A program made the translations under genes and the position numbers. Shown piece after piece: positions 1 to 64,000 of a DNA stretch of 64,000 bases (its first letter is position 1; the number at the start of each line of letters is the position of its first letter). The stretch comes from Malacoraja senta. Taxonomy: Eukaryota. Where the stretch lies: assembly GCA_038087875.1 (NCBI GenBank), contig CM075977.1, positions 121,892,001 through 121,956,000 of the forward strand, in the 5' to 3' direction. The notes under the pieces were generated by a model. It worked only from the letters and a program-made list of their open reading frames with translations. It was not told the DNA's origin and searched no databases.

Positions 1-1094
1 ATACTGTTTAGCTGACATTCTTTGGGCGATTTAAGAATGCTCTGGGATTGTTATAACATATCCTAAAATCATAATTAGAGTTGATAAGCTGAGCTTTGTA
101 CAGTCAAAGGCCTTTGTACAGGAATGGTCTTTGTACAGTCAAACACCATTTCTTCTCATGCTTTCTTATTGGAGAAGATTAAAGTAATTATGTAAGACAT
201 TATAGGCATACAGCCTTACTTTACATGCCATGACTATCTCATGTGCAAACTGAATGACCAATGAAGGCACATTACCATCAATAGTATATAAAGTAGACTG
301 GATAATGAATTTGGCAGCTAATATCTAGCAGATTCAGCACAGAACGTACTACATTCTTTACTGTAATTGAGTTATGAATGATGAGCCATTGTATAGTCGT
401 GAAAAATTCATGCCACTGTTAGTAAGCCATTGCTCAAACAAATGTTTAGCTTCTTGGCAGATATTCTTATTATAAAGCAGCCATGTGCTACTCTCTATTT
501 GAAATGCAGATAGCACCACAGGCCTTTTAAAGGTACTTAATTTTATTTAGGCAAGGGAAAGGTTCAAAGTTTCTGCGATTGTTTTGTATCCTAAGAGATT
601 GGTCTGAACCTCATGATCATACAAATTGTGTTCATAATGAAGAAAACGATGAAACAAATGAAATGTTCTTGTTTTCTGTTTTTTCTTCTTCCTAAAAGCA
701 CATTTCACTCCCTTTATACATATTCATTTGTGTTGTCTGTTGCTGCAAAAATTCTCCTTAAAGACCACATATTTGATCAGTCTTTTTCACCCTTCATGTT
801 TCTTAGGTTCTATTCTAAATATGCAACTGCGAAGCATTTTGAATTGAAATCCAAAGAAAATCAAATTTGCGGAAAAAAAATGAATCACATTGCGAACTAA
901 AGATGGTTTTGAAATTGAATAGCAATGTTAAATACACATTAATTGGACAGTGAGCGATGCACTGAAAACATTTTGCTCCAGAGACTTTTACTGCAAAATA
1001 GCTTAACATACAAGGCCCAAGGTGTCGTGTGATGCTAAACGGCCTGTACAGCCTGTAAACAAAAGTCATTTCTTTACATCTTTTCTCACTGGAG

Positions 1095-1265
1095 AAGACT
1101 GTGACCTGCGGAGTTTCCAGCCACAGCGGCGCTGACTTTAAACACCGCGGTGCCTGGGATCTTTCGCCGAGATCGCCAGTGTTGGAGCTCCGACCAGCGC
1201 GGCCTGTGGACTTCGGGAGGCGTGGTCTCCAGTAGCAAGCGGCCGTTTGTGGAACTCCAATCCGG
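1095..1265 (+). repeat. GC-rich fragment of the same non-autonomous repeat family as 11362-12257
   Basis: Aligns by eye with 11803-11945 (ggagtttccagccacagcggcg...aaacaccgcggtgcctgggatct...ccagcgcggcctgtggacttcgggag). Confidence 0.7.
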
Positions 1266-1871
1266 GGGCAGGGTGCGGGGAAGAGAGGAAGGGTCACAAC
1301 TTGATAAGACAGTGGCTAAGGATTGTTGAGGGGGTTTGTGGTTGGAGATTTGTAGTGTTTGGGTCAATGGTGGCAAGAAGGCGATTATGCTGGAGGTTAG
1401 CTGCTGAGGATTGCAGTGGGTGGGTGGGGGTCCATCTGTCAGATCTGCAGTTCATCTGGTGAGTTATACTTTTGTTGGTGTGTGTCCTAAGACCTTATCA
1501 TAGCTAATTACATTCTTATAGGAGAACTGTCTAAGGCAGGTTACCAGCATCATGGTTTGGGATTTGTTCAAATCAGTCCCCTTAAGCAAGCACTAAAGCA
1601 TATCACACTAGTGCACCGATGGCTCCTGTGCTTACATGAGATCCCATCAGATGCAAAAAGATGGTTGATTGTGGACCTCGTGAATGCACGGTATGTCACC
1701 AATTTCCTTTATGAATGATATTTTATTGCAATTAAATTCTATAGTACACAAAAACATGATGTTACATAATCCCATGTTTAGGCAGCGGTATTTGAGATTA
1801 GCCTCTTTTTAAAACTCCTTAAATCAGTTAAAAATAACAGAATACCATCAGCTATTGTACAGTCTGGATAG

Positions 1872-2252
1872 TAGACACAAAAACTGCAGATGTATGTTTA
1901 CAATAAAAAACAAAGTGCTGGAGTAACTCATCGGGTCAGGCAGCATCTTTGGAAGTATGGATAGATTGCTTTTTGAGTTGGGAGCCTTCTTCAGTCTGGA
2001 TAGACCAGTTTATAATCAGAGACTGTAAATAAATGCAGGAATAAAGGCATAGACTATTTTCTGTATGGGGAGAGAATTCTGAAATGTGGATAGGTACTTG
2101 GGAACTACACAGAATCACACATTTGCAGTCCTTCCTCCGAAACAGGGGAGTTGTCTGAAGAACTCAGTCAGAATAAGGATTCCAACCCGACTCTTCACCT
2201 ATTCCTTTAACCAGAGATGCTGCCAGACCTGCTGAGGTTTTGTGTCTATCTT
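1872..2252. mobile_element. Degenerate Penelope-like terminal-repeat pair in inverted orientation
   Basis: ctgcagatg...aaagtgctggagtaactca...ccttcttcagtct arm, followed by an opposite arm (gtctgaaga...cacctattcc...gatgctgcc...ctgctgag...ttgtgtct). Confidence 0.65.
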
Positions 2253-2334
2253 CGGTTGTCGATCCTGCCAGGCAGGAACCAAGTGGTAAACACTTAATTT
2301 TTGACCCAGAATCTGAACTGTAGCAGTTACTTTA

Positions 2335-2530
2335 GACACATAGGAAAATAGGTGCAGGAATAGGCTCTTCGAGCCAACACCGCCATTCAATATGATCATG
2401 GCTGATCATCCAGAATCAGTACCCTGTTCTAACTCTCTTGAATATATCTAGTGAATTGGCCTCCACTGTCTTCTGTGGCAGAGAATTCCACAGTTCACAA
2501 CTCTCTGGCTGAAAACATTTTCCCTCATTT
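2335..2530 (-). mobile_element. CR1 LINE 3' fragment
   Basis: Matches the CR1 3' ends at 7960-8200 and 33217-33470. Confidence 0.7.
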
Positions 2531-4789
2531 AAGACTTATTATGTGTACAGTATTTATCCAATGAGAATGTGTTACTTATTAAATAGAATAGTAGGAATCC
2601 CATTTTTTTCCGGCTGTGTACTGGGTGTTTTCATAACTGCTTTATTTGCAAGTTTTTGTTTTAAATGGACTAATAACTGTGCTAAAAGCGTGCACAAAGG
2701 AATTTTGAGAAATCTTGCATTGATATAGTACGGTAATTTACAGCCCATCCCAAAGGTTTCAACACAACAACAAGGAACTTTTGAAGTGGAGTGTGTGGTA
2801 ATTTAGAAACATAGCAGGCAATTTAAACAGAGTAATCTCACACACAATGCAATGCTATTATGTCCAGAATATTTGATTTAGGGATAAATATCAGCAAGAA
2901 TACAAGATTTTGCCAGCTTTTCTTTGAGGTAGCTTATCTTTTACATCCATCTGAAAGAGAAGGTAGTTCTTTGGTTTAATATTTCATCTGAATGATGGCA
3001 TCACTTACTGTTTGCATTCCTTTTATACTGCAATGAAGTATCTGTCTAGGTTTTTATGCTTGGATTTTTGAGCGTGAAAGCTATGTAAAAGCAGTCTCCT
3101 ACAGTATGTCAGATCAATTTAACTCGGAAGAGCAGACTGGTAAATCCACTTATTACCCACAAGATAAATTCTGTGGAAAGGAGAATAAACCGACCATCAG
3201 ATGAGCAGCAAAGGGCATTTATTAAGTTTATGGTAATTTGGTTAAAACTGAATTCCCCTTGAGAGATCCCCATGTTATTTTTTGTTCTTTTACAATATTT
3301 TATTTCAATTCTAGAAAATGCTTGCAGTTGAGTTTTTAAATCAATGTGAAAATGTAATTCTGGAAAAAGTTTTAAATAAATTATGCTATCAATTTCACAG
3401 AATAACTTTGACACTCTTGATGTATCAGAGATATCTGAAATCTAGATTAAAAATATGTCTGAAAATTCAATTATTTCAGGTTTAATGCACTCTTCATGGT
3501 TCACCAGCACAAAGTTAATCTAATGCCGTCTGAATGCAATGTTAGATGACTATCCTGGTGTAAATGTTCAGGTGTATTTTCCTGCCTGCAGCTGCCTGGT
3601 ATGTATGGCTAGCCAAGTCTTGACAAATAGGCACTGAATTAGGTTTCAATAGTTCCCAGTGCTAGAATACAGTACCAAAATACATCAGAGGTTAAACATT
3701 TAAAGGACATTCTTCTATTGGAGAAAATAAAGAAAAATAATAAAGTTAAAGATGCTGGAATCGGAAACAAAACTCTCCCAACAGACTGAGCACCAGCATA
3801 ACTGTTAAGGCCATTAAGTTGCTTCAGAAAATGTAGAGAGAAGGGCTCAGAAAAGGAGTGAACCTTCACTATTGCTTCAGGCCCTTAACCCCCATATGCC
3901 AATGGAAGAGGTGGAGAGCAGGAGGCTTTTGCAGTGAGATGGAAGAAGGGCTCCCAGGGCCACAATGAAGAGAATCTGGCAGTTATCCTCCTGAAGTGAT
4001 TCACCCTGCATTTCAGTGCAATGCTGCAAAAAGTTCCAATGACCAGATCTGTGAATATGATGGCTCTAAACTTTGGAAGTATTTGGAGGGAAGCCTTCAA
4101 CTCCAGCACTGAGATCACTCAGATGGCAACACACGCTTACATGCATGCATGCATTAGCACACACTCACACATATACATGTATAGGCACACATTTTGACAC
4201 AGATGCACATGCACATATACACACAATAATTTAAAGGTCAACATGAAGGTAGGATCTGCATGTGGTAAACCTTAGGGTCAAATGGGCTGCAGTCAGTGGA
4301 AGGGGAAAGGATATTACATTTGCCAACACCAAGCAGGGTGAGGTCATATACGACTTACATCACAGAGAAACTAGAAGAGGACATTGATGGGCCAGCCAGC
4401 TGTGGGAAGCTACAGGACTGCGCAATAAAATACTGGGTGCAATTGCAGGTCAGTTTGACAACCATTGTGCTATGTCAAGGTGTGTGTTGTCTGTTACCAC
4501 ACTGCTTGGAGCTCATGCTTTCCAGTTTGGAAAATTTAGAAGCAATTTGTTGACCCAACCATGCTGCAGCATCTAGTAGTGGTCTTCTCCACTCCCATGA
4601 GTTTTCACATAACATCTAAATGCCACAGTGGAAACGAAGACCTCAGTCATGCCAGATTAAACGGCTACCATCAAGACTTTGAATGTCAATGTTGAAAAGG
4701 TCTTGGAGCTTTTCATCAATCCATCCCCAAAGGATAACTTGGATCACTGAGGTGAGGAATACTGTTTCTTTAGAGCATTAATTTATTAT

Positions 4790-5340
4790 CTCTTTCATGG
4801 TGGATACAGGATGGGTGAGAATCCAGGTGGAATACAGAGAAGGGAGAGGGAGAAAGGGCAAGGGGAGGGGAGAGGAGAAGGAGGGAAAGGGGAGGTTTGG
4901 AGAATTGGGGAATTCAATGTTCACACCGTTAGGTTGTGAGCTACCCCGAGCAGAATATAAGATGCTGGAACATCTTGTTCTCCCCCTAGACCTCCCCCAT
5001 CTCTTTACACCTATATTTCATCCCATGACTTAATGTGCACCTCTTCTATCCTTATCTCATTCCTTTTATCTTTACATCTCTGTCCTTTACATTTCTGTTC
5101 TTTGTCAAATCATCTGGGTATCAAAACCCTGGTATCCACCTATCACTTGCCAGACTTGATCCTGCCCCTCCTCTCTTCCATCTTTCTCTCCCCCCCCCAC
5201 CATAATCAGTCTGAAGAAAGGTCCAGACCCAAAATATCACCTATCCATGTTCTTCAGAGATCCTGTCTGACCCACTGCTTCCCTCAAAGACTTTGTGTCT
5301 TTTTTTGTAAACCAGCATCTGCAGTTCCTTGTTTCTCCAT
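4790..5340. mobile_element. Penelope-like 3' fragment with inverted upstream copy and degenerate hammerhead
   Basis: Minus-strand PLE ORF end (ggagaattggggaattcaatgttcacacc), then plus-strand pLTR with gtctgaagaaaggtccagaccc at about 5209. Confidence 0.65.
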
Positions 5341-5396
5341 CAGCAAATGATACACTGTTTTAAAGTTGCTAAAAGGAACTCTAGAAAGGCACTCTA

Positions 5397-5722
5397 GGGT
5401 GGCACAGTGACACATCTGGTAGAGCTGCTGCCTCACAGCGCCAGTGACCCAGGTTCAATCCTGGCCTTTGGTGCTACCTCTTTGAAGTTGCACGTTCTCC
5501 ATGTGACCGTATAGGTTTCCTTCAGGTGATCCGGTTTCCTCCCACATCCCCAAGATGTGTGGCTTTGTGGATTAATTGGCCTCTATAAAATTGCCCTAAG
5601 GTGTAGGGAGTGGATAAGAAAGTGGGGTTACATTGAACTAGTTTGAATGGATGATTGATGTTCAGCATGGAATTGATGCGCCGAAAGGCCCGTTTCCATG
5701 CTGCATCTCTAAACTAAGCTAA
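5397..5722 (+). mobile_element. HE1-like tRNA-derived V-SINE
   Basis: A/B box head (ggtagagctg...ggttcaatcc), central ccggtttcctcccacatccc block, CR1-derived tail ending ctaaactaagct. Confidence 0.8.
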
Positions 5723-5961
5723 AAAATGAAATAAGGCTCGTGAACGCAACACAATTTTCAGTGGGAAGTAACTGAGTAATGCATGATCGCTTTAAGTAAT
5801 GCTGGTGAGACGTCTTTCCTGCTGTTGCTTAATGAAGTGTGTGAGCTTAAGACAGCATATTAACTGCAGCATTGGCTTTACATCAGCACCATTGATGCTA
5901 TACATTTCCACTGGTCAGAGACTGTGCAATTGTTAATGCCCTCACCCACATGGTGCCCAGT

Positions 5962-6315
5962 AGAATAGTGAAAGGCTTGGATAGAGTGGATGTGGAGAGG
6001 ATGTTTCCACTAATGGGAGACTCTAGGACCAGTCATGGCCTCAGAATTAAAGGCCGTTCTTTTAGGAAGGAGATTAAGAGGAATTTCTTTAGTCAGAGAG
6101 TTGTGAATCTGTGAAATTATTTGCCATAGAAGGCTATGGAGGCTGTCAGTGGATATTTTTACAGCAGAGATAGATAGATTTTTGATTAGTATAGATGTCA
6201 GAGGTTATGGGGAGAAGGCAGGAGAATGGGGTTAGGAGGGAGAGATAGATCAGATGGCGGAGTAGACCTGATGGGCCAAATGGCCTAATTCTACTCCTTT
6301 CACATATCCTTATGA
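5962..6315 (+). mobile_element. CR1 LINE 3' fragment
   Basis: RT C-terminal remnant plus 3' tail gggccaaatggcctaattctactcct. Confidence 0.75.
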
Positions 6316-7639
6316 CCAGCTCAGACCATACCACAAATACACTGGGCATCATATAAGAACTAATTTTGCATCTAGGAAAGGAACTGAGTTTGTTTTGCTT
6401 CCCTTTTCACCCTATTAATTTCATTTAATATCCTAAAACATACTGAAAAATCATAATCATATTCCAGAAAATACAAGCCATTTATTTTAATTTTTTAAAG
6501 AATGTTCGGAAGTAAGAAGGCATTCAGTTAAAACCATTTGGCCAATAACCATGAATAAATGTTACTGCCGTGTTTGGAGCCGCAAGTTTATATACAATTT
6601 TACTAATGCCTATTTAAAAGAACATTCATTCTATTTTGCAAACATTAAAAAATGCCATGTAAATTGATGTTTTGGGCAAATAATATTGCAGAGGATTTTC
6701 TGCATGAGAAATTCCTGTTACATTAATGATTATAGCTATTCTTCAGTCGCATTAGCATTGAATTCCATAGAGTTGTAAATACATCATTAGCATTCATGGA
6801 TCCAATGTTTAAGTCTGCTGACTATTTAGATATTAGCATTATTAGTATCAGGTCACAGTCTGTAATGTAAAGACAATCACTAACACTATAGATTAAATAG
6901 AAAAAGGATTGAAATGTTATATTCAGTTTATTGCAGGTTATCATCACTTGCCTTTGTTAAAAGCCAAACAGTGGTAATGAACTTTAATTACCTTTACTAA
7001 CCCTGTCTTTATATTTGCCTCATTAGGTGCTGTGTTTGTACACACTTGTTAAAGCATTTGATATATTTTCTTGTACATGATATTAAAGATAAACCATTTT
7101 AATCATATTTGTTATCTAAGCATGCTGAGAGTTCAATGAATTAAACTTCCAATCTACAGTAAATACAGAATTGATCAGGATTCAGAATGACATAAAATAA
7201 ATAAAGAAAATAAACTGGGAAGGCTGACAGTACTTAAAGTAGACTAGGCTTGGTTTAGATGGGATGTGCCCTAGATTATTGAAGGAAACAAGAGTAGATA
7301 TTATGGAGGTTTTGGATTCAACTCTCCTTGAGCACAATAGTGGAACAGGTCAGTCTGTTTTGCAAACATGCAAGGGAAACAAAACAGGAACTATGATATA
7401 AACTGTAGAATTTTAATAGGGGTGTAACAGGAAAGAAATGTAAGTGCACTTGGGCACAAATCTTTGACAGCAGCAGAATAAATGAACAGGCTTGTTAATG
7501 AATCAATTTGTAAATCCTAGAACTCCATACCTTGCAGCACTCTGAGAGTATTTTCACCATAAGGAAAGTATGGTTCAAGAAGGCCAGCCAGAAGCACCTC
7601 GGGGCAGACAATAAATACTTGCCCTTGATGCCCAAATTA

Positions 7640-7955
7640 CAGAGATGCTTGGGTTAACGTATGATGAGTGTTTGATGGCACTGGGCATGTAGTCGCTGGA
7701 GTTTAGAAAGATGAAGGGCAGCCTCATTGTAATTTGCCGAATAATGCAAGGCATAGTGTGAATGTGGAGAGGATGTTTCCACTAGTGGGAGAGCCTAGGG
7801 CCAGAGGGCACAGCCACAGAATAAAAGGATGAACCTTGAGAAAGAAAATGATGTGGAATTTATTTCGACAGAGGGTGGTGAATGTGTGGAATTCTTTGCT
7901 GTGTGAAGACCGTCTTTGCATATTTCTAAAACTGAGATGGGCTGGTTATTGATTG
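7640..7955 (+). mobile_element. CR1 LINE 3' fragment
   Basis: Degenerate RT C-terminal coding remnant, tail-to-tail with the minus-strand CR1. Confidence 0.65.
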
Positions 7956-8071
7956 ACGATAGACAATATGTGCAGGAGTAGGCCATTCGGCCCTTCGAGC
8001 CAGCACTGCTATTCAATGTGATCATGGCTGATCATCCCCAATCAGTACCCCGTTGCTGCCTTCTCCCCATA

Positions 8072-9622
8072 TCACCTGACTCCGCTATCTTTAAGAGCCC
8101 TATCTAGCTCTCTCTTGAAAGTATCCAGAGAACCGGCCTCCACCACCCTCTGAGGCAGAGAATTCCACAGACTCACAACTCTCTGTGTGAAAAAGTATTT
8201 CCTCGTCTCCGTTCTAAATGGCTTACCCCTTATTCTTAAGCTGTGGCCCCTGGTTCTGGACTCCCCCAAAATCGGGAACATGTTACCTGCCTCTAGCGTG
8301 TCCAAACCATTAATAATCTTATATGTTTCAATAAGATCCCCTCTCATCCTAAATTCGAGAGTATACAAGCCCAGCCACTCCATTCTCTCAGCGTATGACA
8401 GTCCCGCCATCCCGGGAATTAACCCTGTAAACCTACGTTGTACTCCCTCAATAGCAAGAATGTCCTTCCTCAAATTAGGGGACCAAAGCTGCACACAATA
8501 CTCCAGGTGTGGTCTCACTAGGGACCTGTACAACTGCACAAGGACCTCTTTGCTCCTACACTCAACTCCTCTTGTTATGAAGGCCAACATGCCATTCGCT
8601 TTCTTCACTGCCTGCTGTACCTGCATGCTTACTTTCATTGACTGATGAACAAGGACCCCCAGATCCCGTTGTACTTCCCCTTTTACCAACTTGACACCAT
8701 TTAAATAATAATTTGCCTTCCTGTTTTTGCTACCAAAGTGGATAACCTCACATTGATCCACATTAAACTGCATCTGCCATGCATCTGCCCACTCACTCAA
8801 CCTGTCCAAGTCACCCTGCATTCTCATTGCATCCTCCTCACAGTTCACACTGCCACCCAGCTTTGTGTCATCTGCAAATTTGCTAATGTTACTTTGAATC
8901 CCTTCATCTAAATCATTGATGTATATTGTAAATAGCTGCGGTCCCAGCACCGAACCTTGCGGTACCCCACTAGTCACTGCCTGCCATTCTGAAAGGGACC
9001 TGTTAATCCCTACTCTTTGTTTCCTGTCTGCCAACCAATTTTCTATCCATGTCAGCACTCTACCCACAATATCATGTGCCCTAATTTTGCCCACTAATCT
9101 CCTATGTGGGACCTTATCAAATGCTTTCTGAAAGTCTAGGTACACTACATCCACTGGGTCACCCTTGTCCATTTTCCTAGTTATATCCTCAAAAAATTTC
9201 AGAAGATTAGTCAAGCATGATTTCCCCTTCGTAAATTCATGCTGACTTGGACCGGTCCTGTTACTGCTATCCAAATGTTTGGCTATTTCATCTTTGATGA
9301 TTGACTCCAGCATCTTCCCCACCACCGATGTCAGGCTAACTGGTCTATAATTCCCTATTTTCTCTCCCCCACCCATCTTAAAAAGTGGGATAACATTAGC
9401 TCCCCTCCAATCCACAGGAACTGATCCTGAATCTATAGAGCATTGGAAAATGATCACCAATGCATCCACGATTTCTACAGCCACTTCCTCAAGTACCCTG
9501 GGATGCAGACCATCAGGCCCTGGGGATTTATCAGCCTTCAGTCCCATTAGTCTACCGAACACCATTTCCTGCCTAATGTGGATTTCCTTCAATTTTTCTC
9601 TCACCCCAGATCCTCTGGCCAC
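8072..9622 (-). pseudogene. CR1 ORF2 reverse transcriptase region (516 open codons)
   Basis: KSPGPDG, NYRPVSLTS, YLDFQKAFDKVPH, SGVPQGSVLGP, KFADDTK and RPHLEYC motifs. Confidence 0.95.
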
Positions 9623-9799
9623 TAGTACATCAGGAGGATTGTTTGAGTCCTACTTAGTGAAGACTGATCCAAAGTACCTGCTCAACTCATCTGTCATTTA
9701 CTTGTTCCCCATAATAAATTCACCTTTTTAAGTCTTCAAGTGTCCAACTTTGGTCAACTAATTTTTCCTCTTCACATTCCTAAAGAAGCTTTTACTATC

Positions 9800-10840
9800 T
9801 AGCAATGTTACAAAATTTTGAGATTTAAAAAATAAAGTCTGCAATTTATCCCATCAGATAAAGCATAAAAAGAAGTTTAATTTGACACTTAATTCACTTT
9901 CATATCTTCAGTATTAAAAAAGTTATGGCCATTATCATACTCAGAAATTAGCATCTAGTTCCCTATTGCTTTTCCATTGACTTAACACAAAAGCTGTGAT
10001 CGAGGACAGTTAAAAGCCCATAACTTTCTTAAAAATTGTGATAACTGAAAGAAATTTTCAGGTATTATAGATTGAAGCATTCTGAAACAAATATGAAACA
10101 ATCTTACTTTGAAGACATGAAAGTAAAGCATATAATTAGTTAGTTACCTAATTGTAGCTAATTACAAAATTCAATTACTAGATCTAAACATCTATCAATT
10201 TCTTAAGAATAGATTAACATTTTTAAATAGCCTAAGTGTCCAAATAACATACACACAATAATTCACAATATAACATAATTTTAAAATCTAATTTTCATGA
10301 ATTTACAGGCCAAATGGAAGGAATTGAATGTTTAATACCTGTAAATTAATGGGGATTTAATTCATCTTGCGAGTGAGGATTACTGGAACGCGATCTTTTG
10401 GAACGTTGATTTGCGGTGAATTTAACCCCGTATTGGCATGAAAAATACTGCCGTTAATTCGGGGAATAAAATCACCGTGTCGCATGACAAAATGTGAATT
10501 AAAGGCTTCTTAAGAAGCACTTTTATACATTTAAAGAAAGCACTTTCGTTTACCTGTCCCGTGTGTGAAATCCGTCCCCGTTATCGGCGTTGACGCTTCA
10601 GGAGCTGCTTTTAAAATTACTGTAGCGCTGACATTGACGATTTAATAAAAATAAAAAATTCACAAAACGCCGGTAGGAACGATTTTGTCAGCCAAGGCTT
10701 GTACTCCAACAAAATATTCCCAGGACAAGGGAGTAGAAACCCGCGTTTTAACCCCGCCCCCCCTTAAAGGCGCCAAAATCGCGCACACGGCCAGTGGCAG
10801 AATTACAGCGTGACTGAAGGTAAGTTTTGTAACATACCTA
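9800..10840. mobile_element. Non-autonomous DNA transposon, superfamily uncertain
   Basis: Imperfect TIRs tagcaatgttacaaaat / agttttgtaacataccta; flanks tactatc / tactata (about 7-bp TSD); cleanly splits the CR1. Confidence 0.75.
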
Positions 10841-10984
10841 TACTATACTCCTTTATATTCTTGGTACCTCATCTTTTCTCCCTGTATTGCCTTTTTAGTT
10901 ATCTTCTGTTGCTCTTTAAACATTACCCAATCCTCTTGATTCCCGCTCATCTTTTCTATGTTGTACTTCGTCTCTTTTATTTTT

Positions 10985-11205
10985 ATACTCCTCCCATTTC
11001 CTCCAAATCCAAGGCGTAGCTATGGGCACGTGCATGGGACCCAGCTTTGTAGGGTACGTCGAACAATCCTTGTTCGAGGCATACCATGACTCTATCCCCG
11101 AACTCTACCTCTGCTACATTGACGACTGCATTGGTGCTACCTCCTGCAGCCTTGCAGAACTCACTTACCATCCATTTCACCACTAACTTCCATCCAGCAC
11201 TCAAA
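10985..11205 (+). mobile_element. Penelope-like RT fragment
   Basis: Closely similar to 15257-15487 (QIQGVAMGT...YIDDCIG). Confidence 0.85.
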
Positions 11206-11361
11206 GTCAGCCATGGTCGCCCCTTACTCCCCTTGGAATATTTCTTCCTCTTTGGAATGAACTTTGGAATAATACCTTCTGTATTATTCGCAGAAATACC
11301 TGCCATTGTTTTTCCACTGTCATCCCTATCTTTCCTGTCAACTTTGGGCAGCTCCTCTCCA

Positions 11362-12257
11362 CCTGGGGCGCCGTCAAGTATGGCTGCTCTGCCAGCAGCT
11401 GTTAGTTTTTTCACCCTTTTTTTATTTTTAGTTAGTTAAAAGTGTTTGTTTTTGGAGGTCTTTAGTCTTTTTATGTGGGGGATTTGGGGGGGGGGAAGGG
11501 GGGAAACTATTTTTGCAGTCCCCACCTGGTCGGAGATGCGGCTTTTCTCCGAGCCGTATCTTCGCCCCTTCCTCGCTGCCTACAGGCAGACTGGAGCGGC
11601 GTTTTCCTGCCGGGACCGGCCAGGACTTCAGCTTTGGCGGCGGCACAGCGCTGAAGTTCCATCGCGGAGCAGGCGATGCCTAACCCGGGTCGCCGTGCAG
11701 TAAGCTCCGGAGTGCTGTGACAGCCGGCACCAACATCGCGGAGCTGCGGTCTGTGGTCTGCGGTCAGCGGTCTGCGGTCAGCGGTCAGCGGTCTGCGGTC
11801 AGTGGAGCTTCCAGCCGCGGGCGGCGCAGAGCTTCAAACACCGTGGAGCCTGGGATCTCACGACGAGGTCGCCAGAGTCGGAGCATCAACCAGCGCGGCT
11901 CGTGGACTTCGGGAGCCGTGGTCTACTGGGAGGAGGCGGCCGCTCCAGACACTCCGGGCCGCTGAGAGTGTTCACCCGACGCCAGAGCTCCATCATCCGG
12001 CGAGAGGGCCTGAAGCACCGGGCTGCCGTAGCGGCGACTGCAGAGGCCTCAATAGGCCCCGACTATGGGTGAACTGGGGATGGGACTGGACTTTGCTGCC
12101 TTCCCCCACAGTGGGAACCATTGTGGGGGGGTGTTTTTATGTTGTTGTTAAATTCTTGGATGTTATCTTTATTTGTGTGCTGCATGGCAAGTCAAATTTC
12201 ACTGCACCAATTGGTGTATGTGACAATAAATGTTTATCTATCTATCTATCTATCTAT
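11362..12257 (+). mobile_element. Non-autonomous retroposon with Rex/Babar-type 3' tail
   Basis: CpG-rich body with no coherent ORF; ends tttcactgcacc...gtgacaataaa plus (TATC)n, similar to the tail of the Rex LINE at 40410-40460. Confidence 0.65.
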
Positions 12258-12593
12258 GGCTCCATAATCTCTTTTGTTCAACTGTAACACTGACACCTCC
12301 GATCTACCCTTCTCCCTCTCAAATTGTAGATTAAAACTTACCATATTATGGTCACTACCTCCTAATGGCTCCTTAACCTCCAGTTCCTTTATCAAATCCA
12401 GTTTGTTACACAACACTAAATCCAGAATTGCCTTCTCCCTGGTAGGCTCCAGTACAAGCTGCTCTAAGAATCCATCACGGAGGCACTCCACAAACTCCCT
12501 TTCTTGGGGTTCAGTACCAACCTGATTTTTCCAGTCTACCTGTATGTTGAAATCTCCCATAACAACCGTAGCATTACCTTTACGACATGCCAA
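12258..12593 (-). pseudogene. CR1 ORF2 apurinic-like endonuclease fragment
   Basis: VVMGDFN, PTREKAILDLVL and GGSDHN motifs. Confidence 0.9.
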
Positions 12594-13404
12594 TTTTAAC
12601 TTGATTCAACTTGCACCCTATATCCAGGCTACTGTTTAGGGGCCTGTAGTTAAGTCTCATTAGGGTCTTTTTACCCTTACAATTCCTTAGTTGTGTGAAA
12701 AAGTTACCCCTCAGATTCCTATTAAAAAAATCGGCAATTGTAAATCACCCCTAGTGGGGGATTAATAAGCGTATGAGAGAGAACAGATTACTCGGGGGGA
12801 AAAAAGTATGGGAATGTCTCTGACATTCTGCTTGGACTTGATGTTCTCCTTCCATGCCATAAAAACGATGAAAAATATTGTTGCAGTATGTGAAATGAGC
12901 GATAGTTAACTGAAAAACCCCAGAAACGCTCCTTTTGGGCAAAGATTAACGTAGGAGTGTTGCCCACTTGTAATAGGCACTACACTTAGTTGCAGGACAT
13001 ATGAGACCAAGTGAAAATTCTGCTTCTTGCATACTGAAGGTTACAGAAGGATTGAGATCTGCTCCAGTGTCAAATCAAAGGCCTGATAGTTTGGCTGTTA
13101 CCAGGAAGTCCATCTCCTTCTAGGTTTGTGTCCTCTTTAAAATTCCTTTGTTAGATTCACTCTAACCACTTGACTTCTCCCCATATTACCTACATCTTGC
13201 ACACACAGCCAACCTCATCTCCAACCCTTGGCCAAGTGCCTGCCCCAGTGATGTTACTGACCATCCAGCCATGTTTAAGAAAGAATTGCAGATGCTGGTA
13301 AAATCAAAGGTAGACAAAAATGCTGGAGAAACTCAGCGGGTGAGGCAGCATCTATGGAGAGAAGGAATAGGCAGCGTTTCGGGTTGAGACCCTTCTTCAG
13401 ACTG

Positions 13405-14938
13405 ATAACCATATAACCATATAACCATATAACCATAACAGCACGGAAACAGGCCATCTCGGCCCTTCAAGTCCGTGCCGAACATTTAAATTTTTATTTT
13501 TTATTTTTTTTATTTAATTAAAAATAAAATACTTCCCCCTAGTCCCATCTACCTGCACTCAGACCATAACCCTCCATTCCTTTCCCGTCCATATACCCAT
13601 CCAATCTATTTTTAAAGGATAACATCGAACCTGCCTCCACCACTTCCACTGGAAGCTCATTCCACACAGCTACCACTCTCTGAGTAAAGAAGTTCCCCCT
13701 AATGTTCCCCCTAAACTTCTGTCCCTTAATTCTCAAGTCATGTCCCCTTGTTTGAATCTTCCCTACTCTCAATGGGAAAAGCTTATCCACGTCCACTCTG
13801 TCTAACCCGCTCATAATTTTAAAGACCTCTATCAAGTCCCCTCTTAACCTTCTGCGCTCCAAAGAATAAAGACCTAACTTGTTCAACCTTTCTCTGTAAC
13901 TTAGTTGCTGAAACCCAGGCAACATTCTAGTAAATCTCCTCTGTACTCTCTCTATTTTGTTGACATCCTTCCTATAATTAGGCGACCAAAATTGTACTCC
14001 ATACTCCAGAATTGGCCTCACCAATGCCTTGTACAATTTTAACATTACATCCCAACTTCTATATTCAATGCTCTGATTTATAAAGGCCAGCACACCAAAA
14101 GCTTTCTTTACCACCCTATCTACATGAGATTCCACCTTCAGGGAACTATGCACAGTTATTCCTAGATCCCTCTGTTCAACTGCATTCCTCAATTCCCTAC
14201 CATTTACCGTGTACGTCCTATTTTGATTTGTCCTGCCGAGATGTAGCACCTCACATTTATCAGCATTAAACTCCATCTGCCATCTTTCAGCCCACTCTTC
14301 CAAATGGCCTAAATCTCTCTGTAGACTTTGAAAATCTACTTCATTATCCACAACACCACCTATCTTAGTATCATCTGCATACTTACTAATCCAATTTTCC
14401 ACACCTTCATCCAGATCATTGATGTACATGACAAACAACAGTGGACCCAACACAGACCCCTGAGGCACCCCACTAGTCACCGGCCTCCTACCTGACAAAC
14501 AGCCATCCACCATTACTCTCTGGCATCTCCCATTCAGCCACTGTTGAATCCATCTTGCTACTCCACCATTAATACCCAACAATTGAATCTTCTTAACCAA
14601 CCTTCCATGAGGAACCTTGTCAAAGGCCTTACTGAAGTCCATATAGACAACATCCACTGCTTTACCCTCATCAATTTCCCTAGTAACCTCTTCGAAAAAT
14701 TCAAGAAGATTAGTCAAGCATGACCTTCCAGGCACAAATCCATGTTGACTGTTTCTAATCAGACCCTGCTTATCCAGATGCTTATATATATTATCTTTAA
14801 GTATCCTTTCCATTAATTTGCCCACCACTGACATCAAACTAACAGGTCTATAATTGCTAGGTTTACTCTTCGAACCCTTTTTAAACAACGGAACAACATG
14901 CGCAGTACGCCAATCCTCCGGCACTATTCCCGTTTCTA
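13405..14938 (-). mobile_element. Young 5'-truncated CR1 LINE with open RT frame (13539-14938)
   Basis: About 465 uninterrupted codons (YMDFSKAFDKVPH, GVPQGSVLGP, YADDTK); octamer tail (ataaccat)n at 13405-13437. Confidence 0.95.
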
Positions 14939-15174
14939 ATGTCGGGGGGTGGGGAATAAAGGAAGAGGCAGAGACAGTAGGCTTGTGGGAGATCTGGGAA
15001 ACGGAGGGGAAGGAGGGAGAAAGCAAGGACTACCTGAAATTGGAGAAGTCAATGTTCATACCGCTGGGGTGGAAACTACCCAAGTGAAATATGAGGTGCT
15101 ATTCCTCCAATTTGGACAGGAAGATCGGATTCGGAATGGGAAGGGGAGTTGAAGTGCTGAGCCACCGGGACACC

Positions 15175-16400
15175 GCAGAACCAACCAATCCCCGTCTACT
15201 AATACTCTCCTCCACCTGGAGGAGCTGGTCCTTACCCTCAACAACTTTTCCTTTGACTCCTCCCATTTCCTCCAAATCCAAGGCGTAGCTATGGGCACGC
15301 GCATGGGCCCCAGCTATGCCTGCCTCTTTGTAGGGTACGTCGAACAATCCTTGTTCGAGGCGTACCATGACTCTATCCCCGAACTCTACCTCCGCTACAT
15401 TGACGACTGCATTGGTGCTACCTCCTGTAACCATGCAGAACTCACTGACTTCATCCATTTCTCCACTAACTTCCATCCAGCACTCAAATTCACCTGGACC
15501 ACTGACCGACATCTACTGCAAACCCACTGACCCCCATGGCTATCTGGAATACACTTCTTCCCACCCTGCATCCTGTAAGGACTATCCCCTACTCCCAATT
15601 CCTCCAATCTACGCAGCATCTGCACCCAGGATGAGGTGTTCCAGACCAGGGCATCGGAGATGTCCTCATTCTTTAGGGAACAGGGGTTCCCCTCTTCTAT
15701 TATAGATGAGGCTCTCACCAGGGTCTCCTCTACATCCCGCAGCCCCGCTCTCACTCCCCACCCCCTCCTCGTAACAAGGACAGAGTCCCCCTTGTCCTCA
15801 CGTTCCACCTAATCAGCAGTCGCATACAACATATAATCCTCCGACATTTTCGCCACCTCCAACAGGATCCCACCACTGGCCACATCTTCCCATCTCCTCC
15901 CCTTTCTGCTTTCCACAGAGACCGTTGCCTCCGTAACTCCCTAGTCAATTCGTCCCTTCCCAACTTTCCCACCCCATCCTCTGGTACTTTCCCTTGCAAC
16001 TGCTGGAAATGCTACACTTGTCACTTTACCTCCTCCCTTATCTCCATCCAAGGACCCAAGTTGTCTTTCCAGGTGAGGCAGAGGTTCACCTGCATCTCCT
16101 CCAACCTCATCTACTGCATCCGCTGTACCAGGTGTCAACTTCTCTACATCGGCAAGACCAAGCCCAGGCATGGTGATCGCTTCGCCCAACACCTCCGCTC
16201 AGTTCGCAATAACCAACCTGATCTCCCGGTGACTCAACACTTCAACTCCCCTTCCCATTCCGAATCCAACCTTTGTGTCCTGGGCCTCCTCCACTGCCAG
16301 AGTGAGTCCCAGCGCAAATTGGAATAACAGCACCTCATATTTTGCTTGGGTAGTTTACACTCCAGCAGTATGAAATTGATTTCTCCAATTTCAGGTAGTC
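15175..16400 (+). pseudogene. Penelope-like RT and GIY-YIG endonuclease, frameshifted
   Basis: GVAMGTRMGPSYACLFVGYVE, YLRYIDDCIG, FTCISSNLIYCIRC..CQLLYIGKT and DRFAQHLRSVR motifs. Confidence 0.9.
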
Positions 16401-17321
16401 CTTGCTTTCTCCCTCCTTCCCCTCCCCTTCCCAGCTCTCCCACAAGCCTACTGTCTCCGCCTCTTCCTTTCTTCCCCCTTCCGACAACAGTCTGAAGAGG
16501 GGTCTCTACCCAGAACGTCACCTATTCCTTCTCTCCATAGATGCTGCCTCACCCCGGCTGAGTTTCTCAAGCATTTTTGTCGACCATCTAGCATGGCATG
16601 TTTGGTATTATTACGTGCAAAGTCCAAACCAGTAAAAATGTTAACAGCACACCCTTCATTGAAAGCAATAAACTCTCAATAAATAGCAATGTTTAGTACA
16701 ATAATGTATACAAAATCATTGGTATTGGTTTATTATTGTCACATTTGTGATAGTTGCATGGTAATCATTGAACTACAGCTTCCATATCTATTTATTTGGA
16801 CTCACACACTATCTCCCTGGTCATCCAGTGTCTGCTAGCAGTAGATCTCTTGCTGCCACACAAGTGGTCTGTTTGGCCAGAGCCATAGAACTCTCAGGTG
16901 TGAGTGACTCCTGGTTTCCTCACTGCCTAATGTTGTGATCCTTTCACAAATACAATCCCCCAATCCATGTAATTCAATCCAACCGGGGACCATTATTGGT
17001 GGTGCATACTCAAGGTCAATAACTGGCTATAATTTGTAACCACCAGCAATCTGGCAGTTCGCTTCTACCACGATTGGGGCCCCTTCTGGCTCAGCGCTCT
17101 TCCGATTGTTCTGTCTCAACAGGAAATGGTTGAAGTACATGAGATAAACATCCCTGTTTTCGACTGCCCAATGCTCCTTCAATTCATGTGACTGAGGAAT
17201 AAATATAGAATTCAGATCCTTAAACCCGAGACAGTTTCAGCCTTCCCATTCCCAACATCCTTCCTCTGCATTTTATGAAATGGGATTTATAATTTTGACT
17301 GCCAGTTATTTTTTCTATGGA

Positions 17322-17750
17322 TGCACAGTATCGCAGCTGTTAGAGCTGCTGCTTCACAATAATGTATCAAAAATCATAGAGTCATTGGTATTGGTTTATT
17401 AGTGTCACATTTGTGATAGTTGCATGGTAATCATTGAACTACAGTTTCCATATCTATCTAGTTGGACTCACATACTATCTCCCTGGTCATCACCAGAGAC
17501 CAGGGTACAATCCTGACCTCGGATGCTGTCTTTGTAGAGTTTTCACATTCTCCCTGGGACTGTGTGGGTTTCTTCCCACATCCCAAAGACACGTGGGTTT
17601 GTAGGTTGGTTGGCCTATGTAAATAGTCCCTAGTGTGTAGGGAGTGGATGAGAAAATGGGTTAACATAGAACTGGAGTGAACGGGTGATTGATGGTCAGT
17701 GTGGACTCAATGGACCTAAGGGTGTGTGTCCATGCCGTATCTCTAAACAA
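17322..17750 (+). mobile_element. HE1-like SINE interrupted by a locally templated insertion
   Basis: SINE head split at 17356-17491; the rest matches 5397-5722. Confidence 0.75.
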
Positions 17751-17899
17751 ATCCCGAAGTAATATTCCTACCTTAGGATAATTCTATCGCGGGCCAACTT
17801 GATAAGTGGCTTCCAAGGCAAGTCCTTCTGCTTTTTACACTCATGCGAATTACTGGTTTACCATCAAATCCACTTTCAGCATTCATGTGACTCAGTTAT

Positions 17900-18545
17900 G
17901 AAATAGACTATGTTAGCATTTATATCAAGAGGACTGGAATACAAAAACAGAGATGTAAAATGCTGAGGCTCCATAAGGCATTGGTCAGGCCACATTTGGA
18001 GTACTGTGAGCACATTTGGGCCCCATATCTGAGGAAGGATGTGCTGGCTCTGGAGAGGGTCCAGAGGAGGTTTACAAGAATGATTCCAGGAATGAGTGGG
18101 GTAGCATACGATGAATATTTGACAGCACTGGGTCTCTGCTCGCTGGAGTTTAGAAGGTTGAGGGGGGGACCTCATTGTAACTTACAGAATAATGAAAGGC
18201 ATAGATAGAGTGGATGTTTCCACTGATGGGGGAGTCTAGGACTGGTGGTCTAAGCCTCAGAATTAAAGGGCGCTCTTTTAGAAAGGAAGTGAGGAGGAAC
18301 TTCTTTAGTCACAGGTTAGTTAACCTGTGGAACTCATTGCCTCAGAGGGCTGTGGAGGCCAAATCAGTGGATATTTTTAAGGCAGATATAGACAAATTCT
18401 TGATTTGCAAAAGTGTCAAGGGTTATGGAGAGAAGGCAGGAAAATGGGATTAGGAGGCAGAGATCAGCTATGATTGAATGACGGAGTAGACTCGATGGGC
18501 CGAATGGTCTAATTCTACTCCTATAACTTGTGAACTTGTGAAGAC
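17900..18545 (+). mobile_element. CR1 LINE 3' portion
   Basis: ORFs 17960-18208 (ALVRPHLEYC) and 18214-18453; tail (aacttgtg)n. Confidence 0.9.
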
Positions 18546-19364
18546 CATTCACTAGTTGTACCTCAGAATTGTGCACTGAATGAAACTGCCTCACATATCC
18601 TTTCTATATAAGAGGGTAACGCTCCCTCATACATCATGTCAAGCTTATTAAATATTTTTGCATGAATTCTGTTCATTTTGTCAGTCGGCACTGTGCAATC
18701 CTGCAATGCCTGATCTAACAACGCCAGAAATCGTATCTTTATGCCGAACACAAATTCACTGGTTTTCAGTTTCATATGTCTAACTTATTTGATCTGCACT
18801 GGTTTACAAAGGATGAACAAGGTCAGCATTCCAAATAACCTTGCGTTCTTCAGTAGTTTTACAGCATACACTTTAATAGAAATTATTTATAATTATATTT
18901 AAATGTAGTTGTGAGATCTGATATTCCACGATGCCACTTTCAAATTCCCAAACAGTTCTTCCCTAATGGAACAAAAGCCCTCGAGTGACTTGATATTAAT
19001 TAAGCATCGTACTGATTCAAATATAAGTTCATTAGAGCAGTTCCAGATATCCTTTCACTGGTTTTACTGAGCCATTTCCTTGTTTGTCTCTGCTCTACAA
19101 ATGGGACTATTTTGAATGTGTGGAACTGGCAGGAGGGAGCTACATTATTTCTAATTCCAGGATTACAGCTGAGTGATGGTGAACCATTGAACCTTTCTTC
19201 CTCTCCCCAGTTAATGAAGCAGATTGGATACTGTTGCTCAGTGAGGCTTTCTTTGAGGTACAATACAAGTCAATGGGTCACCACTATGACTGCATCGAGT
19301 GTTGAGGCTAACTTTCTGTAGCCCCCCCTTGGATTCTTAACCTAAACATATTTAATCAATAACA

Positions 19365-19600
19365 AGGATGGTGAATCTGTGGAATTCTTTGCCACAGAAG
19401 GCTGTGGAGGCCGTCAGCGGATATTTTTAAGGCAGAATTAGAAGGATTATTGATTAGTACAGGTGTCAAAGGTTATGGAGAGGCAGGAGAATGGGGTTAA
19501 GAGGGAAAGATAGATCAGTCATGATTGAATGGCAGAGTAGAATTGATGGGCTGAATGGCCTAATTCTACTCCTATTCCTTATGACCTTATAACCTTATGA
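19365..19600 (+). mobile_element. CR1 LINE 3' fragment
   Basis: Same tail as 5962-6315. Confidence 0.75.
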
Positions 19601-19790
19601 ATATCTCCAATAGAGGGCACAATTAAATTTAACTGAACCAAAAGATCCAGTTAATATCAGTTGTCTTCAAATGTAATAAGTGGTAGCCTGGTCCATCATG
19701 GGAACTGGCCACCCACCTTTGAAGGAATCTACTGAATGCATTGTCTTGAAAAGGCAGCTAATATCATCAAAGACCCACAACACCCATATC

Positions 19791-19987
19791 TGAGTAGCGG
19801 CATATTGGAATGAAATCATGGTAACTGACGTCATATTTTAATGTATTACCTGTTGCTATGAGTCAGAAAGGTCAGAGGACACATGTTGCCGGGATGTAAA
19901 GGAAAGGAGGACGAATAAAACAAAGCGTTTATGTTCAGTGCCCTCGAAGTATGTTTATTATATTCGGATCCAGCTGAGGATCTAACA
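19791..19987 (+). mobile_element. Possible short solo LTR
   Basis: TG start, AATAAA at 19914, ends ...ctaaca; no TSD found. Confidence 0.35.
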
Positions 19988-20027
19988 AAGTATAATATTA
20001 TTTTATCTTTATTAAAATATATGAAGA

Positions 20028-20845
20028 CATACTCTGATTCAATTTAAAATTTTACATAGATTATATTATTCAAAAGCTAAATTAAGTAAATGTTTTCCCA
20101 AATACCTCTGCTAACTGTGATAAATGCCTAGTCCAAGAAGCAACTGTAGCACATTCTTTTGTTTTCTGTATAAAAATTCAAAAAGTTTTGAATGAAAATG
20201 TTGAAATTTTCACTAAATTATTTAAAATAAAACTGAAACCGAATGCAGAATTGATTATTTTTGGAACAATAGAAGCAAGTTTGGAGCTGACTGCGTTTCA
20301 AAGGAGTTTTCTTAGTTATGGCTTAATAACGGCAAAAAAACTGATACTGAAATTTTGGAAAAATGCTCCTACGCCAACAATAAAAATGTGGACTTCTAAT
20401 ATGTCGGAATTGTTACACCTAGAAGATATGAGATTCCTCCTAGCAGGTAAACAAGACCAATTCCAAAAGATTTGGTCTCCATATATCGACTTATTACAAA
20501 CATAGGGTGCAACAAAATGTTGATAATAAATGGTTTTAGGACCTGGCGAGGGGTGAGTAAAGATAAGAAGTAGGTACATCCCTTTCATATTGTCCTATCT
20601 TATTTTCTTTTTTCTCTTTTTTTCTTTTCTTCTTTAACTACTTCTTGTGGTTTAGGTTCACATGTGTGTTCCTGGACCACTTTTTCATTCACTCACTGAC
20701 TGTCTTTGCTAGCTCTTTCTATCCTTTCTTTCTATTAAAGTTGAAAAACAGAAGTGGTACAAGAACTGTATAAATTTACGTTATTGCAGATTACTGTAAT
20801 GTAAAATACTTCTAATAAAAAAAATTAAAAAAATTAAAAAAATAA
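20028..20845 (+). mobile_element. 5'-truncated L1-clade LINE
   Basis: ORF2 C-terminus (QFKILHRLYY...CDKC...H...C; AKKLILKFWK; KIWSPY), T-rich UTR, AATAAA and A-tail; 14-bp TSD aaaatatatgaaga (20014-20027, 20846-20859) at a TT/AAAA site. Confidence 0.9.
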
Positions 20846-21494
20846 AAAATATATGAAGAAAGAAGCTTTTATTAGATTTTATCCCAGACCCCAAATACTA
20901 GTATCCATAATGCTTATATATTTTATGTTGCTGAAACAAAGCTTCACACTGTAGCACATCATGTTGTTTCAAAGTTTTGTTAGGGGGATCTGTATTCACA
21001 CAACTGTTTGTCTAATACTGCAGAAAACTGTATCTTTCATGTTTGCAAACAGCTTACATACTCTTTCTCTCAATAACCTGCCATCATGGTTTGAGTGTGA
21101 TCTCATTGTTCTTGTATTGTCAAGGTATTGCTGAAGTTTTGCCTTTGATATGGGAAAATCACTAAGGACTCTCATTTATTGGCCTTGCATTCAAATTATC
21201 TTTTTTGTCAGGGACACCTCACAGTTGTTCAATTCTCTGACCAACTTTTAACTTTGCTCTACATTTCTGAATTTCAACCTCACTGTAGTCTTTGCAGGCA
21301 CACTTGTTCTTAATACCTATTGCCCCTTGATTTGCTTTAATCAGGATACAATCCAAACTTTATTTCTTGACTACCAGCAAAATATACATATAGTCAGTTT
21401 TTCTTGAGTGCTCTTTATTTCTCTGAAGGAATAGCTATTGTTAATATTATCCATTCCACATTTGGCGACATCATTTTCTCACTTACAACCATAT

Positions 21495-21624
21495 ACCTTT
21501 CATTTGGACAGATACATGGATAGGGAAGGTTTAGAGGGGTGTGGGCCAAATGGTGGCAGGTGGGAATGGGGTAGATGGGGCATCTTCATTGGTATGGGCA
21601 GGTTGGGCTGAAGGGCCTGTGCCC
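21495..21624 (+). mobile_element. CR1 3' tail split by the ERV; continues at 35459-35475
   Basis: ...gggctgaagggcctgtgccc | ERV | gccctattactctat reconstitutes a CR1-type tail. Confidence 0.7.
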
Positions 21625-21840
21625 TGTAGCCGGAGACTTGATGGCAAATAGCCCAACACGTTTTGGGAATATGCTACTAGCTAGGACCAGGAGAACAAAG
21701 AAGCACTGTGAAAATGGTCACGTGATGGACATCAGGTGAGAGCAGAGCTGAAGGTAACTTCATGGCTATGTAGTGTGGCCTTGAGAAGATAAGGTGTCTG
21801 GGAACAGCCATTTTGCAAAGGAGAGTTGGATGAGATAGCC
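21625..21840 (+). repeat. 5' LTR remnant
   Basis: About 70-bp block 21766-21835 (tgtggccttgagaagataaggtgtctggga...ccattttgcaa) matches 34325-34395; the rest of the LTR and the PBS are missing. Confidence 0.65.
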
Positions 21841-22760
21841 CGGAGATATGGAGAGGGATTTGGAGAACTAGAGTGGGACTTGAGACCTCATGCCCCCTGT
21901 GATGAAGGTCAGGGCATGCCACCATCCATTGAACCCGTCCTTATGAATCCATTTACCACACATCGGACAGGCAGGTCACAGGAAAATAACATACAGCACA
22001 TCACATGACAGTAGCGCAACTGTCTTAAATAGCAAAAAGCATCCCAGTCTTCAAACTTTCCGCTGACCCTCATGAGCTATTTGATCGTGTCCGCTAGCAG
22101 AAAGATATGCATGGGCTAGATGATGAGGAAGAGAAAACGCTCCTGCTTGCATGTCTCAGCCCTATCATACATTCAGCATTACCTGAGCCTCAGAACACTG
22201 GGGGAGGCAGCCTGCAGGCCATGAAAGAAGCCATACTGACGGTGGCGGGAAGTCATAGAACAGACCCAGAGGAGGTTTTAAATAAATGTAGACAGAAAGA
22301 AGGGGAACGCCCTACAGCTTATGCCAGATGATTATGGGTACATTTTAATGAAGTATATGGACCAGGTCTGGACTGGCAACACTTACAGGCACCTAATGAT
22401 AATAGAAGGACCAGGACCCTGGTAACACACTCCAGACACGATAGTAGACAAGCATGCAAAAGCTTTGAGCCGTGACCCAACACATACAGAACCATGGGTA
22501 TTGAGACATTTGGTACGGGCTTGGGAAAAGGAGGTTAGAGAAGCTGCAAAGTTTAAAATAAACAAGGAGGGAAGAATGAATCCTATTAAAAGCCTGAACA
22601 GAGGTCCAGTATGGGGAAATGAGGGAAGGGATAGAGAAAGAGATGGCAATGGTAACTGGGGTTCACCATCTCCGTACAGATCCCTGGCAGGGAGAGAACA
22701 AATTCATGATCAGAGAGCTGATTGGAATGAGGGTGTGCGAGAGCAGGGGCAAGGCGCAGA
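21841..22760 (+). pseudogene. gag: ERV gag remnant
   Basis: Interrupted frames DMHGLDDEEEKTLLLACL...LNKCRQKEGERPTAYAR*LW (major-homology-region-like QxxxExxxxY), in the expected position. Confidence 0.65.
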
Positions 22761-22948
22761 ACAACAAAACATCACTGGAAGGACCCAGATTGTTGGAGTT
22801 TTGTTTGAGGTGGGGTTGTTTCACTTTTAATACGTTGAACAATTACTTGATCAATAAATTCCAGCATTCCTCAGCTTTGCAATGTTAAAGTCTAATGCTT
22901 CCATTAACGTTTGTATGATTTTGTTCTTGTCTTGTTAACAGCTTAACC

Positions 22949-23838
22949 CAGGGGCCTCCAAACCTTTCAGCATGAGGGCCACATCATATATTTAGCACAT
23001 TTTTGCGGGCTATAGGAAGAAATAAAGACGTCAGTTTTATAAATTTAATGAAAGAGATAGAGATATAGAGAGATATAGAGAGATATAGAGAGATAGAGAG
23101 ATAGAGATAGATAGANNNNNNNNNNNNNNNNNNNNNNNNNNNNNNNNNNNNNNNNNNNNNNNNNNNNNNNNNNNNNNNNNNNNNNNNNNNNNNNNNNNNN
23201 NNNNNNNNNNNNNNNNNNNNNNNNNNNNNNNNNNNNNNNNNNNNNNNNNNNNNNNNNNNNNNNNNNNNNNNNNNNNNNNNNNNNNNNNNNNNNNNNNNNN
23301 NNNNNNNNNNNNNNNNNNNNNNNNNNNNNNNNNNNNNNNNNNNNNNNNNNNNNNNNNNNNNNNNNNNNNNNNNNNNNNNNAGGGGGAGAGAGAGGCAGAG
23401 AGGGGAGAGAGAGGGGGGAAAGAGAGAGGGGGAGAGAGGGCAGAGAGAGAGAGGGCAGAGAGAGAGAGGGCATAGAGAGAGAGGGCAGAGAGAGAGAGGG
23501 CAGAGAGAGGGAGGTCAGAGAGGAACGATTGCACGTTGTAACGCGCCACCGACCCATTCTGACCGCCGCCGCTGAACACCGCCCCACTCCATTCTGGCTG
23601 CCACGGCCGAACAACCCCACCCCCACCACCAATGCACCCTTCTTCACGGCGGCCCTGTGATGACGCGGCTCTGACAATTCGAGGGACCTACCCGGTAACA
23701 ACACTAAGAGCCGCCGTGTTCCCCAACTCGAATCGACTCGATGCCTAACTGACACATGCTCTGTCCTGCGCTGAGCTTGCTGCGGGCCAGATAAAGTCTC
23801 GTGGCGGACCGGATGTGGCCATAGTTTGGAGACCCCTG
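22949..23838. mobile_element. hAT (Charlie-like) MITE containing AG-rich repeats and a gap
   Basis: TIRs caggggcctccaaac / gtttggagacccctg; 8-bp TSD gcttaacc / gcttaatc. Confidence 0.85.
23116..23380. other. Assembly gap
   Basis: N run. Confidence 1.
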
Positions 23839-24507
23839 GCTTAATCCCTTAAGGAAAGTCATTAACTGGTTTAAAGTATGAATTATATGTAAGTTTTATA
23901 TTGTTGCAAGAGGTGTGGCACGAGGTAATTTTGATTTGCATGACGGGAAGCGAAAATGCATGAAGTAGGCGAGTGCAAAAAGCTGCTGCGTGTTTGTTAC
24001 ATCTGTCTTGGGAGAATGTTGAATGAATCCTATGTTCTAGATGGAATAGGATGTGACTGAAAGATTCTGTTTCTGTGTTTTAAAAAGTAATGTTGCTTTA
24101 AGAACTTGTGCGAGTTGTGTGGGAGCCCCATCCATCTTTTCCTTTCCTTTATTCTTTGGATTATGTGTTGGAAGTTTTCACTGTGGAAATTAACGTTATT
24201 CTAATTTTCTAGTTATTTTGAAGATTCTAAAATGAGAAGTGCAAACTTTTGTCCTTTTTATTTCATATAGTTTCTTTCTTTTGAAATTAATTTGAGAGAA
24301 ACCAGGATTCCACAATGGCCATGTGGAATCCAGGTTAAGGTGTTGGAAGGTGAGTGTCTCTATTCCGGATATGACATGCCGTCATTTCAGAAAGAAATTG
24401 GCATTTGGGGATATTGGTTATTAGGGTATATTTAAATTGGGAATTTGAAATAGGTATTTTGAGAAATTGGAACATTAGGGAGCAATCTTAAAAGTTGTTT
24501 TTACTAA

Positions 24508-25474
24508 CATGTTGATTAGTTGGACTGGATGTTACAATCCCTAAGGTTCTTCGCCACACTGACACCCGGTATTCTTGGGGATGACCACTAGGTGATTTTG
24601 CTACCAATCAGACACATCTTCAGTTGTGTACCTCAACGTCACTGGGTGTTTCGGCCTTTTATCACAAGACACCCTCAGTCGAGGCAGGCCCACCGCAGGG
24701 TGATCAGCCCTGGGTGTGAGTCTTATGGTTAGCCTCTAGATGGTCACGTGGCAGCCCAGACAGCATCATTTCTCTTCAGCCACAGCCAGTGACTGCTCCA
24801 TTCTGATTTTTTCTTTCCATCTTCCTCTCTACCGCTGACTGTGGCTGGTTGGGCTCTGGACTCATGTCCGTTGGTGGGACAGTACTTGGTTGAGCTTTGC
24901 CTGGGGTGCTGATACTCTGTGGACTGTGGTGGTTAACCTGCCACTGGGCTTCATTCGACTGATTTGGCCTACCTCTTAGAAAGTAATGGTCAATGCGAGG
25001 CCCCACACCAAGCTCTCCCAGGCACTTTTTCCTGCCCTGGTGGATCTTGAGACCCTTCTCTGATGTTATCTTTTCCCAGCCACAGATGCAGCTTCGTAGC
25101 TTATGTCCTGCTGGTGCTGCCGCTCTGTCAATTGCTGCGCTAGTTGTCTTATTCATTGTCGATTCCTTCCGTAGCAATATAAAGGTGGATCCAAAATGCT
25201 GATTAGCGATGGATCCTGCTGGCATGAGGAGCTAGCCCATGCCAGCCCCTGTGGGGTCTATTCCCTCCGGTCAGCAGTCTCTCCAGGCCATCACTAGGTC
25301 TTTCCCTGGTTGTCAGCTGCCCTTTCGCAGCGGTCACTGGTTTGATCCAGAAGTTCATATTGATTAGTTGGACTGGATGTTACAATCCATAAGGTTCTTC
25401 ACCACACTGACACCCGGTATTCTTGGGGATGACCACTAGGTGATTTTGCTATCAATCAGATAGCATCTTCAGTT
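24508..25474 (-). mobile_element. Internally deleted HERO-type (R2 group) non-LTR retrotransposon with terminal direct repeats
   Basis: ORF 24776-25225 carries an N-terminal zinc finger CICGW...GLKIHQGRKKC joined directly to the 3' region; 24508-24625 is repeated at 25356-25474. Confidence 0.7.
24610..24684 (-). ncRNA. Predicted rearranged (non-circularly permuted) hammerhead ribozyme
   Basis: RNA GGGUGUC-UUGUG...GGCC-GAAA-CACCC...CACAA-CUGAAGA-UGUGUCU: full core, 6-bp stem III, 5-bp stem I, bulged stem II. Confidence 0.7.
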
Positions 25475-25584
25475 TATTTTCCAGAAGATTTTGCGTAAGA
25501 TTTTGACATGCTGATATTGAGTTTGGCGTTTCTTTCGAAAATAGTTTTGACATAATCATATTTTCTTTGTAGATGTTCTAAAAT

Positions 25585-25631
25585 CTTTTCACTCTACCTC
25601 GGTATATGCGACAATAAACTAAACTAAACTA
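25585..25631 (+). mobile_element. Isolated Rex/Babar-type LINE 3' tail
   Basis: cttttcactctacctcggtatatgcgacaataaa(ctaaa)n; related tail on the minus strand at 37741-37790. Confidence 0.7.
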
Positions 25632-26970
25632 ATTACACTGGAGAACAACAATATTGTCAAGTGTGGACAGTAAATGATCCCAAGGGTCCATTTGTGCCAA
25701 AACAAAAATGGGAGGAGGCTGTAGGGCAAAGCATTATGTGATACAGGGAATAGTGAGGAACGCAGACAAACTGCTAATGAAAATGAAACCACAGATATTA
25801 CTTCAAACATTGCTGTTGGTGGATTTGCTAGATTAGTCGATGGAATCAGGAATACAGGATGTGGCATGTATGGAGAAAACGACCAAGGCATACTGCTAGC
25901 AGAAATAGCTTTAAAACTAACAGCTAGAATGAGTGCTCAGAATGCTGAGCTAGCAGCAGTAGCCTATGTGGTCAGCCACCCTGACATGTTTCTCCAACAG
26001 TCAACATATACTCAGACAACATGTACATGTATGTATGTAACAGCCTAACTAATTTTTTGCCACTATGGGAAGCGAGGGGTTTTGTGTCAGTGAACGGTAA
26101 ACCTTTACCATCTGCGTCTCTTTCTTCAAATACATAATTCAGGAAGCTTATGAGGAGAATATGGTATAATTAAAATAAAAGTACACCATAAATTTTCCCC
26201 TGCAAAGAACATACGAGCAGATGAATTGGCAAAGTTAGGTGCCCAAGAATTAGAGGCATAGCAACCACCAATAGGTGAACAGTTGGATGTAGTCACAATC
26301 AACAAAGTAAGATTGAAGATCTGATACAGGCTCAAACCACAAACAGCGAACTGAAACAAATCCGAGATGACATATGACAACTAAGATACAAGTGGAGGAC
26401 AGACTTGTCATTAAAAATGGACGGTCTGTGGTACCCACCCAAGATTGTAATTAAATAATTATTTGATAATGCCAGAATGTTCAGAGACACCAAGGTGGTT
26501 GAAGCAAGCACTGGGTGAATTAAAATCTTGTGCTGGTGGCCAAGTATGGATAACGACATATAAGACTATGTGGATAACTGTTTGGTGTGTGTCCAGAATA
26601 ACCCAGTCATCATGCTAATAAAGGAGAACTTGGGCATACCAGACCAGTGAACGGACCCTGCACAAACTTACAGATAGATTACATTGGCCCTCTGCCACCA
26701 TGCAAGGGGGATACAGTATATCTTGGTAATCATTGACACATTGGTTAAAGCTTTTCCTATCAGGAATGACACAGCTGATATATAAGTATGGCAGGTATTT
26801 ACCAAATGCGGATTTCCATGCTGCATTGAATCAGACCAAGGCACCCATTTTACTGCCCAGGTCATGCAGAATGTAATGTTCTTATTGGAAACTCTGCATA
26901 ACATATTAGTTGCAGTTGAGTGTTATAATTAAAAAAACAAATAGAACCCTGCAACCATGATTCAGAAAAC
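25632..26970 (+). pseudogene. pol: ERV pol remnant: RNase H and integrase (protease/RT absent)
   Basis: SAQNAELAAV, IYSD..Y, LPLWEARGF, NIRADELAK (RNase H); WWPSM...CLVC, NLQIDYIGPLPP, IESDQGTHFT (integrase). Confidence 0.9.
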
Positions 26971-27403
26971 TGAACGATTCCATGTGAAAGGGATGGTATC
27001 ATGTCAATCAATTAAAATCATTCAGTCAACAGAATGACCACCATTGCCACATTCTGGTGGATGTATGTGAGACATTGACTCCAACTCCTGTCTATCGCAA
27101 GCAATAAAATAAAGCAAAGAAGTATTAAAATAGTAAGAGGGTATAATAAATATCAAACTTCAAACTGGTAAGTTCTCGTTTAATCTTACTATTTTACTTC
27201 GGAGTCACGTGAGTGACTACGTGAAGATTTTAAAGCTTTGTGATTTCATGCCGCAGATACAAATCCCGGCTTCTCACTGCATTGATTGACTCGGAACGAG
27301 AAATAATCAATAATGCATTAATAATGACATTTGCATGACAAAATGCAGTAATTCATTTATTTTAATAATAGAATTAACAGTATCCCCTTTAAACCAGCGG
27401 AAA

Positions 27404-28384
27404 TTATGCAGAACTTAAAATAGTGTCTGCAAACAGCCCCATATTGGCAATAGGCCGATGGTAAAACTGTTGAAACACCAACTCATTGGACCACCCGGCG
27501 GCTGCGAGAATATGGTCGATGGGGACGTCCTTCGCCCTGGCCGCCGACGTTACTGCTGCCCTAGTCGAATGGGATGTAAAAACATCAGTGTTAATACCTG
27601 CAGCAATCAAGACTTGTTTTAACCATCTTGAAATAGTCTGTATTGAGACTCTCTTGTGTGTTTTTTTATGTGTGATAAACAATCCAGTTTCCATATTTCA
27701 TAAGACCCTTGTAGCCTCAATGTATTGTAACAAATATGTCTTAATACATAGACATGGATCCGTTGGATATGCTGATAAAACAATTCTGAATCCTGTCATA
27801 CCTGGCCTACTTTGTTTGAGTAGGTCATAAATGTAAAACATAACATTATCTTGAGCTACTTCCATCCTGTCTATTTGTAACTTTTGTAATGTCTGCACTT
27901 GCTGTGCTGTTACAAATGCCATAAGCATGACCACTTTCATACTGAGTTTGGCCAAAGTCAAAGACATACCAGGAGACCATTCACGAAGTAGCTTAAGAAC
28001 CACACTTACATCCCAGATTGCCATTTAACTAGGCTTAGGAGGTCTGGAATTAAAAATTCTTTTCATCAATCTGGATACGAGCGGATGAGACCCAATAGGA
28101 TTTCCTTCCGACTCCATGAATAAATATGAGGACAATGCACTTCTGGCTGAATTAATTGCACTATAACTCAACCCCTCATCGTAATAAAGTGTTGACAAAA
28201 ACTCTAAAACATTTGAGGTATCTGCCGTACAATATTCAATATTCTTTTGTACACAGAACTTTTCCCATTTCTTTATATAGGAAATGTACTGCTTTTGAGT
28301 GCACTTCCTCCAGGCTGCCGTAAGCATGTCCACAGTACGCCCAGACAGTCCTCGCCCGAGAAAAGGCCTTCTTAAAACCTGCAA
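27404..28384 (-). pseudogene. DIRS tyrosine recombinase, split into three ORF pieces
   Basis: YSAINSARSALS (N-terminal domain), TAQ[Q]VQTL, HSTRAA and AAGWSN..VFQQFYH motifs. Confidence 0.9.
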
Positions 28385-28815
28385 ATTAACAAATCCATAC
28401 GATCATATAATGGATGTTGTTCTCCTGTTACTCGATGCAGCAGTAAATCCCTTCTTTTCGGGACTTTCATCAAAGGCAGTGTTGTCAATTCTAATATCAA
28501 AGGAAACCATGGCTGTGTAGGCCAATCCGGTACCACCAGTACCCTGGAGGCGGTATCTTGCCTGATTTTAAGCAAACACCGACTTATGAGGCAGAATGGT
28601 GGAAATGCATACAAAAACATACCACCCCAATGTAGCGAGAAAGCATCAATCGCTACTGCACCTGGATCTGGTTCCCATGACACATATCTCGATAGCTGAT
28701 GATTTAATCTAGATGCGAACAAGTCGATATCTGGCATTCCAAATCTGACTACTATGTCATTGAATACCTCTCGATTCAACATCCATTCTTTGTTATCATG
28801 GAATTTCCTTGACAT
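28372..28815 (-). pseudogene. DIRS DNA adenine methyltransferase-like domain
   Basis: IDLFAS, DAF...W, YAFPPF and VPDWPTQPWFP motifs, typical of the DIRS1 pol C-terminus. Confidence 0.85.
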
Positions 28816-30310
28816 GGTGTCTGCTATAATATTTAATCTACCTGGTAGATAAATAGCTGAAATCCAAATATTCCTGTCAATACATCAAGACCAGATTTGA
28901 TTAGCCAACTTATCACAAGACACCGACTTGTTTCCACCCATGTGATTAATATATGCCACAGCTGTTGCATTATCAATTTGAAGCTGAACATGCAGGTTAG
29001 TCATGTTAGAGCAATAAGCTTGGAGTCCATAGAACCCTCCTAAAAGCTCTAAATAGTTGATTCCCCATGTCTGCAGAAACAATGCCTCTTCCATATTCCA
29101 TCTGCCTTTGCAGCTGGATGACAAATCAGTTGCACCCCATCCTAGTGCTCTGACATCAGTTTGTAATACCATGGGAGGCTGTTCAATCAGTATTTTACTG
29201 AAACTACTTGAGACATGTAGAATCCACCTCTGCAAATCAGAAACAGCATTTGTTGTTAACTGCATGGCCCTATCAAAATGGCCACCATGCATCCTCAGTG
29301 CCTGTTCTTTAGCTCTCTGTAGCTGTTGGTAATGTAATGGCCCATATTGTACTGCTGGAAAAGCTGCTACTAATTTCCCTAGCACACTGGCCACATGTCT
29401 AATTGAAGGTTTTCGCTCATTTAACAGCTTAATGCAATCATCAATCAACTCCACCCTTTTTTCACTGGGCAAAGTTACTACCATGTGAACTGAATCAATT
29501 GTGAAACCCAAATAATCAATTGATGTAAGTGGTGTTAACCTTGATACCTTTGGATGTATTAGAAAACCCAAACTTTCAAAAGTGGATTTAACAACTGACA
29601 TAGATAACTCAGCTAACTCTTTTGTTCATCCTATAATTAGGACATCATCCAGCTAAGCCATTACCACATGCCCCTGGCCTCTCAGCAGCCCCAGAATTGG
29701 TTTTAACAATTTAGTGAATATTCTAGGAGCTGATGTTAACCCATTAGGCAGAGCTTTGAACTGCCATAACTGGTTCATCCAGGTAAACTTTAAATATGTT
29801 CTATCTTCCAAATGAACAGACACTGAATAATATGCATCTTTTAAATCTATAGTTGCCATATAACATGCTTTTGAAATAAATTGTTTGGCAATCACAAAAG
29901 TCTCCATTTTAAAGTGTCTAAATTGAACAAAAGGATTAAGACTTGTCAAGTCCAAAATAATCCTACATGCTCCATCCTTCTTAGGTCGGGGAAATATATT
30001 AGACACAAATTGGTGGGTTTGATAAACCGACTTTTCAATAACTCCTTTATTACATAAGTTTTCAAGTTCAGCTTGAACCTCCATCACTTCTTTTTGTGAA
30101 AACTGCAGTGTTCTGCTAGGAACTTGCTGGATGGGCAAATCATAATTTGGATCGAACTCAATTTGAAATCCTTGCATAATACTCAGAATAACAAAGTCTG
30201 AATTAATCTGCTTCCAACTTTTATAGAAGAGATGTAATCTACCCCCAACCTTTGGCTGTACTGCCGTTAATATGTTCCCATGTGAACCAGGTTCACCTAC
30301 CTCCTTAGTC
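28816..30310 (-). pseudogene. DIRS reverse transcriptase and RNase H
   Basis: VGGRL, RIILDL, FKMET, IDLKDAY, LPNGLTSAPRIFTK, *LDD; LQTD..LGWG, INYLEL, DNATAVAYINHMGG motifs. Confidence 0.92.
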
Positions 30311-31484
30311 ACTTGAGTGACCTGTGGTCCCTGGCTTCTGGCGGGAAGACCCACGCTTGTTCGTGTTCCAGCTGGAGGCCACCAACTACGTCCCTGCGAT
30401 GATGATCGACTTGTTCCTGGTGTAGGCCCAGGATCAGTATGATGTCTGAAAGGATACCTCCTCTTCACAGACTTGCCAACCATCGGTGTTTTGATCAACC
30501 CGGCTGTTTTTGCCTCATCATCCAACTCCTTCACGCGTCTCGCGAGGTCTTCTCCGAAGAGTAAGTTGGGTAGCTGCACATTACTGGGCTTGCAGAGTAC
30601 TGCGAATTTGGGATTGATGGTGGGCCGAATGGCACACTTCCTCAAACAATTGATCTCGAAGTGGGCGCTACATAGCAACCCTAGTGCCTCTTGATGCAAA
30701 TCCGTCATCTGCTGGCCTCTATCCATTGTTCTGGCAAATACAGTTATTCCAGAACCCATCAGCTTCAATATTCTCTGCAGCTTTATTTCTTGGGCTCTCA
30801 TACTCATGCTCATCTGACCCCATATCACTTTATTTACTGCTGGTGCTTTCAATAATACGCAATTCCTCGGGGTCTCGTGCTTTTTGGCAGTTTCATCCAT
30901 CGCAAGCTGTCCAGCTGATGGGATACCAAGTAGTTGATCGTGGAGGCCAACTCTTCTCCCAGTGGCTCTCCTGACCCTGACGGGGCAGCGAATCGTATTG
31001 ACAGAGGTGGAACATCTGGCAGCTGCCGTTCTTCACTTGAATCGGCCTCACCGTCAGAGTCGGGGTCAGAACTCTGCTGACCCTGTGCACGCGCCTCATC
31101 AATGAGGGTGCTCTCAAACAGCCCTTTGCTAGGTGCTGCTGACCTGGCTTCTGGAGCCTGGCTTTGGCTACACTCTTCCCTGAGTGTGCTTTGCTTGAGT
31201 AACCTGTGTAACAGGCTCTCCATTTGAGAAATCCGCTCAAAAGCGGTACCCAGCCCTGGAGTCGAATCCTCCTGATTGGACTCCTCCTCCATGGGCCTGA
31301 TGAACTTGTACTTAGCCTTGCGCCCCACTGGCGCTGACTGTGTTCTTTTAAGACCCAAATCCACAGTCGCTACGCTCCCAGCCGGCGACTGTACAGGGGT
31401 CTGAGGCAGCTCTTCGCCGACCGCAATCTCACGACTTTCAACCGGCTTTGCCGCTCGCCTCTTCCCCTTGCCCGTTTTTTCCAT
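30311..31484 (-). pseudogene. DIRS ORF1 (gag-like), frameshifted near 30900
   Basis: Kozak-like gcgccATGg at 31484; C-terminal PRNC..LKAPAVNKVIW...LLFGEDL block; position upstream of RT. Confidence 0.75.
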
Positions 31485-32012
31485 GGCGCCTGTGGAAAAA
31501 ATCCCCACAGACCCACAGCAAACGGACCCGGAAACTTTTGAAAAAGTTTTTACTTACCTTGTAGCTCAAACTACATTTGCACTACATTACGTTCACGCCA
31601 ATGCTTCTGACATAATGACGCGCAGGCGCCCTGACGGGTCTTCTTCACGTAGTCACTCACGTGACTCCGAAGTAAAATACTGGCTTATTAGACTGTACCA
31701 AGAACTGTAAATAAGAGCAGATATTACTTGTGTTTTACAGATAATTGATATTCTGCAAAGTGAAGTAATTGATTACGGTGACAACGGAGGGGATCCCGAT
31801 CAGTGTTGGAACAGCTCAAGATGTCGGGCTGATTTATAACCTTACTGAGGCACTGTGTCTCAGAGATAGGACAATTCTAGCATATTGTGGTGAAATACAC
31901 TAGAACAAGTGGTTAAGGTTCTGGAAAGCCATGTAAAAACAATAAATCAGATCATAAAGGAAAAGACCAAAGATAAGTCGAGCTCCCACAAAACAAGACC
32001 CGGTGTAGTATC

Positions 32013-32236
32013 GTGTTTAAGAAGGAACTGCAGATGCTGGAAAATCGAAGGTAGACAAAAATGCTGGAGAAACGCAGCGAGTGATGCAGCATCTATGGAG
32101 CGAAGGAAATAGGCAACGTTTCGGGTCGAAACCCTTCTTCAGACGGAAGAAGGGTTTCGACCCGATACGTTGCCTATTTCCTTCATCCATAGATGCTGCA
32201 TCACCCGCTGAGTTTCTCCAGCATTTTTGTCTACCT
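32013..32236. mobile_element. Palindromic PLE-derived insertion
   Basis: Near-perfect arms of about 90 bp centred near 32143; 10-bp TSD gtgtagtatc (32003-32012, 32237-32246). Confidence 0.9.
32112..32144 (-). ncRNA. Minimal type I hammerhead ribozyme (PLE type), intact core
   Basis: CUGAAGA-A-GGGU-UUCG-ACCC-GAAA-CGUU. Confidence 0.75.
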
Positions 32237-33216
32237 GTGTAGTATCTATGGGAATTGGATGCGAGAACAACTGAGAGAAAATCTTGGGTGGGTCAGCCAA
32301 GGAAAAGCTTTCCCTCTTGTATTAGTGATGAACAATTGGGGAATTTAACCAACAGAGAAATACACCCAAGGTTACGAAGGAGTCAATTCCATCGATTAAA
32401 TAAAGTCTGGTTCAAGGAAGGTTGTGGGGAGCTACTAGTAAAGCTTTGGGAATGATACTGGGACTTTTAATAATCCCACAGGATAAACGTGGACTGGAAA
32501 TTTACCAAGTAGAAAATATAAGCTATATTAGAGAAGGGATATGGCTAGGACATGAAAACGTTCTGCCTTATTCCATAGAAAAGACAAATGATTGGTAGAT
32601 ACACCCCTGACTAAATGGCAACATACTGATGGGATTGTTGTCTGTCCATACCCTATATACACTAATGAACAAGCTCAGTGGGGATTTGAGGCAAAAAGAG
32701 ATTTACAATTACATTGTACAATGGAAGCTAGGGTACTCAAGGTCGAAATCACCAAGGTTGCGTGCATAGGAAAATGGAAATACTGTATTCCAACTTCATT
32801 ACAGGAATATCAATATGATGTTCAGGCATGTCCTATTAACAATACAACCTAATGTATTCATCCGCAAATACCCGCCAATATTGGTAAAATCGAGTGGATT
32901 GATGTACATAAACGTAATGAAATCACGATGGAAGTTACTGAGAGAATAAAGGAAGATTCAAGCAAATATTTCCAAAAGGATATTACTAAAGTTGGGCTCT
33001 TGCCTGACAATTTACAATGGATTAAAAAACAGCTAATTAATGGCCCCAGTACATTCATTAATGTCATCCAGCACACTGGAGAGATTAAGATGAATATTAA
33101 AGAAATTAAGGAAACCAGCTGGTGGGATGATATTTGGAACTGGGATACAAATGTACAAATTCACCCGTGGGTAAGGATTGCCTCCCACATTGCAATCGTT
33201 GTGATGGTTTTAACAT

Positions 33217-34168
33217 TGAAACATAGAAAATAGGTGCAGGAGTAGGCCATTCGGCCCTCCAAGCCTGCACCGCCATTCAATATGATCATGGCTGATCATC
33301 CAACTCAGTATCCTGTACCTGCCTTCTCTCCATACCCCCTGATCCCTTTAGCCACAAGGACCACATCTAACTCCCTCTTAAATATAGCCAATGAACTGGC
33401 CTCAACTACCTTCTCTGGCAGAGAATTCCAGAGATTCACCACTGTGTGAAAAATGTTTTTCTCATCTTGGTCCTAAAAGATTTCCCCCTTATCCTTAAAC
33501 TGTGACCCCTTGTTCTGGACTTCCCCAACATCGGGAACAATCTTCTTGCATCTAGCCTGTCCAACCCCTTTAAGAATTTTGTAAGTTTCTATAAGATCCC
33601 CCCTCAATCTTCTAAATTCTAGCGAGTACAAGCCGAGTCTATCCAGTCTTGCTTCATATGAAAGTCCTGACATCCCAGGAATCAGTCTGGTGAACCTTCT
33701 CTATACTCCCTCTATGGCAAGAATGTCTTTCCTCAGAATTGGAGACCAAAACTGTACGTAATACTCCAGGTGTGGTCTCACCAAGACCTTGTACAACTGC
33801 AGTAGAACCTCCCTGCTCCTATACTCAAATCCTTTTGCTATGAATGCTAACATACCATTCGCTTTCTTCACTGCACCTGCATGCCTACTTTCAATGACTG
33901 GTGTACCATGACACCCAGGTCTCGTTGCATCTCCCCTTTTCCTAATCGGCCACCATTCAGATAATAGTCTACTTTCCTGTTTTTGCCATCAAAGTGGATA
34001 ACCTCACATTTATCCACATTATACTGCATCTGCCATGCATTTGCCCACTCACACAGTCTATCCAAGTCACCTTGCAGCCTCCTAGCATCCTCCTCACAGC
34101 TAACACTGCCCCCCAGCTTAGTGTCATCCGCAAACTTGGAGATGTTGCATTCAATTCCCTCGTCCAAA
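33217..34168 (-). mobile_element. 5'-truncated CR1 LINE
   Basis: KFADDTKLGG and LYSLEFRRLRGDLIE motifs, plus 3' UTR. Confidence 0.93.
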
Positions 34169-34244
34169 TCAACAAAGAACAGATACATTATAGGGATAAC
34201 AAGCAGAGAGACACATGTATTGATAAGGTAAAAGATGAGGGAAA

Positions 34245-35458
34245 TTATGCTTTAAGAGTAGCGTAATAGTTTTAAATACTATTTGCTTGACTATCTTTTG
34301 TAGAAAATTGTAACATGGCAAAAACTATGCAGTGTGGCCTTGAGAAGATAAGGTGTCTGGGAATGGCCATTTTGCAACGGAACTGTATGATGAGAATGAA
34401 AATACGAAACAGGCAACATAATTAAGAACTCTCTAGCCCAGGGGTCGGCAACCTTGTTCTGCATAGGGGCCAGGACGCATATGTCTGTGAGCGGATGGCG
34501 GTCCACATCTCTCACGTGTACACATGGATCCTGCCCCGGTTGGCAGGCATCAAATCATGTGTTCACATAGAACCCACCCCTTCGAGGACGCCACCCTAGT
34601 TACGGGCACTCACGAACATGGCGTACCTACGGACCATTGCCTTGGCTCTGTCCTGAAGGTGGTGGCTCAAATACTCATACTCACTCGTTCCCGGCCTATT
34701 CACAACCCTGATCCCGACAGTGACCAGGATGCGGTACGGCCAGAGCTTGGCGCTCGGCGCTGCTCGGCGGCGCCGCCATTGTGGCCGCCAGCGTAGGCCT
34801 CCTTGCTTCCTTGCATCACCGTGCCTGAGTGCCGTGGCCTCGGGCCCGGGTGGTACCGGAGATGACGGAAGCCTGCGGGCCGGATAATTACGGGAAAAAA
34901 TATATGCCTGCGGGCCAGATGATTTCGGGTTACGGGCCGCATTTGGCCCAGGGGCCGTATTTTGCTAACCCCTGCTCTAGCCTGATAAGGAACGAAGATG
35001 CGTTTTTTGATTCAGCACTTGGATGAGTGATAACTTGAAATGATTGACCAGAATTGTGAGAGCCTTGGGTTAGAACAAAGGCTTCTTTTAGGAGTTTGAA
35101 GGGAAAATCGGTATAATTGAAGGGCAGTCTGAGATTTTGTGGGCGACAATGAGGGAACAACCGTGGCAAGAAGATGGGACGAGTTCGAAGCTCAGTGAAG
35201 ACTACCCCCTACCAACGGAGTGAATCAGGTCAATTCATTCATATGGGTAATATCTGACTCCAAGTCATGTGTTTTGTGGTTTAGTTTAAGAAGTGATAAG
35301 TTTAAATAGTAAAGTAAATGATGTTATTAGAAGTCAATAGTTTGCATGCATGTTTAAGTTACTCAAGTGTTAATAAAGATTAAGTTGGACTAAACCTTGG
35401 TTTAGAGTCTTTTGTTCGACACTTCAGTTGATACCCTTTGGAGGTAATAGGGTTAACA
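34245..35458 (+). repeat. ERV 3' LTR, interrupted by a MITE; start approximate
   Basis: Follows purine tract aaaagatgagggaaa (about 34230-34244); TATA-like at about 35112, AATAAA at 35372, ends gttaaCA plus TSD. Confidence 0.75.
34439..34974. mobile_element. hAT (Charlie-like) MITE
   Basis: TIRs caggggtcggcaa / ttgctaacccctg; perfect 8-bp TSD ctctagcc. Confidence 0.9.
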
Positions 35459-36201
35459 GCCCTATTACTCTATAATATTTTACCTCCAACTGAGAAAGCG
35501 AGTTTTTAAATCTCCGTTGCAGATATTATTGGCAATTCCATTGGTGTTGATATTAGTGATTTCCATACCTGAACTCATGGATAGTGCTGCCATCATACGC
35601 ACTGCACTTTCATCACATGTTGTACTTTTGCTCACTCTCCCAGGTAGATAAATATTAGCCACTGTTTTATTTTGCTATCTAACGTAAACTGAGGTAGTAA
35701 TCTCCACCTGTGAGGATTTGCTGATTGGGGGCCCTCTGGTTCATCTCAAGCCCACCTGACTAAAGTTAACTCAACTGAAGCTGACCTGAGCGTTTGAATC
35801 TTGTCATTGGCCAACATAATGATTCCTAGAAAAGTACAATCTTTCAATTGAAAGGATTTGATTCCAAATGCAGGCTCATAACCCGTTAATAGTGGGGGCT
35901 ATCCTTCTCTATCTCAACCCAACAATTTATTTCCCTCTTAATCTGGAGGACCCTTCCTGCATTTGTGCTCAAGACCTTGTTGCTCTTTCTTGGTGGAAAA
36001 TGGTGGAGTTACTTTCACTTTTGTTTTTGGCCTACCACAGACTGACTTTTCACTGGATTGATTCATATATTGATTGCTGCTTTCTCAATAAAGAAGGTGG
36101 TTTTATACATACAATCCTTTTTTTAAGGTGTGCAATAAATACCATTAAGCAATGTCTATATATGAGGGGAGATCGATGAATGTTTCTTTTCCTTATTAGT
36201 C

Positions 36202-36401
36202 NNNNNNNNNNNNNNNNNNNNNNNNNNNNNNNNNNNNNNNNNNNNNNNNNNNNNNNNNNNNNNNNNNNNNNNNNNNNNNNNNNNNNNNNNNNNNNNNNNN
36301 NNNNNNNNNNNNNNNNNNNNNNNNNNNNNNNNNNNNNNNNNNNNNNNNNNNNNNNNNNNNNNNNNNNNNNNNNNNNNNNNNNNNNNNNNNNNNNNNNNNN
36401 N
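36202..36401. other. Assembly gap
   Basis: N run. Confidence 1.
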
Positions 36402-37953
36402 GTCTACAACTATTGATGGATAGTTATGATGGTCAATGCTATCTGCTTAGGGAGCAGTTGGGTTTACTTATTTTGTGACAGTTAGCTGTGCCTCTCTCTA
36501 TCTTTGAACCACACATGAACTCAAAGGCTCCGGAAGACAAGGGCTTTGCTCTGTAACCAGTCCTGAAATCACCTTAACTCATAAGTGGTATTTTTTTGCT
36601 TTTAATAAATAGAATTGTGAAGAGAAGCAGAAGGAAATATGCAGGTGATAGTGTGTGTTGCATTTAGGAGGTGAATTAACAAATTTCTCTTGATTATACA
36701 CATTGATTATTTAATCCTTTAAACGCCAATACCTGGTGAATTGACACTCTGCTATCTCTCAATTATTCTTCCTTCAATGCAGTCCCCGGAACTGAAAGCA
36801 GTGTTTTACTTTGGGTTTGACCAAGCGTCCATCCATCTGCAAGACAGCTTCTTCCCTTTTATATTCCAGCCAACTAGACTGAACGTGTCATTCATTTAAA
36901 ACAGTATACTTGCAGAATTTCACACTACTTTGCAATAAAGTAATTTGAGTAAATGTGCTGGAACTAACTCATGCATGTTCGGTGAATAAAAACCATCAGC
37001 TGTGCAGTGGGCAGAAATTGAATTCATCTTCCTCCTTCCCATTCTCACTGATAAATGAACTGGATCAACCTCAGAAGGCAATTTTCAGCTCTCTCGCAGT
37101 CTCTGGTTACCTTCCTGACAGTGAAATGTTTTAACAAGTGAATTTGTGCTTACCAGAAGGAAAAATAAGAGCAGATATTGCAGTCCACTGAATATCAAAA
37201 GGAAAATAATGTTCCACTAACATGGGGCTTCTGTGCATATGAGAGAGATAGAGTGGAGGGTGCACTCTATCCATGTCAGGGGTAAATTCCACTCGCAATC
37301 CATGTCAGGGGTAAATTTTGTCCACAATTGTTATTATCCTTAATACCAGGAGATTGGGAATAGAAGATTTTGTGTGATTTTCCTGAATAAGACCTAATTC
37401 CCCATAGAATGTTCTAGCTGTGTGTCTGACCTGTATTACTGGTAGGTTACAATTTCAAGACCTGTGGATTTCTAAAAAATTAGTTTTGTTTATTATTGTC
37501 ATGCGGACCAAGTTACAGTGCAAACCTTTTTGTTTCGTGCTATCCAATCAGCGAACAGACTATACATGATAACAATCAAGCCATCCACAGTGTACAGATG
37601 CAGGATAAAGGGTGTAATGTTTAGTGCGAAATAAAGTCCAGTAAAGTCTGATTGAAGATAGTTCAATGGTCTCCAGTGAGATAGATGGGAGGCAGGACAT
37701 CAATTAAGATGAGTGAAAATTAAAAGAAAATTGCCCATTAGTTCAGTTTAGTTTATTGTCATATGTACCGAGGTGCAGTGAAAAGCTTTTGTTGCGTGCT
37801 ATAAATGTGCAAATAAATACTTTACCCATCAATTTATTTTTAATAACTATTGGTTTAACAGTGTAAATGCTCTGTATTTTAAAGTGAAGGGAAAACACTG
37901 ATGCTAACAGATTGAACTGATTGGACTGAATTAATGTAGCCCTCACTGAATGA

Positions 37954-38049
37954 GAGTGAGTGAGTGAGTGAGTGAGTGAGTGAGTGAGTGAGTGAGTGAG
38001 TGAGTGAGTGAGTGAGTGAGTGAGTGAGTGAGTGAGTGAGTGAGTGAGT
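37954..38049. repeat. (GAGT)24 microsatellite
   Basis: Perfect tetranucleotide repeat. Confidence 0.98.
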
Positions 38050-38899
38050 AACCCTCCTTCATCAGCTCAAAGTGATCGTTTCCATCTTCATTGCTCAGGT
38101 GCTAAATAGATCGGGTGAATCACCAGTACATCATAGAAACTGCCTCAATTTTGTTCTGAGTGATTCTAATGGAACTTACAGTTGGGAAGCTTTTGTCATT
38201 GTGTGGGCTTCCTTCAATAATTCACTGCCCAGATGGTGAAGATTTCTTTCTTTGGCTAGGCCATCAGCAGTCTAAAAGATTTCAGTGGATACAATACTCA
38301 AATAATTTCATTTTGGCTGTGCAAAAGTTAACCATGATCCATGTGACATTAAAAAAGCAAATATATTTTTCATTCCAGATTTTGCAGATTGTGTCTTGTC
38401 AGTAAACAAGAAACCTTGTTGATGTTCACTTCAGCTCCAATCTTTTGTTATACACTGGACTATGTACTGATTTACAAACATTTAGAATTTGGTTGAGAAT
38501 TAATTACATTTTTATAGTTGTGTTTACATGAACTCATACAGAGGGGGAAGAGTTTGCTTATTCTTCTATTCCCCTTGAAATGCATGTATCAAATCAAATT
38601 AACGATATTGGCAATAGTCTATTAAATAGTGTTTTCAGCTATTGTTTGAGAAATGGCTGCCAATATTTGTTCCACATTAGGCTTCTTTAACTATGCTTCA
38701 TCTAACAATGTCAGCATTACTTTCTAGTCCTTTTTCTTCTGATGTACCTCTCCTGGCTGTAGGGGTTTGTGTTATTAAATATATATTCATTTTATACTGT
38801 TTTTCCTCAGGGATCTTTTAATTAGTCTTTCAAGAAGCAGCACCTAATATATTTCAGAAATGATTTTTTTATTGCAAGTTATTATTTTTATGGAAATTA

Positions 38900-40460
38900 G
38901 AACCTTGCAGCGCAGCCTAATTCTGCTCTAACTCCATTTACATGTTTGCAGATGACATCTCAGTAATGGCCCGGATCTCAAACAAAGACGAGATGGAGTA
39001 CAAGAAGGTGACAGAGAGCTTCATTACGTGGTTGTGCCAAAGCACAACCTCTCCCTCAATGCCAGCAAAATAAAAGCGTTGATCGTCAACTTCAGGAAAT
39101 GAGGTGGAGTACATGCCCCGGTCTGTATCCATGATGCTGAAATGAAGATGGTCGAGAGCTTTGAGTTCCTAAGTGTAAATATCACCACCAGTTTGTTTTA
39201 GACCAGCCATATAGATGCATTGGCCAATAACGCACATCAATACCTCTACTTTCCTCAGAAGGAAATTAGTTGTCTCCAATGTCTATTATCGATTTCTGCA
39301 GGCATTATCAAAGGCATCCCATCTGGATTCATCACGGGTTGGTTTGGCCAAGATCGCCAGAAATGTAAAAGTTGTGGACATGGCCCAGTACACTTGTGTC
39401 TATCAATATGTAAATCAGCCTCCCTCCCCCAACAACTCAATTTGCACTTCACGCTGCCTCAGGAAAGCAGTCAACATAATCCAGGATCATTCACACTCCG
39501 GTCATTTTCTCTCCTCACCTCTCCTGTTTGGCGGGAGATACAGAAGCCTGAAAGTACATACCACCACTTCAAGAACCGCTTCTACACCACTGTTATCTGA
39601 CCAGGCAGGTAGAAAGGTGGAATGCTCCATCCTGCAGGAGGTGGAAAGTCATGGAAACTGCTGGCAGCCCAGATGACTACACTTGTGGGAAAAGTCCCTG
39701 GTGCAGCTCCTACAGACTGCATTTAGGAAGTGGAGCGTCAGGATTGTGTGGGAGATTGAGAGCTTATTAGGTAGTAGTTATAGTCAGGTGTTCACATCTA
39801 AGGCACAGGGGAAAAAATAGATGGGTGTCCATGAGGAAAGAGAGTAAGTAGAGAGTGTGTGAGACCCGTGTGGCCATCCCCCTTCAAAGCTGGTATACAT
39901 GTTTTGGATACTGTTGAGGGGGATGACCGGGCAGGGGAGGGAGCAACAGCCGCAGTCAGGTCTGTGGCACCAGACCTGGCTATGAGGTACAACGGGGTAG
40001 GGTAAAGAGCCATAGTGGTAGGAAACATGTTAGTTAGAGGGACAGACAGTAGATTCTGTGGCAGCAATTGAGGCTCCAGGATGGTGAGTTAACTCCCTGG
40101 TGCCAGGGTCCAGGATGTCTCTGAGCGGCTGCATGACATTCTCAAGGGAGAGGATGAGCAGCACAAAGTTGTTATGCATGCTGGCATTAATGACATAAGT
40201 AGGAAAAGGGATGAGGTCCTGTGAAGTGAAATAACTCTGTGAATAATATTGAACAGTATTCCCAATCTCCATTATCGTGGCCCTTGCGAGTTTTTTAAAC
40301 TGCATTTTCTCTGCATCTGTAACATTAGATTCTACACTATATCTTTTTTGCTTTTGCGTTGTATTGCTGTACACACGTATGGTATGATTTGCCAGGACTT
40401 TACGCAAAACAAAGCTTTTCACTGTATTTCAGTACATGTAATAATAATAAACCAATACTG
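38900..40460 (+). mobile_element. Rex1/Babar-like LINE 3' portion, interrupted at about 39600-40240
   Basis: Degenerate FADD...RISN.DE.EY...NLSLN.SK.K.LIV.FR; tail aagcttttcactgt...gtacatgtaataataataaac. Confidence 0.75.
39600..40240 (+). pseudogene. CR1 ORF1 esterase-domain fragment
   Basis: Degenerate AIVVG..LVRGTD.RFCG, LPGARVQDVSERL.DILKGE.EQ..VV.H.G.NDI. Confidence 0.75.
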
Positions 40461-40774
40461 ATTCAAATGTTTATGCCATACATTTATTTTTGCACGCTAT
40501 TTAACAAAGACGTGCATTTGAATTGCTTTCTCCCTTTGTTACCCTCAGGCAACTTGTGCAAATCTAAAAATGAATGTTACAGCTGCCATACATTTGCAGA
40601 ATAAAAGACACAAGACAGTTTGAAAACACCGAATGAGACAAGCATTACAATTCAGATCAATACAAGGTTTTTGATCATTGAACTGTGTTCCAGATCATAC
40701 AGCTCACATAATATCAATGGATTTCAAAGAAAAAGAAGGCATAGTCACATGCTTTTGGAAAGTGGTAAATGTTA

Positions 40775-41280
40775 GTCATAGAGCTGAACAGCCTTCGGCA
40801 ATACATCCATGCCAACCAAGATGTCTATCTGAGCTTGTCTCATCTGCCTGCATTTCGCCCATATCTCTCAAAACCTTTTCTATCCATGTATTGATCCAAA
40901 TGTCTTTTGAACCTAGTAATTGTATCTGCCTCTACAGCTTCCACTGGCAGCTCCTTCCACATACCCACCATTCTGTGTGGAAAAAACTTGCCCCTCAGGA
41001 TCTTATTTAATTTATTCCTCTTGTTTTAAGTCTATGCCTCTGGTTATGAACTCCCCTACCACGGGAAAAAAATCTGTAACCATGCACCTTAATTACGCCC
41101 CTCTTGATTTTATCTACCTCTATTTCAGTCCTCAACTTTCTACACTTCAGGAAAAAAAGTCCCAGTCTATCCAGCCTCTCCTTATAACTCAAGCCCTCCA
41201 GTCCCAGTAATGTCATAGTCAATCTTGTCTGCACCCTTTCCAGCTTAATCACATCATCAGCATAACAGAGCAGACAGCAG
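40775..41280 (-). mobile_element. CR1 LINE 3' fragment
   Basis: KLERVQ.R.T..L.GLEGLSYKERLDRLGLF motif. Confidence 0.85.
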
Positions 41281-42159
41281 TATCTCATGGACATATATTA
41301 AATAAGCAAGATTTAACAAAAAATGTGCTTAGGTCAAAATTAAAAGCAACACAAAATGCTAACTAAAATAACATAACATGACAAAAATGGAACTGTTTCT
41401 GAACGGTTGCAGAGTGAATGATGCAGAATGGTTTATGTTGAATGGCATTCAACTCAGCCCAATTTTTAATTGGTTCTCAATATTTCTTTCCAACATAAAA
41501 CCTACTAAATCATTGACTATAGCCTTTCTGGGAGATCTTAGAGACAGAGTAGTGTATTGTGTAGGAAAACACCATCTCCCTGTTCTGGTTCTGTCCTTTC
41601 CCCTGGGAATTGAGTTCAAGGACAGACTCAAACTGTGTCCAATTCCTTTTCTCTGAAAGTTGTCTGGAGTTTTCAATAAACTGACCCTGGATATTGTCTC
41701 AATGAGCTCTCGTGAATTAATAAACAAATTAGTCCTTTGAATTTGATGTCCAAAGTGTCTAAATCTGAACAGTTCATACTTAATTGCCAGAATTACCATA
41801 ATGCATTTTAAAATGTATTAACTTTTAAAATAAATTATCAATAAACAATTTTAAAAAAATTAAAAAAAATATCTTGAATGAAGCAGCGCAGATGAAGAAA
41901 AAATGTTAAACCATTTTGTGTTCATTAACAAACATCCAAAACAATATTTAAATGAGCAAATATGCATTATAAATGTCAGCTCTATACTGGGTTATTGGTC
42001 AATATGTTCATGCTAATTTCTTATTCCAGTAAATGTGTTAATATTATTAAAATAACATCACAAATGTACATTGCTCGAGTATTTCTGGAGGATTTATTGG
42101 ATTAATAGTTACTAAATGTATATACACAGTTTATTTTCTGATTGTGAAATTTCAATGCT

Positions 42160-42600
42160 GTATGTTATCAACATTAAATTCTCCAATTTTAGGTAACTAA
42201 TCTACAAACAAACCCCCTCCCCCTTCTTCTCTGTGCCCCACCTGGACGCGCATTCATTTGTCCCCTTCCCCATCCCCTTCCACCGATATTCCTCCCTCTG
42301 GCTTCATAATTCAACTGTCTAACCTTATCTCACACTCTTTGCATTTTCATCGCCTGCCAAACTCCCCCCACTCCCCACCTGTATCTACTTATGAACCACC
42401 AGACTTTGTCCCATTCCTCTTCTCTTCCAGCTTTATCCCACCAACCTCTCCAACCCTCCCACCCCCATGACAATCAGTCTGAAGAAGGGTCCTGACTCAA
42501 AACGTCACCTGTCCATATTCTCCAGAGATACTGCCTGTCTCGCTGAGCTACTCCAGCAATTTGAGTCTTTTGTTTTGTAAACCAGCAACTGCAGCTCCTT
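42160..42600 (+). mobile_element. Penelope-like 3' end with degenerate hammerhead
   Basis: ttctccaattttaggtaa ORF end, pyrimidine-rich UTR, gtctgaagaagggtcctgactcaaaacgtcacc at 42478. Confidence 0.75.
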
Positions 42601-42904
42601 ATATCTCCTGTAAGTTTTAATTTGATTTTTAATTCTTACTAGAATAAGTGGGATCCGTTGGGTCCCATGTTCACACGGGAGGGCTGGTCTCCCAACGCAA
42701 TATTCCACCCCTCCACCAATTCCGATATTGGTGGCCAGTGGGGGGGGGGGGTTCTGGAGCGCTAGTATGGGTGTTGTGGGCTGAAGGGACTGGTCTCCAG
42801 AGGGCTAGTATGGACATTGTGGGCCAAATTGATTCTTGTGGTGGCAGCTCAGTCATTCAAGCCTGATGTACTGGAAGCTCACTCACTCACGGCAGGTGGG
42901 CTGG

Positions 42905-43545
42905 CCATTTCCATTTCAAGCAGGGTGCAAGGCCATCAAATTCAAATGCAGTTTCCTACCATTTCAAGCAGGGTGCAAGGCCACAAAACTCAAGTGCAGT
43001 TTCTTACCACTTCAAGCAAGGTGCAAGGCCACCAAATTCAAGTGCAGTTTCATACTACTTCAAGCAGGGTGCAAGGCCACCAAATTCAGGTGCAGTTTCC
43101 TACCACTTCAAACAGGGTGCAAGGCCACCAAATTCAAGTGCAATTTCATGCCACCAAGCAGGGTGCAAGGCCACCAAATTAAAGTGCAGTTTCATGCCAG
43201 TTCAAGCAGGGTGCAAGATAACCAAATTCAGGTGCAGTTTCGTACCATTTCAAGCAGGGTGCATGGCCACCAAATTCAAGTGCAGTTTCCAACCACTTCA
43301 AGCAGGGTGCAAGGCCACCAAATTCAAATGCCATTTCATACCACTTCAAGCAGGGTGCAAGGCCACCAAATTCATGTGCAAATTCATACCATTTCAAGCA
43401 GGGTGCATGGCCACTGAATTCAAATGCTGTTTCATACCACTTCATGCCGGGTGCAAGGCCACCAAATTCAAATGCAGTTTCATATCATTTCATGCAGGGT
43501 GCAAGGCCACCACATTCAAATGCAGTTTTATACCATTTCAAGCTG
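42905..43545. repeat. 48-bp minisatellite, about 13 copies
   Basis: Unit caagcagggtgcaaggccaccaaattcaagtgcagtttcataccactt. Confidence 0.95.
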
Positions 43546-43967
43546 GGTGAAACCACCATAAAACCACACAAAACACAACAAACACCACATAAACACCACA
43601 CTCACAGTTCAGTAGACATTCAGTGTATTCAGTTGATTCACAGCTCAGACAGAGTCGTGACCTCTCCCTCCCCCATCTTGCAGAGACTGAGCCACAGCCA
43701 CACTTCTGGGTTTTATAATCCCTCCCCCCTTCCACCAGAAGGGGCGTGGCCTTCATGGCATGATTGACAGGAGAGAGATTCTCAACATTTTTAAAACACT
43801 AATAACACTTTGATTTTTCATTGATAGGAAGAATCCTCTGCACCTGATGAGCGGAGGGGGACTGAGTAAGATGGCCAAAAATCACAGCCGTAAGTGGTAG
43901 CGTTTTATCTAAAATCAATGTACAGTGCAAACAGGAAGTTGTCAAGTTTAGACTTTTATTCCTGTAC

Positions 43968-44548
43968 TTTATTTCAAACCAACCACCACCAACAACCATT
44001 TGCTGTGCTTTATTTCAAACCAACCACCACCAACAACCGTTTGCTGTGCTTTATTTCAAACCAACCACCACCAACAACCGTTTGCTGTGCTTTATTTCAA
44101 ACCAACCACCACCAAGAACCATTTGCTGTGCTTTATTTCAAACCAACCACCACCACTAACAACCATTTGCTGTGCTTTATTTCAAAACAAATCACCACCA
44201 ACAACCATTTGCTGTGCTTCATTTCAAACCAACCACCACCACTAACAACCATTTGCTGTGCTTTATTTCAAACCAACCACCAACCACCATTTGCTGTGCT
44301 TTATTTCAAACCAACCACCATTTGCTGTGCTTTATTTCAAACCAACCACCATTTTCTGTGCTTTATTTCAAACCAACCACCACCAACAACCATTTGCTGT
44401 GATTTATTTAAAACCAACCACCACCAACAACCATTTGCTGTGCTTTTTTCAAACCAACCACAATTTGCTGTGCTTTATTTCAAACCAACCGCCACCAACC
44501 ATTTGTTGTGCTTTATTTCAAACTAACCACCATTTTCATTTTCAAACC
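43968..44548. repeat. About 41-bp variable minisatellite, about 15 copies
   Basis: Unit ttatttcaaaccaaccaccaccaacaaccatttgctgtgct with trinucleotide length variation. Confidence 0.95.
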
Positions 44549-45746
44549 ACATTAAGGGCACTCAAGGTCAGTAAAACCACACTCACAGTTTAGGAGACAT
44601 GTGTTCAGTGTTATTCACAGCTCAGACTGAGAGACGTGACCCTCTCGCTTCCCCCATCTTGCAGAGACTGACTGAGGCACTCAACACTTCCGGGTTTTAT
44701 AGTCCCTCCGGAAATGGCGTGGCCTTCAGGAGAGAGAATCTCGTCATTTTTTAAACACTAATAACTCTTTTATTTTTAATCGATGGGAAAAATCCTCTTG
44801 TCCTGCACAGCGGAGGGGGACTCTGAGTAAGATGGCCTAAAATCACAGCCGTAAGTGGCAGCGTTTTTTCTAAAATCAATATATATAGAACAACAGGAAG
44901 TAGTCAGGATCAGAATTTTAGTAATATAGATTTAATGTTTACTAACTTGAAGCCATATTTTCTGGAAATAGCACATTACTAAATGTATTATTCAGGCCTG
45001 AACTTCACTCACACTAAGAAAATACACTATCATTGAGAAACAAGGGCAGGACAATGTTGGATGACAATTTAAAGGGATTGTTCTATGTAGAGAGCAATTG
45101 ACAGGTTTTCTTCAAAGTTCTTGGACGACAGGAAGGTAAGAGCATTGGAATTCAAGGACAGTCCTGGAGTTGCTATGCTCGTTCAATAGGCAAGTATAAA
45201 AATTGCATTCGATGTAGCTGAAATTTTAATGAATTATGAATTCATAATTTTGACCAAGTTTCTGGCACTGTAATTTTAAATATGTAATAGTGGAGTCCTA
45301 CTCCTTCAGAATAAAATTAGTTTTGTTCTGTCTGTCTCTGTTATCTTTCCTCCTCTTTCAATCATTTATTCCATCTCTTTATTTTGCTTTAGCGTAACTA
45401 ATCTCTAATATCTAGTTTACGCTTCCTTGTTTAATATCTGCATGGGTATTGGTATTCTTCAGCCTGACTAGCTGAATAGCAACTCTGATTTAGGTCGACA
45501 AAATGCTGTAGAGCGCAGTCCAGCGAATCTGCTCAGAAATGCAAGGAATCGAAAAATCTTTGGGCATCTGTCACCATGGCTGAAAATAAAGCACTGGTCT
45601 TCACCAGAGACTGCAAAATCCAGGCCGAGTTTCATTTGAGAAATTGTGTACATGTACTCATGATGTCCTGTCAGTTCTAAGCAGAAAGTTATGTGCTGCA
45701 CACCAATAATTTCCTTAGATTGCCTGCAAGCACCATAGCAGAGTAA

Positions 45747-46349
45747 AGGCCGTGTCTTACCTGTTTGCGGTCATCGGCGGTGAAGCGCGGCGTCGCCGGT
45801 AGCGAGGACCGCGCGGCAACGGCGAGAGCGTCGAGCCTATCCACCGGAGCGCCGCACGCATGCTGCGCGGGGGCCGAGTTAATTCAAACACGGCGGGTCC
45901 CACGTGCTTGCGGTAAGTAAAAAAAGGGCGGACCGACTGCGATGACGTCGGCCCCCCGCACGTGACTCACCAGCGGCGGCTGTGGCGGCGGCCATCCTGA
46001 TCGCGGCGCTGTAGTGGTGGCTGTGCCTGCGGCCGCGCAGCACACGTGCCTCACTGGCGGCGGCACGTGCGTCACTGGCGGAGGCTGTGGCAGAGGAGGT
46101 TTGACGCACGGCGCTCGACCCACACTGGCGGCGGCCCGTGCGAGCGGCCGTGCGCACACGTGCATCACTGGTGGAGGTTGTGCGGTGAGTATTTGGTTTT
46201 CGACATTGTCGATTTTATTTTTGCACCGCGCGGTGTTGGGAACACCGTCGCACGGCCTGGGAATTGTTCTTTCTCACGAGTGCGCGGTCTATGGCGGCAG
46301 ATTCTTCCCGTTTCGCCGCCAATGACCGCAGATTCGTGAGACAGACCTT
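45747..46349. mobile_element. CpG-rich PIF/Harbinger-like MITE
   Basis: Imperfect TIRs of about 40 bp (aggccgtgtcttac...gcggtcatcggcgg / cgccgccaatgaccgc...gtgagacagacct); TAA / TTA flanks. Confidence 0.7.
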
Positions 46350-47117
46350 TTAGAGTAACAAGCACACTAGACCATTTGGGATCTGTAAGTGAGATAACAG
46401 AAACATTTCGAGCCTGTTTGCATACAAATCATTCAGCTCAGAAATATGCCACTGACAACAAAATCCTTGACTACATGCAGTATTTAGTTATGATTCAAGA
46501 CAAGTGCGTTTCCTTTCAAATAAGTTTATTTTCCACAAAAAACGGAGAACTTTCATGTGATGGGTAAAAAAACATATGTCTTTATTTGCTTACCTTTTGC
46601 TGGTTTAGAAATAAAGTGCAAAACTCATAATTAACTGAGGTCATTAACTGAGGTCACTGCAGCATGGGGCATTAACACACTAGTCTATTTTGAGAAACAA
46701 TGGTGTTAGATTTCCTCTTTTGTTAAAAAAAAATCAAATACTTACTCTTAAACAATTTATAACCGGATAATAATATCATGGGAACTTGCATTTTTGAAAA
46801 TTGCTCTTCCTGAAAATGTGGTTTTATTAGCCACAATGAAAATTGAACAATGATCCTTTCATGCTTGTACCTGTGATAAAGATCCTTTAATATTTCTAAA
46901 GCAATTAATGAGCTATATATGACTGATATAACTGTTCAAAACTTTGTGAATACAACTGTGAAAGACGCAGTGTTTATGAATGGTTCAATGCTATTGTGAA
47001 AGGCCCACTTAATGATCAGGTCTTGTATATGTTGACAACATTTGCAACAAATCATGGCATGCAGCTTTACGATTTACCCAAGGGAGGAAACAGAAACTGC
47101 AAACCGTCAGTGGAAGA

Positions 47118-47211
47118 TAGACACAAAATGCTGGAGTAACTCAGCGGGACAGGCAGCATCTCTGGAGAGAAGGAATGGGTGACGTTTCCGGTCAAGACCC
47201 TTCTTCAGACT
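47118..47211 (-). mobile_element. About 95-bp PLE terminal unit with hammerhead motif
   Basis: Reverse complement begins agtctgaagaagggtcttgaccggaaacgtcacc. Confidence 0.8.
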
Positions 47212-49242
47212 TTGAAGAAGTTCTCCTCTGTCAAATCTCCTCAATCATCAATGGAAAAACTGGTTAGCATTTAATAGGAGGTCGAGAATGGGTTGCGCAA
47301 TGTAACAAAGAGTGTTAATAAGGCATAGCCATTACTTTAAAATAAAGTATAAGATATGATAATCTGTTACAAAATTAAAAAGTCCTAACAACAACTTTTA
47401 AAGGTAGGAAAATAGCTCATGCCTCCGCACCATTTCAGAATGGGATAAAGATGAAACCAGGAAATTATAGACCAGTTATCTGAAAGCAAATAGCTGGGAA
47501 ATTGTTAGATTCTATCATTAAGATAGAGTGAGAAAACACCCGGACATCTTTCAGCTGATCAGATAACGCCAGCAATCAATCAATTCTCTCACTCCTACCA
47601 AAAGCTTTGCGAAAACCTAACTCATTTTCTGGGCTTTCATTTCCTTCCCATGTAATTTCATCCATCATAATTTGGCATATCCTTTCTTTTCATTCTTGAA
47701 CATTCTGAGCAATTTCCTGCATTTGGACTGTTGACAGTTCTTCTGCAAATTAACTTGGTTCTTTCACCTTCCAGTGACATCTGTTCATCAATTTCGGAGG
47801 GGTTTGGCTCCTCAGATCAATGCTGAACATAAATGAGTGACCCGTCCTACCAAACACAACACTGCTATTTTTTTCATATTCAACTTTCTTTCCAACATTT
47901 TTTTGAGCTTTTATAATTCATTTGTAAAGTTATTCCCCTGTGAGGTTCACCACATTATGTGTTACACGGTACCCATAAGATTAAAGGTGGACATAATGGA
48001 AGATTTATTTTGCTTAAGGTGTGCTATGTGAGCCTCCCTGTAGGCAAGATCTATACCATCATTAGGTCATAACTAAACTGTCAAAGTGCAGTACTGAAAG
48101 CAGATGTCTGAATGTAAAAGTTTTAGTTCGTTTTATTATGTGTGCTGAAAAAGATCCAGGCCTTACATTTCCCCTGACATGGAGGCACAATGGATGGTTT
48201 GTGTCAGTCACAACATCCATGAATTTTCTCCCATGACTGCACTTATAATACTTGTGGATTTAGGCCATTTAATTGGAAATAATATACATTTAGATTAAGT
48301 TTTGCAGAAAAGAAAACTACTTCACATTCTCACAACTTAACCAGTCTGCAAATATACTGGAAATATATCAGGAATTATATATCAGTGAAAATTAATAAGT
48401 ATATTAAATGGATTGAGATAAAATTGAATTTTAACAAGGCACTCTTCATACTGTGAGTGATTTGTTCCTTTTTTACCATGGAACAAAGCAGGCTTGCTTA
48501 AGGTCAAGAGATTATAGTTATGCTGATGAAAACCCTGAAGAAATTCCATTACTCTTGCTTGAAGAGAAGATGTATGAGGTAATCTGGCGATAGAGCTGAG
48601 AGATAAAAGATTTAATAGAAATTTGCATGAATTGTATGCGAGTGTAAATAAATAAAATATAATTCTAAATATAAATATCATTCTTGCTTTCCCAAAAGGT
48701 TTTCTGTATTCAAGCCAAATGCATTCCTTTCCCTTTGTTCTAGTGCTTTCTACTGCTAGTTTAACATCCTCGTATTTTGATAAATACCGGCACTGTCATT
48801 TGCTGTTATCAAATTCCCACGATGAAATTAGATACCCAATTTACACAAGCAACCATAACTGTTAATGACCAGCTTTTGTACTTGAACTTAATCTCCATTC
48901 TGCAGTCAAATAAACAAGTGTTTGGAATGTTAATGATGTTTTACTAATCCTCCTATCTGTATTGTGAGGTGTAACATCAACAGAATCACATTTTACTCTT
49001 TGATTCTACAATGTTTATATTAGAGAGACAATAGTTTATACTGAGAATGTAAAATTGCATTTTATACAGTAAGCCAAATCCCAGCCATACCTAGATCTAT
49101 TGAAATGTGCATTTAATAAAAGGACAAAGTTCTAATGGTAATTTATCTTTTATAGTTTTGTTTTCTCCTTGTTAGGATTGTGCTTATCTTTCCAGAAAAA
49201 AAATTTACATGGCAGAAGATCCAGATGTTGCAAGATATTTTA

Positions 49243-49512
49243 AGTTTAGTTTAGTTTAGTTTAGAGATACAGAGTGGAAACAGGCCCTTCGACCCACCGG
49301 GTCTGCGCAGACCAGCGATCCCTGCACATTAACACTATCCTACACCCACTTGGGACAATATTTTTACATTTATCAAGCCAATAAACCTACAAACCTGTAC
49401 GTCTTTGTAGTGTGGGAGGAAACCGAAGATCTCGGAGAAAACCCACGCAGATCACCGGGAGAACGTACAAACTCCGTACAGACAGCGTCCGTAGACATGA
49501 TCGAACCTGGCT
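49243..49512 (-). mobile_element. HE1-like SINE
   Basis: (tttag)n tail; gtgggaggaaaccg core; B-box remnant gatcgaacctgg. Confidence 0.8.
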
Positions 49513-49544
49513 GTAACAGAAGAAAAAAAAGCTGAGGGAAAATA

Positions 49545-50205
49545 GTTTAAGAAGGAACTGCAGATGCTGGAAAATCGAAGGTAGACAAAAATGCTGGAGA
49601 AACTCAGCGGGTGAGGCAGCATCTATGGAGCGAAGGAAATAGGCAACGTTTCGGGCCAAAACCCTTCTTCAGACTGATGTGAGGGTGGGGGGGGGGGGGG
49701 GGGGGAAGAAGAAAGGAAGAGGAGGAGCCAGAGGGCTAGAGGGAGAGCTGAGAAGGGGAGGAGACAGTAAGGACTACCTAAAATTAGAGAAGTCAATGTT
49801 CATACCGCTGGGGTACAAACTGCCCAAGCGAAATATGAGGTGCTGCTCCTCCAATTTCCGATGGTCCTCACTCTGACCATGGAGAAGACAGAAAGGTCGG
49901 ATACAGAATGGGAGGGGGAGTTGAAGTGCTAAGCCACCGGGAGATCAGGTTGGTTATTGCGAACCGAGCGGAGGTGTTCGGCGAAGCGATCGCCAAGCCT
50001 ACGATAATAGCTTTCTTTGTGAAGTACAGAAAGCTTTAATAAACCTAGCTATAAACCTATCAATAGCATCCAAACTGAAACATAGTCTGAAGAAAGGTCT
50101 CGACCCAAACTGTTGCCTGTCCATTCCCTCTGCTGATGCTGTCTGACCCCATGTGTTACTCCAGCACTTTGTGTTTTGCTCAGCATTCCAGCATCTGCAG
50201 TTCCG
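49545..50205. mobile_element. PLE 3' fragment (minus, 49545-50000) plus opposite terminal unit (50083-50205)
   Basis: Minus strand encodes LGDRFAEHLRSVRNNQPDLPVA; hammerhead motifs at about 49643-49674 and 50085-50116. Confidence 0.85.
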
Positions 50206-51429
50206 TATTGCTACATAGCAAAGGTGTTTTTCCAATCTACATGGAGCAGAAGAACAGAGGGAGTGCATTGACAATAGAGTGGAAGAGAAGCTGTAGCTGT
50301 AATTTAAGGGAGCCATATGATGAAATGATGTGCGATACTGCCAGTAAATTCTTATTGCATTCACTTGAAATTATTTACATATATTACACTCTTTCCTGGA
50401 GATATAAATCGAATGATTGAGCTTGAATCTGATTGGTATGACACAGGCTGTTGATAGATATGGCCTGTGTGATTAAGTTGTTACTTCTCTATGGCAAATG
50501 ACTACGACCAAAAGACAAAAGCTGATTATGTCATGTCGTCTCCCTAATAATTTCAATCAAATGTCCTGTGCAAAATTTGTGATTTAAGAAGAGTGAGACA
50601 TGAGGTTACATGATAGAAGCGGATTTAAAACTTATTTAAAATTTGAAGCATAATATTCTCCACTAAAATGAATGACTGAAGCTTTCAACGAATTAGACTC
50701 AACATACAAATTGTGTATATAACCACAGCCAAGAAAAACTTGGCTATCTGAAATGTTTGTCTTAGATTGTTTCAACTTCTGCTGCCATCTCAGTGAAAAG
50801 TTGACTGAACCCCTAATAAACAGCTGTTCAACCTACGTCTCTGGAGAGAACGTAAAACAATTTGAACTAATCATGATGCCCCGTAATCACATTGCAAATA
50901 CACGTGGCCAACATTGGATGACATTATTGTGAAAAATAGATTTCTCATAAGCAGAAATTTCTCATATCATTACAGAAATTTACCACCAACCCCTCCTCAC
51001 CTTATCATCACCAATATAACCATGATTCAAGCACAGAAACACAATCAAGTCACATCAAGTTGAGTTTATAGTAATATGCACCATAACGATGGCATATAGG
51101 TACAATAATAATCTTACTAGTTGCAGCAGCACAAGCACATTCACTCAGACAACATACAAAACCTAAAGTATATGTCAATTACAGGTGAATTCTTCAAGAC
51201 ATTGAAAATAAAAAAAAGCTGTCAATAAAAAACAAGACATAAGTGCAAAAATACACAGTTAGAAAACCAAACTCACAGTAATGCAAATGGAGGTCCATAG
51301 TATTAGGGTTGGGCAGATTGGTTCAAGAACCAGATTGTTACAGAAAGGTAGCTGTTCCTGAACCTAGTGGTTTGGGACTTCAGACATCTGTACCTCCTAC
51401 CCGACGATAGCAGTGTTAAAGGCCTAAAA

Positions 51430-52030
51430 TGGTTCAATGGACCTTTATTATCACATGTATCAAGGTTCAGTGAAATTTATTTTTGTATACAGATCAGTAA
51501 GATTATTGGCGTACGTAAGTACAATCCCCGATTAAGAATGGAATGCATAGAATCTGCCCACTGAGTCCATATGTAAGAGTCACCAGTTTTGGTGCCATTT
51601 CCAAGGTCCCGGCTGCTGCACGCTATAATGGTCCTGTGCGGTCGTTGCCTCCATCTGGATAGTCCTGTGGACCGTCATCGCTCTCCTCGCCCGGCCACCT
51701 TCAGATTCCAGGGGCGCCTCCCACAGTCACCCCTGAGGGCAAGGAAGGCAAGATCCCAGTTCTTCTTCCCGGCCCTTTATACTAGCAACCGGCATCATTG
51801 CCATCTCCCTCCAGCCTCCACTCCGGTTCCCGGTTATTGGGGGAGGTAGGAGCCGGGTTCGGCAACGTCCAATGCCAGGCAGATTCCCGGTTTCGCAGCA
51901 TGCGTCGAGAGCTCTTCTGCCTTCCCAGGATAGTGGGAATCCTTGATGATAGATGCCGCTTTCTTGATGCAGCAACTCACGTAGATGTTTTCAATGGAGG
52001 ACTCCACCACTCTGTAGCCTCTTGCCTTCC
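51430..52030 (-). mobile_element. Rex-tailed non-autonomous element and adjacent Rex fragment
   Basis: tttattatcacatgtatcaaggttcagtgaaa tail, GC-rich body; KKAASIIKDSHYPG remnant. Confidence 0.5.
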
Positions 52031-52365
52031 TCAAAGTGTTCGTTCTTTGGTTTGGTTAACTGCACACTTGGAAGTAAAACTAGATGGAAATTAGCTATGA
52101 AGACACAAAGTGCTGGAGTAACTCAGCAGATCAGGAGGTATCTCTGGAGAACATGGAGATGTGACATTTCAGGTCAGGACCCTTCTTCTCTCTAGAAATT
52201 AGCTATGATAGCCAACATCATGTTGACGAAAGAATTCTGAAGAGGATGGAAAAGTTGATTTGAATGCAACAATCATAATATAGGCAGGAAATGGTGAAAA
52301 CATTCAGCTGATCTGGCAGCATCCATGATGAATGTTTCAAATTAATGAAATTGCATTTGAATTAC

Positions 52366-52850
52366 TTTATTACCATCACTCTCTGCCCCCCTCCTTCTCC
52401 GCCCCCTCCCTCTCTGAACACCCTCCCTCTGTACCACCCCCCTCCCTCTCTACCACTACTCCCTCTCTACCCCCCTCCCTCTCAAGGGAGTGGTGAGTAT
52501 TGGGACCTATGGGTGAGTGGAGGAATATTGCCTTCGGGGACCAGCCCTCCCCAATGACGCCGCGTGCCCCCCATCCCCCTCAATCTCTACCCCCCCTCCC
52601 TCTCCTCCTTTACCCTCTCTCTATCCTCCCTCTCTACCCCCCTCACCCTCTCCCTCTCTACCCCCTCCCCCTCCCTCTCTACCCCCTTCCCTCTCCCTCT
52701 CTAGCCGCGCCTGCGCAGTTGGGGGCTATGCATGAGTGGATAGGGCGGGGGATGGGGGAAAAGGAGCGAATGAAAAATATTGAAATTATATCAAGGGGGG
52801 GGGGTTTGTGTGTGTGTGTGGGGGGAGGGGGGGTGGTTAGTGTGCGTGTA
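52366..52850 (+). mobile_element. Helitron-related fragment with C/T-rich low-complexity tracts
   Basis: ggaatattgccttcggggaccagccctccc matches the reverse complement of 42677-42706. Confidence 0.5.
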
Positions 52851-53839
52851 TTTTTCTCTGGGAATGCTACCTCACCCGCCAAGTTGCTCCAGCCCTTTGT
52901 GTATATCTTTGGACATTAGTAATGGTTATGTGTAAAAATACTTTTCCTGTTCAGATCTTCTGCAAGCTACCTTCATTTCATGTGCCAGTGTTCCAGATCC
53001 TTCAACATTAGCAGCAGCTTCTCTATACTGGCTCTACTTAACCCATATATGACATTTTCCTTGATCTCCAACCCCTTTGATCTCTCATTCTCACACCTTA
53101 CACTTCCTTATCTCCGTATCACCCCCTCCCCTGAATCTCAGTCTGAAGAAGTGTCTCGACCTGAAACATCACCCATTCCTCTCTCCAGTGATGGTGCCTG
53201 TCCCACTGATTTACTCCAGCATTTTGTGTTGGTTTAAACCAGTATCTGCAGTTCCTTCCTACACATGAATACAATCAAGCCATCCACAGGATACCGATAC
53301 AGGACAAAGGGAATAACATTTAGTGCAAGATCAAGTTCAGTAAAGTTCTATTGAAGATAGTCCAAGGGTCTCCAATGAGGTATATGGTAGCTCAGGACAG
53401 CTCTCTAGTTGGTGATAGGATGGTTCAGTTGCCTGATGACAACTGGGAAGATATTGGCCCTGAATCCAGAGGTGTGCATTTTCACATTTCTGTACCTTTT
53501 TGCCTGATGGGAGAGGGGAGAAGAGGTAGTGTCTGGGGTGAGACTCGTCATTGATTATTCTGGTGGCCTTGCCGAGGTAGCATGAACGCCATCATAGCGG
53601 AAGGGATTGAGGGATGATCCGATAGCAGTAAATGAAATAAATGTTCTAGATAGGGTAGATAGTTAGAAATATTTTCCCATGGTAGTGTTTCAAAAATAAA
53701 AGGGCAAGAAGTTTGAGATGAGAGGAAAAAGTTTTAAAGGGGATTTGAGGGGTACGTTTTTTTTGCAGAGAAAGTGATTGACATCTGGAACTCATTGCCA
53801 GGGGAAGTGGTAGAATCATTTGCCATCATTACAGTTGGC

Positions 53840-54145
53840 ACGGCATGGTGGCGCAATGGTAGGGTTGCTGCCTTACAGTGCCAGAGACCTGCGTTCAATC
53901 CTACCGGTGCTGTCTGTTCGGAGTTAGTATGTTCGCCCCATGACCACGTGCGTTTTCGCCAGGTGCTCCGGTTTCCTCCCACACTCCAAAGACATACAGG
54001 TTTGTGGGTTAATTGGCTTTGGTAAAGATTGTAAATTGTCCCTAGTGTGTAGGATAGCGCTAGTGTACGGAGATTGGCGGTCTGCGCGAACTCGGTGGGC
54101 CGAAGGGCCTATTTACGTGCTGCATCTTTAAACTAAACTAAAGCT
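53840..54145 (+). mobile_element. HE1-like SINE inserted in a CR1 remnant
   Basis: tggcgcaatggtag A box, gttcaatcc B box, V-core, ctaaactaaa tail. Confidence 0.85.
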
Positions 54146-55822
54146 AAGAGTCATATTACTGAGCACTTGAAGAGGCAATGCCTGGAAGAAAATAAGCCTA
54201 ATGTGGGGAAATGGGATTAGTTGACATCAGCAAAGAGGTCAGCATTGACATGATGGGCCAAAGGGTCCATTTCTGTGACTCTATACCAATCCATTTTGTG
54301 TAGTCATGCGGACATGTGTGAAGATTTGGTCTGTTTGTTCGAGAAGTATAATTGCAATCTGAGTACCTCTATTGGCCTGAGGAAATTCCTCCCACCATAT
54401 CTCCAAATCAAATTGAAGAGACTGAAACAGCTTTGATGCATGTTAGAAAGAACAATAAACTAATCCCTAAATGTTATTTGAGAGATCCCACAGTAAAATA
54501 TGTCAGGCCATTATGCAGAATTAACTCTTCATCTGAAGTTAATGAAGAGATGCTCGAGCTGAGCATGATCCTTCCAACTCTACTTCAATTTATTGATTTC
54601 TTTTGTTAAACTGTCTCCATTACACCAATTGCTCTGAACTATTCAAAGGCAGAGAGGTAAATCTTCATTGTTCTGCATCACTGGGGAAGCAGATCATCTA
54701 CCCATTATAGAACCTGTCCTATCTCCATTTCATTGATGTCAGCAGGATGGAAATTGGCCAGTGTCTGCAGCAGTTGACTCCCCTACTTTAATAGGTTATT
54801 GCCCAGAAGATAAGGATATAAATAAAACCAAAATTTATGTTTTAGGCATTGATTACTTAATTTCTTCTGAAGGAGAAAAGTAATACATTATATGAGTTTA
54901 GTTTCCTGGAAATATTTTCCCTCACATTTTTCAAACATATGGGCTCAACAAACTGTCTCTTCCATTCCCATCCATCATTATTTTCCTGTGTAAATGCAGA
55001 CACTGTAGCATTACACTGATACAATATATTTGTTGTCATTTGAACCTCATTGTGGTTCAAACAAAATTTGGTTTCTGCAGTCATTTGGTTTCTGCAGTCA
55101 TACAAACAGTCATACAACACAATTTACACAAACATCCATCACAGCGAATCTCCTCCTCGCTGTGATGGAAGGCAAAGTCTTATCTCTCCCCTGCACTCCC
55201 CATTCTCCTCCCGATGTCAGAGTCAGAGCCCCCGGCGGGCGATGGAAAATAATATATATGAGGATGAAAAAAATGTGAGCTTAAACTTGATATTGCTTTG
55301 AAGTACAGAATTATAATATCAAGAACTGTGTTTCTTGGTGGCTATTAGTACATCTGCCAAGAGCAGTAATATCGATATCAAAGCATCTAACTTCCTGAGG
55401 AGAGCAACGGAGTGTCATTCAGGTTTGTGGATGCTGGAAATGTCCATATAAATTTTGATATTGTTGGTCCTGTACTTTATGTTATGGTGCAGATAATGGC
55501 GCTAATAATGATGAGGCCCGCATGTGTAGTATAAGCAAATTGAATTTCACTGTATAGCTACCACACCAACATCATCTTAATCTAGTTGCAAAGCAGATCA
55601 AGACAATTGGAGCCCAAGTCCTGCTGTGTGGGTATTAATGGTCATATATTGATGGGCAAGCTTGTAGGTACCACCCAACATGTGTACAATTGCTCACACA
55701 CGTGTGTGAGAACCCACTTCTGGGCTTCGTCACAGCAGTCCTCGACCACAGCTTACTCCCCTTCCCTTGCTCACTCACTCTCCCATCCATAGTTGAGCTA
55801 AGGCTCTGCTTTGATAATTACT

Positions 55823-56020
55823 TTAGTTTTAGTTTTTTAGTTTTTGGTTTTAGTGATACAGAGTGGAAACGAGCCCTACGGCCCACTGAGTCCGCACCGA
55901 CCAGCGATCCCCGCACATTAACACTACCCTACACACCTGTAAGTGTTTGGGGTGTAGGACGAAACCGAAGATCTCGAGAAAACCCACGCAGTCATGGGGA
56001 GAATGAACAAACTCCGTATG
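55823..56020 (-). mobile_element. HE1-like SINE fragment
   Basis: Similar to 49243-49512. Confidence 0.75.
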
Positions 56021-56469
56021 AGGCAAAGTAAATGATGGGATAGCCATCCGAATAGGACTTGCCAGAGAAATAAATGCCAAGCACTGCTTATTTGTTTCTT
56101 ATAATCAGCATTACATTTTATGATGACAAAATAAGTCAGCTATGGTGAACTGTGAGCAGTCAACTGTGAACCGAGAAGACTGTGTACCACTTCAAGGAGA
56201 TATAGATAAATGGTGAAGTGGTCACAGAGATGGCAGATGAAATTTAATGGTAGGAAATGTGAAATGTTACATATTGGTAGGGAAATTGAAAAGAGGCAAT
56301 GTAAACAAGAAAGCACAATTTTAAAAGATGAAACAAAACATTGCTATCTAGGATGGAGATCTAAGTGCATTGTTCATTGAAAGTGACAAGACAGTTTGAG
56401 GAACTGGTTATGAAAACTTGTTCATCATAACTGTAGGAGTGTTGTGTCCAGTTCTAGGAAAGATAGAAT

Positions 56470-57020
56470 TATAGAATCATAGAGTCATAGTCATACAGAA
56501 TGGAAAAATGTCCTTCGGCCCAACTCATCCACGATGACCATGATTCCCCATCCAAGTTTGTCCCATTTGCCCATGTATTCATCTTTCCTATCCATGTACC
56601 TGTCCAAATGTTTTTTAGAAGTTCTTATTGTACCTGTCTCAACTCGTGCCATGCACCCACCACTCTCTATGTGCAAATGTTGCCCCCCAGGTTCCTATTA
56701 AATATGTCCCCTCTCCTCTTAAACCTATGCCCAATAGTTCTTGATTACCCAACCCTGGGGGAAAAATAGTGTATTTACCCTATCTATCCTTCTCATGATT
56801 TTATACACCTCAATAAGACCAGCCCTCAGCCTGCTGTGCTATAAGGAACAATGCCCTAGCCTGCCCAACATTTTCCATAGCTCAGGGCCTTGAATCCCAG
56901 CAACATGCTCAAATATTCTCTGCACGCTTTTCAGCAGAATGGCATCTTTCTGGAAGCAGGGTGACCATAACGGCACACAATACTCCAAGTGTGCCTTGTA
57001 CACTTGTAATATAACATCCC
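56470..57020 (-). mobile_element. CR1 LINE 3' fragment
   Basis: (atagaatc)n-type tail and RT C-terminal remnant. Confidence 0.75.
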
Positions 57021-57207
57021 AGGGTCTATGGGTGATTGATTCTTCAGTAAGTGTCTACTTTGAAGTTTCTGGAAACCCGATTATGAAACTTAAATTTTTA
57101 CAACTTTGAATGTTGTTTCACATAGATGAACATCTATACTATGGGAACAATATGTTTGGCGCAATCTTTTAGAGAATTTAATTCATTTTTTCCTCTACTT
57201 TTTCCAG

Positions 57208-57623
57208 GGTGCCCATTGCATTGTCATATCCGTCGCATTTTAATGATGAACAACACTGTAAAATATAACTGATTTAAGAATATAAAATCAAATTTTTGTC
57301 GCAGACAAAATTTTGTCACAGTATCTTCCTCAAATAAACCACCAAAAATTTACTGTTGAAAAAAGTGGTGATTTTCAGCAAGAATGGTAACCGACACATA
57401 ACTTTGCACCAACTTCCTCTAAAACAATATTAACTTCAGATGAATAGGCTGAAGCATACTGTTCATTCATCAATTACAATTAATAATTATGGTCATTGTT
57501 ATATTATTTTACACATTATGAGCATAAAATGCTCATGCGACGGATATGACGCAGCATGATGGCGATGATCAATCAAGGCATCTCCATCGCGCTGCGTCAT
57601 ATCCGTCACGTGACGGAGATGCC
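57208..57623. mobile_element. MITE-like inverted repeat element plus adjacent 47-bp palindromic derivative
   Basis: gtcatatccgtcgcat (about 57223) inverted at about 57535-57550; ggcatctcc...ggagatgcc at 57577-57623 reuses the same motif. Confidence 0.55.
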
Positions 57624-57761
57624 TAAAACTATCTTAAGGCTCCAACAGTTGCTAAAGGTTGAGAACAGGAAGCAACATAATGAACAGGGATTAGTGTTTC
57701 CTTTATACTCGTGTTTCATTCATTTGTATCAATTTATTCATGTGCAAATACAAGGCAGCTA

Positions 57762-58508
57762 CTGGGGCTGGGGCTCTGGATCTGGGGCTGGGGCTCTGGA
57801 TCTGGGGCTGGGGCTCTGGATCTGGGGCTCTGAATCTGGGGATGTGGATCTGGGGCTGGGGCTAGGGCTCTGGATCTGGATCTGGGGCTGGGGCTCTGGA
57901 TCTTGGGCTGGGGCTCTGGATCTTGGGCCGGGGCTCTGGATCTGGATCTGGGAATGTGGATCTGGGGCTTGGGCTCTGGATCTGGGGCTGGATCTGGGGC
58001 TAGGGCTCTGGATCTAGGGCTCGGGATCTGGGGCTGGAGATCTGGATCTGGGGCTGGGGATCTGGGGCCAGGGCTGGGGATCTGGATCTGGATCTGGGGC
58101 TGGGGGTCTGAGGATCTGGATCTGGGGATCTGGGGGCTGGGGGCTGGGGATGTGGATCTGGGGCCGGGAATGTGGATCTGGGGCTGGGGATCTGGGGCTG
58201 GGGCTAGGGATCTGGGGATGTGGATCTGGGGCTGGGGGTCTGGGGATCTGGGACTGGGGGTCTGGGGATCTGGGGATGTGGATCTGGGGCTGGGGGTCTG
58301 GGGCTGGGGATCTGGGGCTGGGATCTGGATCTGGGGATCTGGGTCTGGGGCTGGGGATGAGGATCTGGGGCTGGGGGTCTGGGGCTGGGGGTCTGAGAGC
58401 TAGGAGCTGGGGGCTGGGGGCTAGGAGCTGGGAGTTGGGAGCTGGGGGCTGAGGGCTGGAGGCTGGGGGCTGGGAGCTGGGAGCTGGGAGCTGGGAGCTG
58501 GGAGCTGG
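57762..58508 (+). repeat. G-rich hexamer/heptamer satellite (CTGGGG / CTGGAT / CTGGGAG)
   Basis: Direct inspection; the array runs into the gap. Confidence 0.95.
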
Positions 58509-58708
58509 NNNNNNNNNNNNNNNNNNNNNNNNNNNNNNNNNNNNNNNNNNNNNNNNNNNNNNNNNNNNNNNNNNNNNNNNNNNNNNNNNNNNNNNNNNNN
58601 NNNNNNNNNNNNNNNNNNNNNNNNNNNNNNNNNNNNNNNNNNNNNNNNNNNNNNNNNNNNNNNNNNNNNNNNNNNNNNNNNNNNNNNNNNNNNNNNNNNN
58701 NNNNNNNN
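58509..58708. other. Assembly gap
   Basis: N run. Confidence 1.
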
Positions 58709-59946
58709 ATAAAAATACTCAAAGTACATTTTATCAGACATGGTAATTCTACAATATTACTAGTTCTTCAAAGATTCACCTTCACAACTTTTAGTCCCCC
58801 AAAACATTTACTGGCATCAAATCCAAGGCATTATTTTGATATTTCAAAATGACAGTTAAGGCAGTCAAGAATTTGTTGCCAGCAGCAAATCAGAAGAAAT
58901 TTATGAGGATGTTGCTGGGGCTGGGATATTGTAGTGAAAAGAGAAGCCAGTGTTGTTTACTTTGGCTGAGAGTGGCTTAATGAGATGTATAGATGACAGA
59001 ATAAGGACCAAGTTGCCTTAGCTGTGAGCAAAGATCCTATAGCGAGCAAGATAGTCCACTCCTGCTAAATCCAATGCGCTTACGTGTAGTACGCAACGGA
59101 GCGGAACGTGGGTCATTTCTTCGGCCATTTCAGTAATCCCGACCCGACTTTGGTTATCCCTCTGTGTAATCACGCATTGTAATCAGCGTTGTGGGGGAAC
59201 AGTTTGTGTTAATAAATTCTGTTAATTTTCTTTTTTTTAAGGTTTTTTAAACTTAAAAAAAAAATGTTTTTAAAAATATATATTTTTAAATGGCTCATGT
59301 ACTGTGTTTGAGTTGATGTTTGTATTAAACTTGCACTCTGTAATTCATCTAACACTGTTCACAACTGCAGTATTTGGTAAAATAATAGCAATATGAAGAT
59401 TCCAGTTGCTCTACTCTTGGAATGTTCCTTAATGTTTTTTTGTGTCTATGGATTTGCTTTTCAACAATAAAATAAAATGGGTCTGGTATTCCCAATAGCC
59501 AGAGAGTGGATGAGATCTGTCTGTAATGGTGGGGTAATCTAAATGAAGTATTTTACAAAATAAAATTTGTTTTGAGCAAGATTAACAAATGATGTATAAC
59601 TTAAGGATGATTTATTCAGCGACCATACAACTGATTAGATTGTGTAGGAAAGAACACACATACACACATATATGAATGTGATATAGATGTATATAATCAT
59701 ATAACACACACATATATATTTCTCCAGATTTTTGTATACAATGATAAACTTTATTTCGGACTCAAGGCCCAGACAAGGGACAACATTACATAAAAATACA
59801 TTGCAAACCTCCCTGCAACTTTACCCTGGCGTCCCAGCCATGCTGATCCGGGCCAGACATCCCACACACTGTGGAAGGAACATAGGCATCTTTTTGCTTT
59901 TTATTGTGAGGCAGAGAGGCAGAAAGAAAATGAGGAGAAGAAAATG

Positions 59947-60389
59947 AGGTGAGACCAAGCGTAGGCTTGGCGATCGTTTCGCCGAACACCTCCGCTCAGT
60001 CTGCATTAACCAACTTGATCTCCCTGTGGCTCAGCACTTCAACTCCCCCTCCCATTCCGAATCCGACCTTTCTGTCCTGGGCCTCCTCCATGGCCAGAGT
60101 GAGCACCACCGGAAACTGGAGGAGCAGCACCTCATATTCTGCTTGCGCAGTCTGCATCCTGGTGCCCTGAACATTGACTTCTCCAATTTCCGGTAGCACT
60201 TGCTGTCTCCTCCCCTTCTCAGCTCTCCCTCAGCCCTCTGGCTCCTCCTTTTTCTTTCTTCTTCCTGCCCCCCCCCCCCCCCCACCCTGCATCAGTCTGA
60301 AGAAGGGTTTCGGCCCGAAACGTTGCCTATTTCCTTCCCTCCATAGATGCTGCCGTACCCACTGAGTTTCTCCAGCAATTTTGTCTACC
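59947..60389 (+). mobile_element. PLE 3' fragment (GIY-YIG end and pLTR) nested in the DNA transposon
   Basis: GETKRRLGDRFAEHLRSV...RKLEEQHLIFCL. Confidence 0.9.
60294..60327 (+). ncRNA. Minimal type I hammerhead ribozyme (PLE type), intact core
   Basis: CUGAAGA-A-GGGU-UUCG-GCCC-GAAA-CGUU. Confidence 0.75.
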
Positions 60390-60699
60390 CCAGAAGATTT
60401 TTACAAAAGATGTTTGATTTTTACGAAATCACTAGTATCCTTGCTCCGCTATGGGATCTTTGGTGTGGAGACGGAAGCAGGTTACAGAAATGGGGGCGAA
60501 GATTACCCATGATTCTGCCCATGACCGTACTACGTCTTTTTCGTTGAGTGGACTATCTTGCTCGCTATAGGATCTTTGGCTGTGCGGCTAAGGATTTAAA
60601 GTAATTGGTACAGGAGGAGCAAAATTCCTTTACTGGAGATACAATGGGTTTAGGAACTCATTGTCTGAAGCTGCCCCTTCATTAGATGTAAAGAGTATT

Positions 60700-61345
60700 T
60701 AGAGGCATAGAGTCATAGAGTGGTACAGTGTTGAAACAGGCCCTTCGGCCCAACTTACCCACACCGGCCAACATGTCCCAGCTATACTAGTCCCACCTTG
60801 CCGCATTTGGTCCATATCCCTCCAAGCCTGTCCTATCCTATCCATATACTTGTCTAACTGGATGGGTGTCTCACCCACCACTCTTTGTGTGAAAAGGTTA
60901 CCCCTCAGATTCCTATTAAATCTTTTCCCCTTCACCTTAAACCCATGGTCCTCAATTTGCCTACTCTGGACAAGAGACTCTGTGCATCTACCCGATCTAT
61001 TCCTCTCATAATTTTATAAGATCACCCCTCATCCTCCTGCACTCCAAGGAAGTCCTAGCCCACTCAACCTTTTCCCTTTAGCTCAGACCCTCTAATCCTG
61101 GCAACATCCTCGTAAATCTTCTCTGTACCCCGTATACAACTGCAACATAACTTCCCAACTTCTATACTGAAAACTCTGAATGATGAAGGCCAATGTGGCA
61201 AAAGCCTTTTTGACCACCCTATCTACCTGCGACTCCACCTTCAAGAACTATGTACCTGCACTCCTAGATACCTCTGCTTTATAACCCTCCCCAGAGCCCT
61301 ACCATTCACTGTGTAGGTCCTGCCTACATTAGACTTCCCAAATCG
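60700..61345 (-). mobile_element. CR1 LINE 3' portion
   Basis: KGKRFNRNLRGNLFTQRVVG remnant; (catagagt)n tail. Confidence 0.85.
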
Positions 61346-63419
61346 CTTAAGCAAGGAAGAATCATACAATAGAGCTGTGACTCACAGGGCTATAGATCTA
61401 CTGCTGCAAGATGAGGTTACTATGGGTGACTCTCTCTTTAGGGGCATAGATAGGATGAGCTGAAATCCTTCATTTGCGCTATAATGTTCTGGGATATTTT
61501 CTTCAAATAGCACATTCCGGAGACAACCAGAGAGCAGAACACTGGACTGTGCAGATTCAGAATGTTTGAGAAATGTGATATTGAACAATGAGGACTAAAA
61601 GGTTTCCATATCCATTTTCATCTTGAACTGAAGCAATGAATTTCATCTTAGGTGAAACAGAGTTTCCACAGCTGGCCTCAGTAACACGAGTTATGGTAAC
61701 TGTAGAGTAACACTAGAGTATAGTGTTATGCCTTACACTTGCTATCCATTGATAAACATTTGAAACTGATGTTATACTTTGGGCTTTATCACAGCACTAT
61801 GCCTAATACTCTGTTCATGGTAAAAAAACACATAAAAACACATAGGCTATCTACTAATGTCTATGCTTTGTATTTGCAGTGAATGGGATGAACAAATACT
61901 GTGTAATCACTATATCAACAGCTGGAGATCATATGGGTAATGAGTATTCACTCCACTGAAGCACAGCAGGTGCTTGTCTTACCCATCATTGGGCATGAAG
62001 CCTGAGTCCTATAATGTGCTTAAGTGCCTGATAGTCTCAGTCAGGCACAGTAGCAGAAAGGGCACCAAGACCTTGCACGTAAATTGTATTTAAGTTCTCA
62101 TTAAGCCGATGGGGAAACAAAATAATTAAGAGCCTTCCCAATAATACAACTGAACCTTGGCAGTGCTCCAGCCTCATTGTGTAAAGTAGTTGCTAATGAG
62201 AGAGCACTCACAATTATGAGTTTCTCAAATGCCATGACTGGAGATAACTTTGCAACCCCTTTCCTTTCTAATTAAGACTTCAATTTTCCTTCAAGCCCAT
62301 CTGGTCTGTAAAATCCAAGTATCAGACAGTACTCTCAACTGACTGTCAATTTTGCCATCCACTCACTGATATATTTTAACTGCGGCTGCTCAACATCAGA
62401 GGTACATTAAACAAGCCGACCTTATGGCATTCTGACAGCTTACTCCTGTTCTGATGCAAGAAACAAAGCAAGTGTGTTCTGCATGGTGCGGTACCTGCAT
62501 TTGTGGACATTTATTAAAAATGCCACACCATCAAGATACTGTGCACAGCTAAAACTAGTTTGCAGAATTCATTTTCGGTGGAATAATATAAGATGGCAGG
62601 AGATATGTCATGACTTGCCAATGATGAATCGCTGAAACATGGAAGGATCATACAATACAGAAACAGACCCTTTGGCCCAATTCGCCCATGCGGAAGCCGA
62701 ACAAGATACCCCACCTACACTATTTCCACCTGCCTGTGTTTAGCCCATATTCCTCTAAACCTTTCCTATCCCTGTACCCATCCAAATATTGTTTAAATGT
62801 TGTTAGTGCCTTTAAAACATTTTTTTTGTTTTATTGATTTTGATTTTTTTGGTCTTTTCTTTAAAAAAGAGACAATGTGGCTCCTTGAACTGTATTCCTC
62901 TATTTAATTACATCACAGCAGGTAGGTTTAGTGGCTGCCTTCTGCCGACTTTGGTGAGCATCCCTGATTTCCACTACCCTTAATATGAAGCTGTGCTTCC
63001 TGATCACATTCCTGCATAGTACCTGCAAATTGTAGGATAATACACTGTTACTTCAGGCTCTCCACGAATGAGGCTCTCATTCAGATGAATGCCTGATAAG
63101 TGCCACTGAACAAGTAGCCTCAGTTTTGAAATTTAAACACTTTAATCCAAACTAATTTAGGATATTACATGAAATTTTACATGAAATACACAGAAATGTT
63201 GTTATTTTGCCTTGGGCTGGAAAAGCCAGGATTGCACTCGGCTGAAGTGTCTACTGTGATTGAATACTTTGGGAGGCTCCGTTTATAGCTGGAAATATAT
63301 AGTTCAAAAGATGCATCAAGGGTTTCAGTGACAGGGGGATTGTAATGCAGTGTGGGGTACTGATAGTGAAATTTGCTGTTGGCAGGAAGACAAAAAGCAA
63401 GATAACATACCAGCAGACA

Positions 63420-63690
63420 CATGGAACTGCAGGTGCCAGAATCTTGCAGAGAACACAAAGTGTTGGAGTAATTCAGTGTGTCGGATTCAGAAGATAGACA
63501 CAAAAAGCTGGAGTAACTCAGCGGGACAGGCAGCATCTCTGGAGAGAAGGAATGGGTGATGTTTGGGGTTGAGACCCTTCTTCAGACTGATTCAGAAGTC
63601 TGAAGAAGGATCCCGACCCAAAGAGTCACCTATCCACAACCTCCAGAAATGCTGCCAAACCCGCTGAGTTACTCCAGCGGTTTGTGTCCA
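63420..63690. mobile_element. Old PLE terminal-repeat pair with a younger 95-bp unit (63494-63588) inserted
   Basis: 10-bp direct repeat gattcagaag at 63484-63493 and 63589-63598. Confidence 0.8.
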
Positions 63691-64000
63691 TAACCAGGAA
63701 CTGTTTTGCCCTTCACCTTTTCAAACAAATTAAATCAATGATGAGTTGTTATCCATTTAACGACGCTTCCCTAAAAAGGTCCAGAGAGAAAAAAATAAAA
63801 TAAACTGCCTTCAGTTGGTTAATTTGTCATTAATACCATGATCCTAGAATTTGTGTAGCAATGATTAACAAATGGAATTTCTTCAAACGTGATCACAAAC
63901 TCTAAATATAATATTTATGCACCACTGAGTAAATGGTTCAAAAAATTCCAGTACATTTATAAGGATGACAGCAAGATAATTTTCCTGACCGCACTAAAGA

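Follow-up and report, generated by a model that had tools for sequence, protein, structure and literature searches.

A fossil provirus in Malacoraja senta with a predicted F-type envelope and a possible place in the snakehead-retrovirus clade

The question raised by the window, a stretch of 64,000 nucleotides from the genome of Malacoraja senta (contig CM075977.1 of assembly GCA_038087875.1), is to which retroviral lineage the broken provirus lying within it belongs. A sequence-only reading had described it as a foamy- or lokiretrovirus-like element of a probable cartilaginous fish, perhaps from a lineage close to the root of the retroviruses. The present analysis supports a retrovirus of cartilaginous fishes that branches deeply. 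As to its closer kinship, the best reading, to which we would give about an even chance, is an endogenous retrovirus (ERV) of the snakehead clade, similar to lineage I of the elephant shark (CmiERV lineage I) and equipped with an F-type envelope.

Boundaries, contents and decay of the provirus

The proposed termini and 4-bp target-site duplication hold (Table 1): the element opens with TG at 21625-26 and closes with CA at 35457-58, and GCCC abuts each end, a flank match that would arise by chance in about 0.4% of cases. The DNA flanking GCCC on both sides reads as one high-copy repeat tail, which the element interrupts. The two LTRs are not an intact pair, because their common stretch spans only 57 bp at 93% identity (its partner in the 3' LTR lies at 34325-34381). 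Read depth over the 5' LTR remnant exceeded that over the internal genes in all four runs; the rest of that LTR appears to have been deleted, along with the primer site and leader, and searches of the element found no primer site and no tRNA or Rfam matches. The right junction is bridged in all three of the other organisms compared (runs X3, X5 and X9), and the insertion is therefore old; among the pieces listed none bridges the left junction, a joint skipping the MITE in the 3' LTR is listed in run X9, and no carriers are listed among RNA data.

Table 1 Features of the element and its flanks (positions within the window)
Feature	Position	Strand	Remarks
Left target-site duplication GCCC	21621..21624	.	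directly before TG end
5' LTR remnant	21625..21830 (end approximate)	+	starts TG; 57-bp match and read depth
gag remnant (capsid C-terminal part)	22035..22790	+	2 stops, one frame break; Atlas gag hits
hAT-like MITE, nested	22949..23838	.	terminal inverted repeats; 7/8 target duplication; holds assembly gap
Unassigned stretch	23850..25630	.	direct repeat of 105-119 bp (copies at 24508 and 25356); repeat tail
RNase H remnant	25725..26260	+	four frame pieces
Integrase remnant	26290..27050	+	zinc finger plus catalytic core; lacks C-terminal part; several stops/frame breaks
DIRS retrotransposon, nested	27190..31679	-	encodes gag, RT, a methylase-like protein and a tyrosine recombinase; perfect inverted repeats of 38 bp
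env remnant, first heptad region	31880..32010	+	11/21 identical to P0019, E 4e-5
Palindromic high-copy MITE, nested in env	32011..32239	.	palindrome and copy number
env remnant, cysteine-rich region to transmembrane helix	32240..33220	+	broken by stops, frame breaks
CR1-like LINE 3' fragment, nested	33223..34171	-	RVT_1 match; further copies in window
3' LTR	34309..35458	+	inferred start; CA end; AATAAA at 35372; split by MITE
hAT-like MITE, nested in 3' LTR	34439..34974	.	exact 8-bp target duplication
Right target-site duplication GCCC	35459..35462	.	junction bridged in runs X3, X5, X9

The gene order is gag, RNase H, integrase, env, with RNase H before integrase as in a Retroviridae-type provirus. 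Every gene of this copy carries stops and frame breaks; it is a dead provirus, a fossil for which replication and full-length protein are no longer possible. The RNase H motifs SAQNAEL, IYSD and WEARGF and the integrase motifs NLQIDYIGPLPP and IESDQGTHFT, on which the sequence-only reading relied, are all present, scattered over different frames, and Pfam recognises Integrase_H2C2 (E 2.6e-8) and RNase_H (E 0.046). That reading was also right that the element has no reverse transcriptase (RT): none is left in the interval, where the sole RT sequences belong to the nested minus-strand DIRS and the CR1 piece, and the protease is missing as well (region 23850..25630).

Three points go beyond the earlier description, namely the limited LTR match given above, the gag remnant, and the roughly 9 kb of insertions and unassigned sequence within the approximately 13.8 kb element. 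The gag remnant scores 0.90-0.94 against Atlas gag clusters; Pfam and PDB lend it no support (the PDB matches being nanobodies), and against the reference viruses it yields nothing under E 1. Among the insertions, the MITE following gag is presumably hAT-like, from the 8-bp length of its target duplication, and the true ends of the DIRS element possibly lie slightly outside the coordinates given; organism A shows far more read depth over it than organisms B, C and E do.

The envelope and its relatives

The gene in env position, claimed as such from its location, is a real env, with 17 HMMER matches (best E 4e-43). Its named relatives are all from sharks (nine of nine), being predicted proteins of Heptranchias, Heterodontus, Chiloscyllium, Rhincodon and Scyliorhinus that belong to the same env family and are annotated only as uncharacterised or hypothetical; they match at 23-38% identity over the scored stretch (other contigs at up to 62%), and some are long intact frames, unlike the broken env of the window. 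Two other candidates, P0013 and P0014, were judged to be repeat-driven false matches and were excluded from the alignments. Word-index homologue searches with the env and integrase pieces returned no matches, and Pfam and PDB sequence searches with the env pieces gave nothing useful. As a separate observation, one relative of this env (P0009, P0020 and P0022) is intact, and its sequences from three shark orders are 86-88% identical.

The window Env is predicted to be F-type, that is, to share the architecture of the fusion protein found in measles-like viruses. Fold models of two relatives both rank paramyxovirus or pneumovirus F first, and for one of them (P0009) every PDB row shown is an F-type fusogen (best E 3e-7), while for the second the fold search gave nothing under E 0.001; both models, made as they are from relatives, are of low confidence (pLDDT 45 and 55.5; TM under 0.25). 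Foamy Env also occurs among the fold matches, as does the Env of WDSV in the viral fold search. A VIA fold search that placed foamy Env and NDV F first was discarded, its Z scores of 7.4 and 7.2 being within background.

At the level of sequence profiles, the lokiretroviral Env is the nearest among the reference viruses compared (E 1.2e-9, as against 0.93 for the Env of snakehead retrovirus, SnRV). The env profile reached hPIV3 F0 only at E 0.19. In hhalign the env family matches loki Env with a probability of 92.5% and SnRV Env with one of 14.8%, and the foamy Env profile weakly at 5.8%; the identity to loki Env is about 19%. Alignments with SnRV Env (E 0.0018) and, over 300 columns, with WDSV Env (E 0.0013) carry probabilities of only 15-18%. 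PF00523 finds no match in this env family, whereas it does match the loki sequence L054. Neither of two marks of gamma-type Env, an immunosuppressive domain and a CX6CC motif, is present in the window's env pieces or in the full-length relatives.

Placement among retroviruses

RT, the gene by which these retroviral clades are defined, is missing here, and the placement rests on integrase, RNase H and env. By motif the element appears closest to CmiERV lineage I, which Han 2015 clustered with SnRV (PMC4422223): the host is likewise chondrichthyan, and the motifs of integrase core, RNase H and capsid look similar, although this is a comparison by eye only. Of 82 integrase core columns, the window shares 41 with the fish ERV L127, itself without RT, and approximately 37 with CmiERV lineage I (a count by eye on its DNA); three loki rows reach 31-33, SnRV 28 and eight foamy rows 22-26. 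Three Gypsy-like rows show the lowest identities, at 22-25%, and stand apart at 80/91 (on few rows). The highest local RNase H scores go to WDSV, a fish epsilon-like ERV, SnRV, a class I ERV and L049, with loki in rank 12 of 14, and by eye the block YGIIKIKVH resembles the SnRV and epsilon rows. In the RNase H tree the window lies across from the loki and foamy rows (86/94); a placement with loki and foamy viruses (group I) nevertheless survives (AU p 0.45-0.50).

A likeness to SnRV and clade Huo (PMC6001957) is seen in the style of the RNase H block and in a weakly aligned Env of the same layout, but the integrase core is less similar and no tree gives a supported grouping (row L001 was taken as SnRV from its length of 10,688 nt and its motifs). 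CmiERV lineage I, for its part, differs in having its own gamma-type env with an immunosuppressive domain (by eye), in contrast to the F-type env of the window, and in keeping RT and paired LTRs. Nesting within a family already known from sharks, named in the sequence-only reading as the result that would count against a new lineage, is probably, although not demonstrably, the case by way of CmiERV lineage I.

A tentative alternative, of somewhat lesser standing, is a chondrichthyan sister lineage of the lokiretroviruses, lying outside the 24 described loki families, which would share the F-type Env of loki and an integrase inherited from the same ancestor but have a different RNase H. Beyond the Env profile, integrase BLAST gives loki rows some of its highest scores (79 and 78 bits), the window is sister to loki in both integrase trees (77/74 and 78/80), and in the combined tree a grouping with loki ties with the best tree, whereas one with L049 is marginally rejected (p 0.044). 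It is also relevant that the screen for lokiretroviruses took in just three chondrichthyan genomes, none of them positive. Against this, both tree supports are unstarred, integrases are reported to have been replaced repeatedly and their trees flagged as unreliable (PMC7947760), the Env identity is low, and higher identities are seen with L127 and, by eye, with CmiERV lineage I. The loki signatures are missing too: by eye, the RNase H block common to all 24 loki rows is absent, and the window has LVIID, with Asp where 22 of 24 published loki integrases carry Cys. A position nested inside the loki integrases (L054, L107 and L148) is rejected (AU p 0.003), although the sister position survives. 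The earlier suggestion of a loki link stands through the envelope and, weakly, through the integrase tree, but membership of the described lokiretroviruses does not; the RT for such a phylogeny is absent from this copy, and so is the tether domain. A loki-like look of the linker between RNase H and integrase, seen by eye, was dropped, as it scored at chance level against all 14 references.

A foamy-like ERV of fishes (CmiFLERV, ERV-Spuma.0-Sca or the endogenous foamy viruses of cartilaginous fishes) seems very improbable. The earlier foamy attribution leaned on the IDYIGPLPP motif common to the window and foamy integrases, but CmiERV lineage I and a fish ERV have almost the same motif, and on that comparison the motif is not diagnostic of foamy viruses. 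The 4-bp duplication would fit, as would the F-related fold of foamy Env, and in PDB the integrase piece matches PFV integrase alone (E 0.33-0.89; viral contigs searched with the piece and the motif came up empty); in the combined tree the one foamy placement to survive is a sister position (p 0.44). However, grouping the integrase with eight mammalian foamy rows is rejected (p 0.03), the Env sequence match is weak, and by eye the RNase H rows of AliFLERV, AciFLERV and ZFERV-2 are unlike that of the window.

Least probable of all is a class I (epsilon-like) ERV carrying an envelope of the WDSV type, since, for all that WDSV is the best RNase H match (42/129), aligns weakly in Env and appears in the viral fold search, and that 4-bp duplications are typical of class I ERVs (PMC4299795), the integrase scores of WDSV and Xen-1 lie well below those of L049, L127 and loki, and a supported grouping with class I appears in none of the trees.

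Implications for retroviral envelopes in cartilaginous fishes

On the preferred snakehead-clade reading, a CmiERV lineage I-like retrovirus would, probably tens of millions of years in the past, likely have infected a cartilaginous fish in its germ line, entering by means of a class I fusogen that is cleaved and has an F-type core, with paramyxovirus F-like membrane fusion, integrating by its own DDE integrase, and presumably spreading to several copies and many solo LTRs. Later the protease and RT were lost, the genes were broken and younger transposons became nested in the remains.

It has been argued that loki- and canonical retroviruses gained Env independently, only loki Env resembling the F protein of Mononegavirales (PMC9040795). 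Foamy Env is reported to be F-type as well (PMC11468914), so that such an Env is not confined to loki, and the foamy structures already weaken that argument. A rather doubtful but more far-reaching possibility is that the element represents an undescribed chondrichthyan lineage between loki- and canonical retroviruses, combining a loki-type F envelope and a loki-sister integrase with a canonical RNase H, and with one env gene preserved intact in three orders of sharks. If that were true, a paramyxovirus-F-type Env would be ancestral to both groups, against independent origins.

The published screens for shark env genes that were compared used gamma-type or syncytin queries and would therefore miss this env family. 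The present copy is a poor witness, its RT gone and all its genes broken; the family, and the conserved intact shark env, matter more than the locus. A chondrichthyan family that unites a canonical-looking RNase H with a loki-nearest Env offers a test case in a class of vertebrates that has so far been under-sampled.

Boundaries, decay and age of the element

The element is a real, badly decayed endogenous retrovirus (ERV) from a deep-branching lineage. The TG...CA termini and 4-bp target-site duplication claimed in the sequence-only reading are both present, as is every one of the motifs quoted there, in frames that shift. Of the genes it named, the integrase is backed by Pfam through its zinc finger (E 2.6e-8), the RNase H weakly so (E 0.046), while the gene in the env position is env, on the evidence of relatives of its C-terminal half (best E 4e-43). 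RT had been called absent, and indeed the sole match of reference Pol proteins is to the RT in a nested DIRS retrotransposon; protease is likewise missing from the element. By our count the viral part is about 4.6 kb; the remainder consists of three MITEs (two hAT-like, one palindromic), the DIRS, a CR1 piece and sequence that is unassigned. The LTRs have just 57 bp in common (93% identical), and the 5' LTR appears to have been deleted into gag.

Coordinates of the element and of other features in the window
Feature	Start	End	Remarks
ERV	21625	35458	TG at 21625, CA at 35458; GCCC flanks either end
gag remnant	22035	22790	Atlas gag clusters 0.90-0.94
Direct repeat	24508	25474	~119 bp, 95%, around an 850-bp stretch; the stretch holds a 151-codon frame (minus strand, Cys/His motif) with no Pfam match
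Nested DIRS	27190	31679	Nearly complete; perfect 38-bp inverted repeats
3' LTR	34309		Start inferred
Tandem arrays	42815	44535	Units in the two arrays: 48, 41 and 14/20 bp
	57723	58439	

The copy records integration into a repeat tail with a 4-bp duplication, and later deletion and insertion by which coding capacity was wholly lost. Judging from the families involved, the virus would have used reverse transcription and DDE integration, and would have entered cells via a cleaved class I fusogen with a core like that of the paramyxo- and pneumovirus fusion protein (F).

The right junction is bridged by contigs of organisms B, C and E (3/3 non-self runs; 12-26 differences over 308-514 bases), so that the insertion is older than their split from organism A, the source of the window; for the left junction there was no bridge among the pieces listed. 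Divergence, dated with shark rates assumed in the available parts of PMC10699275 and PMC4422223, suggests, roughly, an age of tens of millions of years. Within runs, the same internal positions are covered by several distinct contigs and LTR portions lie at much greater depth than the genes (depth being no copy number), from which we infer a family with few copies and many solo LTRs. Organism A shows the nested DIRS at a much greater depth than do B, C and E, so the DIRS likely underwent a recent, lineage-specific burst there.

The envelope

Relatives of the env C-terminal half align across the cysteine-rich region, heptad and transmembrane helix, and all those named (9/9; 17 env matches, 16 looked up) are from sharks, which makes a chondrichthyan host likely. 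An immunosuppressive domain is absent from this half and from the aligned relatives. When the env profile was run on 1,922 frames from the reference loci, lokiretrovirus (loki) Env scored highest (E 1.2e-9), followed by foamy (0.003), WDSV (0.16) and snakehead retrovirus (SnRV; 0.93); hhalign probabilities are loki 92.5%, WDSV 18%, SnRV 14.8% and foamy 5.8%. Judged by sequence, the window env is closest among these references to that of loki, at about 19% identity.

The fold was searched using models of two relatives, full-length P0009 (pLDDT 45) and P0019 (pLDDT 55.5). For P0009, all PDB rows listed are paramyxo-/pneumovirus F proteins plus one foamy Env (best E 3e-7), and 191 matches fall below E 0.001, yet with TM-scores below 0.25; in the viral library F proteins are plentiful within a mixed set of matches, and in VIA foamy Env and NDV F lead, with Z at background. 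For P0019, F proteins rank within the first ten rows, with no match below E 0.001. On these models the window Env is predicted to be F-type.

The Envs of SnRV (L001:6131-9532) and WDSV (L157:5962-9648) align weakly to the same env family, and the viral fold search lists the WDSV and WEHV-1 Envs; fish retroviruses may generally have F-type cores. In Heterodontus, a predicted fbxo15 isoform (P0007) has a piece of this family as its tail, through either exonisation or a gene-model error.

Placement among retroviruses

References were fetched by motif (SnRV, foamy viruses, gamma, Xen-1, WDSV, and a set of metagenome fish ERVs, some of them loki elements), and were labelled by us from length and matches to rows of the PMC7947760 supplement. 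The metagenome contigs hold L054 (a near-complete loki element), L049 (a non-class-I element with gamma-type env), L074 (epsilon-like) and L127, an integrase fragment that is nearest to the window. Integrase core identity to the window is 41/82 for L127, 34 for L049, 31-33 for loki, 28 for SnRV and 22-26 for foamy; for CmiERV lineage I, of the elephant shark, about 37/82 match, counted by eye.

The sequence-only reading had called the element foamy/loki-like and proposed an integrase phylogeny. In that tree (28 rows) the window is sister to loki, weakly (77/74), and is so again after nine rows are dropped (78/80). A position within loki is rejected (p 0.003), as is grouping with foamy (p 0.03); placement with L127+L049 (p 0.12) or SnRV (p 0.085) survives. 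Of the label, then, the loki affinity of Env and, weakly, of the integrase stands; placement of the integrase inside either group does not. A Cys in place of Asp in 22/24 loki integrases is not seen in the window (by eye).

In the RNase H tree the window lies on the non-loki, non-foamy side (86/94), adjoining SnRV on long branches, and every alternative survives testing; by eye, it has an SnRV/epsilon-type block instead of the one common to 24/24 loki rows. In the combined tree window plus loki ties with the best topology, the other placements giving p 0.44 (foamy), 0.35 (SnRV) and 0.044 (L049). In an RT tree of the references alone, L049 groups with canonical retroviruses and falls outside both class I and foamy.

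We give about an even chance to a virus of the SnRV clade, resembling CmiERV lineage I and carrying an F-type Env, of which this copy is without RT. A sister lineage of loki, as the integrase tree and Env comparison suggest and the RNase H tree does not, is possible, if somewhat doubtful. A fish foamy-like ERV is improbable, integrase grouping with foamy being rejected; least probable is an epsilon-like ERV.

Shark envelopes and earlier work

In the literature searched, which included few subscription papers, no description was found of a non-foamy ERV of sharks or rays with F-type Env, nor any of a cartilaginous-fish element that pairs a canonical-looking RNase H and an F-type Env closest to loki. 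One study, by its title, reportedly concerns cartilaginous-fish foamy viruses. In the available parts of the sources cited in this paragraph, loki Env is F-like and loki occurs in 0/3 chondrichthyan genomes (PMC7947760), separate Env origins are proposed (PMC9040795), and foamy Env is related to F (PMC11468914, PMC12583693). The elephant shark holds the SnRV-like lineage I (PMC4422223) and the catshark a foamy-like ERV (PMC10699275); the SnRV clade, Huo, is widespread, and duplication length differs by class (PMC6001957, PMC4977317, PMC12193657, PMC4299795). Sharks go unmentioned in those parts of bioRxiv 2023.10.26.564294 and 2024.03.25.586437, and shark env screens used gamma-type or syncytin queries (bioRxiv 2021.11.23.469661; 10.64898/2026.05.06.723177).

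Three database members of the window env family (P0009, P0020 and P0022) are intact, at 739-754 aa, with a furin-type site and transmembrane helix; the copies of Chiloscyllium punctatum and Scyliorhinus torazame share 86% identity, those of Scyliorhinus and Heterodontus francisci 88%. This F-type env has likely been domesticated in galeomorph sharks. The syncytin screen (10.64898/2026.05.06.723177), in its available part, demanded an immunosuppressive domain, so that an env of this type would be discarded. An intact env conserved across three shark orders is a better lead than the window copy.
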